This document shows positions 1 to 64,000 of a stretch of DNA of 64,000 nucleotides, one piece after another. How positions within the stretch are numbered: position 1 is the first letter of the stretch; the number at the start of each line of letters is the position of its first letter. The translations under genes were made by a program, and so were the position numbers. The notes beneath the pieces were generated by a model. That model was not told the origin of the DNA. It worked only from the letters and a program-made list of their open reading frames with translations, and did no database searches. Source of the stretch: a virus (Duplodnaviria > Caudoviricetes); the IMG/VR virus record IMGVR_UViG_3300017766_003039, positions 2,985 through 66,984 of that record, one strand, 5' to 3'.

Positions 1-1
1 G

Positions 2-289
2 GGTCACGCCATCATCGACGGCGAGGAGCAGGACCGGGGTATCGACTGGCGCTGCGCTATCAACGGGGCGACCGACTACATCGAAAAGGATCCGCACAAT
101 CCCGAATACCAATGCCGGATTCCGCTCAGCGCGGAGAAGGTCTGGCCTTGGTGCGCCAAGCACGAGATCGACGAGCCGACCTACAGGTTCATGCTCGACC
201 ACGGGAAGTACGCCCGAGAGCACGCCAAGCACCTACCCGATGCCCAGCCGCGGAAGGCGATCGACCGGCGCGGGCCTTCAGTTTTCTAG
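2..289 (+). CDS. Partial (5'-truncated) hypothetical phage protein
   Basis: Open frame from the window edge, GHAIIDGEEQ...VWPWCAKHEIDEPTYRFML...PRKAIDRRGPSVF*, followed by an RBS (AGGAGA) for the next gene; missed by the ORF track. Confidence 0.75.
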   Translation, partial: GHAIIDGEEQDRGIDWRCAINGATDYIEKDPHNPEYQCRIPLSAEKVWPWCAKHEIDEPTYRFMLDHGKYAREHAKHLPDAQPRKAIDRRGPSVF

Positions 290-297
290 GAGACAAC

Positions 298-594
298 ATG
301 CTTACCGAAGATGGACTGGCGCTGATCCTGTCGCGCATCGAAGCCAAGGCTGTGCAGAGCAGTGACAATCGCGGGCTCTACATGGCAGAGAAAAGGAAGG
401 TCGACGACCTGGAGCGGCGCCTACGCCAAGCCAACTACACCATCGGGCAAAAGGTCGCCGACCTCAAAGCCGCCGAGGACAAGATTGCCGAATGGCTATC
501 GCACTCGGAAAGCCTGTCCCGTCTCGTGTCCAAGGGACGCCGCAAGGAAATCCCACCGTTGCCCAAGCCCTTCGAAACTGAAATCCCGTTCTAG
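298..594 (+). CDS. Hypothetical protein
   Basis: ATG at 298 after AGGAGA; MLTEDGLALILSR...EIPF. Confidence 0.75.
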   Translation: MLTEDGLALILSRIEAKAVQSSDNRGLYMAEKRKVDDLERRLRQANYTIGQKVADLKAAEDKIAEWLSHSESLSRLVSKGRRKEIPPLPKPFETEIPF

Positions 595-602
595 GAGATC
601 AC

Positions 603-935
603 ATGAAAATCATCGGCAAGACGGAGACCGGCTTTATTGCCGAGCTAACACAGGGCGATCTGGCTGCGCTGGTAGGCGAGTCCTATTTCAGCGGCGAGGC
701 CTGCGTGAAGAAGATGCAGGACATCGGCCTGAAGTCCGCGGCCAGTTATCACGGCGCCAGCCAAGTCGTGGTCGGCGCCACCATCGACCTGAGCGGCCGG
801 TTCAGCCGGGTTACCCAACTCGAATACAAACATACCCAGTTGCAGGGAACGGCCAAAACCCTCCGGGAGATGGCCGATCTTATGGAGCACCTGGGCAACG
901 CGGTAATTGTGCCGCCCGAGCCGGAGGCGAAGTAA
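603..935 (+). CDS. Hypothetical protein
   Basis: RBS AGGAGA; stop overlaps next start (TAATG). Confidence 0.75.
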   Translation: MKIIGKTETGFIAELTQGDLAALVGESYFSGEACVKKMQDIGLKSAASYHGASQVVVGATIDLSGRFSRVTQLEYKHTQLQGTAKTLREMADLMEHLGNAVIVPPEPEAK

Positions 936-1699
936 TGGAAGCCGAGAACCCCCGCGTCAAACTGGGCGACAACAATCCCCCTGATCCGCTCATCACCGAA
1001 GCGGACGAGCGCGTCGACACGGCCAACAAGTGGCTGACCGACCGCAAGGAAATCACCGATGCCGAGATGGCGGACAAGGCCAGCTTTTTCATCAGCCAGG
1101 TCGATGCCACCTTCAAGGCGCTCGATCGCCAGCGGCTCGATGCCAAGAACGATTTCCTCGCAGAGCAGGACAAGGTTTACAAAACGCCCCTGTCCCTGCT
1201 GGAACGCGCCAAGGCGAAGCTGGTCGAGATGCGCCGGGCATGGCTGCTGAAGGAGCAGACTCGGGTAGAGACCGAGCGCGCCGCGGCACAGAAGAAGATC
1301 GACGATGCCCGACGCGAGGCCGAGGAAGCCCAGAAGCGCGCCGAGAAGGAGGCCGCCAAGAAGAAGGGCGGCGACGTGCTGCGCACCGAGCTTGCCGCCG
1401 AGGAAGCCGCGGCCAAGGTTGCCGAGGCGGAGAAGGCAGCCGAGGCAGTTCCGGAGCGCGCCCAGATCAAGGGCGCCTACACCCGCACCGCCGTCGGCCT
1501 GCGGGATTACTGGAGCGCCGAGATCACCAATATCTCCGCCGCCTTCAAGCACTACAACGCCAAGAAGAACCCCTACCGCGACCAACTGGGGCTGGCGATC
1601 AAGGCCGCCCTGGAGGACATCGCCGACAAGGACGCCAAGAAGACCAAGGACATCACCAAGGCGCCCGAGGGTGTCACATTCAAGATGGAGAAACGCTAG
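935..1699 (+). CDS. Conserved phage coiled-coil protein with N-terminal GDNNPP motif
   Basis: MEAENPRVKLGDNNPPDPL..., helical; immediately upstream of the RecT-like gene; start coupled to upstream stop. Confidence 0.75.
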   Translation: MEAENPRVKLGDNNPPDPLITEADERVDTANKWLTDRKEITDAEMADKASFFISQVDATFKALDRQRLDAKNDFLAEQDKVYKTPLSLLERAKAKLVEMRRAWLLKEQTRVETERAAAQKKIDDARREAEEAQKRAEKEAAKKKGGDVLRTELAAEEAAAKVAEAEKAAEAVPERAQIKGAYTRTAVGLRDYWSAEITNISAAFKHYNAKKNPYRDQLGLAIKAALEDIADKDAKKTKDITKAPEGVTFKMEKR

Positions 1700-2773
1700 A
1701 TGAACGCCCCCACCAAGCCCGCAGAAGCGCCCCAACTTCCCGCCATGAGCACCGGCGGCAGGGTCGCCGCGATCGTGCCGGCCAGTTGGCAGGAGATCAC
1801 CGCCATCGCCAGTGCCATCTGCCGGGCGAACATGGCGCCCAAGAGCTATGTGCTGAACGGCGTGCCCCAGGCCGACAAGGTGGCGGTTGCCATCATGCAC
1901 GGGATGGAAGTCGGCCTGACGCCGATGGCGTCGCTACAGTCGCTTGCCGTGATCAACGGCATGCCGGGCCTGTACGGTGACGGCCTCATGGCCGTGGTCC
2001 GCGCATCCAACCAACTCGAGGATCTTCAGGAAGGACTGGAGGTCGACGATCAGGGCAAGCCGACGATCGCCTGGTGCAAGGTCAAGCGGAAGGGCGAGGC
2101 CTCGTGGAAGGAGCGCACCCTTACCTACGTCGAATGCCAACGCGCCGGCTGGACCAACAAGGACGGTCCGTGGAAGCTCACCCCAGGCCGCATGATGACG
2201 GTGCGCGTCCGCGGCTGGCTGCTCCGGGATATGTTCGCCGACGTCTTGCGCGGGCTGCATTCCGCCGAGGAATTGCAGGATCAGGCCATGGTCGACGTCA
2301 CGCCAGCCGGCACCGCAACGGTTGCTCCGGCCGAGCCCAACAAGAGCGATTACGTCGAGAAGCCCAAGGACCCGCCGCCGGCCGATCCCAAAGCCAAGCC
2401 CGAGAAACCGAAGCGCGCCGCCGCCCACAAGGGCAAGAAGGACGAGCCCGCCAAGGATACGCCCCCCGGAGGTGATAAGCCGGCCGACCAGAAGCCCGGC
2501 ATCACCGACGCGGTGGACGAGAACGACAAGCCCGCGGCCGACGACGAGCCGATCACGTTCGAAATGTTCGACACGGCCCGCAAGTTCTTCGACTTCAGCG
2601 ACGAGTGGCTGGAGGATCCGAAGCGCACCCCGGCAGAGGCCAAGGCTTGGGAGGAGTTCTACCGGGTCAAGATCAAGGAGATGGCGGAGCACAAGTTCGA
2701 ACGCATCCGCGAGGCGATCGCCATGACGCTCGGCCTCTATAGCGCCGTGCTGGCCAGGGAGACGCCGGCGTAA
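1700..2773 (+). CDS. recT: RecT-like single-strand annealing protein with low-complexity C-terminal region
   Basis: VAIMHGMEVGLTPMASLQSLAVINGMPGLYGD...W...P.RMMTVRVRGWLLRDMFADVLRG pattern typical of phage RecT-like recombinases. Confidence 0.75.
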   Translation: MNAPTKPAEAPQLPAMSTGGRVAAIVPASWQEITAIASAICRANMAPKSYVLNGVPQADKVAVAIMHGMEVGLTPMASLQSLAVINGMPGLYGDGLMAVVRASNQLEDLQEGLEVDDQGKPTIAWCKVKRKGEASWKERTLTYVECQRAGWTNKDGPWKLTPGRMMTVRVRGWLLRDMFADVLRGLHSAEELQDQAMVDVTPAGTATVAPAEPNKSDYVEKPKDPPPADPKAKPEKPKRAAAHKGKKDEPAKDTPPGGDKPADQKPGITDAVDENDKPAADDEPITFEMFDTARKFFDFSDEWLEDPKRTPAEAKAWEEFYRVKIKEMAEHKFERIREAIAMTLGLYSAVLARETPA

Positions 2774-3231
2774 TGGCCGTCCAGACCTACATCATCCGGG
2801 AGGAACGGGACCGCCGCTTTGCGCTGGTGGCGGTCCAGCGGGCGCCAATCGGCATGCAGGTTCGCATCAGCAAGCCGACGCGCAGCGATACCCAGAACGC
2901 CGCCATCCATGCGTGCCTCACGGATATCGCCGAGCAGTTGGCGTGGCCCCCACCCCCGCGGAACGATGGCGAGTTCCACGATCTAGTCTGGTGGAAGCGC
3001 CGCTGCACGCTGGGCTGGCTGATCGAGACCAAGCAGGAGCGGGAAATGGTAACGGCACTGGAGGGCGACGAGTTCGCTTTCCTGCTGCCCCACACCAGCG
3101 ACCTGAATACCGAGCAGTGCGCCGCCTTGCGTGAGTGGATTTATATGTTCGGCGCCACCAACGGCGTCGTGTTCAAGGAACCAAAGCGCGGGCCAGAACC
3201 GCCGCCGCCAGAGCCGGGGGATTACCGATGA
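2773..3231 (+). CDS. ninB: NinB/Orf-family recombination mediator
   Basis: PTRSDTQNAAIHACLTDIAEQLAW...WKR...TSDLNTEQCAALREWIYMFGATNGVVF matches the NinB pattern. Confidence 0.8.
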   Translation: MAVQTYIIREERDRRFALVAVQRAPIGMQVRISKPTRSDTQNAAIHACLTDIAEQLAWPPPPRNDGEFHDLVWWKRRCTLGWLIETKQEREMVTALEGDEFAFLLPHTSDLNTEQCAALREWIYMFGATNGVVFKEPKRGPEPPPPEPGDYR

Positions 3232-3317
3232 CAGTCAAATGGCCTTTCACCACGGGCTTCCTCTTCGGCATGATCGCGGGCATGTGGCTCGCTCGTTTGA
3301 TATGGAGCCTAGTCTAA
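3228..3317 (+). CDS. Small membrane peptide (29 aa)
   Basis: ATGA overlap with upstream gene; hydrophobic MTVKWPFTTGFLFGMIAGMWLARLIWSLV. Confidence 0.5.
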   Translation: MTVKWPFTTGFLFGMIAGMWLARLIWSLV

Positions 3318-3778
3318 TGTCATTCGCCCGCGGCAAAGACGCCCAAGCCCGCAAGAAGGTCAAGGCCAGCAGGCCGAAGAACCTGGTGCCCAAGGCGCTG
3401 GGCGTCTCGCAGGATCCAAAGGGCCCGGTCTACTGCGAGAAGCACCTTGCATTAGTGCGCGCCCAGAAGTGTCTGGTCACGGGCGACCTTGGTTGCGTTG
3501 CTCACCATGCTCGTGAGCTCGTAGTGCGCTCCGGCGGCAAGCGCGTCACCGACTTCCTCGCGGTCCCGTTGCGCCCAGATTGGCACGACGGCGAAAACTA
3601 TTCCCTGCACAAGACCAACAACGCCCGCTGGTGGGACAAGAATTACACGGGCCGCGCCGGAGTGTTCCGGTGGCTCAAGGGCTTCTTTCTCCGCCACTAC
3701 CCACACGGCCATCCCGGCGTGACCCAAGCCCTCGAGATGATCGCAACCGAAGAAGCCAAGATGAAGGACGCAACATGA
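3317..3778 (+). CDS. DUF968-like putative recombination nuclease
   Basis: KHLALVRAQKCLVTG...AHHAR...DFLAVPLRPDWH...LH resembles the DUF968/HNH-like core. Confidence 0.6.
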   Translation: MSFARGKDAQARKKVKASRPKNLVPKALGVSQDPKGPVYCEKHLALVRAQKCLVTGDLGCVAHHARELVVRSGGKRVTDFLAVPLRPDWHDGENYSLHKTNNARWWDKNYTGRAGVFRWLKGFFLRHYPHGHPGVTQALEMIATEEAKMKDAT

Positions 3779-4122
3779 TGGACGGCATCACCATGGGCAG
3801 GCAGCCCGACGGCCGGAACCGGCGCCTGATCCGCAGCAAGGCCGCAATCATGGAAGCCACCCGCCGCGCCATGCAGTCCGGCATCTTCCAGCCCGCCGTG
3901 ACCGAAGTGGCCAAGGCCGCCGGTGTCTCTGTCCGGACCGTTTTTCAGCACTACGGCAATATCGAAGTCCTGCGCCGCGCCGCGCTCGAGGACAACGCCA
4001 CCTTCCAGGCCATCCTCGATATCGCCATGGGTAGCACCAAATGGCGCGAGGCCGTCACCCTGCCAATCGGCGCCGGCGATCGCATCGTGATCGGGATCGT
4101 CCTGGGGAGGCTGCCGACATGA
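3775..4122 (+). CDS. TetR-like helix-turn-helix protein with truncated C-terminal domain
   Basis: RSKAAIMEATRRAM...PAVTEVAKAAGVSVRTVFQHYGNIEVL is a TetR N-terminal HTH. Confidence 0.75.
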   Translation: MMDGITMGRQPDGRNRRLIRSKAAIMEATRRAMQSGIFQPAVTEVAKAAGVSVRTVFQHYGNIEVLRRAALEDNATFQAILDIAMGSTKWREAVTLPIGAGDRIVIGIVLGRLPT

Positions 4123-4634
4123 GCAAAGACAATCTACCCACCGCTGACGCGCTCGGGAATCCCGCCTCGACACCTTCCGACTCTGGTTCGGTGACGCAGC
4201 ATTTCGTGACGTTCTACAGCCCCGGCACTTTCATGTCGGAGCAGGACCAGAAACCAATCGCGTCTTGGGACGTTGAAGCCGCCCAGCAGATGGCGCGCTC
4301 GATCACGCAGCGACACGGCGCGACGCCCTATGGATTTCGCTTTTCAACGCGCGGGCGCGGCCCCAAGGACCCCGACAGCAAGGAAGTCGCCAGCAGCAAC
4401 ATGTACTACCTCGGCGGCCGGATCGAGACGCGCGAGGAAGTCGAGGCCCGCAACGACCCGAAGGAAGAAACCCTTCGATGGAATATGCGCGTCAACAGGA
4501 TCGACCGCATCCTCATCAACGACAATTCCTGGCGCTTCACGACCGCATTGAAGGACGGCGATGTCGTTCTCGATTGGAAGGCGTCCGGTATCACCCCCAG
4601 TTCCACAGACGGAGAAGACGGAGGCACGACATGA
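4119..4634 (+). CDS. Hypothetical protein
   Basis: ATGA overlaps at both ends; HFVTFYSPGTFMSE... Confidence 0.7.
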   Translation: MSKDNLPTADALGNPASTPSDSGSVTQHFVTFYSPGTFMSEQDQKPIASWDVEAAQQMARSITQRHGATPYGFRFSTRGRGPKDPDSKEVASSNMYYLGGRIETREEVEARNDPKEETLRWNMRVNRIDRILINDNSWRFTTALKDGDVVLDWKASGITPSSTDGEDGGTT

Positions 4635-5026
4635 GCGAATTAACCCTCAAGGAAAAGACCTCCTACGCCTCAATGCGCGCCGCAGAAATCGCGGCCGAAA
4701 AGCACTTCTTCGATGCGGCTCAGCCATTCTTTCCGCTCGGCTTCTCCATCGGCTATCGCAACCCGGGCCACTGGGATGTGTACGCGGAACAGTGCCCCGG
4801 CAAGGTATCGGCATGGCGGCACGCTCACCCCAATGGCTCGACATCTGACAAAGATGGCGGCCGTGAGCGAGCGTTTCGCATACGTGGCAAACCCGGTGAC
4901 GTTGTGGTGATGGACGAGCGTTGGAACCCGCGCCGGCCACATCCTCGCGAGAGCATGAATTTTCGCAGCGTGCTGGCCGCCATGCTTTGGATCGTCGAGG
5001 AATTGATGCAGGAGCCCACCCCATGA
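4631..5026 (+). CDS. Hypothetical protein
   Basis: ATGA-coupled; MSELTLKEKTSY... Confidence 0.7.
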   Translation: MSELTLKEKTSYASMRAAEIAAEKHFFDAAQPFFPLGFSIGYRNPGHWDVYAEQCPGKVSAWRHAHPNGSTSDKDGGRERAFRIRGKPGDVVVMDERWNPRRPHPRESMNFRSVLAAMLWIVEELMQEPTP

Positions 5027-5352
5027 CAGACAAACCAGACGCTGGAGAACACACAATGACAAAGAAGCAGGCCCAATGGCGCACGAGCCGCCTCGACGTG
5101 GCGAGCTTCGACGCCGAAACCGGCCTTCAGGTTTCGTACATCTATCCTCCCGGCGACGCCCAACGCATCCAGGTTGGGGGCGATGACCCGGTAAGTGCCG
5201 CCGCTCTCATCGTCTCCAGAATGAACGGCCTGCTCAATGCAGTCCGCGATCTGGTCGAGGTAGATGATGCCAGCGTACCACTCTCGGGCGACGAAGTTCG
5301 CAATCGCCTTGCCGCCGCGAACGCTGCTATCGCCAAGGCGGAAATGGCATGA
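5023..5352 (+). CDS. Hypothetical protein
   Basis: ATGA-coupled; a second in-frame ATG at 5056 has its own RBS. Confidence 0.65.
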   Translation: MTDKPDAGEHTMTKKQAQWRTSRLDVASFDAETGLQVSYIYPPGDAQRIQVGGDDPVSAAALIVSRMNGLLNAVRDLVEVDDASVPLSGDEVRNRLAAANAAIAKAEMA

Positions 5353-5669
5353 AGCGGCCCATCACAAGCAACGCCGACGAATGGCAGCTTTGGCTTCAGG
5401 ATCACGCCGACAGCGGAGACGCCTATAAGGCAGTCCAGATTGCTGAAGCCATCGACACCGCCCGCCTCTCCTCCTCCAAGCGGATAGAGGAACTGGAGAA
5501 GGCGCTGGAGAGAATTAGCCGAACACCAACTATGCCTTTTCCTGACGCCGGCGCGCATTCAGTGGCAGCCTGGGGCAGTGCCGTTTATTTAGCGTGGAAA
5601 CAAATCCAAAACATCGCCCGCGCCGCCCTCTCTCCCTCTAATGGGGGAGGAGAAATGGCCGGCGGCTAG
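5349..5669 (+). CDS. Hypothetical protein, last gene of the + strand block
   Basis: ATGA-coupled; converges on the lysis block with overlapping stops. Confidence 0.65.
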   Translation: MKRPITSNADEWQLWLQDHADSGDAYKAVQIAEAIDTARLSSSKRIEELEKALERISRTPTMPFPDAGAHSVAAWGSAVYLAWKQIQNIARAALSPSNGGGEMAGG

Positions 5670-5866
5670 TCCGGATCCTTGTTGAGCGCCGCCCGCAGCA
5701 CGGCGATCTCGGCATTTAGCGCGTCCCAGTCAGCAGCCGTCGGCTCTCGCCCGCTGGTCAGAATGTCAGAAACCCGGTCCGAGATGTTCTTGATCTCGAG
5801 CCCGGCCTGGATAGCCGTCGGCAGCAGGGCGATGACCTGGAGCAGGATGAGCATGTTGTTGTCCAT
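5666..5866 (-). CDS. Small lysis-region protein with hydrophobic N-terminus (possible spanin partner)
   Basis: MDNNMLILLQVIALLP..., last gene of the lysis cassette. Confidence 0.6.
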   Translation of the reverse strand: MDNNMLILLQVIALLPTAIQAGLEIKNISDRVSDILTSGREPTAADWDALNAEIAVLRAALNKDPD

Positions 5867-5873
5867 GGCTGGC

Positions 5874-6251
5874 CTATTTTACGCTGTAGGTGGTGAGCAC
5901 GGTCTGGAGCAGCTTGACCGCCTCCGTCGCCGACCGGGCCGCGGCGATCGCCACACTGTCCTGGACGCCCGGCTGGCGGACGATGGCCTCTGCCCCGTCC
6001 AGGGCGGCGCCGGCCACGGCATCGGCCTTTCGCAGTTGCAGCACGACGCTCTCGTCCGAGCAGATCGGGGGCGACGCCGGCCGGCCGCAGCGGGGGATGG
6101 CGTTGTACTTTGTGGCCACCACCAGCGCCCCGACGTAGGCCGTCTTGGCAGCAAAGACCGACTGGGCCGGGCTGGGCGAGCCGGACTGGCCCGGAGCCCC
6201 ACAGGCAGCCACGAAACCGGCCAAAGCGATCGAGATAAGCAAGCGGGTCAT
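5874..6251 (-). CDS. Lipoprotein in lysis cassette (spanin-like role possible)
   Basis: Signal peptide with lipobox FVAA-C (MTRLLISIALAGFVAAC). Confidence 0.7.
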   Translation of the reverse strand: MTRLLISIALAGFVAACGAPGQSGSPSPAQSVFAAKTAYVGALVVATKYNAIPRCGRPASPPICSDESVVLQLRKADAVAGAALDGAEAIVRQPGVQDSVAIAAARSATEAVKLLQTVLTTYSVK

Positions 6252-6262
6252 GGGGACCTCCT

Positions 6263-6568
6263 TCAGACGGGGCTAACGCCGTTAACCTTGGGATCGAGGG
6301 CCGCCGCCATGGCGCCCGCCGGGGCCGTGGGATCGACCGCCACATGGACGCCGGGCAGGGCGCCGGCCGCCGCCACTACCTGCTTGTCGGTCTTGCGCAG
6401 CAGCCCCCACACGAAGCTGATCGCCGGCGGCACGACCACCAGGGCGACCGTCAGCAGGTTGTTGATCTGGCTTTGGGTGGCCCCCTGCGAGACCAGGTAG
6501 CCAGCGAGCGGCCCGCCAGTGGTCAGGAGCCAGCGGACGATGCTTTCGATCTGTGCTTGATTGGGCAA
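6263..6568 (-). CDS. Holin-like membrane protein
   Basis: Two hydrophobic segments, directly downstream of the endolysin. Confidence 0.6.
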   Translation of the reverse strand: MPNQAQIESIVRWLLTTGGPLAGYLVSQGATQSQINNLLTVALVVVPPAISFVWGLLRKTDKQVVAAAGALPGVHVAVDPTAPAGAMAAALDPKVNGVSPV

Positions 6569-6577
6569 TGTAGCCTC

Positions 6578-7117
6578 CTAGTCGTCGTTCAGTTCATCGA
6601 GCCGGTTGGCCCAGCCCGCGGCGAAGATGGCCTGCCGGTGATCCTTGCCGACATAGCGCAGCAGCAGTTCCCAGCGTTCGGATTTGATCCGGTAGTAGAG
6701 CTCGGGGATGTTCTTGCACAGCGCCAGGGCCGCCCGGGTCTTGGGCCCCAGGTCGCCATCGACGCCGCCGGGATTGAGACCCATGCCGAGCAGGGACGTC
6801 TGGAGCGCCTTGGTCGCCGCGCCAGGCCCGCTGTTCACGCCGAAGTCGACCATGAATTCCTGTAGCTCGGGATCCTCGATCGCATCAAAGCCCGGGGCAT
6901 AGAAATAGTTCTTCCGGTAAATCTGCCGGGCAACGTCGATCGGCAGCATGGCCACCTCTTCGGCCGTCACCGGATAGCCGCGCCACTGGGACAGGGTGGC
7001 CTGCGTGATGCCCCAGCAGGTAGGGCCGCCGGCGTCGGCGCTGTTATTCACATAGCCGCCTTCACGCTTGATGATCTTGCTGATCAGGTCTTCGACCTTC
7101 TGTGACGGAACAGCCAT
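6578..7117 (-). CDS. Endolysin, glycoside hydrolase family 108 with peptidoglycan-binding domain
   Basis: IIKREGGYVNNSADAGGPTCWGITQ...DFGVNSG...FAAGWANR; true start MAVPSQK at 7117. Confidence 0.92.
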   Translation of the reverse strand: MAVPSQKVEDLISKIIKREGGYVNNSADAGGPTCWGITQATLSQWRGYPVTAEEVAMLPIDVARQIYRKNYFYAPGFDAIEDPELQEFMVDFGVNSGPGAATKALQTSLLGMGLNPGGVDGDLGPKTRAALALCKNIPELYYRIKSERWELLLRYVGKDHRQAIFAAGWANRLDELNDD

Positions 7118-7491
7118 CAGTCGTCTCCTACCCGGTGCGGCTTCTTGTGCCAGACGGCCTCGCGGAAGATCGCCAGCACCTTGTCCATGAACCGGCCGTG
7201 CCGTGCGCACCAGCCGACGTTGACCAGCACCGACATCCACGCCCCGGACGTAATGATCGCAGCCAGCGACCAGATCATCATGCCGCTATTCCACGGGATG
7301 AAGATCGCCAAGATTGCACCGCCGAGCCAAAGCAACCTTGCGTAGGTCAGCGCGTTACGTTCATGGTTCACCAGCAGGGCATAGAACAGGAGCCCCGCAT
7401 TCACGGTGGCGACCAGCGACATGCCCTTCCAGAACAGAGGGGTCGACGCGCTCCAGAGCACATGCTGGAGATTGTTGGGATCGTTCATCAC
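7117..7491 (-). CDS. Multi-pass membrane protein (holin/antiholin candidate)
   Basis: About three hydrophobic helices; coupled to the endolysin. Confidence 0.6.
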   Translation of the reverse strand: MMNDPNNLQHVLWSASTPLFWKGMSLVATVNAGLLFYALLVNHERNALTYARLLWLGGAILAIFIPWNSGMMIWSLAAIITSGAWMSVLVNVGWCARHGRFMDKVLAIFREAVWHKKPHRVGDD

Positions 7492-7820
7492 GGCTTTTCC
7501 TTCTTGCCGAAGCGATCAATGAGCCAGCCAGCGACCGAGCCATCACGTTCAGTATACGCCTTCACAATAGGGTAGGCGCCGAAGCCCGCCCCCAGTCCGA
7601 TCGGCACCACGAAGAACACCGGCAGCGCGAGATATTCTGCCAGGAAGAGATAGCCGGAGGCCGAGAACAGGCACCCCAGCGCCGTCGCCTGAAGCGCACG
7701 CCATAGGTCGAATTGCTTCAGGACCGCATAGCCCAAGCTCGCAAACAGGGACAGGACCGTGGCGCCGGCCATGCCTTCCTGGTGCTTCGACAGCAACGTC
7801 CGCAACGGGGAATCGTCCAT
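7488..7820 (-). CDS. Multi-pass membrane protein (holin candidate)
   Basis: About three hydrophobic helices, basic C-terminus GKKEKP. Confidence 0.6.
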   Translation of the reverse strand: MDDSPLRTLLSKHQEGMAGATVLSLFASLGYAVLKQFDLWRALQATALGCLFSASGYLFLAEYLALPVFFVVPIGLGAGFGAYPIVKAYTERDGSVAGWLIDRFGKKEKP

Positions 7821-8057
7821 CTAGGGTTTCTTTTCCTCCGGGGGCTTCGGCTTCTTCGCCTCGAGTTCTTTGCGGGCCTGCGTCACGGCGGCTGCACAGA
7901 TGATCAGCCATTCTTGGTCGGTCGCAGCGCGGCATGCGCGCCCATACAGGATCACCGCCGTGTCGACCTCGGCATCCGACTTCTCGATGGGATTCCGCTG
8001 CTCTTGGGCCGCAGCCGGCCACGCGAGAAGAAACAGAGCAATCGCAACGCGCTTCAT
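7821..8057 (-). CDS. Small exported protein with Sec signal peptide
   Basis: RBS GGGAGG; MKRVAIALFLLAWPAAA-QEQ; two Cys. Confidence 0.65.
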   Translation of the reverse strand: MKRVAIALFLLAWPAAAQEQRNPIEKSDAEVDTAVILYGRACRAATDQEWLIICAAAVTQARKELEAKKPKPPEEKKP

Positions 8058-8067
8058 CGGTGCCTCC

Positions 8068-8895
8068 CTAGTAAGCACATGCCCAGTAGGTGACGGCATC
8101 AGACAAAAGGAACGCCGATGAGAGAGAAATGACCCGGAGTGCCGTAGTCGTAGGGGCCGCCAGCGCTGCCACCATGATGATAGCCGTGGAGCCAATAATA
8201 CTGTTGCCCGCATACATGCCGTAAGTCCAAGTGGCCGCCGCAGGAAGGGCGGTGCCAGATGTAACTGTATAATCTCCGGCGGCGTTCATGGTGATCGTAG
8301 CCGTGTAGCCGACGTTCCGGGTGACCGTGGTGCCACCGCCCGTCCAGGTGACGCAGAGGTAGGCGATGCGATCGGCCGCGGCGGCAAAGGAGGTGGCGTT
8401 CCCGCTGCTGGTGACTGGGCCCGTCAAATTGGCATTCGTCGTGACGGTGCCGGCCGTCAGTCCGGCAGCAGTACCCGTCAGGTTGGTGGCCACACCGGAT
8501 GCCGGCGTGCCTAGTACCGGGGCAATCAGCGTAGGCCCGTTGTTCAGAACGACCGTCGACCCGGTGCCGGTTGTCGTGGCCGCCGCCAGCGCGGTGCCGT
8601 TGCCTGCCAGCACTGGCGAATTGATCGACGTCGAAAGCGTAATAGCCGGCGTCGTAGTGGCCGTCGCCACTGAGCCCGCAAGCCCGTTCGCGCTGACGAC
8701 GGAAACGCTGGTGACCGTGCCGGAGCCGCCGCAGGCCTGATTGCCGACCTTGCCGGCCGCGACGTACAAGCACTGATTATTGGTCCCGCCGATAACCGGA
8801 GTGCGGCCAATGGCTATTTCATTTCCACCCGGGATCTGAGCTAGGGCGGGAAATGCCAGCAACGCGGCGAATAGGCCAATCAGGATGCGCTTCAT
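8068..8895 (-). CDS. Thr/Gly-rich fibre-like protein with signal peptide
   Basis: MKRILIGLFAALLAFPALA-Q; GTVTSVSVVSANG and TLIAPVLGTPASGVATNLTG motifs typical of phage fibre shafts. Confidence 0.7.
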   Translation of the reverse strand: MKRILIGLFAALLAFPALAQIPGGNEIAIGRTPVIGGTNNQCLYVAAGKVGNQACGGSGTVTSVSVVSANGLAGSVATATTTPAITLSTSINSPVLAGNGTALAAATTTGTGSTVVLNNGPTLIAPVLGTPASGVATNLTGTAAGLTAGTVTTNANLTGPVTSSGNATSFAAAADRIAYLCVTWTGGGTTVTRNVGYTATITMNAAGDYTVTSGTALPAAATWTYGMYAGNSIIGSTAIIMVAALAAPTTTALRVISLSSAFLLSDAVTYWACAY

Positions 8896-8950
8896 AGGGT
8901 GTCCTCTAGGTCACAAGATACCACGGGTTGTGTGGGAAACTAATCAACAT

Positions 8951-9508
8951 CTAGGGGGTAGGGCCGGCCGGCGATCCGGCGATGGGAGCCCGGCGCTCGA
9001 GGGAAAAGGGCGTGAATTCACCATGGGCCTCGGCCGCACCCACCAAGTAAGCACAATACGCTGCTGCCACACAGTCAAAGTACCCGAGATGGCGACGCAC
9101 CCTATTGCGGGTTACCGAAACCTTCCATTTGCCCAACGGCTCAAACCAACTAACGCCCCGGAAGCCAGACGTATTGGTGCTGCGTAATTTGCTGTTGGTC
9201 GCATTCTGCGAGTCTGTCGCCTTACGAAGGTTGCACCAGCGATTGTCTGCTCGGCACCTGTTCACATGGTCTATTTCTTCTTCGGGCCACTCGCCGGTCA
9301 TGTATAGCCACGCCAGCCGACCGCCAACATGCTTCTGCCGATTGATAGAAATGTGGACATAGCCCTGATTGTTAATGGTCCCGGCTATTTTCCCGACCAT
9401 CCTCGGACCGCTTGTTGCTTCCGCGATCCAGATGAATTGCCCCGTCAGCGGCGAATATGACAGTCGCCGCCTTATCTCTATTTCGTCCGGCCGTATCGTT
9501 TGTGCCAT
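8951..9508 (-). CDS. HNH homing endonuclease with C-terminal AP2 domain
   Basis: EIDHVNRCRADNRWCNLR...QN...NTSGFRGVSW...HLGYF...A...Y; lower GC than its neighbours. Confidence 0.92.
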   Translation of the reverse strand: MAQTIRPDEIEIRRRLSYSPLTGQFIWIAEATSGPRMVGKIAGTINNQGYVHISINRQKHVGGRLAWLYMTGEWPEEEIDHVNRCRADNRWCNLRKATDSQNATNSKLRSTNTSGFRGVSWFEPLGKWKVSVTRNRVRRHLGYFDCVAAAYCAYLVGAAEAHGEFTPFSLERRAPIAGSPAGPTP

Positions 9509-12500
9509 TTATGGCGATCCCTCAATAGACACCCGCCTCTTCGCGGGCTTACGGACTCTCTCCCCCCCGAACTCATATCCAGCGCCCTTGGCTTCGTAAG
9601 AAAGCCCCTGAATATCTGCTCCGGAGCCAAAGCGCGAAAGGTCTCGTTGAGCACGCGGCCAAACCTTGACGACTTCTTCCGTCTTATAAATCTTTGCTGT
9701 TGCGTAGCGTGTAGCAAGTTCATTGGCGACTTCTGGTGAAAGATGCCTGATTTTCAGCATCACATCATTCACGTCGAGAATCGGACGCCCGACATACCCA
9801 GGCTCCCCCAAGGCTACCAAAGCGTTCCGCATCTCCATCTGGCCGAGCTCGCGGATGTTATCCAGCAGGTCGCGGCGCATCTCCGGGTCCAGCTTGACCC
9901 GGGCGCCGCCCTCGTAGGTGGCGAAGTTGTTTGTTGCCATCTCCTTGCGCATGCCGTTCACGATGGTCACTGCGTCATAGGCCCGCTGGAGCGGATGCAG
10001 CCGCTTCTCGTCGGCAGAGAACGCCGGCTTGCCATTCTCGTCCGCGGCCGATCGCAGCGTCACGAAAGACTTCTCCGCCGCCGGCAGCTTCGACAGGAAT
10101 TCCGCCGCCTTCTGCTCCTGGAAGCCCTTCACCAGCGTGTCATAGGCGCCAAGCGACTGATTGTATTTGCCCGTCGTGCGGCCCATGAAATCCCAGAACT
10201 TCGTGACGGCATCGCTCGAGCGGGTTGGATCCTTCACGAACCGGCGCAGGAAGATGCGATCGTCGAAGTCCTTCGCCGGCGCGTCCTCACCGACACCCTG
10301 GCTGAGCGCCAGCGCATCGCGCCCCCAATTGCCGAATTGCGAGCCGACGAAGTATTCGATCTTGATGGGCGACATGCCCGTCTGCTGGCCCAGCCACTTC
10401 GCCGCCTCGGACGTGCGGTCGGTGAATTGCATCTCGGACGGAAGGCCCTGCAACGCACTCGGCACAATGTCGCGGCCGGTGAACAGGCTCTTGCCCAGCG
10501 CAAGCTCAGTGCCCGACGTCACCAGCGGGATATCCTGCAACGGCAGCTTCAGCACATCCCACGCCGCTTCCATGAATTGGCCGCCGGCGCGCTGATCGTC
10601 CTTCATCAGCCGGGCAAAGGCGTACTCGCCCAAGGTGAAGCCCAGCCCCAATTCGAACGGCTTCGGCACCACCACGATCTTGTTGCCATATGGGACAACA
10701 ATGTGCGTCGCCTTGAACTTCACGCTGGCGTCCCGGTAAGCCTCTTTCTCCCAATTGATCGCGGCCCAGGCAGCGCCGGTCGCAGCGCCCAGTCCGCCCA
10801 TCTTGGCCCACGCCATGAGCGCGTTCTTGAACGTGTCGGAGTCTTCCGCGAAGACCTGCCCATCACGCATACGCTGCCATAGCGGCTCGATCATCGTCCG
10901 TCGCGCCTTGTCGAGACCCTGTGCCGTGGCATTCAGGAACGGGATCATCTTGGTGATCGCCAGCGTCCGGGAGCCATGGCGCGAGAAGTCCATAATGTCC
11001 TGGGCTTCCTTCACCGCTTCCGCCAAGGCCTCGACATCCGATAGCCCCTGCGACTTCTTGGTCTCGTAGACCTTGGCCACGATGGAATTGCGCGTGCCGG
11101 CCTCGGTGAAGCTCGCCAACTCGAGCAGACCCTTGAACGACGTGAACCGCTGCACCGCAAAGCCGCGCTTGCGCAGGGCGTCGATTTCCAGTTCCACCGC
11201 CCGGTCGATCGGACCCGTCGCCGCGCCGCCCGAGACGCCACCGGCCGCCGCATACTGCCGGGCCGCCGGCGCTTGGTTGATCTCGTCCGCCATGCCCCGC
11301 AGGCCGCTCAGGATCGGGATGTAATCCGACCGGAGAATGGCCGCGGCAAACTGGTCGCGGATGTAGTTGGAGAGGGCGAACACCGGGTTGGTCGTGATGC
11401 CGGCGCGCTTGATCCCGGCCGCCGTGCCGATCAACTGGACCCAGACGTCGCTGATCGCATCCGGCGCCGCGGTCAGGAGTTCATAGAGCGGATAGCCCTC
11501 CTTCTCGGACATGACGCGCCAGGCCACGAGTTCGCCGCCCTGCTTCGAAAAGACGATCGGCTCGCCCTTCCCGCTGGTCTGTTCCATCTTGAAGAACGAG
11601 CCCATCAGCGGGTCTTCGCGGGCCAGATCGCCCATCGACGCGAGGAAGGCATCGCCCTCCGCCTTCGTCATGCCCATCTCGCGGACCTTGTTCTCGAGGA
11701 TTTCCCCGAGCGGCACGACATGCTTGCGGGCTTCGAAGGCCGGGATGCGCTCGATGTATTTGCCGCCCGCCACGCCGGCGCGCTCGCCGAATTGGCCCAG
11801 CGCATTCACGATGTCATTCAGCCGGACTTGGTGCTCCATCAGGAACGTGTCCCGCATCAGGGACTCGACGGGGCTGTAGATGTCGCGCGACGAACCCTTG
11901 ATGCGGTGCGTTGCGTCGACCAATCCCGGGCCGCCCTCCATGGCGCCGCCCGTGCCGCTGCCACCGCTGCCCGGCAGGTCTCGCCGGTCGCGGTAGAACG
12001 GCACATAGAACCCATCGGTATCCAGGATCGCCTGGTAGGAGTCGGCCTTCAGCAATCCGGACTCAAACTTCTTCCGCAGGATTTGGCGCGCGTAGCCCTG
12101 CACCATCTCGCCCGCGTCCTTGAACGTAGGGAAAGCCGCCTCGAGTTCGCGCACCGCCATGGCCGCATCCCCGGGCGAGAACGCCACCGGTGGATTGGCC
12201 AACTCCCCGGCATCGAAGCGGCGCCACAGATCGACGGCACGGCGCGCAATCAGGTAGGTATCGAAGTCCCGCAGCCGCACCGGATCCCACGCGCCCCAGG
12301 CCGACGTCTGCCCCGTCGCCAGCACCAGTGCATCCGTCAAAGATGGCCCGTCCGGCGTGACCGAATCGCGAGGCGTGACGCCGTACTGCATCGCATCCAC
12401 CGCGCCCTGCCGGGAGCGATCCAGCAGCCGGATCATCTTCTCCGGATTGTAGGCAGCCTTCAGGTCGACCGGCACGCCGCTCTTGTCACGGATGGCGATC

Positions 12501-15004
12501 GCCATTTCCCGGATCGCCTGCGTCATGGGCGCGTACTTGTCGAATAGCGCGGTGTAGGACTCGTGCATGAAGGCTTTGATGACCGGCGGCATTTCCTTCT
12601 TCTTCAGCGCGGCCAGCGTCTCCTTAACGACGTGCTCGTCCTCATTGTAGGACCGCACCACGGCGCCGACGGCATCGACCGAACTGGCCTTGTCATAGGC
12701 GATCTTGTTGGCGGCCGTGGCATCCAGCGCGGTCAGCAGATCAGGATGCTCCTTCTGCATGAACGCCCGGAACGCCGTCGTGAACCCGGGCGCCTGCCTC
12801 TCAGCATAGGCCGGATTGTTCAGGAACAGGCGCACCCACTCGGCGAAGCCTTCGTTGACGCGCGCCTTGTCCTTCTCGTAGTCCATCGGCGCGAGCTCGG
12901 TTTCAAATCGCTCCGTCAGGTCTGTCAGTTCCTTGCCAATCTTGGCCTCAAGCGCGTGGCCGGCCTCGTGGCTCACCACTTCGAAATCAGGAACCTCACG
13001 CACCCGCACCACGCCAGTCCGCGGGCTGAATTGTCCGGACAGGTCCCGCGACTGCACGCGGCCCTGTCGCAGCGGGAAGTCCAACGCCTTCGCCAGATCG
13101 AACGACATCTGCTGAAGGCTGCGCACGGCTAGGTCTTTCTCCGGACTCGGCGCACCCGAAATGCCGTCGTCCGGGCGCACCGTCTCGCCCTCCATCCGGC
13201 CGCCCTTTTTGCGCTGGGCAATGCCTTGGACGTCATCCGGAATTTTGCGGCCAAGCAGATCACCCTGCGCACGGGCATCGGTATCGAACATGCCGCCCGG
13301 CGCCGCGTTGCCGCCACGCAGCGGCTTGGCGCCTTCCGCCTCGAGACGCTGACGATCGGTGATCGGCTCGACGCCCGGGATCAGGGTTTGCTCGCCTTGG
13401 GCCGTGCGCTCAGTCGTCAGCGCCGGCCCTCCTAGCCGTTCTGTCCCAATGGCTGCGGCTTGGGCCCCAAGCCGTTCTCCGCCACGTCCGCCGCCAGTTG
13501 CGCCGACCTCGCCGCCTCCAGCAGGTCCGCCTTCTTTTCCGGGTTCAGGGACGCGGCCTTCTGGAAAATCGCCGCCTTTCGCCGCAGTGCCTCCGGACTC
13601 AAACGGGACATCATTTGGAGCTCTCCCTGTCAATCCAGCCGTGGGCGACATGCCCTGCAACGTGCGCTCGGTGCCCTGCCCGAACGACGCCAGCTTGCCC
13701 TCTTGGTAGGTGAACGGCTGCGACGCATTCCAGCGATCGTAGTTCTCCTGGATCCGCTGCGCCTCGTCCCAGTCTGCCTTCAGCCGGCTGTCCGGCGTGT
13801 CGATGTCCGACAGCTTGATCGCCTTGGCCTCGACGTCGGCATACCACTCGTCTAGCGCACGCTCGAGAGCAGCCTTGGGATTCTCGCCCGGCGCCCGGTC
13901 GTAATACTTCGACAATTCGACGCCGACAGGCTCATCCAGATCGTACCGCTTCAGCAGGCCGTCGATGTCAGCGCCGACTTCCTCCCGGAAGGCAGCGAAG
14001 CGCGCCTCTTCCTTATACTTGGCGCCCTGAAGGCCATAGCCCTCCTGGATGCCCGCAACGACGTCGTTGAAAGACGTGGGCGGTCCCGGCTCGTATTGGC
14101 GAGCAACGGGCGCTTCCGCCGGAACCGCATCCGTCCGCGGCACCACGCCGCGCTCCAACGCGCCCATCTCGTCGGCGATCACCGAGTTCACATACGCCGA
14201 GTCCATCTTCCCCAGATCGGCCAGCATCCGGCGCGTCATCAGCCGGCCGCCAATCTCCCCAACCTGGTGTCCGCCGGCGCCGATCACGCCGCCCAAGCCC
14301 ATCGACAGCACCGTCTGCACCGGGTCGTATTGGTCCTTCACGCCGGCGCCGATGTTCGCGGCTTGGATAACCGGGTCCGTCACGCCCTGGATAACCGCCT
14401 GCTGCCCGGCCGCGCTCAGCGTGCGCGCCAGCCACGTCGCCCCCTTGGCGCCCCAGCCGATCCAGCTTTCCGGGCTGATCATCGTGCCCTCAAGCTGGCC
14501 GGCAAACGCCACCAACGCCTCAGCCGTCGAGCCGAAACCCGGAATCATGTCGTGCTTGGCAAGGTCCGCCACGACGCGCTGGTATTCCGCGCGCATCTCA
14601 TCGTTCACCGCCTTACGCTCAGGCGTCACGTCCGGGCCGTCCGGCGTCTCGTAGATATGGGCAAGCGCGGACAGGCGCATCGAGCCCGCCAAGCTGCCCC
14701 GGTAGAAGCCGTCTTGCCGGTTCAGGCGATTGCGCTCGGCGAGCTCTACGCCATCGTCTGGCGGGTCATTCCGGAATTGCGAGAAGAAGTTGCCCCCCGG
14801 CGCGACCGGTTCCGTCTGGGTCGACGGCGTGGCCTGTACCGGAGGCGCAACGCGCCGCCGCGGTAGTCTGGCAATCGTGGCTCGCGCAGCAGCGGCCTCT
14901 GCCGCCTGGCTGCCTTCACCGGGCTCCGCAGGTCGAAGCGAAGGCGCGGGAACGGGGGCATCTGTAGCCGTGAGTACGCCAACGTCATCGGGATCGTCAG
15001 CCAC
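9509..15004 (-). CDS. Large internal virion/ejection protein, polyvalent type (HExxH metallopeptidase-like region; LPD38-like C-terminus)
   Basis: 1831 aa at the ejection-protein position; VVSHEAGHALE...NEGFAEW; C-terminal IVVVPKPFELG motif. Confidence 0.8.
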   Translation of the reverse strand: MADDPDDVGVLTATDAPVPAPSLRPAEPGEGSQAAEAAAARATIARLPRRRVAPPVQATPSTQTEPVAPGGNFFSQFRNDPPDDGVELAERNRLNRQDGFYRGSLAGSMRLSALAHIYETPDGPDVTPERKAVNDEMRAEYQRVVADLAKHDMIPGFGSTAEALVAFAGQLEGTMISPESWIGWGAKGATWLARTLSAAGQQAVIQGVTDPVIQAANIGAGVKDQYDPVQTVLSMGLGGVIGAGGHQVGEIGGRLMTRRMLADLGKMDSAYVNSVIADEMGALERGVVPRTDAVPAEAPVARQYEPGPPTSFNDVVAGIQEGYGLQGAKYKEEARFAAFREEVGADIDGLLKRYDLDEPVGVELSKYYDRAPGENPKAALERALDEWYADVEAKAIKLSDIDTPDSRLKADWDEAQRIQENYDRWNASQPFTYQEGKLASFGQGTERTLQGMSPTAGLTGRAPNDVPFESGGTAAKGGDFPEGRVPEPGKEGGPAGGGEVGATGGGRGGERLGAQAAAIGTERLGGPALTTERTAQGEQTLIPGVEPITDRQRLEAEGAKPLRGGNAAPGGMFDTDARAQGDLLGRKIPDDVQGIAQRKKGGRMEGETVRPDDGISGAPSPEKDLAVRSLQQMSFDLAKALDFPLRQGRVQSRDLSGQFSPRTGVVRVREVPDFEVVSHEAGHALEAKIGKELTDLTERFETELAPMDYEKDKARVNEGFAEWVRLFLNNPAYAERQAPGFTTAFRAFMQKEHPDLLTALDATAANKIAYDKASSVDAVGAVVRSYNEDEHVVKETLAALKKKEMPPVIKAFMHESYTALFDKYAPMTQAIREMAIAIRDKSGVPVDLKAAYNPEKMIRLLDRSRQGAVDAMQYGVTPRDSVTPDGPSLTDALVLATGQTSAWGAWDPVRLRDFDTYLIARRAVDLWRRFDAGELANPPVAFSPGDAAMAVRELEAAFPTFKDAGEMVQGYARQILRKKFESGLLKADSYQAILDTDGFYVPFYRDRRDLPGSGGSGTGGAMEGGPGLVDATHRIKGSSRDIYSPVESLMRDTFLMEHQVRLNDIVNALGQFGERAGVAGGKYIERIPAFEARKHVVPLGEILENKVREMGMTKAEGDAFLASMGDLAREDPLMGSFFKMEQTSGKGEPIVFSKQGGELVAWRVMSEKEGYPLYELLTAAPDAISDVWVQLIGTAAGIKRAGITTNPVFALSNYIRDQFAAAILRSDYIPILSGLRGMADEINQAPAARQYAAAGGVSGGAATGPIDRAVELEIDALRKRGFAVQRFTSFKGLLELASFTEAGTRNSIVAKVYETKKSQGLSDVEALAEAVKEAQDIMDFSRHGSRTLAITKMIPFLNATAQGLDKARRTMIEPLWQRMRDGQVFAEDSDTFKNALMAWAKMGGLGAATGAAWAAINWEKEAYRDASVKFKATHIVVPYGNKIVVVPKPFELGLGFTLGEYAFARLMKDDQRAGGQFMEAAWDVLKLPLQDIPLVTSGTELALGKSLFTGRDIVPSALQGLPSEMQFTDRTSEAAKWLGQQTGMSPIKIEYFVGSQFGNWGRDALALSQGVGEDAPAKDFDDRIFLRRFVKDPTRSSDAVTKFWDFMGRTTGKYNQSLGAYDTLVKGFQEQKAAEFLSKLPAAEKSFVTLRSAADENGKPAFSADEKRLHPLQRAYDAVTIVNGMRKEMATNNFATYEGGARVKLDPEMRRDLLDNIRELGQMEMRNALVALGEPGYVGRPILDVNDVMLKIRHLSPEVANELATRYATAKIYKTEEVVKVWPRAQRDLSRFGSGADIQGLSYEAKGAGYEFGGERVRKPAKRRVSIEGSP

Positions 15005-17519
15005 CGCGGCCTTCTTTCTTGAAGATCACCGGGAATTTCTTCACCACGTCCTCAGCAGCCTTGTCGCCATATTCCTCACGGAATGCACTCAGGCGCTCAG
15101 GGTTGGCAAGAAGAGCCTGTACGGCACGCCCCGGCGGCGTGATGTTGATCACAGGCGACCCCTCAACCCCGGTGTCATTCTCCGGATTGCCGATCACCCG
15201 GGGCTGAGCACGCTGGCGCCCGGCGAAGTTCGGGCCGCGGTCGACCACGTTGCGATCGCCACCGGTGCCCGTCGGGCCCCATGCCGCCTTCTGGGCAGCA
15301 TCGACATCGCGCGCAAAGTCCAACTCCCGGGCGTCGATTTCGGAAATGCCCTCGCCGATCGCCATCTTGCTTATGATGCGGCCCGCCACCTGGGCCGTCT
15401 CGACGCTCACCTTGCGGGCCCGTAGCGCATAGGCCATGGCCGCCGGCGCATCGTCACCAAACATCTTGCGGAAGTTCTGGCCCATCTCCTCCAGCGCCTT
15501 CTTCTGCTCGATCGGCGACGGCGGCGCCCGCATCAGCGGCTCGGTCAGCTTCAGCCCTTCAGCCTTCGTAATGACCGCCTGATACTCCGGGTCGATCCCA
15601 AGGATATCCTGAGCGTTCTTGCGGGCAGCGGCCACGGCAGCGAACGTCTCCGGCTGCTTCGGGTCATATAGCTTCCACGCCGCCTGTACCGCCGGCATGC
15701 GGTCTACCGCGCCGGCCGGATCCTCGTACCGCTGCTTCGTTATCCGGTCGGCCTCTTTCTGTAGGCGCTGGACCTTTTCGACCTGATTGGCATAGCCCGG
15801 CGCATAGACGCCGCCCTCGCCCGGCTTGGGCATCCTGGCCTCGACCACCCGGCGGATATCCTGCTCCGACATCGTTTCGAACGAATGCCGGTCCGCACCG
15901 AATTGCACCTCGTTCACATACTCCTGATATTTCACCGGGCCCGTTGTGGGGCCGTACTGCTGGACAAAGCTGCTTTCAGGAATGGGCGACGTCGTGGCGC
16001 CGGTCATCATGGCTTCCGCCGTGCTGTCCTTCACCTGACTGTCAAAGGCGGTCTTGGTCGCGATCTGGGCCGTGCGCGAGGCCTGATAGGTGCGGTTGGC
16101 CTGGGCGATCGCCGACGCTTTGGCCTGCGGTGTCAGGCTGGGGTCGTTCTCGATAGCGTTCATCACGCTGGCCTGGTCCGGCAGCGAGTCGCGCCCCTCC
16201 GGACCGACTTGCCCCTTCACGTTGGCGCCCTCGATCGCGCGCCGGCGGGCATTGATTCCGCCATTGTGGGTGCCCAGAGCCGTGATGGCAGCCGCCAGCT
16301 TCTCGGTATCTCCGGCCTTCGCCGCTTCTCTCACCGTGGCAAGTTCCGGCTTCGACAGGGTGCCGTAGTTGTAGGCGATCGACGTCAGCGACGCCTTGGC
16401 GCGGGCATCGAGCTTGTCCCATGCCTCTTGGCCAATGGCCTTGCGCGCGTCCTGCTGGCTCAATCCGGCACGCCGGGCCAGGTCGCGCTCGGCGTCCTCC
16501 TTGGTCACGACGGTATCCTTCGTCACCTTGGAATAGGTGCCATCGGCGTGCGTCACCGTGTCTGAGCCGTAGCCCACTCGCCATTCCGTCTTGGCGCCCG
16601 GCGACTTGTCCTCGTAGGCCGCGCTTCGGAAACCCTCAAAATGCCGGATCACCCCCAGCGTATCGTCACCAGCCTTCAGTGACGTGCCGCCACCGATAAT
16701 GCGGTCCGCCGTCTCCTGCCCCACTTGCTGGTCGGCTCGAGCCCGGAACCGGCTGGAGAGATTGTCGTAAAGCGTCCCGGCCGTGGCCTTGTTCTTTTCC
16801 AGCATGCGCATCGCCCGCGCCGGGTCTTCGACGGCGATCGCATCCAACTGCACAGCAAAGGCATCCCGCTTCCCGCGCTGCACGGCCTCCTCGTACATCG
16901 GGTCGCCCGGCTGCGCGCCGTCCATCTCGGCAAGTTTGACATAGGCAGAGATCAGGTTCGACGTGCCATTGCCCACGGCCTCGACGTCGGTTGGCTTCAT
17001 GGAGATATCTTCCATGGCCAGCTTGGCGCTCGCCTTGTGCGTCCCGGTCGCCCAGACCTTCTCCTGCTGGGTGGCATAGTTGCCGACTTGGGCATTGGTG
17101 ATGTTCCGGAAGCGACGCGAGGATCCATCGAAACGCATCTGCTGTTTAGCCGTGAGCAAGTTGCCACGGGTCTGCTGCATCAGCGTCTCAATTTGCTTCT
17201 CGACCGCAGGGCGGGCTTCCAGCGCCGCCTTGCCTTTCAGGTTCAGAAACCCGGGCGTCCCCGTTTCCGGGTCGCCGTAAAGGACCTTGCGGACGCCCTC
17301 TTCGTAGTTGTTGATCTGCTCGTCAGCCGCGACGTCACCGAAGAAGTTCCCGGCCTTGATCAGGTCAGCGCCAACCTCCCGCGTCGCCGCCCCAAGCTGC
17401 TGCTGCGCACGGCCGACGCCGGCACCAAAGGCGTCCGGCGTGGCTTGGCTGGAATCCTGAAACGTCGCCGGCGCGCGGCCTGGCTCGGTCTCGGGAACAA
17501 GGGGTGCGGAAACAGCGAT
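14997..17519 (-). CDS. Internal virion/ejection protein with GH24 lysozyme domain; probable ATC start
   Basis: Frame is open 113 codons upstream of the track's ATG (17180) to an ATC 5 nt after AAGGAGG; IRHFEGFRSAAYED...WRVGYG...SLTSIAYNYG...RRRAIE lysozyme motifs. Confidence 0.8.
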   Translation of the reverse strand: MAVSAPLVPETEPGRAPATFQDSSQATPDAFGAGVGRAQQQLGAATREVGADLIKAGNFFGDVAADEQINNYEEGVRKVLYGDPETGTPGFLNLKGKAALEARPAVEKQIETLMQQTRGNLLTAKQQMRFDGSSRRFRNITNAQVGNYATQQEKVWATGTHKASAKLAMEDISMKPTDVEAVGNGTSNLISAYVKLAEMDGAQPGDPMYEEAVQRGKRDAFAVQLDAIAVEDPARAMRMLEKNKATAGTLYDNLSSRFRARADQQVGQETADRIIGGGTSLKAGDDTLGVIRHFEGFRSAAYEDKSPGAKTEWRVGYGSDTVTHADGTYSKVTKDTVVTKEDAERDLARRAGLSQQDARKAIGQEAWDKLDARAKASLTSIAYNYGTLSKPELATVREAAKAGDTEKLAAAITALGTHNGGINARRRAIEGANVKGQVGPEGRDSLPDQASVMNAIENDPSLTPQAKASAIAQANRTYQASRTAQIATKTAFDSQVKDSTAEAMMTGATTSPIPESSFVQQYGPTTGPVKYQEYVNEVQFGADRHSFETMSEQDIRRVVEARMPKPGEGGVYAPGYANQVEKVQRLQKEADRITKQRYEDPAGAVDRMPAVQAAWKLYDPKQPETFAAVAAARKNAQDILGIDPEYQAVITKAEGLKLTEPLMRAPPSPIEQKKALEEMGQNFRKMFGDDAPAAMAYALRARKVSVETAQVAGRIISKMAIGEGISEIDARELDFARDVDAAQKAAWGPTGTGGDRNVVDRGPNFAGRQRAQPRVIGNPENDTGVEGSPVINITPPGRAVQALLANPERLSAFREEYGDKAAEDVVKKFPVIFKKEGRGG

Positions 17520-17538
17520 TGGAGCCTCCTTGGCGCCC

Positions 17539-17691
17539 CTACTTGGGGACGTCCAGAGTGTCGATCAGTTCGCCAATGCTGGCGTATTCGGTATCGGGGA
17601 CGCCCCCGTCGGGGCCGCTGTCGTCGTGGCCCGGCACACCCGCACAAGCCATCAAAATCAGGCACAAAGCCATTACGAAAAGACGAGTCAT
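17539..17691 (-). CDS. 50-aa lipoprotein inserted between ejection genes
   Basis: RBS AGGGAG; MTRLFVMALCLILMA-C lipobox; mature part repeats the upstream protein's C-terminus. Confidence 0.7.
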   Translation of the reverse strand: MTRLFVMALCLILMACAGVPGHDDSGPDGGVPDTEYASIGELIDTLDVPK

Positions 17692-17770
17692 TGATGTTCT
17701 CCCTTGGTTAAGCGGGGGAACATTATCACACTCCCGTATCGGGGACACCGCCGGCCGGCCCGCTGTCGTC
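17591..17770. repeat. 35-bp imperfect direct repeat (17591-17625 and 17736-17770)
   Basis: 30/35 identical; 4 of 5 mismatches are synonymous third positions. Confidence 0.85.
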
Positions 17771-18355
17771 GCTGCCCGTAACCTCGCTGTCCCACTTAAA
17801 TTTCATCGGCAGCGACGAAGCCGTCTCGAGGAACGATCCCGCACCCGAAAGCATGGCCGCATCCCCGCTGGTCTCCCCCGCAATCCGGGCATTCTGAGCC
17901 TTCATATCCAGCAAATTGGCATCCGACTCGTACTGGTCCTTCTTGTTGCGATAGCCCCAATTCTCAAGCTGGCCCTGGTGGATGATGTTCTCGGCATCGA
18001 GCTTGTCGACCATGCGCTGGCCGGCCCGGACCTGCACCGCGCTGCCCGTATTGATGTCGACCCCGGACGCCGCCTGCCCGGTCGTGATCTTGCCCGTGCG
18101 CTGGGCCGTCTTCATGCCGTGATTGGCCTGCTTGGTGAAGGCCGTGCCGATCGCGTTCTCACCCAGCATCTCGGCAATGCGGGCGTTATTCCGAGCAACC
18201 TGGGCCTGGTACTGGTAGGCCTGAGCCGCGCCCTCTCCCGATCGCCGCGCACCTTGGGCGCCCTTGGCCGAACCGCCGAGTTTGGCCGCCGTTCCCGCGA
18301 CTGAAGCCGCGGCTGAGGCTCCGGCGAAGATCGTTGCTGCGCTAATTCCGGCCAC
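17726..18355 (-). CDS. Internal virion protein, T7 gp14-like core/ejection protein
   Basis: Ala/Gly-rich N-terminus; QAASGVDINTGSAVQV motif; position before the larger ejection proteins. Confidence 0.8.
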   Translation of the reverse strand: MAGISAATIFAGASAAASVAGTAAKLGGSAKGAQGARRSGEGAAQAYQYQAQVARNNARIAEMLGENAIGTAFTKQANHGMKTAQRTGKITTGQAASGVDINTGSAVQVRAGQRMVDKLDAENIIHQGQLENWGYRNKKDQYESDANLLDMKAQNARIAGETSGDAAMLSGAGSFLETASSLPMKFKWDSEVTGSDDSGPAGGVPDTGV

Positions 18356-18854
18356 GGGGCTCTCCGGTGATGATCGTGTGGTTCAGTTCCGGGTCCTTGT
18401 GGGAAACCAGCAGATGCGTTTCGTCGGTGAAGTCCGACTCGGCCGCGCCCACGTCCGTCGCTTCGCTCGGCAGGATCATGGTCAGGTAGACGTCAGACCG
18501 CGCGATGAACGATTGCTTCCGCCCGGCCGCGGCCGGCACGACGTTGTAGCCATCGAGCTCCAGTTCAGCCGAGCCGATGTAGACCAGCGCGCAGCCCTGC
18601 ACGATCAGGATCGTCGGCACCTTCACCAGCACGCCGGTGATGATCACCCGGGCCGGGATCTTCACCGTCCGGGCGTACATGCCGCCGTGAATGATATGGC
18701 CGGTGACGATCGAGACTTGGGGCATCGTCAAAAGAACGGCCTCAAGGTCGCGGACGTTCTCGATCTCGTGCGGAAGCATCGCCGGGATGGCCGCGCCCGC
18801 AAAGGGCACCAGCGGCGCCGGCTCGTGGGCCAGGGCTGGAAGGTTCTCAGGCAC
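18342..18854 (-). CDS. Cupin-like podophage tail-region protein
   Basis: GTG after GGAGG; HIIHGGMYARTVKIPA...G...GRKQ pattern. Confidence 0.65.
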   Translation of the reverse strand: MPENLPALAHEPAPLVPFAGAAIPAMLPHEIENVRDLEAVLLTMPQVSIVTGHIIHGGMYARTVKIPARVIITGVLVKVPTILIVQGCALVYIGSAELELDGYNVVPAAAGRKQSFIARSDVYLTMILPSEATDVGAAESDFTDETHLLVSHKDPELNHTIITGEPRGRN

Positions 18855-19389
18855 CGGCCGCCTCCGCCGTGTACTCGAGCCCGACGGCATAGCCGGTCCC
18901 GATGTAGTGCCGATAGTCCGGCGTCTCTTCCAGGTGCCGCTTGAGCGTCGCGCGGCCCCGTTTGGTATAGGCCGCCCCGGGCGCATCCGGGGCATGGAAC
19001 CCCAGAAAGCACACCAGCCGCAGAGCCGCGTCGTCCCCGGCCAGCACCGTCGTATCCAGGCGCGTCTTGGTCGACATGGCCTCATCCAGCACCCGGCGGA
19101 TTTCCTTCACGATCACCCGCGGCCGCAGGGTGATCTCCTCCGTCAGGACCATCCAGATGCTGCCCTCGCTCGAGGCGTACTGCCCGATGATGCCGGCGAT
19201 CGCCACCAGCCGGCCGTCCAGCAGCCACGCATAGCGCAGGTAAGAGCGGTCGAAAGAGTCCCGGAGCTCGCGGTGGGCATTGAGGCCGATATGGGACAGG
19301 GCCACCCGATGATCGAACCGCATGCGCCGCACGATGGCACCGCAGTGAAAGGGACGCGCTTCGATCCGCTGGAGGTTCATGGTCCCCAT
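18847..19389 (-). CDS. GNAT-fold internal virion protein A (T7 gp13-like)
   Basis: DGRLVAIAGI...IWMV...ALRLVCFLGF; follows the nozzle gene; start could be 19380. Confidence 0.7.
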   Translation of the reverse strand: MGTMNLQRIEARPFHCGAIVRRMRFDHRVALSHIGLNAHRELRDSFDRSYLRYAWLLDGRLVAIAGIIGQYASSEGSIWMVLTEEITLRPRVIVKEIRRVLDEAMSTKTRLDTTVLAGDDAALRLVCFLGFHAPDAPGAAYTKRGRATLKRHLEETPDYRHYIGTGYAVGLEYTAEAAGA

Positions 19390-19393
19390 TCTA

Positions 19394-22300
19394 TCACTTC
19401 CCCGCACGTTGCGGTTCCTTGTTCTGGGGAAGATCACCCGGCCACGCCTCGGCCACCAGGGACAGGATATTCACCGGCAGCGGCTCAAGTTGCTGGATAG
19501 CCATCTGGCCGCCGACGTCAAAGCCGCCCTGCACCGGGCAACGCAGCCAGCCTGTGTAAAGCGGCAGCGTGATCGACCCGTAGGGCGGGATGCTCTTTTC
19601 CGGAGCGGTGTCCAGGTTCTCCCATTCCGGCGCGGTCTGAATAGGGCTGAGCGTGCTGCCGTCCGGCTGATTGGACCCGACCTGAAAGACCCGGCTGTTC
19701 TCGACCAAGGCATTCACCGCGGCGATCTTCTTGCGCATGCCCTGGATCGTGGGCTCGCCGCCCTCAAGATAAATGGTCTGAATTTGCACCCCGTAGGACA
19801 GCCCGATCACGATGGCCGAAGCCGGCGTCGCCAAAGTGATCGACCCGGCGGCGCTCACCGTCGTCGGGGGGATTACCTCACCATCCGCCAAGCCGGTCAC
19901 TTCCATGCCGGCAAGATGCTGAAGACCACTTACCATCGAAACCGGTGCCGTCATTGTCCATTGGCCGGATGGCATCAATTGCACCCGGCCGCCGCTATTG
20001 GGGACAAGCTGGGTGAAGGGCGACGTGACGATGCCCTCGACCGTCATGGCATCCACATAATTCGTGATCGTGACCCGGCCGCCACCGCCGCGGATCACTG
20101 AGCCCTCGTCGCTGGCCTGGAACACCGCTCCCGTGGCCTCAAGCGTCACCGTGTTGTCCAGAGCCAGCACCGCCTCAGCGCCACTGCCGCCTTCGCTATA
20201 GGCCGTATCCGTGATCACCAGGCGCGGATTGATGTACCCGGTGCCTTGGCTGCCCGGCGCAAAGGTCACCGCCGTGATAGCGCCGCCGGCGATCGTGAGT
20301 ACCGGGACTGCCCCGGTCCCTGGACCATTCCCTTCGTCGTCAACCACCACCGCCGTCGTGCCGGCCGAATACCCCGAGCCGCCCACGAGCGACGTCGTGC
20401 CCGTGATGGCCCCTAGCCCCCTCGCCGAACTGGCGCTCAAGATCGCGTCCGGCTCAGGCTGCGGAAGCGACAGGCCGGCATCGACGCACCAGCAATCCTC
20501 GATCGTCAGCCATTGCCGGTTATCCATGCGCTCGATCATGTAAGCCGTGTTGTCGCCCGGGTAACGCTGGGTCGCCATGTAGAGCGCGTCGACCGGCGGC
20601 TCGGTGATCGAGCAGACGCTTTGGAAGATGCCGTTGGTGTCGTGCCGCGCCCAGCCGGCCACTTCCTGCGGCTTCACATAGGTGAGGCTCAGCATGGTGC
20701 CGTCCTCGCGCACCACCCACAGAACCTTGAACGGCTCCTCGCACCACGCATGCTCGCGCATCTGGTAGCCCGTGAAGAGATGCGAAGAGTTCAGCGTGAG
20801 ATCGGCGCCGGTATAGATGTTGTTGTTGTACTGGTAGGAGAAGTTTCGATAAATCGAGCCCTTCGCCTGCACAAAGATGATGTCGGAGTCGATCTTGATG
20901 GGCGGGATGTGGTCGTGGCACCCGTTATAGGCCTGCGGCTGGACCTGCTGCGTCGCCGGGCCGATTGGCTGCGGATTGAACGACGAACCGCCCGTACCGG
21001 TAAGCTGCCAGCCACCCTGTCCCGTCAGGACCACTAGGCCGCCCGGCATCGGCACGGCCGCCTGAATGCCATTCACCGCCACCGACCACGGCGTTCCCGA
21101 AATCGCATCGCTCTCGATCGGCGGAATGCGCACGTCGAAGTTCGTGTAGGCCCCCGGCTGGGAGATCCAGTACGAGTCCGGATTGTTGAACGAGTAGCCA
21201 TAGAAACGGCGCTGCTGGATATAAGCCGGCACGCCGGGATAGGTGCCGGACTGGGCGCCGATCTGGAGAGTCGCAGTGGCACCGGCGCCATCGCCCGTAA
21301 CCACCACAACATCGGTCGGTGCATACCCACTACCGCCCTGATCGACGATCACCGCAGTCAGCGAGCCGCCGACCAAAACGCCTCGCAGGACCGCGCCCGA
21401 GCCGGTAGACGTCGTGATCGCAAAGGCGGTGGTCGTGTACCCAGCGCCGCCCGCCACCGGCGTCACCGTCAAAACCTGGCCGCGGGCGAAGGGGTTTTGG
21501 AAGACCGGCGGCACCTGGTTGAAGTCCGGCACAATGTTGCTGTCGACAAACTGCGTACCGAAGGCAAAGCCCGCGAAGCCGAACTGAGCCCCTGCCACCG
21601 GCACAACGCCATAGCCCGGCGCCACCTTGTAGACGATGTACTGCGTCACGCCGGAAACCGCCGACCATGTCAGGGTGATAGAACCGGCAGTGGTCGCAAT
21701 ATCGACCGCACTCGGCACGGAAGCGATCGGGCTGGGCAGGCTTTCTGAGCCATCTTCTGGCGCCACGGAAGTGACCCGGTACTGATAGTTCACATTGCCG
21801 GCGGCCGTTGCCGCGCCGCTCACCGTAGCTGGTGCATCCACGCTAGGCGAGGGATCGACCTCTTCAAAAGTCCAATCCGTATTGCTGTTCCGGGACAAGT
21901 CCTCCGGCGCATATTCCGCGCCGCTTTGCTGGTTCACGCAGCAAATCGACATCACGTCGGCCGACTGCGTCCACTTCATGTATTCCAGATCCTGCTCGGC
22001 ATATGGCGAGCCGATCGTGTAGATGCGCGCCGCCTCACCCCCCAAGATGTAGACGCCATATGTCGTGGAATCGATCGGATTGCCGTAGACGTCATAGAGC
22101 GGGAACGAACTTCCCGTCGGCGCCCCCACCACCACGGTCTGCCCGTTCATCTGGGCCATACCCAGGATGTCAGACAACTCGATCCAGTCGCCTTCCATAA
22201 ACGGCACCACTAAAGACTGCGACAGCGTGAAGGTCGCGCCCGCTCCCGTGCCGCTGGTAGAAAGCTGCGACGCCGGGTTGGCGGGAAAGGCGCTATAGGC

Positions 22301-23296
22301 GCCGGCGCTGATGACCGAGACGACATTCGGCCCCATCAGAGCAAATTGAAAAGTCGCCGCCGTGCCCGATCCCGAGCTCGAGGCCTGCGTAAAGGTCGCG
22401 CCAGACGGGTTGGCCGTGAACACGCCGGCATTTGTGATCGTGAAGGTGGCGACGCCCAGCGACAGGTTCAACTGCGCGCCGATCAGCCCCGCGCCGGTCA
22501 CCGGCTCAGCCGCAGGGGTCGTCGGATTGACCGTGTAAGAGCCGGCCACGGTGATCGACAGAACGGCCGTGATCGCGCCGCCCGCCACCGTCACAGAGGC
22601 CTGAAACGGCGTCCCGGTGCCCGTCGTTCCCACCACCGTCTGCGTGCCATTGGCGCCGCCGGCGCCGCCCGCTGCGATCGTCGCCGAGACCACCTTGGTC
22701 GTGGCCACGGTCAATTGCGCCGGCGTGGTCTGCGTGCCACCGTTCAAGGCGATCGTGTTGCCCGGCGCATAGACACCAGTGCCAGGGGAATTGACCTGGA
22801 GACTTAGCAGCTTGGTGTTCGTCACACCCAGGATAGCCGGAGACAGATAAGTGCCCCCGCCGATCGTGATTGTGTCGCCAGGCGCGTAGGACGAAAGCAC
22901 TCCTGTGGTGATCGCCGTTGCCGCCGTCACGCCCATAGTCGAGACCGTCATTACTGCCGGGCTGGCCTGTGTCAGGTTGGTGATCAGCACGGGCGTCTCA
23001 GTGACGAACGCGCCTTGGGCGATCACACGCATGTAGAAGTTGCCGAACTCCAGGGCCAAGCCCTGATTGATCGAGAACTGGAACGGGATCAGCCGCGGAG
23101 GATAATTCCGGCCGGTTTGCTTGGAGAAGCCTACGAACTTCGTGCCGGCGCGCGAGGAGGAGCCGCCAGTATAGCGCACGAAAGCGTTGCGCATGGTTGA
23201 AGCCGCGGCGAAGTAACGCGCGAGATCGCTTCGCCCGAACAGGCTCGGTGCAGCCTCGCCGATCGTGAAGGTATTTTTTTCAATGGGGACAGCCAC
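19394..23296 (-). CDS. Tail nozzle / tail tubular protein B (T7 gp12, P22 gp10-like), enlarged by beta-rich insertions
   Basis: FTIGEAAPSLFGRSDLARY...RAGTKFV, RLIPFQFS, QSADVM, QQRRFYG, QEVAGWARHDT, YTG motifs; FCCH-like domain. Confidence 0.9.
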   Translation of the reverse strand: MAVPIEKNTFTIGEAAPSLFGRSDLARYFAAASTMRNAFVRYTGGSSSRAGTKFVGFSKQTGRNYPPRLIPFQFSINQGLALEFGNFYMRVIAQGAFVTETPVLITNLTQASPAVMTVSTMGVTAATAITTGVLSSYAPGDTITIGGGTYLSPAILGVTNTKLLSLQVNSPGTGVYAPGNTIALNGGTQTTPAQLTVATTKVVSATIAAGGAGGANGTQTVVGTTGTGTPFQASVTVAGGAITAVLSITVAGSYTVNPTTPAAEPVTGAGLIGAQLNLSLGVATFTITNAGVFTANPSGATFTQASSSGSGTAATFQFALMGPNVVSVISAGAYSAFPANPASQLSTSGTGAGATFTLSQSLVVPFMEGDWIELSDILGMAQMNGQTVVVGAPTGSSFPLYDVYGNPIDSTTYGVYILGGEAARIYTIGSPYAEQDLEYMKWTQSADVMSICCVNQQSGAEYAPEDLSRNSNTDWTFEEVDPSPSVDAPATVSGAATAAGNVNYQYRVTSVAPEDGSESLPSPIASVPSAVDIATTAGSITLTWSAVSGVTQYIVYKVAPGYGVVPVAGAQFGFAGFAFGTQFVDSNIVPDFNQVPPVFQNPFARGQVLTVTPVAGGAGYTTTAFAITTSTGSGAVLRGVLVGGSLTAVIVDQGGSGYAPTDVVVVTGDGAGATATLQIGAQSGTYPGVPAYIQQRRFYGYSFNNPDSYWISQPGAYTNFDVRIPPIESDAISGTPWSVAVNGIQAAVPMPGGLVVLTGQGGWQLTGTGGSSFNPQPIGPATQQVQPQAYNGCHDHIPPIKIDSDIIFVQAKGSIYRNFSYQYNNNIYTGADLTLNSSHLFTGYQMREHAWCEEPFKVLWVVREDGTMLSLTYVKPQEVAGWARHDTNGIFQSVCSITEPPVDALYMATQRYPGDNTAYMIERMDNRQWLTIEDCWCVDAGLSLPQPEPDAILSASSARGLGAITGTTSLVGGSGYSAGTTAVVVDDEGNGPGTGAVPVLTIAGGAITAVTFAPGSQGTGYINPRLVITDTAYSEGGSGAEAVLALDNTVTLEATGAVFQASDEGSVIRGGGGRVTITNYVDAMTVEGIVTSPFTQLVPNSGGRVQLMPSGQWTMTAPVSMVSGLQHLAGMEVTGLADGEVIPPTTVSAAGSITLATPASAIVIGLSYGVQIQTIYLEGGEPTIQGMRKKIAAVNALVENSRVFQVGSNQPDGSTLSPIQTAPEWENLDTAPEKSIPPYGSITLPLYTGWLRCPVQGGFDVGGQMAIQQLEPLPVNILSLVAEAWPGDLPQNKEPQRAGK

Positions 23297-23306
23297 ATCT
23301 CACCGC

Positions 23307-24200
23307 CTAGTAGGCTGCCGAGTTACCGAACATTACGTTGTCGAAGCCGCCCCACCACATGCCAATCCCTGGGCCGCCCCATCCCATCGCGCTGTTCCCA
23401 ATGCCACCCGACAGGCGGGCCCGCATCCAGTCGACGTTCAGGTCCGCATTGGCCCAGCTTTCATTACCGTCCGAAATCCGCGCCTCGAGTATTTTGCTTT
23501 CAGCGATCTTCATGTTGCGATCGCGCATGACCAGGCCGAACTTCTTGTCGCGAGCCAGCGGCATTGCAATCTCGGCCGCGAGATAGGCTACCAGTGCCGC
23601 GCGGAACTGCGCATCCCACTGAGTCGGATAGAAAGCGTTGAAGGTGTAGATGCAGCGCGCGTTCTGCACGTTGGTCATAATCACCAGCCGACCCGTCGGC
23701 CCCACGCCGGGCATGTCCACCGGAGTCTGCGCCACGCCGTCAGGAATGTAGTTTTGATCGGTCGTCACCAGAAAACGCGCCGGGATCGGACGCTGGCCCA
23801 GCAGTGCATTTGGCAGGCTCGTCGTCAGGGGCGACCCGGAATTGTCCGGCACAATGTTGTTGCTCGGGACGCTGACATTGATCAGCGGATTCCACGGGAC
23901 ATAGCGGACCTTCTGGCAGTCCGTCGGATAGGCGTACTCGTAGATAAACTGGCTGCCCGGGACCTGAGTGCCAACACCGGTCGTATTGCCCGTGCCGTCA
24001 GCCAGAAGCTGGAGCGGCGCTTCCTTGCGGGCGCAATTCCAGTGGGCCGCCCGGAGAAGCTGCCGGAGGCACTGGCCATAGGCGCGCAGGATCTTCTGGG
24101 CCTTGGTCGTGCCTTCCTGGATGTCGCCCAAGGTGAAGTCGACACCGGCCGCATCGAGCGCCTGATTGGCCACGCCGGTCGGGGAATTGTAATCGTCCAT
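23307..24200 (-). CDS. Head-tail adaptor / tail tubular protein A, paralog 1
   Basis: ANQAL...LLRAAHWNCARK...YEYAYPTDCQKVR...WDAQFRAALVAYLA. Confidence 0.8.
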   Translation of the reverse strand: MDDYNSPTGVANQALDAAGVDFTLGDIQEGTTKAQKILRAYGQCLRQLLRAAHWNCARKEAPLQLLADGTGNTTGVGTQVPGSQFIYEYAYPTDCQKVRYVPWNPLINVSVPSNNIVPDNSGSPLTTSLPNALLGQRPIPARFLVTTDQNYIPDGVAQTPVDMPGVGPTGRLVIMTNVQNARCIYTFNAFYPTQWDAQFRAALVAYLAAEIAMPLARDKKFGLVMRDRNMKIAESKILEARISDGNESWANADLNVDWMRARLSGGIGNSAMGWGGPGIGMWWGGFDNVMFGNSAAY

Positions 24201-24817
24201 CAGCCCTGCTCCGCCATTGCCGAGCTCGAGGACCGCGCCACGTCGGTCATGTCGACCTGATCGACATTGGTGTCCTTCAGCCCGCGCTTCAATCGCACGC
24301 CAAGCTCTGCCGCAAAGGCCTCCACATAGTCAGCCGGCCATTGCGCGGGATCCGTGACCTGGCCGGCGTAGGTCAGCACCGCATCGGCCACGTTCGTGCA
24401 GATCACACGCCGCGGCGGGGTGTAGCCCTGATCGTTCAGGACCGCGAACAGGTAGGGCTGCGGGTCCGGATTGAACATGAACAACGGCTGCGGCTTCACC
24501 GCCCGCACCTTCAGACAGTCGGTCGGGTAGGTGTAGGAGAACAACCACGGCATCGGCGGATAGGTCGTGGGATTCCACGACGTCGGCGGGAAATACCCGT
24601 TCGGGGGCGCCTGCTTCAGTAGGGTCAGCGATACGTTGCGCTCAATGAAATCCCAGTCTCCGTCGCGCATCGTGTCATCGCGAGTCTGAGAATAGATCGT
24701 GAGCGCTTGGCTGGCTGCCTTGGATCCGTCGTACAGGGAGCCTACCCTGAGCGTATAGCCAATGCGTTGCAGGCTGAGATTGACGACGTCGGTGGGATTC
24801 GAAACGGACGCGGGCAT
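24200..24817 (-). CDS. Head-tail adaptor / tail tubular protein A, paralog 2
   Basis: VNLSLQRIG...MRDGDWDF...WLFSYTYPTDCLKVR...WPADYVEAFAAELG. Confidence 0.8.
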   Translation of the reverse strand: MPASVSNPTDVVNLSLQRIGYTLRVGSLYDGSKAASQALTIYSQTRDDTMRDGDWDFIERNVSLTLLKQAPPNGYFPPTSWNPTTYPPMPWLFSYTYPTDCLKVRAVKPQPLFMFNPDPQPYLFAVLNDQGYTPPRRVICTNVADAVLTYAGQVTDPAQWPADYVEAFAAELGVRLKRGLKDTNVDQVDMTDVARSSSSAMAEQG

Positions 24818-24820
24818 TTA

Positions 24821-25390
24821 TCAGCCATCCCTGGTCATGGCAGCACCGGAGAATACACCGGCACTGCTCAGCAGCACCTGGGAAGTCTCCGGACGGCCGC
24901 CAAGGGCGATCGCGAATTCGCTGGCCAGCAGCCGCACAACGGCCTGGTGGAACAGGGCATCCCAGATCGAAGGATCGGGATTGTTGTTGTAAACCGCCCG
25001 CGCGTTCACAAGGTCGGCCCAGATCACCTTGGTCTGCACCGAGGCCACAAGAGTATTACCCACAGTCCAGTTGGTCGGCAGCGGGTTATTGGGATCGGCC
25101 AGCGTCCCCGGCATGACTTGCCAGATTTCCAATGCCGGCGCGGGATAAATGTATTCGTAGGCCCAAGGGAAGGGCGCCGTGTTGCCCGTCACCGTCAAGG
25201 CACCCGTGGCGCGCCCGAAGTCGAATTCGAACTGGCGCCCCACCGCGGCCACGCACGGCCCGTAGAGATACGATGCCGCAATGCCCGCCGCTGAGCCGTC
25301 AAAGCTCGGGTAGGTTCCAGTGACGGGCTTCTGGTTGTCGCCCATCAACTGGATGGCTTCGTTCACTACCGAGGTTGGAGTGATCGCCAT
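24821..25390 (-). CDS. Head-tail adaptor / tail tubular protein A, paralog 3
   Basis: VNEAIQLMG...RQFEFDF...WAYEYIYP...WDALFHQAVVRLLA. Confidence 0.75.
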   Translation of the reverse strand: MAITPTSVVNEAIQLMGDNQKPVTGTYPSFDGSAAGIAASYLYGPCVAAVGRQFEFDFGRATGALTVTGNTAPFPWAYEYIYPAPALEIWQVMPGTLADPNNPLPTNWTVGNTLVASVQTKVIWADLVNARAVYNNNPDPSIWDALFHQAVVRLLASEFAIALGGRPETSQVLLSSAGVFSGAAMTRDG

Positions 25391-25393
25391 TGC

Positions 25394-26779
25394 CTACTGC
25401 ACCCGGAAGGCGGTGACGGTGCTGTCTTTGCCGGCTCCTGAATAATCAAACTTCATCACGCCGGTAGCCGTAGAGGCAGAAGTGCATGAGATACGGATAT
25501 TACTTGCAGGAGTCGCAAGATAGCCACTCAGAGCAACAACCTGCGACTCGTTGGCCGTTTGCGGAACGCTTACCCCAGAGGCAATCACCGTAGTTCCGTC
25601 CCACAGCTTGCATTTCAAAGTAGCGGCGCCGGCCGTATCAAGAACGGTCACTGCGCCTGAAGCAAACCACGTTCCTGTGCTGCCCTGAGCAACCGTGGGA
25701 CCTGTCTGGTAAACGCCAGGATTGTTGAGAGGAACATCTCCCGACAGCGAGTTGGTGATCTGCGTGCCGCTCGGCACATACGCCGTTGATGCCGTATAGG
25801 CCGCAGTGCCAAGCGTGCCGCCGGTGCCGATGTTCAGCGTGCTGCCGTCCGTGCCCGCGAAGGTGAGTGTATTGCTCGCCGTAAGGGTCTTGGCCGCCGC
25901 GATGGTGAGCACGCCGGTCCCGGCCGTCCAAGTATTGCCGTTGTAGGTTTTGTTAGTGAATGCCTCGCTGCCAGCCAAAGTAGCCAGCGTCCCGGAGCCT
26001 GTCGCCGGAAACGTCACATTGGTCGTGGTCGTGGTCGTTAGCGTCAGCGCGTTGGCGCCCGACGTCGTGAAGGCGCCGGCCGTCGTGAGCGTGCCGCCCA
26101 GAGTGATGTTCTGGTTGCCGATCTTGGTGATCGTGAGCGCGCCGGTGCCGGTGTTGACCGTCGCATCCCCGCCTAGCGTGAAACCGCCGAACGCGCCCGC
26201 ATTGTTGTACTGGATCTGGCCATTGGTTCCAGCAACGCCGGGAAATGCCCCGCAGTCCTTCAGCAGCGTGCCGGTCGTATTGTTCCAGCAGGCGACATTG
26301 TTGACCGTGCTCGAGGCCGGCCCAACCACATAGCCATCCGTGAACGGGAATTGATAGTCCGCGCCGTTGACCTTCAGCGTCAGGGGAAGCGCCGAGGCGC
26401 CACCGGCCGAGCCGAAGCTGATCAGGCCGCTGCTCGAGACATTCGCCGACAGGCAGAGGTAGTGATAACCCGCCGCGTTGGTCGATACGGCGTCCTGGAT
26501 GCAGAACACTTCCCCGTTGGGGCCGGTGCCCTGCCCGGCATAGGGAGCCGTCCCCGTGCCGCGCGCCGTGATGTTGAGTTCCTTGAGGCCCTGGCCGGTC
26601 GTGTTGCCGCCAGCGGGGCCGCTGTCCTGGACGATCGGCTGAGCGCCGCCAGAACTGGAATAGGCGGGAGCGCGACCCGGAGACCAGGTTCCGCCCTGTA
26701 GTACCGTCGCCTGGCTCCACGCCTGAACGGGGAGAAGGACCGCAATCAGCGTGATCAACAGGCGCTTCATAGACTTCAC
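25394..26779 (-). CDS. Fibre-like structural protein with signal peptide
   Basis: MKSMKRLLITLIAVLLPVQAWS-Q; GTNGQIQYNNAGAFGG and TLATLAGSEAFTNKT fibre motifs; six Cys. Confidence 0.7.
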   Translation of the reverse strand: MKSMKRLLITLIAVLLPVQAWSQATVLQGGTWSPGRAPAYSSSGGAQPIVQDSGPAGGNTTGQGLKELNITARGTGTAPYAGQGTGPNGEVFCIQDAVSTNAAGYHYLCLSANVSSSGLISFGSAGGASALPLTLKVNGADYQFPFTDGYVVGPASSTVNNVACWNNTTGTLLKDCGAFPGVAGTNGQIQYNNAGAFGGFTLGGDATVNTGTGALTITKIGNQNITLGGTLTTAGAFTTSGANALTLTTTTTTNVTFPATGSGTLATLAGSEAFTNKTYNGNTWTAGTGVLTIAAAKTLTASNTLTFAGTDGSTLNIGTGGTLGTAAYTASTAYVPSGTQITNSLSGDVPLNNPGVYQTGPTVAQGSTGTWFASGAVTVLDTAGAATLKCKLWDGTTVIASGVSVPQTANESQVVALSGYLATPASNIRISCTSASTATGVMKFDYSGAGKDSTVTAFRVQ

Positions 26780-26799
26780 TCCATGGGCATCAGTGCCCG

Positions 26800-27144
26800 T
26801 TAGGTCCGATCATACAGCGGATTGCCCATCTTGCGTTCCGCTTCTTTGTTCTCGGCGTCTTCCGACTCGGTGCAGCACATATCCTCGATCTGCATCTCGA
26901 CCCGGCAGCTAACGCCGTTCTCACCATCGTCCCGGCTGACGTTCACAATCCGAGCCAGCGCATGGAAGTGAATGATGCCGCCCGAGCAAAGGTCCGACGT
27001 GTCAATCCCCAGCTTGATGAGCTCGCGCTGGTTCAGGCTGATGCGCGTGCCTGGCGGATAGTCCGGGCGCCCCGGCATCGGGATCGGCAGGATCTGATCC
27101 AGCTTTTCCTCATCCGACATCTCGAGCGAGACCATGGGCTTCAT
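26800..27144 (-). CDS. Putative capsid staple-like protein
   Basis: P.YPPGTRISL...L.KLG...VEMQIEDM pattern; ends GNPLYDRT. Confidence 0.55.
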   Translation of the reverse strand: MKPMVSLEMSDEEKLDQILPIPMPGRPDYPPGTRISLNQRELIKLGIDTSDLCSGGIIHFHALARIVNVSRDDGENGVSCRVEMQIEDMCCTESEDAENKEAERKMGNPLYDRT

Positions 27145-27147
27145 GGC

Positions 27148-27591
27148 CTAGCCCTCCGCGGGCTTGTCGGGCGGAGACTTCTCGGCAGAAGCGTCCTTCT
27201 TGGCCGTGCCGCCGGCGCCGAACGATAAATCGAAGTGATCGGCGATCTCCTTGTTGTGCCGCGAGCCCATCGTGCGATGCGCCTCGCGCATGCTGCCGTG
27301 GTGATCCATGCGCTCCTTCTCGTGGCGCTTATGGATCGCCTTCAGGCCATCCAGGAACATATCCTTGGGGGATGCGGCCTCTTCGGCCTCACCGTCGGCA
27401 GCCGCCGCGGCGCTATCGACCTCGGCCGCAGGGGCCTCTTCGCCGGCCTCGCCCTCGGCGGCAGCAGCCTCGGCTTCCGGCTTCTTCTCCGGATCGGGCT
27501 TCTCTTCGTCCTTGGGCTTGTTGTCGTACAGCGGGCTCTTGGTCATGGGCTTTATCCTCGAGGTAACGTCTGCCAATGTTGGGCTAGGCAT
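27148..27591 (-). CDS. Acidic/His-rich head-cluster protein starting with a copy of the MCP N-terminal peptide
   Basis: MPSPTLADVTSRIKPMTKSPLYDN...; second possible start at 27546. Confidence 0.75.
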   Translation of the reverse strand: MPSPTLADVTSRIKPMTKSPLYDNKPKDEEKPDPEKKPEAEAAAAEGEAGEEAPAAEVDSAAAAADGEAEEAASPKDMFLDGLKAIHKRHEKERMDHHGSMREAHRTMGSRHNKEIADHFDLSFGAGGTAKKDASAEKSPPDKPAEG

Positions 27592-27802
27592 TGATCTTGT
27601 CGTGACGGAACTTGCCCATCACCTCAGACCGGAAGAACGATCCTGCCGATTCAGCTTTCAGGAAACGATCGTACACATCCTTGGGCGCTTCAGGATAGCG
27701 ATAGAGGCCGCCAGACTTAAACCAGACCCACAGCCCGCTCTTGTCGTGAGCGACGCCGGAGATATTGCTGCTCTCCACCTTGACCTGCTTCGGGGGCTTC
27801 AT
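27584..27802 (-). CDS. KTSC domain protein
   Basis: VESSNISGVAHD...LWVWFKSGGLYRY...P.DVYDRFLKAESAGSFFRSEV. Confidence 0.9.
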   Translation of the reverse strand: MKPPKQVKVESSNISGVAHDKSGLWVWFKSGGLYRYPEAPKDVYDRFLKAESAGSFFRSEVMGKFRHDKINA

Positions 27803-27978
27803 TCTTTTTCCATCTCTTCGCGGTGCTTCTTTTGGAGCTCCGGCCAATCCTTCTCCGGAGTGTCGCGATATTCCTGCTCGTGCCGCTTGCGCATTTCCCT
27901 GCTGGCCCGGTTCTCCACCTGGGTGTCAGTGGCGCTCCCGGACCTGATGTGGTCGTACAGGGGCGGCCGGCCCTTCAC
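27799..27978 (-). CDS. Small charged protein (59 aa), missed by the ORF track
   Basis: GTG start overlapping upstream stop; MKGRPPLYDHIRSG...REMRKRHEQE...EMEKE*; stop overlaps the KTSC start. Confidence 0.7.
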   Translation of the reverse strand: MKGRPPLYDHIRSGSATDTQVENRASREMRKRHEQEYRDTPEKDWPELQKKHREEMEKE

Positions 27979-28148
27979 TTGCTCCTCGCGTGATCGTACA
28001 GCGGGTTCGCCTTGCGCTCAGGCAACTTTCCAGGCTTGTCCGCCGCCACGAATTCCTTAGCAACGGCTTGGGAGACGCCACCGGCGCCTCCCTTTTTCTT
28101 CGACGCCGCCCACATCAGGCGACGCTGCTTCTCGCTGACCGGTGGCAC
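27975..28148 (-). CDS. Small basic head-cluster protein (57 aa), missed by the ORF track
   Basis: MPPVSEKQRRLMWAA...GVSQAVAKEFVAAD...NPLYDHARSK*, a recurrent podophage mini-protein pattern. Confidence 0.75.
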   Translation of the reverse strand: MPPVSEKQRRLMWAASKKKGGAGGVSQAVAKEFVAADKPGKLPERKANPLYDHARSK

Positions 28149-28646
28149 TTAGCCGCCGACGCGGGCCACGCAGATATAGTCCCACTTGTTCCCGGACTGC
28201 GAAGCCTGCACCAGGGTGATCGCGGTGGCGCTCACCGAGTAGGCCGGCGTCGAAGTGCCCGGCGCGACCTGCGACGTCGCCACGCAGTAAGGCACCGCGG
28301 CGTAGGCCGTGGAGAAGGTGATCACGCAACCGGTGGCGCTGGTGCCCAGAGTGACCGTGCCGGCGCTGTCGGTGCCGGAGATCGCCGGAGAACCGGTGCC
28401 GCAGGACGTGAGCGCCGGGGTGCCAGAGTGGCCCGAGGCGCCGCCCAGCAGCCATGCCCGCATCTGGGTCAGGGTCGCGTAGACGTTGCCGGCGGTCGGC
28501 GCCGCGTTCGGGATCACCTGGACGACGTCGTTGACGCCCATCGAGACGGGGTTGGGCAGCGTCACCTGAGCGATGGCAAAGCCGCCGCCGAGCAGAAGGC
28601 CGATGGCAGCGAAGGCGCCGAGAATGCGAGTCTTGAGGGTCTTCAT
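28149..28646 (-). CDS. Fibre-tip/decoration-like protein with signal peptide
   Basis: MKTLKTRILGAFAAIGLLLGGGFAIA-Q; PALTSCGTG...GCVITF..AY...PYCV...DYIC. Confidence 0.7.
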   Translation of the reverse strand: MKTLKTRILGAFAAIGLLLGGGFAIAQVTLPNPVSMGVNDVVQVIPNAAPTAGNVYATLTQMRAWLLGGASGHSGTPALTSCGTGSPAISGTDSAGTVTLGTSATGCVITFSTAYAAVPYCVATSQVAPGTSTPAYSVSATAITLVQASQSGNKWDYICVARVGG

Positions 28647-28668
28647 GGTCTTCTCCTTGAACGAAGGG

Positions 28669-29526
28669 CTAGGCGCCGGCGGCCGAGATGCCCATCGACT
28701 GGACGGTCACGGCGGTGAGGCTGGTGAGGGTGACGATGAACCGGCGCGTCACGTTCTGGGCAATCGTCATGGTGCCCGTCAGCGTGATGCCGGTGTTGGT
28801 GGTGATGGTCGCGGTGTTGGCGCTGCCCGAGCCGTTGCGGATCTCCAGGATGTAGGAGAAGCCGATCTGGGCGTTCGGGATGGCAGCCACGACATCGGCA
28901 GCGGCCGGGAACTGGAGATTGCCCGGGGTCGTGCCCGTGTTGATGTGCTCGCAGACGTTGGCGCCGGCGACCGAGGCCGCGGCGATCGTGGCGCTCTCCA
29001 GAGCCGCGGTGACGAACTTCGCGTTCGGCAGGCTCATCAGCGGCACGACGTTGATGCCGGTCAGCGTGAAGGCGCCGGCGGTGTCCTGCTTCAGGAAGAA
29101 GTAGCCGACCGACAGGCCGGGGATGACCGTGAGGCCAGCCAGCGTGACGCCGGAAGCGCCGGCCGCCAAGGTCTGGGCAAAGGCCACCGTGTTCTTGATG
29201 GTCAGCAGGCGAGTGGCGCCCACCGGGGTATCGGCGCCCAGGGCCGCAAGGATCTGCGCGCCCGTGGCCGTCGTGTCGGTATAGACGTCCGTGGGGCCGG
29301 AGCGCGTGATCAGGCCGCCGGCGATCGCCGCCGCGGTCAGGGTGCCAGCACCCACCGTCGTGATGGCGGTGTTCTGCACATCGTTCGAAAGCTCGAAAAA
29401 CTGCGACAGGTTGCCGAGGTTCGTCTTGGCCGACCGAGGACCGACCGTGATGATGTCGACCTCCATGTTCGCCGCAAGTTCATCGGCATCCAGCATGATG
29501 GCGCCAGGAGCAATCGGGTCGACCAT
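28669..29526 (-). CDS. Capsid decoration-like protein with two tandem similar domains
   Basis: Two repeats of the pattern T..AA..AG...T.T...P/T.A.I.AA...G....L.I.N......T..G.G.TL.G. Confidence 0.6.
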   Translation of the reverse strand: MVDPIAPGAIMLDADELAANMEVDIITVGPRSAKTNLGNLSQFFELSNDVQNTAITTVGAGTLTAAAIAGGLITRSGPTDVYTDTTATGAQILAALGADTPVGATRLLTIKNTVAFAQTLAAGASGVTLAGLTVIPGLSVGYFFLKQDTAGAFTLTGINVVPLMSLPNAKFVTAALESATIAAASVAGANVCEHINTGTTPGNLQFPAAADVVAAIPNAQIGFSYILEIRNGSGSANTATITTNTGITLTGTMTIAQNVTRRFIVTLTSLTAVTVQSMGISAAGA

Positions 29527-29541
29527 TCTTCGGTCCTTTCG

Positions 29542-30420
29542 TTACAGAAGGGGAACCGACAGCGTCCGCGCTGCCTGTCCGGTTTCGCTGATACGATACT
29601 TCAGGGCTACATCCGACGCCGGCGTCACCGCCGTGAGGTTCAGCCGATAGAGCACCATGTTCTCAGGCTCGCCAAAGCTGAGCGAAATCGGCGTCGCCGG
29701 ATTCCACTGAGCCAGCGCGCCGGAGCCGCCGATGTTGCAGACGATCCATGTCGCGCCGCCGTCAAAGCTGCGCTCGAGTTGGACCGAGCCGGTCAGGCCG
29801 ATCGCGGCACCGGTGATGGTCGCCGCTGCGTCCACACCGGTCGGAACCGCGCCGGCCGCGGCCAGGGCAAATTCGTAGGGAGTCGGCTGGTCGTTGGGGG
29901 GAGAGGCCGTCGTCACCGCACTCAGGCTGACAGTGCCCTTGATGCCGTTGGGGACGTTGGGAGAAGGCGCCACCGCGGCGACGTCGATCGCCGTCACGGT
30001 CTGGCCCCCGGTCACGCCCAAGCCGGAAACAACCGCGCCCAGCAGGTCGCTGGTATCGGCGAGGTCCGTGATCTTGGCGATGCCGTTGATGATCTTGCCG
30101 GGGAGCGTGACCGTCGGCAGCACCATCTCGATGTCGGTTCCCGCGACGGAGCCGACCGTGGTGCCCCGCGGAACCAGCGAGCTATTGATCGCCGAGCCCG
30201 CCGCCACCGTCGTCGCCAGGACGGCCGACAGATCGGCAGCCGTCGTGGTCAATTCGTCCGTGAACTCTCCCCAGATGGCGAGGTTCATCGGGCCGAGGAA
30301 AGCAAAAGGCTTGGTCGGGCCGAGCGCCGCCAACGTCCCCTGAATCACGCCATTGGCCATGTCCCCGACAAGCGGTGACTTGCCAGAAGCGCCTACGCCG
30401 AGGGGAGCCGGGACGCCCAT
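29542..30420 (-). CDS. Structural (decoration-like) protein
   Basis: C-terminal GSVQLERSFDGGATW...EPE..VLYRLN...YRISE pattern; Thr/Ala-rich central insertion. Confidence 0.6.
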   Translation of the reverse strand: MGVPAPLGVGASGKSPLVGDMANGVIQGTLAALGPTKPFAFLGPMNLAIWGEFTDELTTTAADLSAVLATTVAAGSAINSSLVPRGTTVGSVAGTDIEMVLPTVTLPGKIINGIAKITDLADTSDLLGAVVSGLGVTGGQTVTAIDVAAVAPSPNVPNGIKGTVSLSAVTTASPPNDQPTPYEFALAAAGAVPTGVDAAATITGAAIGLTGSVQLERSFDGGATWIVCNIGGSGALAQWNPATPISLSFGEPENMVLYRLNLTAVTPASDVALKYRISETGQAARTLSVPLL

Positions 30421-30423
30421 ACG

Positions 30424-31200
30424 CTACACTCCAGCCGTCTGGATAACCGGCGGCGCCGACTTGCCGAGCACATGCGTGTGCGTCTGCTCCGGAGCCGAGG
30501 ACTGACCCGGCACGCGCGGATCGTTGAAAATCTTCTTGCTGGGCTCCGCGACTTCCGGCGGGGCGACGTTCGGGCGGCCCTTGACGATGCCCTCCTTGGA
30601 GAACACCCACGGGCTATCCGAGCGCAGCCAAGGCGCGTCCGGCAGGCCTTCGGCAGCGGCGCTGCCAATCGACTGCTGGAACAGGCCAAACACCTGAGCG
30701 GCGTTCTCGTCGTTCGGCACCATGCCTTCGTTCGGCGGCCGGTCCCAGTAGATGACCGTGTCGTTGAACTTCTTGGTGGCATCGTCCCGCCACTGCGGGT
30801 CCACCAGAGTGTCGTCCAGCCACATCTGCGTGCGGATCGTGTAGGTCGGGACGACGCCCCGGGCCCGCAGGTCCACCAGCAATGCCACCATCTGATCGCG
30901 AGCCACCTTGCGGCGCTCGACGACATCCGGCGCCACCATGCGCATCTTGTTCTTGGGATCGCTCGCCTGAACGATCGCCGAGGCCAGATGACGCGCGAAG
31001 TTTTGGTCCGTGTTGCCGCCGCCCGGATCGGCCGTGCCGGCTTCCGCCCGCGCGACGCCCACCGACTGCATCACCTGAGCGGTGATGCTGGCCACGAGGC
31101 TCGGCATCATTTCCGAAATACGGTCTTCGGCCTTGCGGTCGATTTCCGCGTTCTTCTCTGCCAGTTCCCGCGCGATCTGAGCGTTGGACTTCCGGGCCAT
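30424..31200 (-). CDS. Hypothetical head-cluster protein
   Basis: Long ORF downstream of the cement gene with typical codon usage. Confidence 0.7.
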   Translation of the reverse strand: MARKSNAQIARELAEKNAEIDRKAEDRISEMMPSLVASITAQVMQSVGVARAEAGTADPGGGNTDQNFARHLASAIVQASDPKNKMRMVAPDVVERRKVARDQMVALLVDLRARGVVPTYTIRTQMWLDDTLVDPQWRDDATKKFNDTVIYWDRPPNEGMVPNDENAAQVFGLFQQSIGSAAAEGLPDAPWLRSDSPWVFSKEGIVKGRPNVAPPEVAEPSKKIFNDPRVPGQSSAPEQTHTHVLGKSAPPVIQTAGV

Positions 31201-31201
31201 G

Positions 31202-31759
31202 CTAGGCGACCCCGCTCACGGAGTAGTTCCGCGCCGCCTGAGCCGCGAAGTAGTCGTCGCGAGCCTGGGTGACCAGAGCATAGGCGATCGTGCCGGCCGA
31301 GTAGTTGGTGCCGGCCAAGATGTTGAAGTTCAGCCGCAGGAAGCGCGGACGCAGGTTGTCCGGGAACGGCGGCAACCAAGGGATACGCGCGATCTGGCGA
31401 CCGGCGATGCCCTGAGCGGCCGTGATCAGCGGGCCGGCGCCGAGCACCTGGTAGGTGCCGGGCGAGCCGCTGCCGTTATCCGGAGCGGCCTGCAATTCGA
31501 CCTGAAGGATGGGCGAACCGGTATCGGCCACCAGAGCGGTGCCGATCGCCACGACGAGCTCGGGGCGCATATTGCCCTGGCCCATGGCGTCGGCCTGACC
31601 CGGGAGGGTGGCGATGCCGGTGATGTTCTGCACGGTCGTGCCAGCGCCATTGCCCAAGAGGTCGATGACCCCGGGAGCAAGGACATCGACGCCCGCCGCG
31701 GCCACGAGGGACAGCGGCGAACCGTAGGGCACGAAGGCCAGCTTGGAGTCGATCAACAT
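31202..31759 (-). CDS. Bbp16-like capsid cement protein
   Basis: MLIDSKLAF...VIDL...ELVV...LQVELQAAPDN...RFLRLNF; directly after MCP. Confidence 0.8.
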   Translation of the reverse strand: MLIDSKLAFVPYGSPLSLVAAAGVDVLAPGVIDLLGNGAGTTVQNITGIATLPGQADAMGQGNMRPELVVAIGTALVADTGSPILQVELQAAPDNGSGSPGTYQVLGAGPLITAAQGIAGRQIARIPWLPPFPDNLRPRFLRLNFNILAGTNYSAGTIAYALVTQARDDYFAAQAARNYSVSGVA

Positions 31760-31789
31760 GGTCTGTTGTCCTTTCGTGAACGGGGCCGC

Positions 31790-32839
31790 TTAGGAGACGG
31801 CGCTTTCGGTGATCAGGAGGCGATCGCTGACCTTCACCGGCACGCCGCGGAACACATCCTGCGGCCGGCCAGCGGCGTCGTTGATCGTGAGCAGCACGTT
31901 GCGATCGCGCATGCCCTGGGCGTCCATCCAGAAGCGGATGGTGCGGTTGGCGTAGATGACCGGACGCACGCTCGGGGTCGGATCCGTCGGCGAGTCGGTC
32001 TTCATGATTCCGGAGACGCCCTTGCCGAGCGCCGGCGGCAGCATGACCGCCTGCGACAGCAGCAGGAACAGGTCGGGAGCACTAGCGCCCGCGAGACCGG
32101 CGCTGGTGGTGTCGAGGTTGGCGATGCGCACCGCGTTGCGCCAATCCTCGGGCACGATGTTGCCCTGCTGGCGGAAGTAGGTGGTGTAGGCCTCGTAGCG
32201 GTTACCCACGTTGTCGTAGGCCGGGACCGTGTCGGCCTTGTCCTCGGAGACCAGGCCCGCCTTGGAGTTGCGCGGGTAGGTGCCGTACACCGTGCGCTCG
32301 CCCCAAGCGACCAGCCAGAGCGAAGCGTTCGAAGCGCCGACGCCGCCGCCGTTGATCACGTTCACCGCGTTTTGTGCGGTGGCCTGATTGAGCGTGTTGT
32401 AGAACAGGCTCAGGCCCAGGAAGGCGGCCGGGTTGGTGTTGGTGTTGCCGTACCAGAGGGTCTGCTCCCAGGTCTGGCCCATGCCTTCGATGAAGGCGAC
32501 GTCCTCGGTCGTGCGGAACGCCTCGATACCGGACGGGTTGGCTTCGGCCAGCATACGGTCGATCTGGCTGTAGCCCTCGAGCGAGCCCATGCCCAGGCGA
32601 GCCTTGCCGGTGGTCGACTTGCTGTAGCCGACGCCCTGATTCAACTGGCGGAAGTTGCCGGCCGGGAGCGACGTGCGGTAGCTGAACTCATGCCCGAAAA
32701 TCTCGGTGCCTTCCTTCAGCGGCATGTCCTCGACCAGCGCGGTGCTCTGCGAGAGCATTTCCGCGATATACATCTGCTTGCCCGCACCGTCGATACGGGA
32801 GGTAACGTCGGCCAGCGTCGGCCATGCACCTGTCGCCAT
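31790..32839 (-). CDS. Major capsid protein (HK97 fold, BPP-1 Bbp17-like)
   Basis: PTLAD...IAEMLSQ...RTSLP...FRQLNQG...EDVAFIEGMGQ...LWYGN...DWRNAVRIAN...FRGVPVKVSD.L..TE. Confidence 0.93.
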   Translation of the reverse strand: MATGAWPTLADVTSRIDGAGKQMYIAEMLSQSTALVEDMPLKEGTEIFGHEFSYRTSLPAGNFRQLNQGVGYSKSTTGKARLGMGSLEGYSQIDRMLAEANPSGIEAFRTTEDVAFIEGMGQTWEQTLWYGNTNTNPAAFLGLSLFYNTLNQATAQNAVNVINGGGVGASNASLWLVAWGERTVYGTYPRNSKAGLVSEDKADTVPAYDNVGNRYEAYTTYFRQQGNIVPEDWRNAVRIANLDTTSAGLAGASAPDLFLLLSQAVMLPPALGKGVSGIMKTDSPTDPTPSVRPVIYANRTIRFWMDAQGMRDRNVLLTINDAAGRPQDVFRGVPVKVSDRLLITESAVS

Positions 32840-32864
32840 GAAAATTCTCCTTCAGTCTGTGCCG

Positions 32865-33797
32865 CTACCCGCGGCCGTTGGTTTGAGAACGCGGGTGGTC
32901 GTGAAGCGGATTGCCGCTACGCTTGCCCCCTTCGGGAACGAGTTTGACGTCCGTATGAACCGGGACGGACGGCTCCGACAGCTTCCGTTGCGCGCGGTAG
33001 ACCATGCGCAGGAAAGCCGGATTGTCCCCCGCGCCGGTGACGCGGAGAAACATATTGAAATGATCCATGTCGGCCTGCCACTCGGGCGTGCCTCGCGGGT
33101 GATCCGACACGAACTCGTCGCGAAACTGGGCGATCTTGGTCATGGCCGCGTCGTGGCCGGACCCGCCGAGAATTTCGTCGGCCTTCACTTCCGTGCGCCA
33201 GCCGCGGCGCGTGTCGGCCCATACCTGGTGCTGATTGCGCTCGACGTTCTCGATCACTTCCGTGAGCGCGGTGTTGTGCAGATCGACGAGCCCTTGCAGA
33301 TCGCCCGTGCGCGCCATCTGGGCCGCGGCATGGAACTGATCGCGCCGAGCGTCGTCCATCTGGATCGTCTCGGGCAACTCGTACTTGAACTCGATCGGCG
33401 GCAACTCGGGGGCCGGAGCCTCCTCGACCTTCTCGCCGTCAGCCGGCTTCTCTTCGGCCTTGACCTCTTCCACCGGCTTGTCGGCTTCGGGCTTCGCCTC
33501 GGCGGGCTTGTCTTCGGCAGCGGGCTTCTCGCCATCGGCAGGCTTCTCGGCTTCCGCGGCCGGCTTCTCCGCCCCGACTTCCTCGAGCAGCGTGGCGCCA
33601 GCGTCCGGCAATTCCTTGGCAGCGGGGGCTTCGGCAACGGGCGCCTCGGCAGCCGGCGCTTCGGCGGCCGCAACGGGCGCGTCCGCAACAGGAGCCTCTG
33701 CCGCCGGGGCCGGAGCGATAGTCTCGCCGGCGGCCGGCGCCGCAGTATCCGCGGTCACTTCGGCCGACAGAGGAAGCTCGGGCTGTTCGTCAGCCAT
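32865..33797 (-). CDS. Capsid scaffolding protein
   Basis: Acidic Ala/Glu/Pro-rich N-terminus, YELPE, W..EVKAD..LGG, G.GDNPAFLR motifs; directly upstream of MCP. Confidence 0.8.
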   Translation of the reverse strand: MADEQPELPLSAEVTADTAAPAAGETIAPAPAAEAPVADAPVAAAEAPAAEAPVAEAPAAKELPDAGATLLEEVGAEKPAAEAEKPADGEKPAAEDKPAEAKPEADKPVEEVKAEEKPADGEKVEEAPAPELPPIEFKYELPETIQMDDARRDQFHAAAQMARTGDLQGLVDLHNTALTEVIENVERNQHQVWADTRRGWRTEVKADEILGGSGHDAAMTKIAQFRDEFVSDHPRGTPEWQADMDHFNMFLRVTGAGDNPAFLRMVYRAQRKLSEPSVPVHTDVKLVPEGGKRSGNPLHDHPRSQTNGRG

Positions 33798-34189
33798 TAT
33801 CGCTTGCCTTTTGGCTTGGGAAAGTGGGGATGGAATTCATCCATGAGCGAAAGGATCCCGGCGCGATCGAGCGCGGACCACGAGTGATAGAGCCGCTGGC
33901 CGAATTCATGCCGGCCAAGATTGAGCCAGGACCCTTCCGGGTGCGGATGGCCGTGCGGACCGAACCCAAGCTGGATGCTGAACGCATCCGACGCCTCGAG
34001 CAGTCCCCACAGGAACTTGCGACCGATCGGATCAGCAAGCTGCTTGGTGAGCCACGCCGCGAGCTCGCGCCGATCTTTCTCGGCGACGCTTTCACGAGCA
34101 CGCCGCTCGCGCTTGCCTTCAACAGCACTGCGCTGGACGGGCACATCTTCGGGGCGATCGACGGGCGCGTCATCATCAGGCTCGGCCAT
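33797..34189 (-). CDS. Bbp19-like protein
   Basis: LADPIGRKFLWGLL...F...NLGRHEFGQRL. Confidence 0.75.
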   Translation of the reverse strand: MAEPDDDAPVDRPEDVPVQRSAVEGKRERRARESVAEKDRRELAAWLTKQLADPIGRKFLWGLLEASDAFSIQLGFGPHGHPHPEGSWLNLGRHEFGQRLYHSWSALDRAGILSLMDEFHPHFPKPKGKR

Positions 34190-34631
34190 GGATCGCCGAC
34201 TCGGGGATCACGAGACCGCTCGGATTGCGGATGTAGACGGGCCGATTCTCGCGGTCGGTGGGGCGCGCGATCGGCAGGATGGCACCGAGGCGGCCGGTCT
34301 TTGCGGTGCGCAGCTTCTCGCACTCGGCCAAGGCGTCCTTCATCTTCACGCCCATGGCGAGGAATATTTCCCGGGCGGCCCGCGAACGAACCGCATCCCC
34401 GATACGCTGATGGAACCGGGCCATCTCAAAACCAAACCGGGCCCAGCGCATATCGGTGCGCCAATGAGCGGCCTGGCGCGACGCGCCCTCGATCAACTTC
34501 AGATTGTCGACGAGCTTGCGGTAGGTCGGACCCTGAGCGGGCAGCTTTGCCAGATTCTCACAGTGCTGGGCCGCCTCCCGGAGGTTGGTCCGGAGGCAGT
34601 CGAAGATTTCAACTTCAGTGAGTGTGGACAT
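34176..34631 (-). CDS. Hypothetical protein, first gene of the capsid transcription unit
   Basis: No SD upstream; promoter-like boxes just before the ATG. Confidence 0.7.
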   Translation of the reverse strand: MSTLTEVEIFDCLRTNLREAAQHCENLAKLPAQGPTYRKLVDNLKLIEGASRQAAHWRTDMRWARFGFEMARFHQRIGDAVRSRAAREIFLAMGVKMKDALAECEKLRTAKTGRLGAILPIARPTDRENRPVYIRNPSGLVIPESAIHGRA

Positions 34632-34639
34632 TGGGATGT

Positions 34640-34669
34640 ACTATGCGTCCCCAATCCGTCCCCATACAA
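34640..34669 (-). promoter_or_regulatory. Candidate sigma70 promoter (TTGTAT-18-CATAGT) with an 8-bp direct repeat CGTCCCCA in the spacer
   Basis: Repeats at 34646-34653 and 34657-34664; lies between divergent genes. Confidence 0.45.
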
Positions 34670-34732
34670 CATGCAGTAGCGAATAACGGGGAACGGGATT
34701 ATAGTTGAGGCCTGAGCCGGGGAAATTTAGGA

Positions 34733-34948
34733 ATGCCAGATCAGGACGAAACCTACCTCTCCAGGAAAGAGGCTGCCGATTACCTGCAACGTCGGCGCTG
34801 CCATATCTCCTACGCCACACTCGGCAATATGGCCGCTGGGAACAACTCCGGCGGCGGCCCACCCTTCTACAAAGACGGCGGCCGCGCCCTTTACACCCCG
34901 ACCGATCTCGATCAGTGGCGCCGCGGGCGTCTGCGGAGAGTCGAATAG
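34733..34948 (+). CDS. Xis/HTH_17-like winged-helix DNA-binding protein, on the opposite strand inside the head region
   Basis: YLSRKEAADYL...TL...A..G.GPPFYKDGGRALY..TDLDQW. Confidence 0.85.
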   Translation: MPDQDETYLSRKEAADYLQRRRCHISYATLGNMAAGNNSGGGPPFYKDGGRALYTPTDLDQWRRGRLRRVE

Positions 34949-34952
34949 CCCC

Positions 34953-34987
34953 AAAGAAAACGGCGCCCTATGGGGGGGGAGCGCCGT
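34953..34987 (-). terminator. Intrinsic terminator after the portal unit
   Basis: ACGGCGC/GCGCCGT stem followed by TTTCTTT on the - strand. Confidence 0.65.
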
Positions 34988-35006
34988 CGTAGTTTGGGGA
35001 GATACA

Positions 35007-35228
35007 TCATGCAGTAGACGTGAAAGGGCCGAGCGATACTCTGCCGGCCCGTGACCGCAGCATACACCTGGCGGCACCTTTCGCAACGTCGCGCGTTATC
35101 CCCAGAACCGGGAGACCGCCATGACCCTCGCCCCACCGCTTGCCGCGGCTGATCCGCTTGATGCTTTCCTCAGCCTCTTCAGCCTGGGTCTTTTTGGAAC
35201 GGGGATTGTCGTGGAGAGGGTTGGCCAT
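35007..35228 (-). CDS. Small protein downstream of portal
   Basis: MANPLHDNPRSKK... Confidence 0.7.
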   Translation of the reverse strand: MANPLHDNPRSKKTQAEEAEESIKRISRGKRWGEGHGGLPVLGITRDVAKGAARCMLRSRAGRVSLGPFTSTA

Positions 35229-35232
35229 CGGT

Positions 35233-37065
35233 CTAGCTCGGCACCGTGTCGCCGCTCAGCAGCGAATTCAGCATCGACCCGCCGCCAACCGGCGTCTGGC
35301 TCAGCACCTTCGCGGCATCGACCGCCGGCTTGGCCAGGCTCGAGGCCTGCTGCTGCTGCATCGCAAGATTCTCGGCATCCGCCCGGACCTTGTCTGCGTT
35401 CTGCACTTCCGTTTCCGAATACATCGAGTCGGCCGGGAAGTTGTTGAGATCGAGATAGTGGCGCGTGGCCTTGTCCCAATTCACGACGCGGCCAGGATCG
35501 GGGCGACCGGCGTTCTTGGCCGCCAGCGAAAGCTGCCCGACGGTCTGGAAGCCGTCCTTCATCGCCACCGACTCGGCACTCTTCTGCGCCATCCGCATCA
35601 ACGACATATAGTTGATCTTCAGCGGGATCTTCGCCAGCGACGGCGGCATGGGCTTCAGCATCCCGCGGCGCCCCATGATGGCGATCACGCGCTGGAGCAC
35701 CGGGCCGGCCACGTCGTTTTCGAACAGGTCGATCACCGGGCCCAGAACCTGTAGCCGCTCGAGATCACGCTTCGTGAGCTCCAATTCGTTGCGCGGCTGG
35801 ACACCCTGCATCTGGGTGATGGCCATGAACTGCGGGACGTAGAACACATCCTTCAGCCGGGCCTCGACTTCTTTAATATCGGCAGACAAATACTGAAGCC
35901 ACTGCGGCACAATCTCAAAGGCGGGCTCGAAAGCCTTCTTGCCGTTCGACGTGTTCACGAACGTCACCATGCCGGGCATCACCGACGCGGGCTCGTTCTT
36001 GAGCGCGGGATCCGCCACCATCGGCGGGCGCACGCCCTTCTCGATGAACTCGGCCTTGCGATAGGACTCCTGCTGAAGCTGCTTCTGGTCGCCCAGGCCA
36101 TCCATGCCGGGGCCGCGGCCGTAGGGATCGTTGCTCACCACCGACCACCGACCGGCCATGAACGGCTTCTCCATAAAGCCGCGAACGCTCAGGGGCTTCT
36201 CGGACTTGCGGCCCCGCAGCCAGTAGACCTCGCGGTAGGTATAGCGGCCGGATACGACGTCGATCCGTTTGCCGTTCTTTCCCTTGGGGCCGATCGCGAA
36301 GTTGGGCTCGATCGCATGGGCGACGATGAATTCCTGGTCAAGCTGGCCACCGCCCTGCTCCCACAGGCCCTTCACCTGGGCCGGGCAATTCTCCAGCCCG
36401 AACATCTCGACGATCTGGATCACCGTCAGCGTGAACTCGCGATAGAGCGTGTCGACCGAGAACCGCGCGCCGGCACCCAAGAAATACTCGCCCACGCAGG
36501 GCAAGTAGAACCGGACCACGTCCTCCTTGTCCTCGTAGCAGATCAGCGGCGACGTCCCGAAGATCGTCACGTCCTGGAAGAACTGGGCCATTACGCCGTA
36601 GAAATTCGACTGGTGCAGCACCGCCTGGACGCGCGTACCGGTGTCCTGAAGCCACTCCTTCGCCGCCTGGTCGAGCTTCACGTTGCTCAGCGCCGGTTCG
36701 AACTTGAACCACGGCCGCGCCGGATTGGTGAGACCGCTCCACATGCCCGACGCGCACGTCAGGGCCGCCATGCAGCCGACCGAGTCTATGATCGCGTCGT
36801 TGAGGTAATTGCCGCGATTGTAGTTGTTGGCGATGATCCAGGCCTTAGCACGCCGGGGCAGGAAGAACGTCCCCAATTGCTGCCACGTCGCCCACCAGGT
36901 CCAGCGCCACGTCCGCAGGCCGTTCATCCGGCGCTCGAGATGGCTGAAGGTCTGGTCCCACCACTTGGGCTGCTGTTCAAAGCCGCTCGGCAGCGTCAGC
37001 GGCTGGGCCGACAGAAAGTCTGGCCCCATCTCGGTATAGGCGGCCGTGCCGGCATCAAGCGGCAT
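35233..37065 (-). CDS. Portal (head-tail connector) protein, Bbp21-like
   Basis: W..L..F.LPRR...IIDS.G...A.G.WSGLTNPARPWF...SNFY...FGT...RW.....YGRGPG...RP...RLQVLGPV. Confidence 0.93.
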   Translation of the reverse strand: MPLDAGTAAYTEMGPDFLSAQPLTLPSGFEQQPKWWDQTFSHLERRMNGLRTWRWTWWATWQQLGTFFLPRRAKAWIIANNYNRGNYLNDAIIDSVGCMAALTCASGMWSGLTNPARPWFKFEPALSNVKLDQAAKEWLQDTGTRVQAVLHQSNFYGVMAQFFQDVTIFGTSPLICYEDKEDVVRFYLPCVGEYFLGAGARFSVDTLYREFTLTVIQIVEMFGLENCPAQVKGLWEQGGGQLDQEFIVAHAIEPNFAIGPKGKNGKRIDVVSGRYTYREVYWLRGRKSEKPLSVRGFMEKPFMAGRWSVVSNDPYGRGPGMDGLGDQKQLQQESYRKAEFIEKGVRPPMVADPALKNEPASVMPGMVTFVNTSNGKKAFEPAFEIVPQWLQYLSADIKEVEARLKDVFYVPQFMAITQMQGVQPRNELELTKRDLERLQVLGPVIDLFENDVAGPVLQRVIAIMGRRGMLKPMPPSLAKIPLKINYMSLMRMAQKSAESVAMKDGFQTVGQLSLAAKNAGRPDPGRVVNWDKATRHYLDLNNFPADSMYSETEVQNADKVRADAENLAMQQQQASSLAKPAVDAAKVLSQTPVGGGSMLNSLLSGDTVPS

Positions 37066-37068
37066 CGC

Positions 37069-37329
37069 CTAAGCCCCCAGCAATTCTTTTTTGGCCTTGG
37101 CCGTCGTGCCGAGGTTGTCCCCCTGTGACGACGTCTTGATTGTGCCGTCCATCCCCTTGCCATTCCCGGCAGCGGCGGCGCGATAGGCGGCCTGGCCGGC
37201 GACCTGGCCTTGCGCGTCAGCAAACTGCGGAGCAGCGGGAGGCGGCGGCGGGGGAGGAGGAGGAGCAGCCGCCGCGACGTAGGTGTTGCCCCCACCGCTG
37301 CTACCACCCTGGCCGAAAATAAAGCCCAT
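37069..37329 (-). CDS. Small Pro/Gly-rich protein upstream of portal
   Basis: MGF...PPPPPPPPP...GTIKTSSQG...KKELLGA, typical of the pre-portal gene. Confidence 0.7.
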   Translation of the reverse strand: MGFIFGQGGSSGGGNTYVAAAAPPPPPPPPPAAPQFADAQGQVAGQAAYRAAAAGNGKGMDGTIKTSSQGDNLGTTAKAKKELLGA

Positions 37330-37556
37330 CACTCGCCCCCTTTGGATACCGCTTCGACGGGAACATCCTTGGCGCGCTCCTGCACCTTATCGCCGCCGAT
37401 GTATTTCACCAGGCACTTCCGGCAGATGTCATGGCCGTTGACGGCATGGACGCCCAGAGCCTCTTCAACGCCATTGATCGGGTAGACCCCAATCGCCAAC
37501 GGATTCTTTTCGGTGATCTCCTCGCCGCACGAGTCGCAGAAAACCTTCGTGCTCAT
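37329..37556 (-). CDS. Small zinc-finger protein
   Basis: CDSC...HDICRKC. Confidence 0.7.
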   Translation of the reverse strand: MSTKVFCDSCGEEITEKNPLAIGVYPINGVEEALGVHAVNGHDICRKCLVKYIGGDKVQERAKDVPVEAVSKGGE

Positions 37557-37918
37557 GACGTCGGAATCTCCCGCTTCTTGCGAAGCCGCCAATGCTCGTA
37601 TTCCTCGCCGTTATTTTTGCGATCCTCATCCGACGGCACAGCCTTGAATGACGGCGTTGGCCCCTTGCTGCCGCCCTTCCGGTGCGCGTCGATGTCCTCG
37701 CTCATTTCCTTCATATCCTTGGGGTCGATCTTATCGGGATGACCCTCCGGCATGTTCTCCATACCGATGCTTTCGTACTCGCCCTTGAACTCCACCCGGC
37801 GCTGGCCGTCCTGCTGCTCAAAATCCTCCGTGCGCCGGTCGCCCTTTTTGGCTTCCTGCACTTCCTCGCGCTTCTTCTTGGAGCGCGGATGATCGTGGAG
37901 GACTTCCGACCGGGCCAT
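37553..37918 (-). CDS. Charged hypothetical protein
   Basis: MARSEVLHDHPRSKKK...; TGATG overlap with upstream gene. Confidence 0.7.
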   Translation of the reverse strand: MARSEVLHDHPRSKKKREEVQEAKKGDRRTEDFEQQDGQRRVEFKGEYESIGMENMPEGHPDKIDPKDMKEMSEDIDAHRKGGSKGPTPSFKAVPSDEDRKNNGEEYEHWRLRKKREIPTS

Positions 37919-38181
37919 CAGGAAGGCCACCGGATATCGAACAGCAGCACCACGCCGGCCGCGGCGCCCGTCACGATCGACAGCCACATGAGGATATGCT
38001 GCGTCGGCGGATTGGACGGCACCAGTTGCGATGCGTAGGTGAAGTAGGAGAGGCCGGCGCCCAGCAGCGCCAGCTTCCAGGCGAGCGGGTTGCCCACAAC
38101 CAGCCCGGCGGCAACGCACCCGCCGAGATAGGCAGCCGAACTGACGAAAAGGCCGATCGCGGCCAAGGTCTTGGGGTCCAT
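37918..38181 (-). CDS. Small multi-pass membrane protein
   Basis: Three hydrophobic segments. Confidence 0.65.
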   Translation of the reverse strand: MDPKTLAAIGLFVSSAAYLGGCVAAGLVVGNPLAWKLALLGAGLSYFTYASQLVPSNPPTQHILMWLSIVTGAAAGVVLLFDIRWPS

Positions 38182-38226
38182 AGCCCGGGATAATACCCGC
38201 TTTGGTGTCCCCGGGATAGGGGAGGC

Positions 38227-39744
38227 CTACCGGTTGAACGGATCGTAAGGGGTGACGGCGCCCTGCGGGGACTGCCCGGAGATCCGGTCAATATCGGCAA
38301 ATGGATTGTAGTGGCCGCCCATGGCCGACCGCGCCACGGTCGCGCGGGCCGTTCTCGATTTTGGGGTGACCGGCTCGGCAAAGGTCAGAGCGCAGGCATC
38401 GGCCTCGTCGGGGGAGAAGCCGAGCTTCCGCTTGATGTCGTCCTTGTCCTCGAGCATGAGGCGGTCGTTCTTGAACGTATAGACCGTCTCGGTGAGGGCC
38501 TTCAGCAATTCCCGGCTGCCCTCCTGATCCTCGGGCGGCAGCGCCCCGCCGGCCTTGATCCAGTCGACGAACAGGAAATACATCTCGGCGCGACGGTTGG
38601 CGTAGCGCATCTCGACCGAGGCCTTGGAATTGAACTGCACCGGGATCGACGCCTTGCCCAGCACGTTCAATTGGTCGATCCATGTGAAACCCAGGCCGCC
38701 GGTCGCGTCTACAAAGCAGGCGTCGGCATCGAACTCATTCCAGTGCCGGTTGGCGATCGAGGCGCCCGTCACGCCGTCCGGCACGTTCCGGTAGCGGCGG
38801 AGGTTGTGCATTTGGGGACCGTGGCGCATGGCGATCACGCTGGCATCATCGCCCTGGCGCGCGACGTCGATGCCCATGATCTTCGGCTGGTTGCCGATTT
38901 CCAGCGGCCGATACCACCGGCGCATGGCGGCGCGCACTTCGTCCGGGCCGATCAGGGCCGTCAGCGACGTCGGGGGGAAGCGCCCGAACACGTTCACGAG
39001 AACGAATGGATGCTCAGCGCCGTACTTTTCGATCTGCTGCCGGGCCCAGTCGATATGGACGCGGCTCGCGCGCTCGGGATCGTCCGGGTCGCCGGTGATC
39101 TCCTTGCGCCACCACAGATCCTTCTCGGAGGTCGCGGCGCGATAGAGCGGACCGGAAAGGTTGGTCGGATTGCCGGCCTGGACGATATGGCCTTCAACGC
39201 ACGACGCAAGCGCCGCTTCAGCCGCGGCCATCACCGAGTCGGGAATGCTGCCGCTTTCATCCAAGAGGAACAGCATGTAATCGCTATGGAGGCCGGCGAG
39301 TGTGTTGGCCTGCTCCTCGGCATTGCCCGTCTTCGGCCAGGTGCGGGCGGACATCCACCAGTTACCCGCCAGATCGGTCTGCTTCGCGGCAATGCGCGTC
39401 GTCGTCCACACGAAGTTGTCGCGCAGGAATGGGGACTTGGCCTGCCACTTCGCCATCTCTTTCCAGAGACCGTCGCGAAGCTGATCGCCGCTGATCGACG
39501 TCGCTGCAATGTTGGGGCTCGGCCGAGTCGCGAGGAAATTCCATCCCAGCCACGCCAGCACGGTCGTCTTGCCTGGACCTTTGCAGGCTTGGAGTGCAAT
39601 GCGCTGATTGTGGGGGAAGGCCTCAAGAACCGAGTCTTGCCAGGCATCCGGCGTGACGCCGAATTGCTCGCGGACGAAGATACGAGGGTCCTTGCGATAG
39701 AGCGCGATGCGCTCCTGCTCCGCCGACATCTTGGGCTTGGCCAT
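38227..39744 (-). CDS. terL: Terminase large subunit
   Basis: Walker A LQACKGPGKT, Walker B LFLLDES, coupling motif GNP, nuclease IMGIDVARQGDD and SPDEADA. Confidence 0.95.
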   Translation of the reverse strand: MAKPKMSAEQERIALYRKDPRIFVREQFGVTPDAWQDSVLEAFPHNQRIALQACKGPGKTTVLAWLGWNFLATRPSPNIAATSISGDQLRDGLWKEMAKWQAKSPFLRDNFVWTTTRIAAKQTDLAGNWWMSARTWPKTGNAEEQANTLAGLHSDYMLFLLDESGSIPDSVMAAAEAALASCVEGHIVQAGNPTNLSGPLYRAATSEKDLWWRKEITGDPDDPERASRVHIDWARQQIEKYGAEHPFVLVNVFGRFPPTSLTALIGPDEVRAAMRRWYRPLEIGNQPKIMGIDVARQGDDASVIAMRHGPQMHNLRRYRNVPDGVTGASIANRHWNEFDADACFVDATGGLGFTWIDQLNVLGKASIPVQFNSKASVEMRYANRRAEMYFLFVDWIKAGGALPPEDQEGSRELLKALTETVYTFKNDRLMLEDKDDIKRKLGFSPDEADACALTFAEPVTPKSRTARATVARSAMGGHYNPFADIDRISGQSPQGAVTPYDPFNR

Positions 39745-39847
39745 CGTCTCAGCCTACACGATCGGCGCTATAGCGGCCACCACATGCCTATCGAGAAGCC
39801 GAGCGCCATGCAGAAGGGGAGCGCGGCGAAGAACGCAGCCCAGATCG

Positions 39848-40054
39848 TCATGGTCTTATGTCGGCGCGCAGTCTCGCGCACGACCCATCTTCTGCCGTGA
39901 TCGGGCGCTGCCCTTGCGAGTCTATCAGAATGGCGTCCATGCCGCGTCCGGCTATTTCGTCTAGGGTCGGAACCCATGCCATGCACCCGCGCGCAAGACA
40001 CTTCGGTGCGATGCCCCAAGCGCATGCCCTTTCTTTGACTTCCGATTCCCTCAT
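39848..40054 (-). CDS. Small Cys-rich protein, paralog of 42533-42751
   Basis: MRESEVKERAC...KCLARGCMAW...GSC. Confidence 0.6.
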   Translation of the reverse strand: MRESEVKERACAWGIAPKCLARGCMAWVPTLDEIAGRGMDAILIDSQGQRPITAEDGSCARLRADIRP

Positions 40055-40257
40055 ACGACCACCTTGACCCACTCGCCCTTGAGATCGGAACCGTCGGCGG
40101 TGAGCTCCAGGCGATAGAGCCCGTGTTCCTTGGAGACAGCGACGGTGCCCCATGCGGTCCGGCGGATTTCCCACCGGCCGTCACCGGGCATCTTGCAGAG
40201 GTACTTGGCGCCAGTGCGAATCTCAGGGGCGGCCGGCGGCTGGGGGTCGCCCCTCAT
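40051..40257 (-). CDS. Hypothetical protein
   Basis: ATGA-coupled at both ends. Confidence 0.55.
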   Translation of the reverse strand: MRGDPQPPAAPEIRTGAKYLCKMPGDGRWEIRRTAWGTVAVSKEHGLYRLELTADGSDLKGEWVKVVV

Positions 40258-40628
40258 GGCATCACCATCCAGAGCATCCAAACGTAGGTGAGTTGGTGAA
40301 GCAGTTGGTCGAAGCCGAGCAGCCACCAGAAGCGTTCGTGCGTCAGCGGGCCCCATCCCATCTTGGCGTTGATGTTCATCTTGGCCCAGTCGATGTGGTA
40401 GTGCGCAACAGCTTCTACTGCCAGAATAAATCCTGCGCCGACGGGGAACTTCGGCATCGAAATCGCCAGAACGATCAGCGTCCCGATCATGTGAATGCCC
40501 ACATGCAGGAAGCCGCCGGGGTGCCCGTAGGTGCCCTTGTTGGCGTACTGGTACTTCCATTGCAGCGGGAAATCGCAGGCGAAGTGTTTGACCTGCAACA
40601 GGATGAGCAGCCAGAGAACGTCGATCAT
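40254..40628 (-). CDS. DUF3307-like membrane protein
   Basis: KHFACDFPLQ...KG.YGHPGG.LH..IH...HYHIDWAK...GFDQLLHQLTY. Confidence 0.85.
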   Translation of the reverse strand: MIDVLWLLILLQVKHFACDFPLQWKYQYANKGTYGHPGGFLHVGIHMIGTLIVLAISMPKFPVGAGFILAVEAVAHYHIDWAKMNINAKMGWGPLTHERFWWLLGFDQLLHQLTYVWMLWMVMP

Positions 40629-40906
40629 GGCGCCACCGGCTCGTAGGTTGCTTCGAAAATGTCGGGCTTGCAGGGGTAGAGTTCGCCTTTAACCCCACGA
40701 ATAATCCAGTCGCCGGGATCGGCCCGCATCACGCCTTCAAGCGTGAAGATGAGGGCCTGTCCGTTCTTGCCACGGGATATCCCGCCCAGGTGTTCACCAC
40801 GATGGCAGGCCACATTCCACCAATCGGGCAGAACCTCGCCGGGTGGCGTGATTACGCCGTACTGGATGGCCTCGATCACGACCGGCTTCTTGCGGAATTG
40901 CGGCAT
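40625..40906 (-). CDS. Conserved phage protein, PGDYG-like
   Basis: FRKKPVVIEAIQY...TLEGVMRADPGDWIIRGVKGELYPCKPDIFEATYE. Confidence 0.8.
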   Translation of the reverse strand: MPQFRKKPVVIEAIQYGVITPPGEVLPDWWNVACHRGEHLGGISRGKNGQALIFTLEGVMRADPGDWIIRGVKGELYPCKPDIFEATYEPVAP

Positions 40907-41061
40907 CAGTACCCCCTATGCTTTGCGAGAAACGCTTCGATCTTCTGGGCGCAGCGTTCCCACTCGCGCGGATCCTTCACCGCCAGCACGTTCAGCGCCC
41001 GCATGTTGGCGCGGCACCAGGCGTCGTATTCGGCGCGCGACTTCCATGCCGGGATCGTCAT
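40906..41061 (-). CDS. Small hypothetical protein
   Basis: ATGA-coupled; MTIPAWKSRAEY... Confidence 0.55.
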   Translation of the reverse strand: MTIPAWKSRAEYDAWCRANMRALNVLAVKDPREWERCAQKIEAFLAKHRGY

Positions 41062-41288
41062 CGGTAATCCCAGCCGTGGTGCTGCATGCAGCGGACCATG
41101 AAAGCCTTCGCCTCCATGCCGGCAGTGATGCCGCCGCCGAAGCTGGCCGCCACGCTGCGGGCGTCGCGCTCGCACTGGTAGGTGTCCTTGCGATAGTCGG
41201 CCTGGGTCGCGCCCGAGCGGTAGAATTTGCGCTCGTCGGCGCAGGCAGCGGCCAGCAGCGCGAGGCCGAGGATCAGGAGGGGCCTCAT
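41058..41288 (-). CDS. Small lipoprotein
   Basis: Lipobox LAAA-C; D.YQC...F..CM...GW. Confidence 0.75.
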   Translation of the reverse strand: MRPLLILGLALLAAACADERKFYRSGATQADYRKDTYQCERDARSVAASFGGGITAGMEAKAFMVRCMQHHGWDYR

Positions 41289-41650
41289 ACCTTGTGCGTC
41301 CCTTCGACGCCGCGGGCCAGTCGCGCTTCCGTCCTCGCTTTGAGTGACGCCAGCGCCTCTTGGCAGTGGTAGAGCGCACGATCGTTCTCGGCGCTGACAT
41401 ACTTGCCGGCCTGAAAGCTGCGCAGCCGGTCGATCACGATGGCCAGCAGGACCTCGTGAGTGAGGCCGTTGACGCCGGCCTCCTTGATCGGGCCGTTCTG
41501 GAATTGAATGATTTCAGGATCCTTGCCGGCGTCGAACCCGGCAATCGAATAGACATGGTGCGCGCCGCCGCTGCCGGGCGCATCTTCGGCCATGACAGTT
41601 AGTTCTCCATTCGCCGCATTCGTCTTGTGGTCCGTGATCTCGCGCATCAT
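41285..41650 (-). CDS. tad1: Tad1-like anti-Thoeris/anti-CBASS nucleotide sponge
   Basis: GSGGAHHVY...IQFQNG...LLAIVIDRLRSFQAG...ENDRAL.HCQEAL..L..R...R..RGVEGT aligns by eye with Bacillus phage Tad1 as recalled (GPGGAYHEY...IKFQKG...LLEIVRDRLKSFQAG...RENACALTHVEEAL...R..DR..RNVLGT). Confidence 0.85.
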   Translation of the reverse strand: MMREITDHKTNAANGELTVMAEDAPGSGGAHHVYSIAGFDAGKDPEIIQFQNGPIKEAGVNGLTHEVLLAIVIDRLRSFQAGKYVSAENDRALYHCQEALASLKARTEARLARGVEGTHKV

Positions 41651-41892
41651 CTCTCTCCTCTGGTTGAAACCTGCCTGTGCCGCGGGTTGCTGATCCCGTC
41701 GCGCTCGTTGCGGATGGAGCGCCAGACGGTGAACAGGCGCCGGGACTCGTCGTCGCCCTGCACGATGGGCGTTTGGCGATCGGGCATCTTGCTCTCGATG
41801 TAAGCGACGTAGGCCTGCCAGGCGGCGCGCTCCTGCTGGAAGATCGCCGTCGCCCGCGGATGCTGGCGCTGTAGGTTCTGAAATCCGGTCAT
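41647..41892 (-). CDS. Hypothetical protein
   Basis: RBS AAGGAG; ATGA-coupled. Confidence 0.6.
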   Translation of the reverse strand: MTGFQNLQRQHPRATAIFQQERAAWQAYVAYIESKMPDRQTPIVQGDDESRRLFTVWRSIRNERDGISNPRHRQVSTRGER

Positions 41893-42071
41893 GTGTCTTT
41901 CTCCTTCGGCGCCTCGCACTGGCAAAAAGACCCCTTCGCCATGCGCTCGCGAACCCGGCCATTCTCGACGAATTTCTCTTTCTTGAAATACATCTGACAA
42001 TTCTCGGGATGGCCACACTGCCGTAGCCAATCCAAATAGCTGATCATGTTTGGAATCTGGCGCTCGGTCAT
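41889..42071 (-). CDS. Small Cys/His protein
   Basis: CGH..NC...CQC; low GC. Confidence 0.55.
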   Translation of the reverse strand: MTERQIPNMISYLDWLRQCGHPENCQMYFKKEKFVENGRVRERMAKGSFCQCEAPKEKDT

Positions 42072-42334
42072 GGCTCGATCACCTTCTTGAGCATGGCCTG
42101 CCAGACGCTTCGTGCGATTGGATACAACGTGTAGACCCGATGAAATTCAACGGTGCCAATGTCCTCGATCTCATCGCCCGGCTCCATCAGCGTCGCCACG
42201 CCGGCCCGCATGGAGTCGACCGTGCGCAGGCGATCCTTCGGCGGCAACTCCTCCCAGGCGGTAAAGCGCGCAAACCCCGCCGCGGTATTTCCATGTTCGT
42301 AGGCCGCCTTCGCGGCGCGTTCGAGCGGCGTCAT
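42068..42334 (-). CDS. Hypothetical protein
   Basis: MTPLERAAKAAYE...W..L...AR..WQAML pattern. Confidence 0.65.
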   Translation of the reverse strand: MTPLERAAKAAYEHGNTAAGFARFTAWEELPPKDRLRTVDSMRAGVATLMEPGDEIEDIGTVEFHRVYTLYPIARSVWQAMLKKVIEP

Positions 42335-42532
42335 GTCTTCTCCTTCAGCCAATTCCAAAACCCACGCCAACACCAGCCGAAGAAGAAGCCGGCCAGGTAC
42401 AGGCCAACGGCCATGGCGATCACCATCTCGTCCGCAGTCACCGGCACCCCCGGCAGCAGCGCAGCCGATCGCGGGCGCGTTTCATCCGGGCCTTCCAGCA
42501 CAGATGCTCGATGTAGGCGCGGCGGGCGGCGG

Positions 42533-42751
42533 TCATGGCTTGCCTGCCAGTCCACAGAAACCTTGCGGGCCGTTTTTATTACCCGCCGCCTCGTCGGGCG
42601 GATAAGACCAGCGCCACGCCATGCAATCCGACCCGATACACAGCAACGGCGCTTCCGGATCGGTAATCCTCTTGCCTGTGGAAACGAGCAGTCCAAGAAG
42701 AATGATCTTCGGGCCGCAGCACTTCTTCGTCTTGGCTTCGTCTTCGGTCAT
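42533..42751 (-). CDS. Small Cys-rich conserved phage protein
   Basis: MTEDEAKTKKCC...CIGSDCMAWRW...GFCGLAGKP. Confidence 0.75.
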   Translation of the reverse strand: MTEDEAKTKKCCGPKIILLGLLVSTGKRITDPEAPLLCIGSDCMAWRWSYPPDEAAGNKNGPQGFCGLAGKP

Positions 42752-42755
42752 GCGT

Positions 42756-42968
42756 TCACCCAGCAGAGTTTGAAATGTTCCCGGGCACCAGTTTTGGACA
42801 CATCATGCCGAGCCCATGGTGGCCGCCGCAGTAGCCGCAGCGGTTCGGATCAAAAGACACAGGCTGCGGTGGCGTCGGCACGCGCATCCATGGATTGGCC
42901 TCGACTGCTGCTGCCAGCCGCTCCAAGGCATCGGCAATGCGCTTTGCCGTCTCTTCAGAAACCATCAT
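42756..42968 (-). CDS. Small protein with C-terminal zinc knuckle
   Basis: CGYCGGHH...C. Confidence 0.6.
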   Translation of the reverse strand: MMVSEETAKRIADALERLAAAVEANPWMRVPTPPQPVSFDPNRCGYCGGHHGLGMMCPKLVPGNISNSAG

Positions 42969-43303
42969 GGCTTGATCACCGGGCCGCCGATCTGGCCCCA
43001 AACCACGGGTTGGCCGGCTGCTGCCTGGCGCGACCAAATGCGGCCGCAAGTCCGGCAGGCGACCCGGGCCCGATAGACGGCATCGTCCTTCTGGAGCGGG
43101 CGGCCATCGCGATCGTAGGTCATCAGTCCGCCGGCATCGCTTTGCCGCTCGATCCGGTCGACCATCAGCACGCAGTCGGCCTTGACGCACGGCAGGCCCG
43201 TGAACATGACCGGCACCGTGCCGTCCTCCGGAAGCCATGTCGCCGCAGGCTTCGGCATCGTCTCGGGCGAAAGGCCCGTCATCGCTGGAATTTCTTTCAT
43301 CAT
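42965..43303 (-). CDS. Hypothetical zinc-binding protein
   Basis: PCVKADC...CRTCGR. Confidence 0.6.
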   Translation of the reverse strand: MMKEIPAMTGLSPETMPKPAATWLPEDGTVPVMFTGLPCVKADCVLMVDRIERQSDAGGLMTYDRDGRPLQKDDAVYRARVACRTCGRIWSRQAAAGQPVVWGQIGGPVIKP

Positions 43304-43560
43304 CTCACCGGCGGTTCGGGTGGCAGCATGTAGTGGGTGGCGGTTCCTTCGATCAGAGGAGGGTAGGGATTGAACCCGCTGGGGCGATACTCGCCCTGGC
43401 ACCAGCCGTTGAAGTTGTCCTCGACAGGTTCCCCTTTGCCGTCGAATGCCTGGGACCACCAGCAATCCGTAAGGCGGTGCCCCTTCCCGCGCGTGACCAC
43501 CCACAGGTCCACCTTCGTCAGGTCCTTCGGCGCGAACTTGATGTCGACCCAGGCGCTCAT
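43300..43560 (-). CDS. DUF551-like small protein
   Basis: W..I..APKD...DLW...W...THYM..PEPP. Confidence 0.7.
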   Translation of the reverse strand: MSAWVDIKFAPKDLTKVDLWVVTRGKGHRLTDCWWSQAFDGKGEPVEDNFNGWCQGEYRPSGFNPYPPLIEGTATHYMLPPEPPVR

Positions 43561-43970
43561 GCCTTGACGGCCTTCAAGGGCACCACGTTGTAGTCCGGGT
43601 GCTTCGTCTTCATGTGCCGCGCCATGTTGCCGAACGTGCGATTGCAGCATGGGCACGTCCCGGCAGCGGCGCGCTTCTTGTGCGTCTTCAGGGCGCGCTC
43701 GGCAGATGCGCGGGCACGCTCGATAGTGGCAACCTCTTCCTCAAGCCGGGCATTTTGCTGCTTTAGGCGATCGCGCTCCCGCTGAGCTACGGCAAGCGCC
43801 TCTTCGGATTCGCCTTTAGCCCATCCTCGCGAGTGACCGTTCGGGCAATGCCAGAAGCCGCCCTCGCGCTTTGCCGAAAGATAGCGCTCCTCTGGGAAAG
43901 CGTGTTGCACGCCGCAGGTCCCGCACGTCATTTCGATGCAGCGCGTACCGTTGACCAGAATGATTGCCAT
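43557..43970 (-). CDS. Zinc-finger/coiled-coil protein
   Basis: CGTCG...CPNGH...coiled coil...CPCCNRTF...HMKTKH (C2H2). Confidence 0.8.
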   Translation of the reverse strand: MAIILVNGTRCIEMTCGTCGVQHAFPEERYLSAKREGGFWHCPNGHSRGWAKGESEEALAVAQRERDRLKQQNARLEEEVATIERARASAERALKTHKKRAAAGTCPCCNRTFGNMARHMKTKHPDYNVVPLKAVKA

Positions 43971-44080
43971 TTACTTCCTCCCCCACGGCACGCGCGACGG
44001 CGTACCCTTTCGAATCTGAGCCCGGATGCGAAGCCGCAGCAGCCACCACTGGAACTTGGCGATGCGGATTTCCCGGTCGG

Positions 44081-44266
44081 TCATTTCGCCACCAGCCACA
44101 GCAGCGCCGCCGCGATCAGCCAGCCGATCGCCTGGTATTCGGAATGGTGCCGCCCACTTTCACTGCCGGCAAAGATCATCCCGGCCACCGACAGCAGCGA
44201 GCAGATGAAGGCGATCCAGGCCAGCGTAAGCGCCGCCTGCTGCGCGAATATCAGGGACTCGCTCAT
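44081..44266 (-). CDS. Small membrane protein
   Basis: Two hydrophobic segments. Confidence 0.55.
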   Translation of the reverse strand: MSESLIFAQQAALTLAWIAFICSLLSVAGMIFAGSESGRHHSEYQAIGWLIAAALLWLVAK

Positions 44267-44574
44267 GCGTGACCTGCCGGCTGGAGTTCGTCTTCAAGAA
44301 GCTCCCGGACGTTGGCCATAACGACACCCGCGTCACAATTGCTGTGCATGAGCAGGGTGCAGATCGCGTCCCCGATACTGTCGTTGCGCTGCTCCAAGTC
44401 CTCGATCCGGACGGCGACCGCAGCCGCCAGGGCCGCAATGCCCTCGATCACGCAGGCCGAAGGCACTTCCCGGTCCGGCGCCCCTTGGACGATCTCCAGA
44501 AGCGTGTTCGACATATCCTGGTAGACCCGGTCCGCGAAGCATTCCTCGCCGGCGATATCGTGGTGGTCGTTCAT
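44263..44574 (-). CDS. Hypothetical acidic protein
   Basis: RBS GGGGAG; ATGA-coupled. Confidence 0.65.
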   Translation of the reverse strand: MNDHHDIAGEECFADRVYQDMSNTLLEIVQGAPDREVPSACVIEGIAALAAAVAVRIEDLEQRNDSIGDAICTLLMHSNCDAGVVMANVRELLEDELQPAGHA

Positions 44575-45095
44575 CTGGCTCCCCCATTCGCCGCAGCGAA
44601 TTCGATCTCAACCGGATCAACATGGCGCCACGTCTCGCCACGAGCGATATTGCCGATCACATCCAGGGTTACCCCAAATCGCCTTGCGATGGCCGTTCGC
44701 CGGATGGGGCGGCGCAAGAGTCCCTTGATTTCGGCAACCTGCCACTCAGCCAATTGCGCCCGAGTTACCTGACTGCCTCGCAAGGCGCGATGGCGCCCCC
44801 GACGCATCATGTCGTCTGTGTTCTGAGCATGCGTCCCGAGCAACAGATGCTTCGGATTTTGGCAGAGACCTTGATCGCAAGAATGGCGAACGATCATGCC
44901 GGCGGGAATAGAACGGCCGGTAGCCAATTCATAACCAGCCCGATGGGCATAGACCGGACGCCCATCCACAGTGAAGCGGCCATGGAATACTTTGGCGCCT
45001 CCGGATGGCTGCGCGCACCCCGCCCACATCCAGCATTCATCAGGCCGACCGCGGACGATCTTCGCCCAATAGCGAGCAATCGTCTCTGGCGTCAT
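44571..45095 (-). CDS. HNH endonuclease (HNH_3 type) with C-terminal HTH
   Basis: DECWMWAG...YAHR..YEL..G...IVRHSCD...CQNPKHL..GTHAQN..DM. Confidence 0.92.
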   Translation of the reverse strand: MTPETIARYWAKIVRGRPDECWMWAGCAQPSGGAKVFHGRFTVDGRPVYAHRAGYELATGRSIPAGMIVRHSCDQGLCQNPKHLLLGTHAQNTDDMMRRGRHRALRGSQVTRAQLAEWQVAEIKGLLRRPIRRTAIARRFGVTLDVIGNIARGETWRHVDPVEIEFAAANGGAR

Positions 45096-45454
45096 TTCCC
45101 GGTCCTCGCCTTGGTCAGCGTCGCCCGGATCACTTCCGCCCGCGACCGCAGCCCCAGTGCCTTCCGCCGCTCCTCGAGCCACGCCAGCGTGTCGAAGTCG
45201 ACCTGCGTAAGGAAGGGCGGCGCCAACTTCGACCCGTCCGGCGTCTCCGGCCCCGCAGCCGCAACCTCTGCCGGCGGCTTCTTCGGCGGACCCTTTCCCG
45301 CCGGTGCCGGCTCAGGTGTAGGTAACGGCGAAGCCGTTCGCGTTTTCCCGGTAGCCCCAACCTTGGGCCGATCCTGGACGATGACGTCACCCTCTTGCGA
45401 GGCCTTCGCCTTCTTCAGCTTCTTCGAATATGCGATCTGATGTGTCAGTGCCAT
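45092..45454 (-). CDS. Protein with C-terminal ribbon-helix-helix (CopG-like) DNA-binding domain
   Basis: FLTQVDFDTLAWLEERRKALGLRSRAEVIRATL. Confidence 0.7.
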   Translation of the reverse strand: MALTHQIAYSKKLKKAKASQEGDVIVQDRPKVGATGKTRTASPLPTPEPAPAGKGPPKKPPAEVAAAGPETPDGSKLAPPFLTQVDFDTLAWLEERRKALGLRSRAEVIRATLTKARTGK

Positions 45455-45460
45455 ATATCG

Positions 45461-45490
45461 AACATATGCCTAGCTGAGACATATGGTCAA
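45461..45490 (-). promoter_or_regulatory. sigma70-like promoter TTGACC-18-TATGTT, 6 nt before the ATG (leaderless), overlapped by CATATG palindromes
   Basis: -35 at 45485-45490, -10 at 45461-45466; CATATG at 45463 and 45480. Confidence 0.6.
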
Positions 45491-45666
45491 TATGGGAGGC
45501 CGAAACACATCGGTATTATTTTGCAGAAATTTTTACACAAGGACTGGGAGACCTCGCTGTAGTGGCCCGGTGAGGGGGCCGACGGCTCCCCCCAAGTCGA
45601 TATACAGGCCGCGTTCTTTCCACTATCCGCGCCCTGGCCGACGGCGCCGCATGGTCACTAAAGGTG

Positions 45667-45694
45667 ATTTCCCATAATATACATTATGACGTGC
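45667..45694 (-). other. dif-like XerC/XerD recombination site
   Basis: GCACGTCATAA TGTATA TTATGGGAAAT vs E. coli dif GGTGCGCATAA TGTATA TTATGTTAAAT: 21/28 identical, central 16 bp identical. Confidence 0.75.
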
Positions 45695-45785
45695 ATCCTG
45701 ATTATGCTTGGCATATCAGCGGCTTAGCCTTGTTGCACTCTGTAACAATCGCTTTCCCAGCGACCGGACACAATAGCTAGTAGGT

Positions 45786-46328
45786 TTAGGCGTCGTCCTC
45801 CGGTGTCGTAGCCTTGCCTTCTATCACCTTGGCATCGTCGCCCATGCTGCCTGCCACCAGCGACGCTAGGTCGATCCGGCCGGAGTGCTCGACGGTCTTT
45901 GTGTCCTTCCAGTGCTGACTGACTCTGTTACCCAGGATGAACTGCGCCGCTGTCACGTTTGGCGCGTAACGCCTTGTAATATCAGTCTTTATGACCCGCC
46001 CATCGACTACGTTTAGCTTGGTCTCCCGGTGCTTGAAGCCACGCGCGGCCGAGTGCAAGGCGCGAACGACGGCCACAGGTGCATCCACGCGGGCTTTTTG
46101 GACGGCCAGCGCCAGGGAAGGGTGTTCAACCATCCACTTGGCAAAGACGTTTCGTTCAACGCCTAGAAGCTCTGCAATCTCTTCATTTGTGTGACCTAGC
46201 AGGGCATATCCGTTGGCTCGGCGGTCGAATGCCTTGAAGTAACGGCTTTGGACGGTTCCGAGTGCGACGCGGGCCGCGTCTCTCAACTCTTCCTCGACTA
46301 TCTGTCTGGCTTTGGATTTGCCGCCCAT
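45786..46328 (-). CDS. terS: Terminase small subunit (HTH type)
   Basis: LGHTNEEIAELLGV...F.KW...HPSL..A...R......V..AL...A.G....E......PNVTAAQFIL.NR....WKD. Confidence 0.85.
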   Translation of the reverse strand: MGGKSKARQIVEEELRDAARVALGTVQSRYFKAFDRRANGYALLGHTNEEIAELLGVERNVFAKWMVEHPSLALAVQKARVDAPVAVVRALHSAARGFKHRETKLNVVDGRVIKTDITRRYAPNVTAAQFILGNRVSQHWKDTKTVEHSGRIDLASLVAGSMGDDAKVIEGKATTPEDDA

Positions 46329-46334
46329 GTGGGG

Positions 46335-46364
46335 AGGATAGCGGAACGGGGCAGGGCGCGTCTA
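46335..46364 (-). promoter_or_regulatory. Candidate promoter TAGACG-18-TATCCT, 6 nt before the terS ATG (leaderless)
   Basis: Same geometry as the 45461-45490 promoter; no SD before the ATG. Confidence 0.5.
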
Positions 46365-46420
46365 GCGGGGTTAGATGTTCGCCCGGTGGTAGTGGCCGGA
46401 TTGAGCCGAGCTAGCGCCGT

Positions 46421-46675
46421 TTATGCGGGCTCCCCACGCATCAGCGACAGAGGATCGACCACATAGGGCAAGCCGCCCTCAGGCAGGCACAACGCCGAGC
46501 GGCCGTACAAGGCGATATCCTGCAATGCTTGGCGACAGGCTGCATTGTACGCAGCTACCCACGCCTCAGGGGTCGGGCCGACGATAGCGGGCGCGATCTC
46601 AGCCACCGCAGCCGCAGGGATGGCCGCAGCTATCGGCACCAGGGCGACCGATTGAAGGAACGCGCGACGTTTCAT
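46421..46675 (-). CDS. Small protein with twin-arginine (Tat-like) leader
   Basis: MKRRAFLQSVALVPIAAAIPAAAVA. Confidence 0.65.
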   Translation of the reverse strand: MKRRAFLQSVALVPIAAAIPAAAVAEIAPAIVGPTPEAWVAAYNAACRQALQDIALYGRSALCLPEGGLPYVVDPLSLMRGEPA

Positions 46676-46820
46676 GGTGTGACCGTATGCCGCATTGACG
46701 TTGATTTCATTGGCTCTTTTGGCCTGCGTCATCGTGCCACATGTCGGAGCATTAAACAACGTGCGATGGACCGGACACCCGGAAAACCTCCGGGCCGCAA
46801 CCGCTATGGAGCATCACCAA

Positions 46821-48389
46821 ATGACAAAGAGCCAAGAGATAGCAGCCGACATCGCGGCGCTATTGCGCGCCCGTAATCCGTTGCTCTGGATCGTATCCAG
46901 GGAAGAGGCCCGCGCCGAGTCGCACATCTTCGAAGCGGCCGCGAGCGCAGGCTACATCGCCCGAGCTTGGGACGTTGCCCAGGGAGTCACGGACCTCGCC
47001 GGAACCGTTCAGCCTATCGGTTCCGCCGATCCGGCCGACACGCTGCGAGCGATTGCCGAACGCTCCCAGGCCCAGCGGGGCGAACGCGGAGTCTGGATTA
47101 TGCGTGACCTCCCCGTTTGGCTTTCCGGCATCACAGGGGCCGCGACTTGCCGCCAGCTTCGCAATCTGGCGCGCACCCTGCCATCCGCTCCCAGGGAGAG
47201 CGCCCAAGCGGTAATTATCCTCTCACCCACGGCCGACATTCCCCCGGAATTGTCCGGTCATGCCACGGTCATCGAATGGGCAATGCCCGACCGCGAGGAA
47301 ATCGCCGCCATTCTGGACGCCGCTATCGCTGGCCTGCCGGACGACATGAAAGCCACCGCCGCCCCCAATGGCACCAGGGACGCCGCCATTGATGCGGCCG
47401 TGGGACTGTCAGGTGAAGAGGCCGCCGCTTGCTACGCCCGCTCCCTGGTGCAGCTACGCCGCATTGAGCCCGCCACCGTGGCCAAGGAGAAAAAGCGCGT
47501 TATCGCCAGGGAGCGAGTGCTGGAATGGCATGACCCCATCCCCGGCGGCTTGGATGCAGTCGGGGGCTTGGATCAACTCAAGGCATGGCTAGCTAGCCGC
47601 AAAAACGCCTATTCCCCCGCCGCCCGCGAGTATGGGCTGCCCGCCCCCAAAGGCGCACTTCTGGTAGGCATCCCCGGCTGCGGTAAAAGCCTTACCGCGA
47701 AAGCCATCGCAACGGCTTGGGGAATTCCCCTTCTGCGGCTCGACCTCGGCGCGCTCAAATCGAAGTTTGTCGGAGAGAGCGAAGGCAATCTCCGCCGCGC
47801 GTTCAGTGTCGTCAAAGCCCTCGGCCGTTGCGTGCTTTGGGTTGACGAGATCGAAAAGGCACTCGCAGGAGCCACCCAGGGAGGCGCGGACGGTGGCGTA
47901 TCGTCCGACGCCCTCGGCACGCTTCTGTCATGGATGCAGGAGCAGGAAGGCGCTTTTGTCATCGCCACCGCCAACGACGTTAGCAGCCTCCCGCCCGAGC
48001 TACTGCGGAAAGGCCGCTTTGATGAAGTGTTCTGGATCGACCTCCCCACCTACGCCGAGCGCACGGAAATCATGGCCGCCGCCCTCAAGAGCCACGGCCG
48101 CACGGTCGCAGGCATCGACCTTGGAGCCATCGCCGCCAAGTGTGAGGAATTCACGGGCAGCGAAGTTGCCGCCCTCGTTCCCGATGCACTCTATGCAGGC
48201 TTTGCCGACAACGGCCGAGCCATCACCACGGCCGACCTAATGGCAGCGGCCGCGACGGTCACGCCGCTCGCCAAGACCGCCGCCGAGAAAATCACCAAGC
48301 TTCGGCAATGGGCAGTCGGCCGCGCCCGCTCAGCTACCACCAGCGACGCGGCATCCGGTCGCAGCGCAGCCCGCCAACTTGATCTGTAG
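46821..48389 (+). CDS. AAA+ ATPase (Ycf46-like; degenerate N-terminal plus active C-terminal AAA domain)
   Basis: GIPGCGKSL Walker A, VLWVDEIEK Walker B, ATAN sensor-1, LLRKGRFDE arginine finger. Confidence 0.93.
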   Translation: MTKSQEIAADIAALLRARNPLLWIVSREEARAESHIFEAAASAGYIARAWDVAQGVTDLAGTVQPIGSADPADTLRAIAERSQAQRGERGVWIMRDLPVWLSGITGAATCRQLRNLARTLPSAPRESAQAVIILSPTADIPPELSGHATVIEWAMPDREEIAAILDAAIAGLPDDMKATAAPNGTRDAAIDAAVGLSGEEAAACYARSLVQLRRIEPATVAKEKKRVIARERVLEWHDPIPGGLDAVGGLDQLKAWLASRKNAYSPAAREYGLPAPKGALLVGIPGCGKSLTAKAIATAWGIPLLRLDLGALKSKFVGESEGNLRRAFSVVKALGRCVLWVDEIEKALAGATQGGADGGVSSDALGTLLSWMQEQEGAFVIATANDVSSLPPELLRKGRFDEVFWIDLPTYAERTEIMAAALKSHGRTVAGIDLGAIAAKCEEFTGSEVAALVPDALYAGFADNGRAITTADLMAAAATVTPLAKTAAEKITKLRQWAVGRARSATTSDAASGRSAARQLDL

Positions 48390-48398
48390 ATATTGAGG

Positions 48399-48426
48399 AC
48401 TGGCGACCGGGCAACCGGCCGCCTTT
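48399..48426 (+). repeat. Conserved intergenic hairpin, copy 1 (ACTGGCGAC...GCCGCCTTT)
   Basis: GGCGACCGG GCAA CCGGCCGCC stem with an A.C mismatch; second copy at 49325. Confidence 0.7.
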
Positions 48427-48466
48427 CCCCAGCAAATACAGGCTGGACAACAGAAGGGACAACATC

Positions 48467-49312
48467 ATGCGAGTTAGCACCATCCGCCCCGGACTCCTCG
48501 TGTCGCTCAGCACTCGAGTCGTGGGCAACGTCGAATACTACAAGCGCGACCTTCAGACCGCCCACGAGACCACGGACGGCAAGGTCAAGGCATCGTGGGA
48601 GACGGAAAAAACGATCAACGACCCGGCGGAATTCGAGGCCGCCACCAAGGTCAGAGGCAAGGCGCGCAGCCTCATCACTTCGCTCTGTGCGGCGTCATCG
48701 TTCGGCCTGCTCTGCCCCCAGGACCAAGGCGACAAACTCGCCGCCGCCATCACCGAAGCCCAGGCACTCGCGGACACGTTCAACGCTACGGCCAGCCTCA
48801 CCCGCGTGCAGGTGTACGTCATCGCAGGCCGCATCGCCGCCGATGATGTGGAGGCAATGCGCGCGATCAATTCCGAAGTGACCGACCTCCTCAACCGGAT
48901 GGAGTCCGGCGTCCGCTCGCTGGACGTTGACGCGATCCGCGAGGCCGCCACCAAGGCAAAGGCACTCGGCAGCATGATTACCCCCGCCGCATCCGAGCGC
49001 CTTGAACGCGCGATCGCCACGGCCCGCAGCGCCGCCCGGCAGATCGTGAAGGCTGGCGAGGCCGCCGCCATCGAAATCGACTCGCGTGCCATCCGCGCCA
49101 TCACCGAGTCGCGGACCGCCTTTCTCGACCTCACCGACGCGGCGCCCGTGGCCGCTCCCATCGTGACCGGCCGCGCCCTCGACTTGACCGAGGAGCCGAC
49201 CGAGCTTCGCCCCGATCCGACCAACCCGCGAATCGACCTCGACATGGACGACGAGCCGGAACGCCTCGCAGCGGCACCGGCCGCCACCATCCCGCAGCTT
49301 GAATTGATCTAG
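48467..49312 (+). CDS. Helical partner protein of the AAA module (DUF3150-like context)
   Basis: Directly follows the AAA gene; coiled-coil-rich; ends RALDL...RIDL...QLELI. Confidence 0.75.
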   Translation: MRVSTIRPGLLVSLSTRVVGNVEYYKRDLQTAHETTDGKVKASWETEKTINDPAEFEAATKVRGKARSLITSLCAASSFGLLCPQDQGDKLAAAITEAQALADTFNATASLTRVQVYVIAGRIAADDVEAMRAINSEVTDLLNRMESGVRSLDVDAIREAATKAKALGSMITPAASERLERAIATARSAARQIVKAGEAAAIEIDSRAIRAITESRTAFLDLTDAAPVAAPIVTGRALDLTEEPTELRPDPTNPRIDLDMDDEPERLAAAPAATIPQLELI

Positions 49313-49324
49313 TCGAGATTGACC

Positions 49325-49354
49325 ACTGGCGACGGGTTACACCCCGCCGCCTTT
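49325..49354 (+). repeat. Conserved intergenic hairpin, copy 2
   Basis: GGCGACGGG TTACAC CCCGCCGCC then TTT; same A.C mismatch. Confidence 0.7.
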
Positions 49355-49393
49355 GGCCAGCCAAGATCGCTGGACACCACAGGAGCCGAGACC

Positions 49394-49582
49394 ATGACAC
49401 ACCCCGACCCACTCACCCAAGGCGCCCAGGACTGCCGAGCGAACAACATGGACCGCGCCTTTGCCTTCGAAGGTCACGACCGCGCGAGCTATCGCATGGG
49501 ATGGGACCGCGCCTTTGCGCTGGCCTGCCAGCGGACAGACGTTGCCGAGATCATGCCGCACCACTTCACCCAGGAAGGCTAA
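49394..49582 (+). CDS. Small protein (Rmf/CrpP-like G..D...Y..GW pattern)
   Basis: RBS AGGAG; QGAQDC...SYRMGWDRA. Confidence 0.6.
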   Translation: MTHPDPLTQGAQDCRANNMDRAFAFEGHDRASYRMGWDRAFALACQRTDVAEIMPHHFTQEG

Positions 49583-49586
49583 GCCC

Positions 49587-49943
49587 ATGCCCTGCGATAC
49601 CAAGCTAAAGACCGGCCAGACCATCACCCAGCGCAAGGAGGAGATCACCCGCGCCGTGGCCAAGGTCACAGCCGGACTCGTCAATGGCTCGATCCGCGTG
49701 AAACTCAGCCCGCAAGGCGCCATCGCCTTTGACGGCCTCACCGAGCAGGACCGGAACAACGTGACGGACGCTTGCATGTACCGCCGACTCATGGCCACGG
49801 GCTCCCCGCTGGCCAAGGCGAAGATTGCAGCCGCAGAAGCCCTGTTAGGGCGCAGCGTCAATAGGCAAGTAGTGGCGAGCGGGTTACATTCCCATGATGG
49901 CGGAAAGACATGGGGAACGCATGACCACAAACACCACCACTGA
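49587..49943 (+). CDS. Small conserved protein of the AAA module with His-rich tail
   Basis: MPCDT...DRNNVTDACMYRRL...HSHDGGKTWGTHDHKHH. Confidence 0.75.
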   Translation: MPCDTKLKTGQTITQRKEEITRAVAKVTAGLVNGSIRVKLSPQGAIAFDGLTEQDRNNVTDACMYRRLMATGSPLAKAKIAAAEALLGRSVNRQVVASGLHSHDGGKTWGTHDHKHHH

Positions 49944-50559
49944 AACGATGGAATGCAAAGCGTGCGGGGTTACAAAGCCCCGCACCGGAGAGTTTTGGGA
50001 AATGGGAAGCGCCGGCACATTTAGACGAAAATGCAAAGCGTGCCGACGCGAGCAGAACCGCGCCGCGCGCCGCGCCAATCCCGAACGCAACCGAGAAGCC
50101 GCGCGCCGCTGGCGTGAACAGAACCCCGACTATATGCCGGGCTACACCAAAGCCAACCGCGAGCACATCACCAGCAAAGAGCTAGAGCGCCGCCGCGCAG
50201 ACCCCGAATACAACGCGCGACACCTTGCGGCAGCCCGCGCCTATCGCGCCCGCAATCGTGACCGCATCAACGCCAACCGCAGCCAGAGTCGATTGATAGG
50301 CGGACTCATCACGCCAGCCGAATATGCCGCCCTACTGGCCAAGCAAAAAGGCGCTTGCGCTATTTGCAAAGACCTACCCGAAGCACGCCCAGCACCAGGA
50401 CACACACGGCGCCGGGCATTATGCGTCGATCACTGCCACCAGACCAACCGAGTCCGGGGTCTCCTATGTCACCCGTGCAACGTCGCGCCTGGACTTTTCA
50501 AAGACAACCCGCAGCACCTTAAAACCGCCGCCAAATACCTAACAACCCGCACATTCTAA
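49921..50559 (+). CDS. Endonuclease VII-type HNH nuclease with N-terminal zinc ribbon (likely homing endonuclease)
   Basis: CKACG...CKAC; QKGACAICK...LCVDHCHQTNRVRGLLCHPCN..G.FKDNP. Confidence 0.9.
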   Translation: MTTNTTTETMECKACGVTKPRTGEFWEMGSAGTFRRKCKACRREQNRAARRANPERNREAARRWREQNPDYMPGYTKANREHITSKELERRRADPEYNARHLAAARAYRARNRDRINANRSQSRLIGGLITPAEYAALLAKQKGACAICKDLPEARPAPGHTRRRALCVDHCHQTNRVRGLLCHPCNVAPGLFKDNPQHLKTAAKYLTTRTF

Positions 50560-50624
50560 GCCCCTGCGACAATTCGCGCAGGGACCGGCGCCCAAGATCG
50601 GCAGAAGATCGCACCATCTAACGA

Positions 50625-50639
50625 GCGGCACACTGTAAG
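50625..50639 (+). repeat. 15-bp intergenic motif GCGGCACACTGTAAG, copy 1
   Basis: Identical copies at 51808 and 56259. Confidence 0.85.
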
Positions 50640-50663
50640 CCCGCAGATCAGGAGACACCGCCA

Positions 50664-50927
50664 ATGACACGCAAGCAGGAATTGCAACAGACCATCAGCC
50701 GACTCGTGGGGAAAGCCTACGACCAGGGCGAGCAGGCCGCGAAGGCTGGCAAGGATCGCCACACCGGCAACCCCTACGAACCCGCGAATCCCATGCTGGC
50801 CCAGGTCTACCGTATCGGCCACATGGAGCAGGTCGCGCGGATGCACTTTAACCCGCTCATCTCCAACCTTTCCGAGCGCCACGCGGCCGACGCCCGCGCG
50901 ATCCTCGCCACCACCGGCGCCAGCTAA
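50664..50927 (+). CDS. Small protein (Rmf/CrpP-like GNPY pattern)
   Basis: RBS AGGAGA; AYDQGEQAAKAG...GNPY. Confidence 0.7.
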   Translation: MTRKQELQQTISRLVGKAYDQGEQAAKAGKDRHTGNPYEPANPMLAQVYRIGHMEQVARMHFNPLISNLSERHAADARAILATTGAS

Positions 50928-51004
50928 TCCCTTCCCCCTTCACCCCTAGCAGCCCGCCCGGCTTGGAACCCGGCGCGGGCTTTAGGAGTCAGGAGAACCA
51001 GACC

Positions 51005-51346
51005 ATGACGATGCTCGACCAAGCCAACGCCACCACGATCAACCCCGAAGGATTTGCCCGCTGGCAGACGACTCGCGTTTGGGCGGCGGACCTTGTTGTC
51101 GCGGGCATGGGCGATTGCTTCGACGGTAGGCAAATCGGCTACGCTTACGACGGAGGATTCATTGCCGACCAGGGCGAGGGAGCGGAATTCGGCCGCTACT
51201 CCGTCCCCATTGAGTCGGACGAACACACGACCGACGACCTCGCGGAAGCGGAGCGCGTTTTGTTTGCGCTTTGGATTCTCTACCACACGCCCGACTACAC
51301 CCAAGGCGACTATCGCTACCCACCAACAGGGAGACAGGGAACATGA
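51005..51346 (+). CDS. Hypothetical protein
   Basis: RBS AGGAGA. Confidence 0.7.
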   Translation: MTMLDQANATTINPEGFARWQTTRVWAADLVVAGMGDCFDGRQIGYAYDGGFIADQGEGAEFGRYSVPIESDEHTTDDLAEAERVLFALWILYHTPDYTQGDYRYPPTGRQGT

Positions 51347-51804
51347 GCACATCAGGAACGCCGCATATCTACGCACACGGACTGGACGAATCGACATGGC
51401 GCGCGCTGCCCGACCACGAGCGGTGCGACTGCGGCGATTGCACATGGCGTGGCCGGCTGGAGGATACCAACATCATCCGCGACATTCACGAGCGCATGAG
51501 CGAAGGCGATCCAATGGCCGCCGGCGAATGCCCGGAGTGCGGCGCGCTCGCCAATAGCGCAGCGATGCACGCGCAGTGGAAGAAGGAAACCGACCAGATC
51601 GCCGCCGCCCGCGCCATGCTCGCCGCTCTGACTGCCCTGCATTCGTGTCACCGCGCTTTCAGTGGAAACGACAACTGGACCGCGCTGGACGACGAAGCCC
51701 GCGCCGCTACAGAGGCCGCCATCGACCAAGCCGAGGCCGCAGGCATCAAGCCGCCCGAGACCCGCCCCGAGCCTGCGACAATCCACCACATCGACCCCGC
51801 CTAG
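51343..51804 (+). CDS. Zinc-binding hypothetical protein
   Basis: CGDC...GECPECG. Confidence 0.75.
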   Translation: MSTSGTPHIYAHGLDESTWRALPDHERCDCGDCTWRGRLEDTNIIRDIHERMSEGDPMAAGECPECGALANSAAMHAQWKKETDQIAAARAMLAALTALHSCHRAFSGNDNWTALDDEARAATEAAIDQAEAAGIKPPETRPEPATIHHIDPA

Positions 51805-51807
51805 CTG

Positions 51808-51822
51808 GCGGCACACTGTAAG
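51808..51822 (+). repeat. GCGGCACACTGTAAG, copy 2
   Basis: Three nt after the TAG stop of 51343-51804. Confidence 0.85.
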
Positions 51823-51879
51823 TCCCGGCGCAACCGGCAGCGCCCACGAGCCGGACCAATTCACCAGGGAGATTTTACC

Positions 51880-52059
51880 ATGACACTCGACAAGGATCAG
51901 GCAGAGCTAGCCGCGTGCGCCTTGGGCATCGTGGCGACGCGCTGGATGGAAGAGGCGAAAGGCGCCAGCGCCACCCTCGCCCGCTATTACCGGGAAGGCG
52001 CCCAGAACGCCCGCGCCCTCAAAAAGCAGATCGAAGAAAGCCCCACGGTGTCGGCATGA
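51880..52059 (+). CDS. Small hypothetical protein
   Basis: RBS AGGGAG; MTLDKDQAELAAC... Confidence 0.65.
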   Translation: MTLDKDQAELAACALGIVATRWMEEAKGASATLARYYREGAQNARALKKQIEESPTVSA

Positions 52060-52277
52060 CCCCTATCGTTCTCACCATGCAGCCTATCGTGGTCGCGCAG
52101 ATCACCGGGAAAGCGGGCGACCTCACCATGTATTCGCGCGGCAAAGAATACCTCGCCGCCTATCTTCTCAATCCGCGCCGCTGGAATTGCCGCAAGGCCG
52201 GCGACGTTATCCAGTTTCACGAATTGCCCAAGCGGCTGCAACGCGCCGCGCTCGCCTTCGCTAGCTCCATCCCCTGA
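52056..52277 (+). CDS. Small hypothetical protein
   Basis: ATGA-coupled. Confidence 0.6.
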   Translation: MTPIVLTMQPIVVAQITGKAGDLTMYSRGKEYLAAYLLNPRRWNCRKAGDVIQFHELPKRLQRAALAFASSIP

Positions 52278-52376
52278 CATTCCCCCGAGGCGTGACCGGT
52301 CCGGTCCGCCTCCACCGAATGCCAGAAAGCGCGACCGGTAGCGCACACGCCGGAACCATCACAACAGGAGATCACA

Positions 52377-52685
52377 ATGCGAATGGCAACGATCAACGGG
52401 CAACGAGTCCCGCTTTGTGGCGACCAATTCACCGACGCGCAAATCGCCGGCAAGGTGCGGATGCTCTACCGCGACCAGATTGACCATGAGGCGGTTTGCA
52501 CGATGGCCCGCGACCGCATTGTGTGGCTGGCCGAACAGAACGCCGCTCTACTGGCTGCGCTCGATGGGCTCGTTAACAACGGCTTTACCGTCGAAGAACT
52601 CGCGCGCCGTTGGTCTTGGTCGGCCGATGCCATCAAAGAAGCCCGCGCCGCTTTCACCGATGCAACCGCCCAGGTGCAATCGTGA
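52377..52685 (+). CDS. Hypothetical protein
   Basis: RBS AGGAGA. Confidence 0.7.
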   Translation: MRMATINGQRVPLCGDQFTDAQIAGKVRMLYRDQIDHEAVCTMARDRIVWLAEQNAALLAALDGLVNNGFTVEELARRWSWSADAIKEARAAFTDATAQVQS

Positions 52686-53173
52686 GGAGCCGAGCAGCCA
52701 ACGACCGGGAGAACGCCCGCGAGGCAAAGCGCAGGGAACCGAAGGAACGCGCCTACGTTGTCCGCCTCGAATGGGCGAGCAAGATCGCATATTGCGACGT
52801 CGCCGTGATGGCCAGCGATTTGCCCTCAGCCATCACCAAGGCCCACGAGGATTGCGATTACGATTTGCAGGACGATTACGACGACGGCGGGGAAACCTAC
52901 GTCGGCGCCGTGGCCCTCCTGCCCAACATGGAAGCGGCCGAGCAGTGCGCCAACGACCGCAGCTTGTGGGATCACCACCACCTAGCCCTTCCGCGCGACG
53001 CGCAAGACCCGCAGCAGCAGGTTTTCGAGTTGCGTGAGCAGATCGCGTTCCTCCGGGCTGCGCTGGGCAACGCGCACCGCGCACTCGCCCAGACCCGCAC
53101 CGGCACCCTTGAGCCTGTCCAGATCGACAACGAACTGAACAAGGCCGCGTTTGTGCTGGCCAACGTCCACTAG
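52682..53173 (+). CDS. Hypothetical protein
   Basis: GTGA overlap; acidic centre, coiled-coil C-terminus. Confidence 0.7.
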   Translation: MRSRAANDRENAREAKRREPKERAYVVRLEWASKIAYCDVAVMASDLPSAITKAHEDCDYDLQDDYDDGGETYVGAVALLPNMEAAEQCANDRSLWDHHHLALPRDAQDPQQQVFELREQIAFLRAALGNAHRALAQTRTGTLEPVQIDNELNKAAFVLANVH

Positions 53174-53182
53174 GCCGGAGTC

Positions 53183-54682
53183 GTGACAATGGATAGCCTC
53201 GCCTTCGACTTCGACGCGAACGCCCAGACCGAGCCGCAGACCTCCGGCCACGTCATCCCGCGCGCCACCGTCCGCGATATGGTGGCACGCCGGCAAAAGG
53301 CCATCGACCTATTCGGCCGCGCCTATGTCGCCCTCACCGCGGCAGCCGGCGCCCTCACCGAGGCGAAGCTGGCCCACGCGCAGATCGACCAGCGCGCCAG
53401 GGAAGACAGCTATATGAACCTCACACGCGAGGAGGAGCGGCATTTCCTGAAAAGCCTCGACCTCCCGGCCTCAAAGGAATTCACGGAGACGGCGCGCAAG
53501 GTGATCGACCGCCGCATGTGGTCGGTCATCGTGGAACTCACCGACCTCGAAAAGCTGATGGACAAGAAGGCCAAGGACCAATTGCGTCAAAGCCTGATGG
53601 ACAACGTACCGGAGGCGACCGAGGAAAACATCTTCGCCACGTTGCAGACCTTCGCCGGCGACGCGGACCACATCTTTAAGCGCGGCATTGCCAATTGCTT
53701 TATGGCACTGGACCGCCGCTTTCGCAGTCACGACGGCTGGAAGATCGGGAGCCGCGTCATTCTCACCAACGCCTTTAACGAATATGGCGGATGGTCCTAC
53801 AACGGCAACCAGCGCGACACGCTGCACGATATTGACCGCGTGTTTAACGTGCTGGACGGCCGCGACAACCCGAACATGATCGGCGGCATTGTCGGCATCG
53901 TGGATCGCACCCGCCACCAGCGCCCGCGCGCCACCGAGCATGACTCGGACTATTTCAAAGTCCGATGCTTCCAGAACGGCAACGCACATGTCTGGTTCAA
54001 GCGCAAGGATTTGGTGGAGAAGGTCAATCTGCTACTGGGGGAATACTACGGCGCTCCGATCCCGGACCATGAGACGCCCGAGGACGACGGCGGACTCAGC
54101 ACACCCAAGACCAGCCTCGCCAAAAACTATGGCTTCTTTCCCACGCCCGACGCGGCAGCGCAAAGCATGTTTGAGCATGTGCCGCTCTATCGGCAGGACG
54201 AAGGCAAGCCGCCTTACACCGTCCTAGAGCCCAGCGCAGGCACCGGAAACCTTGCCAAGCTCGCCCAGGCCACGGGCGCGATTGTCGATTGTGTGGAGAT
54301 CCAGCCGGCACTGGCAGAGGCGTTGGGCGCCAGAGGCAAATACCGGCACGTTTGGCCGGCTGACTTCCTCACGATGCAGCCGAACCCGGACCGCCTTTAC
54401 GACCGAGTCGTGATGAACCCGCCTTTCGACCGGGAACGCGACATCGACCACGTTATGCACGCGCTGAAGTTCCTGAAGCCCGACGGCTGCCTTGTGGCGA
54501 TCATGTCGGCCGGTACGGAATTCCGGGAAACCCGTAAGTCGATCGCCTTCCGCGCGCTCATGGAAAAGATGGGCGCATGGTGGCGCGACCTCCCCGCCGG
54601 CAGCTTCGCCAGCGTGGGCACCCAAACCAATACGATCATCCTGCGAGTCTGGAATGACTCGCGCACTCAGAGCAGGTGGTAA
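53183..54682 (+). CDS. DUF4942-type N-terminal domain fused to an N6-adenine DNA methyltransferase
   Basis: FKRGIANCF...HDGWKIG.R.I...YF..RCF.NGNAH.WF; then FFPTP, VLEPSAGTG (motif I), VVMNPPF (motif IV). Confidence 0.88.
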   Translation: MTMDSLAFDFDANAQTEPQTSGHVIPRATVRDMVARRQKAIDLFGRAYVALTAAAGALTEAKLAHAQIDQRAREDSYMNLTREEERHFLKSLDLPASKEFTETARKVIDRRMWSVIVELTDLEKLMDKKAKDQLRQSLMDNVPEATEENIFATLQTFAGDADHIFKRGIANCFMALDRRFRSHDGWKIGSRVILTNAFNEYGGWSYNGNQRDTLHDIDRVFNVLDGRDNPNMIGGIVGIVDRTRHQRPRATEHDSDYFKVRCFQNGNAHVWFKRKDLVEKVNLLLGEYYGAPIPDHETPEDDGGLSTPKTSLAKNYGFFPTPDAAAQSMFEHVPLYRQDEGKPPYTVLEPSAGTGNLAKLAQATGAIVDCVEIQPALAEALGARGKYRHVWPADFLTMQPNPDRLYDRVVMNPPFDRERDIDHVMHALKFLKPDGCLVAIMSAGTEFRETRKSIAFRALMEKMGAWWRDLPAGSFASVGTQTNTIILRVWNDSRTQSRW

Positions 54683-54684
54683 CA

Positions 54685-54882
54685 ATGACCAAGACCCTCG
54701 ACATAAGCCCGCGCCTTGCGCTCACGATCCTGGCCGCGCTGGCGATCTACTGTTCCGACTCGCTGGCCGTGGTCTGGTTCGACTTCAACCCGCCGCCGCT
54801 CGCCCCGAGGCTCGACCCCGAGGCGAACGCTTCCGGCTTCACCGTCGGCGCCGGTCCCGCTGGGCCGTCGGGCCGGTTTTAG
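54685..54882 (+). CDS. Small membrane-anchored/exported protein
   Basis: Hydrophobic N-terminal segment. Confidence 0.5.
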   Translation: MTKTLDISPRLALTILAALAIYCSDSLAVVWFDFNPPPLAPRLDPEANASGFTVGAGPAGPSGRF

Positions 54883-54894
54883 GGAGATCGCACA

Positions 54895-55197
54895 ATGACA
54901 CAGACTGTAATTGCCGTTCATATCACGCACCGCCACGGCAGCGGGACCGAAGTTTTCAGCACCAAGGAGAACGCCACGGCCTACTTGGCGAATTGGGCGC
55001 GCGAATGGTGGCACGAGATCGACAGCGACACACCGGCCCCCGATGATGACGACGAAGCCATCGAGCAGTATTTCGACGGCAACGACTCCGAGTTCTACGA
55101 TTGGGACGAGGTGCAGCTAGACAGGTGCGCCCCTCACCCGGCCGAATCCCTGCGCTATGCCGTAGTCAATCCCGATGGCGAAGGAGTCAGCCCGTGA
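54895..55197 (+). CDS. Acidic hypothetical protein
   Basis: RBS AGGGAG; ITHRHG...F. Confidence 0.7.
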   Translation: MTQTVIAVHITHRHGSGTEVFSTKENATAYLANWAREWWHEIDSDTPAPDDDDEAIEQYFDGNDSEFYDWDEVQLDRCAPHPAESLRYAVVNPDGEGVSP

Positions 55198-55382
55198 CCG
55201 TATGGACATTAGAGCCCGGCAGGCTGATAGCCAAGGACGGCGAGCCGCTCCTAACCATCTCCCGCTACCCGCGACTCGGCGCGCACCAAAGCGGCTACAA
55301 TCTCACCGCAGGCGAGGCCGACGCGCTAGCACTCCGTATGGTCGCCCTGCTTAACTCTGTCCAGGCGACGGAGGCGGGCTAA
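55194..55382 (+). CDS. Small hypothetical protein
   Basis: GTGA overlap. Confidence 0.55.
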   Translation: MTVWTLEPGRLIAKDGEPLLTISRYPRLGAHQSGYNLTAGEADALALRMVALLNSVQATEAG

Positions 55383-55473
55383 GCCCTATTCACCGGCGAG
55401 ACCGAGCAGGAACGCAAGGCCGCCATCCAGCGCAGCTTGTGGGAGCAACCCCGCATCATCAAGGAGACGTAGC

Positions 55474-55965
55474 ATGGGACTCGATATCACCGCCTACAAA
55501 CAACTGAAGATCGAACCGAACGCCGCCAAGGAAGAGGACGGGAGCCCCGTCGATTGGAAGCGGCACGTCTGGATCCAGCCCGCCACCGTCAAATGGACCA
55601 ACGACAACTTCCCCGGCCGCGCCGATCCCATCCAGGGCGGCATCTATTCGGCCAGCGATAGCTTCGGCTTCCGCGCTGGCTCTTACGGTGGATACAACGC
55701 ATGGCGCGACTGGCTGGCACGGCTCGCCGGCTACCCATCCGCCGCCGCCGTATGGGAGGACAACCTGCAAGGCCCCTTTGCCGAACTTATCAACTTCGCC
55801 GACAACGAAGGCGTCATTGGCACGACAGCGTGCGCCAAGCTGGCCAAGGACTTCGCAGATCACGCCGACAAGGCCGGGACCGCCGGCTACGACGCCAAAC
55901 TGTACCAGGAATGGCGCACCGCGTTTGAAATGGCCGCCGATGGCGGCTGCGTCGACTTTCACTAG
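55474..55965 (+). CDS. Conserved phage protein (MGLDI.AY family)
   Basis: MGLDITAY...FRAGSYGGYNAWR..LA...PF.ELINF.DNEG.IG...AADGG.V.FH. Confidence 0.8.
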   Translation: MGLDITAYKQLKIEPNAAKEEDGSPVDWKRHVWIQPATVKWTNDNFPGRADPIQGGIYSASDSFGFRAGSYGGYNAWRDWLARLAGYPSAAAVWEDNLQGPFAELINFADNEGVIGTTACAKLAKDFADHADKAGTAGYDAKLYQEWRTAFEMAADGGCVDFH

Positions 55966-55976
55966 GAGCCCAGCCA

Positions 55977-56255
55977 ATGACCGACGCCAACCCCATCAAC
56001 GTCCTGCGATCCGTCCCCAGGCGCGTGCAGCTTGGCCCCTTCGCCTTCAATCTCAGTGCCGAGGACTGGCCGAGCATCAAGGACTGCGAGACCGCCGCCA
56101 GCCGTGCCGGCGAACTGCTCCGCCTCTATCACCCGGCTTTCTCCGCCCAGGCCGTGACCCCGTTCCTTGACGAACTGGCCGACCGGATCCAGCGCGAGCT
56201 TGAGATCGACCCCGGCCGGCCCTTCGGCTGCTCGTTCATCGTGGAGCCGGTCTAG
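55977..56255 (+). CDS. Hypothetical protein, end of the early island
   Basis: RBS AGGAG. Confidence 0.7.
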   Translation: MTDANPINVLRSVPRRVQLGPFAFNLSAEDWPSIKDCETAASRAGELLRLYHPAFSAQAVTPFLDELADRIQRELEIDPGRPFGCSFIVEPV

Positions 56256-56258
56256 CCG

Positions 56259-56273
56259 GCGGCACACTGTAAG
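56259..56273 (+). repeat. GCGGCACACTGTAAG, copy 3
   Basis: Three nt after the TAG stop, before the terminator. Confidence 0.85.
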
Positions 56274-56284
56274 CCGGCAAAGCA

Positions 56285-56317
56285 AAAGCCCCGCGCCAGA
56301 AATGGCAGCGGGGCTTT
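56285..56317 (+). terminator. Intrinsic (probably bidirectional) terminator
   Basis: AAAGCCCCGC-GCCA GAAA TGGC-A-GCGGGGCTTT. Confidence 0.85.
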
Positions 56318-56407
56318 CTATTAGAACTCTCTACGCTTGGGGAACCTACATGGCGAGCCCTCTGACTTGCTAGCGGTGTGCCCCGATTATGCGCGCGTCC
56401 GCCGGCA

Positions 56408-56441
56408 AAGAAAAGGGGCGAGAGCTCGCGACCCTCGCCCC
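56408..56441 (-). terminator. Intrinsic terminator for the - strand replication block
   Basis: GGGGCGAG/CTCGCCCC stem followed by TTTTCTT on the - strand. Confidence 0.8.
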
Positions 56442-56501
56442 ATACCCCTTGGTCCTAACAAAGTCCTTTGCTGGCAAGAGAGCGCCGACCGGGCGCCACG
56501 G

Positions 56502-56891
56502 TCACCCCTTGCGGGCGAGTTCGAAATACTCAGCGGTCAACCGTGCGGCTTCCTTCTGACTAAGCGGCTTCTTTGGCGTCCGCCCATGCGGACAGATCAT
56601 GCGGACCTCGGGCTTGTCCGGCGTAGCCCGCGCCAACGATCCGAACAGCCGGCAAATAAACGGCCGCTTTTCGTGGATGCCGCAGTTGCCCTTGGCCGAA
56701 TGCGGACACGTTGGCGACATCTGGAGAGAGAAGCCGTCACCCAGCGCCACCATCGGAATCGGCCCCATTGCCGGCGCCTCCAGCCCTGACAGCACAGGGA
56801 TGCCGGCACCACAGCAGTCTGTGCAGCCAGGAATGCAATCAACGGCCGGGATACGCCTATACAGGGCCTCTAGCTTATCCCGCGCGGTCAT
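56502..56891 (-). CDS. YkgJ-like cysteine-cluster protein
   Basis: CIPGCTDCCG...CPH...CGIHEKRPFICRLFG...CPH. Confidence 0.85.
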   Translation of the reverse strand: MTARDKLEALYRRIPAVDCIPGCTDCCGAGIPVLSGLEAPAMGPIPMVALGDGFSLQMSPTCPHSAKGNCGIHEKRPFICRLFGSLARATPDKPEVRMICPHGRTPKKPLSQKEAARLTAEYFELARKG

Positions 56892-57736
56892 GCCTCAGCC
56901 TGCGATTCGTCGCCTTCCGGCACCATGTCCCAGCCCGGATCCTCGGGAACGTCTGTGATCGGCCCAGGCGGTCCATTGTGCCCGGAATTATCGCGCCGCT
57001 GGGCCGGTTTTTCTGCCCGTGGCGGCATCCCGATATGAGCGGCGTCCGGCGCCGGCACCAGGACAGGCGGCCTATTCTCCAGCGCAGCCAGTTGCTCCTC
57101 AATAGCGTTTGCCCGGTCATACTGCCCAAGGCGCCTGTACGAGGCTATAGACGATGCCAGCCGGGTCTCCCGAGTTTCCTGCCCAGGCTGGGCCCGCTCC
57201 ACGATCCCGTGCTTTGCCCGCCATGCTGCGATCATTTCAGCCGGCGCCAAGTGCGGCCCGGGATCCTCCGGCCTGTTGCCCTCGGTCTCCTTGTGCCACC
57301 AGCCGCCGCGGCGATACCTATCCAGACGCCCGCGCCAGTCCTGCGAGCGCACCGGCGCCGGCGAACTCGAGCCCGCCACAGCCACAGGCTCCCCGCCATT
57401 GTAAAAGTCCTCGATCACCTTCCGCACCGTCGCCGGCCGAGTGAACCAGTCTAGGTTCGCCTTGAATTGCTTGTGCCCATCGCGGGGCGAGACGCGACCC
57501 ATGCAGAAGTCGCTGCGCTCGATCTTTTCAAGCATCGCCTGAAACCCCGGCACCCCGCCGTAGTCCTTCACCGCCCGCTTGAGCGCCGAGCGCCGGCCAG
57601 TGTCGAGAACCTTGGCCTCTTGCCACCCGTTCTTTTTGGCAAAGCGATTCCACAGGTCGTAACAGGACTGAACCGGGGCCGACGGCGCGTCCGCAAGCTC
57701 GCCATCGCTGAACAACGCAGGCTGAACAGCTTTCAT
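56888..57736 (-). CDS. Phage replication-initiator C-terminal-domain protein lacking the N-terminal HTH
   Basis: YDLWN...RRSALK...F..ML..IERSDF..G...FKANLDWF.RP....KV.E..Y. Confidence 0.7.
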   Translation of the reverse strand: MKAVQPALFSDGELADAPSAPVQSCYDLWNRFAKKNGWQEAKVLDTGRRSALKRAVKDYGGVPGFQAMLEKIERSDFCMGRVSPRDGHKQFKANLDWFTRPATVRKVIEDFYNGGEPVAVAGSSSPAPVRSQDWRGRLDRYRRGGWWHKETEGNRPEDPGPHLAPAEMIAAWRAKHGIVERAQPGQETRETRLASSIASYRRLGQYDRANAIEEQLAALENRPPVLVPAPDAAHIGMPPRAEKPAQRRDNSGHNGPPGPITDVPEDPGWDMVPEGDESQAEA

Positions 57737-58272
57737 TGAATATGCCGCCTGAATTTGCGTTTCTTAATGCCGGAGATTAACGCTGCCGTGACCCCATACT
57801 CGTCGGCAATATCCCACAGCTTGCGCTGATCGCTGCGGATACCCGGGATCGCCTCATCGGGAATTACTGTATTGGCGTGGCCATTCCCAAAAGGAGACCG
57901 ATGACGCCCCTTCGCCATTTTATCATCGACGTTGTCCTGATGCGTGCCGAGGCGAAAATGCAGGTCGTTCACGCAGCAAGTGACATCGCATTTATGAAGC
58001 ACTTGTTTGTTGGCCGGGATGGGGCCGTGCTTCTTAATCCAGATGAACCGATTGGCCCTCTTCAGCCGGCCTTTTTCAAATATTCTCGGATAGCCCTGCG
58101 CATCGACAGATCCCAGCCACAGCAGACACCCGCTGTTCGGCTCGGGCATCGTCCAATACTCGACCTTCTCTTGCCAAGTCGTATTGCGGCCAGTGTAACC
58201 CTTGATGATCCCAGGACCGAATGACCGACTTAACGATAGCGCCGGCTGCACGGCGGTCTTTGCCTTGGCCAT
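57733..58272 (-). CDS. HNH endonuclease
   Basis: EPNSGCLLWLG...ANR..WI.KHGPIP...VLHKCDVTCCVN..H..LGTHQDN..D. Confidence 0.92.
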   Translation of the reverse strand: MAKAKTAVQPALSLSRSFGPGIIKGYTGRNTTWQEKVEYWTMPEPNSGCLLWLGSVDAQGYPRIFEKGRLKRANRFIWIKKHGPIPANKQVLHKCDVTCCVNDLHFRLGTHQDNVDDKMAKGRHRSPFGNGHANTVIPDEAIPGIRSDQRKLWDIADEYGVTAALISGIKKRKFRRHIQ

Positions 58273-58541
58273 TAAGCCCTCGCCTCGATATGACGCCAGT
58301 GCGTAACGTCTTGGACCGGAAGATTACCGGCCTCGACAGATACCCAGCCGGCGCCGCATGAACCTTGCGGAGCGCCAAGCATACAATAGCGCTCCAATTC
58401 CCAGCGGCCGATTTCCTCGGTGCCGTCCTGGTAGCGAATTTCGACTGGCTCGCCGGTAGGTGGCGGGTAGGTCTTCGCCATCGTCATCGGCATCCAGCCG
58501 TCATGCGGCGGCGGGTCATCCGGTTGAAATATCGAGCCCAT
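58272..58541 (-). CDS. DUF551-like small protein
   Basis: GWMP...PPTGEPV...W...VTHWR. Confidence 0.65.
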   Translation of the reverse strand: MGSIFQPDDPPPHDGWMPMTMAKTYPPPTGEPVEIRYQDGTEEIGRWELERYCMLGAPQGSCGAGWVSVEAGNLPVQDVTHWRHIEARA

Positions 58542-58750
58542 CAGTAGCAGACCTCGCAAGTGCAGTGGTTCCGCTTCCCGCTTTCACAGCGGGCCGACGC
58601 ATCGTGGAACGGCGTGTTGCTCACCGCGGCGCCGTTCTTGTCGCAGGTCTCGCACTCGCCCAGCGGGGCCCGGTAGCGCCGCTTCGGGGACGGCTCTGCC
58701 TTCACCCGCTTGATCCTCGCCTGCGTCTGCCTCGCGTGATAGCCGGTCAT
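58541..58750 (-). CDS. Small zinc-binding protein
   Basis: CETCD...HDAS.RCESGKRNHCTCEVCY. Confidence 0.75.
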   Translation of the reverse strand: MTGYHARQTQARIKRVKAEPSPKRRYRAPLGECETCDKNGAAVSNTPFHDASARCESGKRNHCTCEVCY

Positions 58751-58965
58751 TGCATGGTTTCCTTCCGATCAGCATAAAGCCCGCGGATCATTCGACGCAT
58801 TGCAATCCCTGCGCACCCACCGCCGATCAAGGCGCCCCCCAAATACCAGAGCGGCAGCCATATCAAAGCCACGCCAAGCCCCGTGCAAATCACCCCTGCC
58901 GCCAGTACCGGCCATGCCGCCCAGCCCGGAATATCTTGGCGGCTTTCAATTTCCTTGTCCGTCAC
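58747..58965 (-). CDS. Small two-helix membrane protein
   Basis: GTG after GGGAGG; two hydrophobic segments. Confidence 0.6.
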   Translation of the reverse strand: MTDKEIESRQDIPGWAAWPVLAAGVICTGLGVALIWLPLWYLGGALIGGGCAGIAMRRMIRGLYADRKETMQ

Positions 58966-59002
58966 CCGCCCCACCCTCCCTAGTTGCTCGCGGCCTTCGC
59001 CG

Positions 59003-59491
59003 TCAGAAGTCGCCATCAGCGCATTGCAGGCAGATCAGTCCTTCGCTGCGCCACATATCGACCACGCGCTTACGATCCTCGATCGCCATCACGGGGTTGA
59101 ACCCGTCGGCCCGGATTTGCTCCAGAATCTTGCGCTTGAGCGTATCATCGTCCGCATGCAGATCGTCGGGCCGCATGTAGAGACGCGACGCTGAGACCAT
59201 CGGCAGATGGACATTCACCCAGATCCTCGTGGCGTCCCTAGTGCGCTCAGGGCGCCCAGTGCAGAAGATCAACTGATGATCTGCCAATGCCAGCGCCTCG
59301 ATCAGATTCACCACCGGCAGGATCGGCGCATCACCACCGCACGCTGCGAAGAACGAATCCCAGTCCTTCTTGAAGGTCCGCGCCACCTCCCGATCCTCAT
59401 CTCGATCGCTGCCAGTTTGCGGCGGCGTGATGAAGTGAAGCCGGTGCGTGCAATCCGCCAGCGTGCCGTCGATGTCTACGATGATGTCCAC
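59003..59491 (-). CDS. HAD-superfamily phosphatase (T4 PNKP 3'-phosphatase-like)
   Basis: IVDIDGTLAD, CTGRPE, LYMRP..D, K, IEDR..VV.MWR. Confidence 0.92.
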   Translation of the reverse strand: MDIIVDIDGTLADCTHRLHFITPPQTGSDRDEDREVARTFKKDWDSFFAACGGDAPILPVVNLIEALALADHQLIFCTGRPERTRDATRIWVNVHLPMVSASRLYMRPDDLHADDDTLKRKILEQIRADGFNPVMAIEDRKRVVDMWRSEGLICLQCADGDF

Positions 59492-59494
59492 GAC

Positions 59495-59791
59495 TCACTC
59501 CGGATTTTGAATGTGAGCTTTGATCGCTCGTAAGTCGGTGTCGATCTCGCCCTGCCGCGCCTTCTCCAAGATACCGGCGCAGCGATTGCGCTCCTCAGCA
59601 GCGCCGCACCGCCAGCCGATCTCGAACAGCGCCCACAGCGAACCGTCGACATGCTCCGGGAAAGCGGCCCACTTCTTAGAATTGGCGTAGCTTTCGGACT
59701 GCTTGAATTGCTCCCACGCCACCATCAGCGGAGACGCCGGATCCACAGGAGCCGACACGCCACCGGATTCCAGCTTCGATAGATCAACCAT
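59495..59791 (-). CDS. Hypothetical protein
   Basis: Coupled ORF with typical codon usage. Confidence 0.65.
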   Translation of the reverse strand: MVDLSKLESGGVSAPVDPASPLMVAWEQFKQSESYANSKKWAAFPEHVDGSLWALFEIGWRCGAAEERNRCAGILEKARQGEIDTDLRAIKAHIQNPE

Positions 59792-60236
59792 TTCCGCCTC
59801 CCTTGCTCAATTGCTTGGCGAAGAAATCCTCAACAGATTTTCCGCCTTCTTCCCGGTACATCCGCGCGTATTCCTTCACCTTGTCGCAGCGGCGACACAT
59901 GAGGCGCGCAACCTCTCCTTGCTGAAGGGCTTTGGCTCTCCTGTGCTCCCATTGACCGCAAGAGCAACGAACCACCCAGCGCGATTTGCCCACAGCCAGC
60001 CCCTTTACGGTCAGCCGCCCAAATATTTTCCCAACAAGTGCTCTCGCCAGAACTTGGGTCTCTGGTGCAGTCGACCTGATATCCCTCATAGGCAGCGGCA
60101 CATCGGTCGAGACATGATGGGGCGCCGGAGCCATGGTCGGCTCGTAATGCACACCCTTCGACATGACGCGCGCAGCAGTTTGATTCTGCGGAGTGGCGCT
60201 CACAACCCTGTTAAATTGATCGGCCTTGTCTTTCAT
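59784..60236 (-). CDS. Protein with the GxxFGRLTV...CSCG zinc domain seen at the N-terminus of AP2/HNH endonucleases; no nuclease domain
   Basis: LVGKIFGRLTV...RWVVRCSCG...CRRC. Confidence 0.65.
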   Translation of the reverse strand: MKDKADQFNRVVSATPQNQTAARVMSKGVHYEPTMAPAPHHVSTDVPLPMRDIRSTAPETQVLARALVGKIFGRLTVKGLAVGKSRWVVRCSCGQWEHRRAKALQQGEVARLMCRRCDKVKEYARMYREEGGKSVEDFFAKQLSKGGGNG

Positions 60237-60763
60237 GCGGCCACCTTAGCAAGTGCTTCCAATTCCTTGCGATACCGATCAGCCTTCGCCGTGTTCCCCA
60301 CTTTCTCGAAACTGGCGATCATGCTCTTGAGCCTTGTTGGCAAATCCTCAGAAGGTTCAATTATGGTTCCTAAGGTTTCCGTGTCCCGTTTTTGGGACCC
60401 TTTCGAGGGAAAAACGGGACTCTTAGGCGGGAGAATTGGTACCGTTTGGCCGGAAAGAGTCCCGTTCGCGGTACCGTTTAACGATCCCGATTTGGGGACT
60501 GTTATGTGGAAAACTTTGACCTGCTTGGTGCGACCCTTCCGCCGGCCCGTGTCCCGCAGAAACCCCTTCGCCACCAATGCTTGAATTGCCGACAGGATGG
60601 TTTTGCGATCAAGCCCCGTCATCTCATGCAACTGCCGCACGGACGGGTAGGTGTCGCCGCCTTTCTTGTCGTTGGCGCAGTTAGCGAGCGCGACCAAGAC
60701 AAACCTGGCGGAGGCTGGGATGGAGTTCTGTTTGAAGGCCCAAGTTAGGGCGGAATTTGACAA
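60233..60763 (-). CDS. Replication-initiator-like protein, N-terminal winged HTH (HTH_36-like)
   Basis: SALTWAFKQ...ARFVLVALANCAN...TYPSVRQL.EMTGL.RKTI..AI..L...GFL; start TTG at 60763 or 60778. Confidence 0.85.
   Translation of the reverse strand: MSNSALTWAFKQNSIPASARFVLVALANCANDKKGGDTYPSVRQLHEMTGLDRKTILSAIQALVAKGFLRDTGRRKGRTKQVKVFHITVPKSGSLNGTANGTLSGQTVPILPPKSPVFPSKGSQKRDTETLGTIIEPSEDLPTRLKSMIASFEKVGNTAKADRYRKELEALAKVAA
60383..60499. other. Iteron-like cluster, candidate replication origin inside the initiator gene
   Basis: Repeats of T[CA]CCGTT[TC]; perfect inverted pair GTCCCGTTTT (60383) / AAAACGGGAC (60411). Confidence 0.6.
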
Positions 60764-60776
60764 TGGAGACCCTAGC

Positions 60777-60863
60777 AAAAAGTGGGTGCGTAATCCGCCC
60801 GCGCTTTGGGCTAGGGACCAAAGAGCAGACGGCGGAAACAGGAGCTACCTGCTGTCCGCACCC
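60777..60863 (-). ncRNA. Structured leader/ncRNA (C4/CI-antisense-like) ending in a U-tract just before the initiator gene
   Basis: GGGTGCG/CGCACCC closing stem enclosing AGCAGG-TAGCT-CCTGTT and TCCGCC..CTTTGG/CCAAAG..GGCGGA stems, then ACTTTTT. Confidence 0.5.
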
Positions 60864-60931
60864 CCGGATATTGCCACGACTCCCGCCGCGCTGCCACTGA
60901 TTTTGCGCCGGCGCACAGGGCAGAGCGTGAA

Positions 60932-61183
60932 TCACGGGGAAGGCTCTGGAAATATGAAGCCAATCCAAGGGTATCCGAGGCTTTGATCGAACTGCACCAG
61001 GCCGCGCTTTTTCAGCGCCTCAATGGCATTGCACAGGCTGGGCCGCTCGCTGAGCTCAAACGTCGATACCCTCTTGGCCATCTTGAGCGCATGCAAAAGC
61101 AGGTCAGGATTATTCACCTGAGCCGGCTTCAGATCGTCCAAGGACGTGAAGCTATCTATCCAGATGCGTCCGCTTTTGCTCAT
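60932..61183 (-). CDS. Small winged-helix-like protein
   Basis: DSFTSLDDLK...STFE...AIEALKKRGLV...YPW. Confidence 0.65.
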   Translation of the reverse strand: MSKSGRIWIDSFTSLDDLKPAQVNNPDLLLHALKMAKRVSTFELSERPSLCNAIEALKKRGLVQFDQSLGYPWIGFIFPEPSP

Positions 61184-61491
61184 ACCCGATGCTTCGCGGC
61201 CCAGCGGCGGCGCTCCTTGCGGTTACGGAGAGGAGGCGGATCAGGCAGATCGCGCGGCAAGTTGCGCTCAATCCCCAGCCACCGGGGCTCCACAGGCTCG
61301 ACCGGCGCCACGTTTAGGAACACCTCCGGCCCGTAGATTGCTAGCGCCTGCTCGCGGGTAAGGACGCGCTCAAAGGCATTAAGTCCAACAGCGGACCACC
61401 CGCAGACCACCGCCCGCGCCGCCGCCTTCCGAAGAACCGGCTCTTCGATCCAAGCAAGCTCGTCGATAAAGATCAGCGGCTCGTCGGTCAT
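61180..61491 (-). CDS. Hypothetical protein
   Basis: RBS AAGGAGG; ATGA-coupled. Confidence 0.6.
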   Translation of the reverse strand: MTDEPLIFIDELAWIEEPVLRKAAARAVVCGWSAVGLNAFERVLTREQALAIYGPEVFLNVAPVEPVEPRWLGIERNLPRDLPDPPPLRNRKERRRWAAKHRV

Positions 61492-61624
61492 ATCAGCGCC
61501 TCCTTCCGCAGGCCGCCAACAACCAGCGCCCCAAGGAATAGAGGATCACCGACAGAAACAGCAGCCAACCGCCAAAAAAGGATCAGGAACCCACCCCACT
61601 CCAAAAGGGTCACGCCCACGGAAC

Positions 61625-61921
61625 TCACGGCCCGGTCACCTTGGGGCGCGCGGCCAGCATGGCTGCCCAAATCTTGTAAATGTCCCCGCCATCCGGAATG
61701 GCCGCCACCATCTCCAAGGTCGGCTTCATCGGTACAACCGCGTAGCCTGCGGCCTCGATCGCCGACAGAACAGCACGCAGGGAGTCGCCCACGTCCGGGC
61801 CCAGCGCATAGCACGGCAGGTCCGTCAGGTACTTGCCGCCCTCCCGCTCTTTCACCACCTCGACATGGCATCGCTTGCCCTGGCAGCAAATCGCTTTCCG
61901 CAGCGTCTCTACAAGGTCCAT
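61625..61921 (-). CDS. Hypothetical protein
   Basis: RBS AAGGAGG; AIEAAGYAVVPMKPT.EMV.A...W.AMLAARP pattern. Confidence 0.7.
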   Translation of the reverse strand: MDLVETLRKAICCQGKRCHVEVVKEREGGKYLTDLPCYALGPDVGDSLRAVLSAIEAAGYAVVPMKPTLEMVAAIPDGGDIYKIWAAMLAARPKVTGP

Positions 61922-61935
61922 GCTCTTGCCCTCCT

Positions 61936-62964
61936 TCAGGAGACGTCTGAGAACAGCGCACCCTGCCGCTCATCAGCACGCACGCCATTGTTGTCGAAGT
62001 TCTCAAATGCGGGGATCAATTCGTAATAGCGACGCACGGCCCATTTCTGGAATTCCCAGATCGGCTTGTGCGCAACCCGACCGTTGTAGCCACCGGCTGG
62101 CAAGTGCCTGAAGCGATCACCATAGATCATCGGGAACGGCCGAATGCCGCGGTCAACCATCTTGTGGAAGCGATACAACACCCGCTCCCAAGTCTCGCGC
62201 TTATCGTAGCCGACCAGCATGTAGGCCATGATGTGCCCAGGTGGAATGCCGGCACGCTCGAGACGATCGACGCCAGTGAAGAAGCGCCCTTCATCCCCGA
62301 CGTTATCCCACGCGGTATAAATCCGGCGGCTCTTGAAGGCATCATCGTAGTAGGGCAACGACGCCAGCACCTTGGCACTTTCATCGTCGATTAGCCGCAC
62401 ATTGATCCCCTGATTCAGGCAGACCTTGAACTTGCCCGTGAGTATTTCATCAACACGCGCCTCCCAATCTTCCCGAGGCTGCCCAAAGAAATCGTTATCG
62501 AGAAGATGCAGATGCTTTGGATAGTCACCGCCGCGCCAGATGGTGGCCACGGTGTTCACAGAACGAGGCTTGCCCTCTTTCTTGGGAACGACACAAAACC
62601 CACACTTCAAACGACAACCACGCTGCGTGAATCCAATCGACGCATCGAAGCGCGGATAGATCGAATAGTCGTAGTGCTCGTATTCATCGACACCCAGGAA
62701 TTCCTCAACCGTGGTCAAGCTCCCAAGGTCATGCGTGCCACCCAAGATGGCATCGGGCCATTGGGAGCGGAACTCGTGGACGCGATCGACGCTTACAGAA
62801 AAGATGGCCGAACCATAGACCCGGTCGTAGTCGCCCTCTTCCAATTCTCGCGCCACCGACTTTGTAAAATGGATCGAGTCCCCCCGCGTGCCGTGCCAGT
62901 GGGCGAGTTTCATCAGCGCCAAATTCGGCAGCTTTCCGTCGATATGGGTAAGGCGGACTCTCAC
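61936..62964 (-). CDS. Radical SAM protein
   Basis: GTG start MRVRLTHIDGKLPNLALMKLA; TQRGCRLKCGFCVVP (CxxxCxxC); LLDNDF. Confidence 0.9.
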   Translation of the reverse strand: MRVRLTHIDGKLPNLALMKLAHWHGTRGDSIHFTKSVARELEEGDYDRVYGSAIFSVSVDRVHEFRSQWPDAILGGTHDLGSLTTVEEFLGVDEYEHYDYSIYPRFDASIGFTQRGCRLKCGFCVVPKKEGKPRSVNTVATIWRGGDYPKHLHLLDNDFFGQPREDWEARVDEILTGKFKVCLNQGINVRLIDDESAKVLASLPYYDDAFKSRRIYTAWDNVGDEGRFFTGVDRLERAGIPPGHIMAYMLVGYDKRETWERVLYRFHKMVDRGIRPFPMIYGDRFRHLPAGGYNGRVAHKPIWEFQKWAVRRYYELIPAFENFDNNGVRADERQGALFSDVS

Positions 62965-63188
62965 TGAACACTCTTTCGAAACGGCAGTGCATAAGCCCAC
63001 ACCGCGTCGCGCAACACTTGGGCTATCGGCAATTTCTTCACCCGCGCCACATGCTCCAGGCACGCCCAGTCGCCCACCGGGAATGAGCCCGTAATGCGCA
63101 CCATCCCCGGCGTGGTCGCGGCCCGCGTGCCCTTCGTCGACATCTTCGAACCGCGGGCCGTCTTGCGGCGGATCTTGTGCGCTGTCAC
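62961..63188 (-). CDS. Small ribbon-helix-helix-like protein
   Basis: VRITGSFPVGDWACLEHVARVKKLPIAQVLRDAV. Confidence 0.6.
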   Translation of the reverse strand: MTAHKIRRKTARGSKMSTKGTRAATTPGMVRITGSFPVGDWACLEHVARVKKLPIAQVLRDAVWAYALPFRKSVQ

Positions 63189-63697
63189 GTTTCCCCCAGC
63201 ATGTCGTAGACCACGAGCGCGATGCTGCATGCGTCTCCTTGATGATTGTCGGCGCATGCGAAGCCTCGTTGTGTCATCACGTTCAGCATCAAGTCCTTGT
63301 ATTCGTTCTTGGACATGCCTTCCGGTCGACGGCCGGGAATATCGAAGAACGACTTGGCGACCTGCACGTTCACTTCCTCGCAGCGCCTCTTCCGCTGATA
63401 GGCTACCTTCTCGGCAATACTGACCACGCCAACCAACCGCCGGACTTGCTGCTCATCAGTTCCGCGCCCCTTGTGCCGCTGGAGCAGGAGCGGCGATTCG
63501 AAGGCCAAGATATCCGGCTGCATCACAGCCATCTTGTCCTCCAACCACTCCTCGAATTCGGCGAAGTAGCTACCGTACTCATCCGAAAGCCAGGTATCGC
63601 GGGCTGTCCACGTCCCGCACTTGGGCATGGCGGTTGGGCCCGAGAAGTAGGCCCAACCACATGCGCGGCTTGCATCCAAAGAAAGGATGGATACCAT
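63185..63697 (-). CDS. RuvC-like Holliday junction resolvase
   Basis: ILSLDAS..CGWA, LAFESP, K, DNHQGDA acidic motifs. Confidence 0.75.
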   Translation of the reverse strand: MVSILSLDASRACGWAYFSGPTAMPKCGTWTARDTWLSDEYGSYFAEFEEWLEDKMAVMQPDILAFESPLLLQRHKGRGTDEQQVRRLVGVVSIAEKVAYQRKRRCEEVNVQVAKSFFDIPGRRPEGMSKNEYKDLMLNVMTQRGFACADNHQGDACSIALVVYDMLGET

Positions 63698-64000
63698 CTA
63701 CTGGAACGAGGCCTTGGCCTGCTCGACGCCGACCTTGTGATTCTCCGACCAGATTTGGTAGTCGTCGGTCCCTTGAAGATAGGGATTGTTCGAAGCCGGC
63801 TCGGCGTTCTTGCCGGCCTGCTGGCCTTGAAGGGCAACGTCCACCTTCGGCGGAGGCTCTTGAATAGCGCCGAAGAGATTTAGCTGTTCTTCTCCGAGCG
63901 GAGATCCCATCAGCGTAAGCACCCGCGCCACGTTGGCATACGTGACCTGGGTAACGCCGTGATCGCTTTCGTCCAGCTTGCGCGCCAGCTTCACAGCATC
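63698..64000 (-). CDS. Partial hypothetical protein with QLNLF motif and C-terminal Rmf/CrpP-like pattern
   Basis: Frame runs off the window edge; EEQLNLF; G..AG...NPY...W. Confidence 0.65.
   Translation of the reverse strand, partial: DAVKLARKLDESDHGVTQVTYANVARVLTLMGSPLGEEQLNLFGAIQEPPPKVDVALQGQQAGKNAEPASNNPYLQGTDDYQIWSENHKVGVEQAKASFQ

Follow-up and report, generated by a model that had tools for sequence, protein, structure and literature searches.

What is a dif-like XerCD site doing next to the packaging genes of a tailed phage that encodes no integrase? The question is raised by a 28-bp element in the genome of a podophage recovered from a freshwater metagenome. The stretch analysed, referred to here as the window, comprises 64,000 nucleotides, bases 2985-66984 of a 66,984-bp IMG/VR virus record (CheckV completeness 100%; G+C ~63%). 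A preliminary description of the window had placed the element between the terminase genes, and had proposed that the phage uses host XerCD either to integrate at the chromosomal dif or to monomerise a circular prophage or a replication concatemer.

The element occupies positions 45667-45694. On the plus strand it reads ATTTCCCATAATATACATTATGACGTGC, and on the minus strand GCACGTCATAA-TGTATA-TTATGGGAAAT, which divides into an XerC-side arm (GCACGTCATAA, 45684-45694), a 6-bp spacer or central region (TGTATA, 45678-45683), and an XerD-side arm (TTATGGGAAAT, 45667-45677). A recount agrees with the preliminary description: the minus-strand 28-mer and E. coli dif share 21 of 28 positions and agree at every one of the central 16. 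This 16-mer occurs only once in the entire 66,984-bp record, and 0.04 matches would be expected by chance in the window when up to three mismatches are allowed. The same 28 bp also score best genome-wide against an independent alphaproteobacterial dif template. The alphaproteobacterial character ascribed earlier to the XerD-side arm holds as well, as TTATGGAA.. is the form that this arm takes in published dif sites of Alphaproteobacteria (PMC2731167). In the XerC-side arm the inner CATAA is canonical and the outer six nucleotides are diverged; XerC arms are generally the less conserved half of dif (PMC2731167). The element lies in a 331-bp non-coding gap (45455-45785), 92 nt after the stop codon of terS, the gene for the small terminase subunit (45786-46328, minus strand; phrog_309, E=3.6e-28). 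The gene for the large subunit, terL (38227-39744, minus strand; phrog_2 and phrog_5902), is found ~6 kb downstream in the same direction, so that the site does stand between the two, and a T7-type portal gene is present at 35233-37065 on the minus strand (PF12236).

Chromosomal dif sites of possible hosts provide the most direct comparison. With a first phylum-wide dif pattern, nearly all matches had E. coli-type TTAAAT arms and none were of the GG type. A second pattern, TCGCATAA-N6-TTATGNNANNT, was searched in 121 genomes of the order to which a MAG titled Rhodospirillales belongs, and was present in 59 of them, nearly always once, while the reversed pattern used as a control gave no match. 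Two of these genomes (G496 and G482) carry ATGTCGCATAA-TGTATA-TTATGGGAAAT and TTATCGCATAA-TGTATA-TTATGGGAAAT in regions of 59-62% G+C. The phage site agrees with these chromosomal sites at 22-23 of 28 positions, including 22 contiguous bases that run from the inner part of the XerC arm through the spacer to the end of the XerD arm. The XerD arm matches at 11 of 11 positions, an agreement with a natural host type rather than with a proven host, and the XerC arm matches at all five positions of the inner CATAA and at 0-1 of the outer six. TGTATA is also the commonest among 63 chromosomal dif spacers sampled from the order. Since 22 contiguous bases are shared with two chromosomal dif sites, the 28-mer, judged by its sequence, is a genuine host-type dif and not a product of chance. 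Three other genomes of the sampled order (G421, G427, and G449) have two or three dif-type sites each, on separate contigs, which may mark additional replicons or elements that exploit Xer. Among cultured phages, a 34-nt query with host dif returned filamentous phages, microviruses, and weak matches, with no alphaproteobacterial tailed phage among them.

The element is also a property of the phage family; its absence from close relatives would, according to the preliminary description, have refuted the proposed use by XerCD. A terS protein search of viral_contigs gave no relatives, and those recovered with a terS alignment were distant, with identities of no more than 46% in viral_contigs and 37% in metagenome_contigs. 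In all, 42 clusters of terS homologues were found on contigs of up to 67,003 bp, several of them 65.9-67.0 kb long with differing start points. The gaps following terS were scored with a template taken from published Rhizobiales dif sites, NNNTCGCATAA-N6-TTATGGAANNT, with 17 scored positions (PMC2731167). At 13 loci, representing 12 distinct phages, the best match fell 86-126 nt after the terS stop codon and scored 12-14 of 17, whereas outside the gaps only 1 of 124,710 positions reached a score of 12. All 12 distinct phages with the gap carry a dif-like element, and these share with the window the 11-6-11 layout and the inner inverted ATAA/TTAT around a 6-bp spacer. When oriented, the family consensus is TGATCGCATAA-N6-TTATGGcAAAT, which includes positions that the template did not score. 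The two arms hold 0.93 and 1.15 bits of information per position, values inflated at the template positions, as against 0.40 for the spacer and ~0.4 for the flanks. Conserved arms around a free spacer, with free flanks, fit the core site of a tyrosine recombinase. The XerD arm of one relative (L004) is identical to that of the window phage, and the variants seen in others (GGGAAAT and GACAAAT) are also found as chromosomal dif arms.

The surroundings of the site allow a different suggestion to be weighed, namely that this is not a Xer site at all but an AT-rich palindrome, present by chance or as a relic, or else an operator for a phage DNA-binding protein such as the product of the neighbouring ORF. 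The core of the site is indeed a palindrome within a promoter-bearing gap, where a sigma-70-like sequence (TTGACC-18-TATGTT, 45461-45490, minus strand) precedes the next ORF, although it is a consensus match that is not enriched over shuffled sequences. That ORF, on the far side of the gap (45092-45454, minus strand), encodes 120 amino acids with a ribbon-helix-helix (RHH) match below the Pfam threshold (E=0.005), and it is not conserved in relatives that retain the site, which rules it out as a conserved partner. Together with the 22 contiguous bases of chromosomal dif and the family-wide match to an independent template, far above background, this makes a non-Xer origin highly improbable. 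An Rfam search of the gap gave no match, promoter and terminator scans of the gap remained at shuffle level, and a repeat search found short chance repeats only. Comparison of the gap across relatives did identify two other conserved features: a block, GGCTAAGCCGCTGATA, at 45714-45729 (minus strand), and a G-run/C-run hairpin, GACTTGGGGGG..CCCCCC, at 45572-45598, which lies ~70-95 nt past the site. At the position of this hairpin, which could conceivably be a genome end or packaging signal, the 66.9-kb contig of L004 terminates. An HNH endonuclease gene, recognised by sequence match, is present at 44571-45182 (minus strand), and the window has a second HNH_3 gene at 57733-58272. Relatives have HNH, GIY-YIG, or LAGLIDADG genes at varying positions around terS, which suggests homing-endonuclease traffic.

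A search of the rest of the genome for an integrase or partition genes, proposed in the preliminary description, extends the absence noted there beyond the part in view. In a profile search the whole record has no match to PF00589, PF00239, PF02195, or PF16684, and thus no tyrosine or serine recombinase, ParB, or protelomerase was found in its 66,984 bp. The record likewise lacks a family-A DNA polymerase throughout, the phage genes include no recognisable repressor or lysogeny module, and no plasmid state or partition genes were found. The phage does encode a RecT-like protein, a lambda-O/DnaD-like initiator, a methyltransferase, endonuclease VII, a PNKP-type phosphatase, a RuvC-like resolvase, and a radical-SAM protein. 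The lack of a phage recombinase and family-A polymerase, combined with the initiator and the RecT-like protein, suggests replication as a circle by host enzymes. Both ends of the record appear to fall in coding sequence, with one ORF open at the window's end, and no repeat or overlap was found between them. The record would therefore represent a circle or concatemer that has been cut, and its ends would not be mapped genome ends. A 54.7-kb Logan contig from the probable source run covers window positions 9297-64000 and beyond, ends 11 nt past the record end, and runs unbroken across the gap. No close cultured relative of the phage was found; its terL shares 52% identity with the terL of Xanthomonas phage CP2, a virulent phage that has no dif-like site around this gene.

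The absence of an integrase (PF00589 and PF00239) from a full-length genome is what would be expected if the site were an attP of the IMEX type, at which a circular phage genome is integrated into the host dif by XerCD to give a prophage without its own integrase. This was the first option of the preliminary description. The identity of the spacer and XerD arm with a plausible host dif makes full strand exchange with the chromosome chemically possible for the window phage, L004 also has a natural-looking spacer (TATGTA), and breaks in the contigs of several relatives fall at the site or close to it, which would be expected of a population with alternative junctions. The search for prophage homologs, however, found no integrated copy. 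Pattern scans of 185,579 species genomes with a portal or terS profile recovered no family prophage, and none appeared when the candidate order (121 genomes) was searched by profile or when G496 and G482, the two genomes with matching dif sites, were searched for the portal. These searches are of limited reach because the hosts may be unsampled. None of the 42 terS homologue clusters is found on a contig longer than 67,003 bp, and the phage has no recognisable repressor.

One 40-kb contig of a Rhodospirillales MAG, from the candidate-order profile search (contig 2 of G001; 40,425 bp; L164:1-100 and L053:10001-10344), was rejected as a prophage: it is a separate contig, its terS is distant, and it lacks a dif-like site. 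Its terS is 34% identical and split across the contig ends, followed by terL, and the break inside terS could be the effect of a pac site within the gene.

The spacers and orientations of the family sites weigh further against integration. Each of the 12 phages has a spacer of its own, and 10 of the 12, such as ACTCCA, GCGTGA, TTGTCG, TGTGCG, and TCAGCG, are unlike any of the 63 sampled chromosomal spacers. Spacer homology with a host-type dif is thus limited to the window phage and L004. Relative to terS the site points one way in 3 phages and the opposite way in 8, within flanks that are otherwise alignable, and such inversions are hard to produce through cycles of integration and excision. 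The eight inverted members out of 12 include L004:3641-3668, L073:3618-3645, and L153:3182-3209, compared with 45667-45694 of the window. An adjacent conserved block, GCTAAGCC.TTGATA, is itself inverted in L003, L075, L077, and L153, and all combinations are seen. Overall, integration at the chromosomal dif is unlikely as the function of the site, and the first option of the preliminary description is not supported by these data.

The two flanks of the window site also resemble different relatives. Across 45600-45760, the terS-side flank (..CATAATCAGGAT) is common to L151:1300-1400, and the far-side flank (CGCGGATAGTGGAAAGAACGCGG..) is common to L073:3590-3700. Similarity breaks down around the site between the L151-like and L073-like flanks, which indicates that the gap is a mosaic. 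Gene content beyond the gap also differs widely among relatives. Both observations would be accounted for if XerCD recombined co-infecting phages or elements at the site and so shuffled the DNA on either side of it, in the manner of pdif modules on Acinetobacter plasmids. Such a role as a junction for module exchange is very doubtful, as differing spacers would prevent exchange among most relatives, and phage mosaicism is common without any site-specific system. With one dif-like site per genome here, moreover, no excisable module exists. Four contigs of relatives end within this one gap, at +98 (L078), +173 (L150), +208 (L004), and +265 nt (L074) after the terS stop codon. They could arise from a physical end, from variation between strains, or from junctions of alternative kinds at the site.

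Sites of this kind are found in other phages as well. A first scan of IMG/VR with the pattern CATAA-N6-TTATGGGAAAT matched 67 contigs, overall about chance level by a rough estimate, but the high-G+C matches carry true XerC arms such as TTGTCGCATAA. Sites located 20-200 nt from terS or terL occur in at least six further terminase lineages: they follow the terS stop codon by 28-81 nt (L097 and L105), lie within the terS-terL gap (L096), precede terL by 150-200 nt (L086, L094, L087, and L102), or follow terL by 20 nt (L149). In a second scan, the pattern CGCATAA-N6-TTATGGAAAAT matched 51 contigs where a few were expected (a rough estimate), and the spacers were almost all non-chromosomal. The site was within 750 nt of terS or terL in 14 of the 18 loci with a terminase, that is, those at which a few terminase queries detected a gene, whereas random placement predicts 4.1 of 18 and gave at most 11 in 5,000 trials (P<2e-4); this proximity could partly reflect the scarcity of non-coding places in phage genomes, and short IMG/VR contigs are enriched for terminase genes.

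Contig ends recur near these sites too. In two near-complete genomes the site is 127 and 261 nt from a contig end, and terL is just across that end, 1.3-1.8 kb beyond the other end of the contig. In L179 the site is 44 nt from the contig end, ahead of a small ORF and terL. Ends fall 60-260 nt from dif-like sites in L004, L150, G522, G523, and G525. Searches for Zot and integrase were negative in five site-bearing IMG/VR fragments, each of them just 15-44% complete. The unusual spacer ACTCCA is common to an unrelated IMG/VR podophage fragment (L102:120-147) and the family member L151 (L151:1342-1369).

The reading that we prefer, to which we assign a probability of about 0.5 on the sequence evidence, is that the element is a host XerCD site that would recombine with itself on phage DNA, and thereby circularise terminally repeated DNA or resolve multimers. 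The family phages probably borrow XerC and XerD of the host for their own DNA rather than for prophage formation. Of the two options in the preliminary description, monomerisation fits better than integration, and we have widened it to include the circularisation of terminally repeated DNA because the sites recur beside terminase genes and contig ends in several lineages. XerD would bind the TTATGGGAAAT arm and XerC the arm ending in CATAA, and two copies of the phage site would recombine with one another. The most likely outcome would be the conversion of incoming or replicating phage DNA into monomer circles, for which two routes can be proposed. By one, the host enzyme would join two site copies in a terminal repeat or redundancy near the packaging start. 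By the other, it would resolve circular multimers, as happens at cer and psi on plasmids.

Self-recombination accords with the pattern of conservation described above. A site that needs only its own second copy should conserve its arms but leave spacer and orientation free, and orientation is irrelevant because both copies sit on one molecule. The recurring position beside packaging genes and contig ends suggests that a terminal repeat or redundancy may provide the two copies. A circular template would plausibly be needed by a phage whose initiator depends on the host and which lacks its own polymerase.

Several observations do argue against self-recombination. In the XerC arm, only 0-1 of the outer six bases agree with the candidate host arms, and a phage that packages concatemers has no obvious need for multimer resolution. 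XerCD of E. coli requires FtsK at the septum to act at plain dif, and no FtsK-guiding polarity was seen around the phage site: GGGNAGGG shows no switch of orientation there, skewed 7-mers merely follow the change of coding strand, and neither a switch of skew nor one of polar motifs occurs at the site. A conserved neighbouring activator gene was also not found among the relatives.

Binding without recombination is an alternative role for the site. If XerC and XerD, or XerD alone, bound and bent the DNA near the packaging start or a late promoter, this would explain the conserved arms and their 6-bp spacing with a free spacer, and the conserved blocks and hairpin beside the site, as well as its recurrence near terS, terL, and contig ends, are consistent with such an architectural role. 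IHF at the cosB site of lambda is an architectural analogue. Tolerance of either orientation is unusual for an architectural element, as is a variable distance to the conserved flanking blocks, and the family shows both. To our knowledge XerCD has no precedent as a packaging or transcription cofactor, and a literature search found none. We therefore regard a purely architectural site as quite unlikely.

The phage site can be compared with several known systems. It resembles the alphaproteobacterial chromosomal dif, at which XerC, XerD, and FtsK resolve dimers, in its 11-6-11 layout and in TGTATA and TTATGGGAAAT, which are identical in two genomes, and the family consensus is close to published dif sites of Rhizobiales and Rickettsiales. 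Unlike dif, it is located on a 67-kb genome beside terS and not at a replication terminus, its outer XerC arm is diverged, and its relatives have non-chromosomal spacers. Another parallel is found in cer of ColE1, psi of pSC101, and the pdif sites of Acinetobacter plasmids. These too are host XerCD sites on extrachromosomal replicons that lack a recombinase, with conserved arms and with spacers that differ from dif. Plasmid Xer sites consequently recombine only with themselves. At cer and psi, PepA and either ArgR or ArcA bind an accessory sequence of ~180 bp next to the XerC arm, whereas the conserved block that neighbours the phage sites is on the XerC side in some relatives and on the XerD side in others, and the phage has neither a plasmid state nor partition genes that could be found. 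In phage P1, Cre and loxP, which is placed near pac, circularise terminally redundant DNA and resolve dimers. The phage site, 92 nt after the terS stop codon, is similarly near the packaging genes; P1 encodes its own recombinase, whereas the host would supply the enzyme for the podophage.

IMEX elements such as CTXphi, VGJphi, TLCphi, and the gonococcal genetic island also have a dif-like site that is used by host XerCD (PMC6744903; PMC9226527), and like the podophage they are mobile and lack an integrase. The known IMEX are filamentous phages, satellites, and islands found integrated at dif, in contrast to a family of podophages for which no integrated copy was found and whose site is next to terS. 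Xer hijacking is established for filamentous phages, satellites, islands, and plasmids. For tailed phages it is undescribed in the literature searched, which also contained no description of a dif site beside terminase genes and nothing relevant on Xer and terminal redundancy. We offer only tentatively the wider idea, which is less likely to be right than wrong, that a XerC/XerD site of host type, in or beside the genome ends and next to the terminase genes, is carried by many proteobacterial tailed phages for a Cre/loxP-like circularisation of injected DNA that is outsourced to the host, with a spacer peculiar to each phage that would keep its site from recombining with the chromosome.

What the locus offers is a podophage family that lacks an integrase and has retained a dif-type site, with an XerD arm that follows natural variants of the host arm. 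The arrangement, beside terminase genes or contig ends, is seen again in dozens of unrelated viral contigs. If XerCD does act on these sites, circularisation or monomerisation would be a host-dependent step early in the life cycle of many tailed phages. The sequence of the XerD arm would then be a marker for host prediction in metagenomes, and the spacer would serve as a dial between self-recombination and chromosomal integration.

Follow-up and report, generated by a model that had tools for sequence, protein, structure and literature searches.

How does a phage initiate its replication when the initiator, usually a protein in one piece, appears to be divided between two genes? The question is raised by an uncultured phage of ~67 kb (full record 66,984 bp), of which a stretch of 64,000 nucleotides, referred to here as the window, supplies all coordinates given below. 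As judged from the sequence, the usual one-piece initiator is represented here by two genes on the minus strand, namely gene A (60233..60763), the putative origin-binding half, and gene B (56888..57736), the putative recruitment half, and the two have a short helical hairpin in common. We tentatively identify the pair as an initiator of the lambda O/P22 gp18 type with its halves on separate polypeptides, in which the origin would lie in the linker DNA of A, B would recruit the helicase of the host, and the hairpins would serve as association modules.

The evidence from gene A agrees with its preliminary description as an N-terminal winged helix-turn-helix (wHTH) protein that lacks the typical C-terminal domain. 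The longest ORF extends over 60233-60778 (181 aa), with the homologs beginning at a TTG at 60763, and residues 20-74 match the Pfam family HTH_36 (PF13730; E 1.3e-10, 41.4 bits against a cut-off of 25), this being the sole HTH_36 in the record. The best-matching PHROG families (6643, 1032, 270, 391, and 345; E 1e-20 to 1e-9) are initiator families, and the initiator families 6643, 1032, 270, 345, and 19658 cover just the first ~100 residues of A; PHROG 186, annotated as DnaD-like, is matched as well, and there is a weak match to DnaD_N (E 0.0015, 19 bits, below the cut-off of 27). The AlphaFold model divides the protein into a wHTH at residues 6-92 (coded by 60503..60763, minus strand, and seen by Pfam as well), a disordered linker at residues 93-145, and two helices at residues 146-160 and 163-180. 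The O-like C-terminal recruitment domain is thus absent from the A polypeptide, and a 35-residue helical hairpin (residues 146-180; 60239..60343, minus strand) stands in its place, beginning exactly where the full C-terminal domain starts in relatives.

Gene B encodes a protein of 282 aa that consists of a C-type helical domain, a Trp-rich segment, a hairpin, and an acidic tail, and it had been described as the C-terminal domain of an initiator without an HTH, which is what the profile matches indicate. Residues 16-113 (57398..57691, minus strand; AlphaFold block-mean pLDDT 89-95 for the most part, falling to 79 at one point) correspond to the C-terminal ends of PHROG 345 (positions 196-290 of 297) and 19658 (161-250 of 283), as well as those of the initiator families 10469 (annotated "DnaD-like helicase loader", E 8e-10) and 5810. 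Because A covers only the N-terminal part and B only the C-terminal part of the same two families, PHROG 345 and 19658, the two genes can be regarded as halves of one initiator. The helical domain is followed by the Trp-rich segment (residues 133-176; 57209..57340, minus strand), which some members of the B family lack and which follows the C domain in many fused forms too, as seen in the profile matches of fused hits, which reach to about position 176, and in the sequences of P0120, P0121, and P0133. Next come the hairpin and a conserved RPPVLVPAPD stretch (residues 186-232; 57041..57181, minus strand), together the most conserved part of the family, and finally a conserved acidic C-terminal tail (ITDV...W..IPEGD; 56891..56965, minus strand), in which P273, E274, and G275 vary little or not at all. 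We define the B family by a C domain at the N-terminus, the hairpin RL..IASY.K.G...RAN..EE.LAAL, the RPPVLVPAPD stretch and the IPEGD tail, with no DNA-binding domain; B carries every one of these motifs, 49 homologs of this architecture were recovered, and B is 34-80% identical over its full length to 48 other clusters.

The B domain is widespread and poorly covered by the curated collections. A profile search places it in ~11,900 protein clusters, mostly fused behind a DNA-binding domain, so that a very common initiator domain appears here without a relative in Pfam, NCBIfam, or the PDB: the Pfam scan found no family in B, NCBIfam gave no match for B or for the fused forms, a profile search of PDB sequences found no relative, and Foldseek returned nothing from the PDB at E <= 0.001. 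In a wide structure search with VIA-align, the best Z was 4.8, and the TPR-like hairpins, the UvrB hairpin, the Lon lid, and SPP1 G39P were all within noise. Phg_2220_C (PF09524), the C-terminal domain of some O-like proteins, was considered as the B domain and rejected: the sole lead was a protein-atlas score of 0.88, and the whole record holds no match at E <= 10. Scans for the B family returned no relatives from viral contigs and none from genome contigs.

A survey of relatives for fused and split forms had been suggested, and it reveals both. Among 142 new representatives of the C domain, 86 are fused, meaning that 90 aa or more precede the domain on its N-terminal side, 21 consist of the domain only, and 34 are of the B type; 12 of the top representatives join an A-type HTH to the B domain. 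One fused form is found in the Pseudomonas phage PseuP_224 (OP795451), where an ORF at 12780-13532 encodes 250 aa that are colinear with A and then B (residues 24-93 against A, 36% identity, E 2e-8; residues 151-250 against the B domain, E 6e-12). This ORF overlaps the start of the phage's dnaB and is annotated just in part, as "primosomal protein I". Relatives can thus have a helicase or loader gene beside the initiator, dnaB here and IstB after P0058, and the domain-only protein P0120 has an unannotated 439-aa protein as its neighbor. As judged only from fusion, position, and gene neighborhood, the B domain would be the helicase-bringing part of the initiator. The helicase itself would have to be recruited from the host, since the phage encodes none: the absence of a helicase or loader gene, first noted for the window, was borne out and extends to the whole 66,984-bp record, in which neither DnaB_C nor IstB/DnaC has a match and the PHROG scans of the 46 ORFs tested found no such gene.

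The two polypeptides are linked by their hairpins, and the previously noted 29-residue segment shared by A (residues 148-176; 60251-60337) and B (residues 191-219; 57080-57166) was recovered by BLASTP of the pair with the same 12/29 identical residues (19/29 positives, E 3e-4). Profile searches and profile-profile comparison place this similarity beyond chance. Comparison of the two hairpin families by hhalign gave 93.8% probability (E 1.8e-7), and a B-hairpin profile, run against the window together with three related loci (1,622 six-frame ORFs in all), found A as its only other match (E 3e-5). With 2,431 ORFs from the whole record and six loci, the same profile found A at E 4.7e-5 and the A homolog of locus L007 at 2e-4, and the reciprocal A-hairpin profile matches 25 B-type proteins. 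Among 5.8 billion proteins searched, the hairpin is confined to the A and B architectures. Its helical nature, proposed from the letters alone, is also what AlphaFold predicts for both proteins: in B the helices 189-202 and 206-219 form a separate unit (block-mean pLDDT 91-94), and in A they sit after the disordered linker (~73-91). The hairpin is the best-conserved part of both families. In six A-short homologs (58-85% identity), in which it is nearly invariant, 27/33 of its positions do not vary, against a mean column identity of 57% overall; in the B family the invariant positions are R192, A209, N210, E213, L216, and A217. The hairpin and a DNA-binding N-domain are combined in none of the 142 C-domain representatives, a mutual exclusion that fits a hairpin standing in place of a covalent link.

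The distribution of the hairpin restricts what it can be for. Among ten B-bearing loci, a hairpin-bearing HTH protein was found in two, the source genome and L007; in a third, L005, the HTH_36 protein lacks the hairpin, and the remaining 7/10 have no HTH_36 within 7-10 kb of B. Locus L012 encodes a DnaA domain-IV protein near B, whose "IASY...G" string was considered as a hairpin and dismissed at -0.1 bits, and among the candidate partner ORFs beside B in L001, L002, L003, and L006, neither Pfam nor PHROG identified a DNA-binding protein. The related phages have B, its hairpin intact, as a core gene, and it keeps the hairpin in eight loci that lack a second hairpin protein within 7-10 kb, so that pairing with A can be neither its sole purpose nor its primary role; the hairpin has a role independent of A, most likely in self-association or in docking on a common partner. 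Conversely, both loci with an A-type hairpin and sufficient context also carry B, co-occurrence data being given by these two genomes only. A metagenome scan for further A-type hairpin proteins yielded two contigs, one of which seems to be frameshifted; at 1.5 and 3.2 kb they are too short for B to be looked for, and the contig of P0002 covers only 1.4 kb upstream. The bipartite initiator of the preliminary description therefore stands in part: the halves do lie in two genes of one operon and share a homologous, conserved hairpin, through which A and B probably work jointly by way of a putative A-B contact.

If A binds an origin, the DNA of its own linker offers a candidate (60380..60505), in which we found five exact AACGG[GT]AC repeats, one of them inverted relative to the other four, together with degenerate copies and an 11-nt inverted repeat (60383-60393/60410-60420). 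Half of the exact copies in the 66,984 bp (5/10) fall within 97 bp here, and the cluster adjoins the lowest-GC stretch of the region (GC 47-49% at 60300-60450). Translated in three frames and in reverse, the repeats give the linker peptides NGT, TVP, SPVF, and KRD that are conserved in the family; the invariant peptide motifs in a linker predicted to be disordered can thus be attributed to a cis element conserved across distant initiator genes. A 48-nt block is identical at 46/48 positions in L017, where identity drops to ~55-60% for the HTH-coding DNA and the homolog has 38% protein identity, and copies of AACGG[GT]AC are present in the L007 homolog too. On this analysis, the cluster within gene A is probably the replication origin. 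DnaA boxes are not enriched (14 found, 14 expected); one 8/9 match lies at 60505-60513, adjoining the iterons.

A and B are co-transcribed, given that they lie on one strand in a chain of overlapping genes with one strong terminator, located after B. The seven genes between them (57733..60236, minus strand), which place the C domain 2.5 kb downstream of A, overlap in their start and stop codons along the chain and comprise, in order from the B side, an HNH_3 endonuclease (57733-58272), three small ORFs, a PNKP-type phosphatase (59003-59491), a 98-aa ORF, and a phrog_18493/HNH-like protein of 150 aa (59784-60236). After B comes a CxxCxxCC gene (56502-56891, minus strand), the last before the strong intrinsic terminator (56415..56441, minus strand; 11 stem pairs, 8 of them G-C, plus a T tract) that ends the operon; between A and B, only short, weak terminator-like matches were found. 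Insertion of a homing endonuclease into a single gene was considered as the origin of the split and rejected, the intervening block consisting of varied genes over 2.5-4.2 kb, and no truncated remnant of the other half being present in either.

In the mechanism that we propose, the winged helix of A would supply origin binding, the origin would be the iteron cluster with its inverted repeat beside the low-GC stretch, placed inside the linker DNA of A as ori-lambda is placed inside gene O, and the helical domain of B would bring in the replicative helicase, here that of the host. The hairpin would most likely be an association module: B would contact B through it in every member of the phage group, and A would contact B in those members whose HTH protein acquired a hairpin copy in place of its C-terminal domain. 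It is possible, if somewhat doubtful, that the hairpin acts in this way as a transferable non-covalent "linker", with a self-associating B that recruits the helicase, exchangeable origin binders that plug into it, and an HTH_36 initiator that swapped its recruitment domain for a copy of the B hairpin. That A is instead a transcriptional regulator, or that the arrangement is the decaying remnant of a broken initiator gene, we regard as highly improbable. HTH_36 and weak GntR-like matches do occur in regulators as well, and the genes that separate A and B include homing-type nucleases, but the best matches of A are to initiator families, an iteron-like cluster lies in A and is conserved at the DNA level, and the conservation of both architectures among widely diverged homologs (the 49 clusters of B reach down to 34% identity, A-short spans 58-85%) rules out recent decay or a frameshift.

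Two further explanations concern the hairpin itself. It may be a motif by which both proteins dock on one common third partner, such as the replicative helicase of the host or some other conserved replication protein of the host, which A and B would bind separately and without contacting each other through the hairpins; A would then be a minimal initiator, complete by itself, and B would act as a second recruiter or adaptor. A fit to a conserved host surface would be expected to produce the very strong conservation seen in both families, and the eight loci that keep the B hairpin in the absence of an A-type partner agree with it. So does the lack of visible co-variation: the A hairpin hardly varies, whereas its two known B partners have hairpins that differ, one having a 2-residue loop insertion, a pattern unlike simple pairwise co-evolution. 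Yet the residues shared by A and B belong mostly to the hydrophobic core and the turn, and the B-invariant surface residues N210, E213, and A217 differ in A, which argues against an identical binding surface; moreover, the fused initiators manage without a hairpin, so that it is not a general helicase-binding element. We consider such docking rather unlikely. Slightly less probable still is a self-dimerization module of common source, acting in A-A pairs on the iterons and in B-B pairs elsewhere, with A as the sole initiator and B as an accessory replication or recombination protein. The varied neighbors of core gene B (L005 has a hairpin-less HTH_36 protein, L012 a DnaA domain-IV protein, and six other loci nothing recognizable) would suit it, and isolated two-helix hairpins usually need a partner pair, for which self-pairing is the simplest solution. 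Homologous dimerization hairpins would, however, be expected to cross-pair unless selected against, and two observations tie A to B: the A hairpin replaces a recruitment domain of which the B domain is exactly the missing counterpart, and hairpin and DNA-binding domain exclude each other in the C-domain superfamily.

O-like proteins are modular, and their C-terminal modules are exchangeable between relatives (PMC5509034). If the transferable-linker reading is true, the initiator of this phage has two components, so that its specificity for an origin and its recruitment of a helicase evolve and recombine independently of each other, and the known modularity of phage initiators would extend to separate modules with homologous docking hairpins, showing their uncoupling and reshuffling between phages. 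Belonging to a phage without its own helicase or loader, B would also be a candidate for a new way of capturing the host helicase.

Comparison with known systems places the locus among several partial parallels. DnaD/DnaB and SPP1 G38P/G39P, from Firmicutes and their phages, likewise divide origin binding and helicase delivery between small helical proteins, but no Pfam match to DnaB_2 or DnaD above threshold was found here, G39P is matched weakly in structure (Z 4.2), and we know of no hairpin shared between the proteins of those systems. In the UVR domains of UvrB and UvrC, homologous helical hairpins on two proteins mediate their association, which offers an analogy for a short helical hairpin on two different proteins of one pathway; the pathway is a different one, however, the Pfam scan gave no UVR match, and the superposition of the B hairpin on the C-terminal hairpin of UvrB (38 residues, rmsd 2.5 A, Z 4.5) is within noise for helical hairpins. 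The initiator of PseuP_224 aligns through its two parts with A and the B domain and has the IEPS linker end in common with them, but it is a single protein without a hairpin and is coupled by overlap to a dnaB of its own. A further parallel is the lambda O/P22 gp18 type, whose downstream partners are lambda P-DnaB or P22 gp12. Unlike in that type, no P-like, DnaC-like, or DnaB-like gene accompanies the initiator in this genome, the C-terminal module lies on a second polypeptide, and a homologous hairpin is present on both; what is alike is the HTH_36-type N-terminal winged helix, the repeat-bearing linker with a probable origin inside the initiator gene, and a separate C-terminal module that would connect to the helicase.

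In this genome the domains of a replication initiator are split over two minus-strand genes, A, the presumed origin-binding half (60233-60763), and B, the C-terminal or recruitment-type half (56888-57736, 282 aa). The longest open reading frame of A spans 60233-60778, and its homologs begin at the TTG at 60763. A carries a Pfam HTH_36 domain (E 1.3e-10), and in some ten PHROG families of the "replication initiation / O-like" kind it is always the first ~100 residues that align, with the N-terminal part of profiles of ~200-455 positions. B has no Pfam family, but over residues 16-113 it aligns with PHROG initiator families at their C-terminal ends; PHROG 345 and 19658 are matched there by B and at the N-terminus by A. 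The preliminary description, which had recognized in A an N-terminal HTH without the usual C-terminal domain and in B that missing domain, is thus borne out. The B domain had no relative that we could find in Pfam, NCBIfam, or the PDB, and structure searches with B gave no significant fold match.

The split is accepted because of three further lines of evidence, namely fused relatives of the B domain, a colinear open frame in a cultured phage, and the alignment of A homologs. A profile built from 26 B homologs and searched against 1.84 billion representative proteins returned 11,926 clusters at E <= 0.001; its top list contains 142 new proteins, and in 86 of these the B domain is preceded by an N-terminal extension of 90 residues or more (median length 311), in 21 it stands alone, and 34 have the architecture of B. 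The extensions comprise DUF1376, HTH_36, or other winged-helix-like domains, and 12 of them match a profile made from the A-type N-domain. A 250-aa open frame of the cultured Pseudomonas phage PseuP_224 aligns at residues 24-93 with A (E 2e-8) and at residues 151-250 with residues 17-114 of B (E 6e-12), reading as a fused HTH_36 and C-domain initiator, and its gene overlaps the start of that phage's dnaB. Only the last 76 codons of this frame (2551-3303 of locus L015; OP795451.1 12780-13532) are annotated, as "primosomal protein I", an annotation that is therefore probably truncated. Within the A family, the winged HTH and a linker ending ...SQKRDTEP...IEP are common to all, beyond which the C-terminal modules differ between members, and A and five close clusters have nothing there but a helical hairpin. 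Both split forms are old and under selection, since B is kept at equal length and architecture in 48 other clusters with identities down to 34%, and the A homologs that end in the hairpin alone (A-short) share 58-85% overall identity but do not vary at 27 of the 33 positions of the hairpin. A further A-type homolog (L019, 792-1512), with a variant hairpin (…AKAAKYRKELELL), seems to be spread over two frames, owing to a frameshift or to an error of assembly.

A homologous hairpin occurs in B, and the related 29-residue segment reported in the preliminary description (A residues 148-176, B residues 191-219) was recovered at the same position, with 12 of 29 residues identical (pairwise BLASTP E 3e-4). 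Profile-profile comparison of the two families (93.8% probability, E 1.8e-7) confirms that the similarity is real and not due to chance. Across all six-frame ORFs of this genome and the related loci, A is the only other significant match of the B-family hairpin profile (E 3e-5), and the reciprocal A profile matches 25 B-type proteins; against 5.8 billion proteins, the hairpin alignment matches only B-type proteins and the A-short family (next E 1). None of the sampled proteins of the C-domain superfamily pairs a DNA-binding N-domain with the hairpin. AlphaFold predicts helices at 189-202 and 206-219 in B (block-mean pLDDT 91-94) and at 146-160 and 163-180 in A (~73-91), the latter preceded by a 50-residue disordered linker. 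The hairpin is the most conserved region of the B family (invariant R192, A209, N210, E213, L216, and A217); a conserved RPPVLVPAPD stretch (57041-57075) comes directly after it, and nearer the C-terminus B has an acidic aromatic tail, ITDV..W..IPEGD (56891-56965), which is likewise conserved.

Comparison of ten B-bearing loci (this genome, L001, L002, L003, L005, L006, L007, L011, L012, and L013) revealed a hairpin-bearing A-type protein, 2.5 and 4.2 kb upstream of B, in this genome and L007, respectively, and a short HTH_36 protein without the hairpin near B in L005, while L001, L002, L003, L006, L011, L012, and L013 have neither HTH_36 nor a second hairpin within 7-10 kb of B. In L012, the B stop codon marks the start of a protein of 178 aa (10819-11355) that has a DnaA domain-IV HTH (Bac_DnaA_C, E 1.3e-8); this protein may be an alternative DNA-binding partner. 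Hence this phage group has the hairpin-bearing B as a core gene, with a variable DNA-binding partner, and the B hairpin must have a role that does not require A. Homing-type nucleases directly adjoin B in several relatives: this genome (57733-58272) and L006 (8328-8762) have HNH_3 on the upstream side of B and L005 (11059-11541) on the downstream side, L011 (10879-11508) has a weak GIY-YIG match downstream, and in protein cluster P0022 an HNH domain is fused to the B N-terminus.

The linker-coding part of A (60380-60505) contains five of the genome's ten exact AACGG[GT]AC copies, four of them facing one way and one the other. Degenerate copies and a perfect inverted repeat of 11 nt are also present in this part, which adjoins the neighborhood's lowest-GC stretch (47-49%). 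Translated in each of the three frames and also in the reversed orientation, the copies encode NGT, TVP, SPVF, and KRD peptides that are kept in distant family members, so that a DNA element in A would explain the "conserved disordered linker" motifs. A 48-nt block of this region is identical at 46 positions to the homologous gene in L017, whose protein is 38% identical and whose HTH-coding DNA is only ~55-60% identical; a DnaC-like loader gene comes after the L017 initiator. The A homolog in L007 likewise has AACGG[GT]AC copies. By analogy with ori-lambda, which is located inside gene O (PMC5509034), the cluster is most likely the origin. A DnaA-box-like 9-mer with one mismatch, TTTTCCACA (60505-60513), adjoins it; DnaA boxes are not enriched across the window (14 found versus 14 expected).

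Both genes lie inside the same long, tightly packed minus-strand operon, which in the window (bases 2985-66984 of a 66,984-bp IMG/VR virus record rated complete by CheckV) extends from 63994 to 56441-56415, where a strong terminator lies. Other genes of the operon code for a PNKP-type phosphatase domain with no accompanying kinase domain (59003-59491, E 4e-28) and for a radical-SAM-like protein of 375 aa (61936-63063; phrog_9298, E 2.5e-43). The genome further comprises a head, tail, and terminase block, an exonuclease/RecT/NinB recombination module, an endolysin, a DUF4942 methyltransferase, and a 564-aa AAA+ ATPase (46695-48389; Pfam AAA E 2.9e-29, phrog_8638 E 3e-175), the sole non-packaging ATPase among the ORFs scanned, which may have a part in replication. 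No helicase or loader gene had been noted in the window initially, and over the whole record no DnaB, DnaC-like, or P-like gene is found, which is why a host helicase is proposed as the target below.

We tentatively favor, at somewhat short of an even chance for the whole chain, a scheme in which A would bind the repeats within its own gene, B would supply the recruitment domain missing from A, the hairpin would serve as an association module (B-B everywhere, A-B where A carries it), and the complex would capture the host helicase. Helicase recruitment by the B domain is suggested by the fused forms and by the adjacency to dnaB in PseuP_224. Of the bipartite initiator first envisaged, the domain split and the hairpin homology stand, and the A-B contact through the hairpins is one that we infer. 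Positions common to the two hairpins are chiefly the hydrophobic core and turn, several surface positions differ, some with a change of charge, and the A hairpin is near-identical in its two genomes (this one and L007), whose B hairpins differ. Beside the favored scheme stands the rather unlikely reading that the two hairpins bind one and the same third partner and, slightly less likely again, one in which they only self-dimerize and B works independently. It seems very improbable, given the conservation of both split forms, that A acts as a regulator or that the two genes are a remnant.

The system would illustrate cleanly, in a natural setting, an initiator in two pieces that carry homologous, putatively docking hairpins, and the B domain represents an abundant yet uncharacterized initiator domain. 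It would work like the lambda O / P22 gp18 class, to which it belongs through the N-domain of A, but differs in that A has no C-terminal domain on the same chain and this phage has no adjacent loader or helicase gene. UvrB and UvrC likewise share a hairpin, in their UVR domains, and this pair may be regarded as the nearest conceptual analogue, though by analogy only; the superposition on the UvrB hairpin is weak (Z 4.5).
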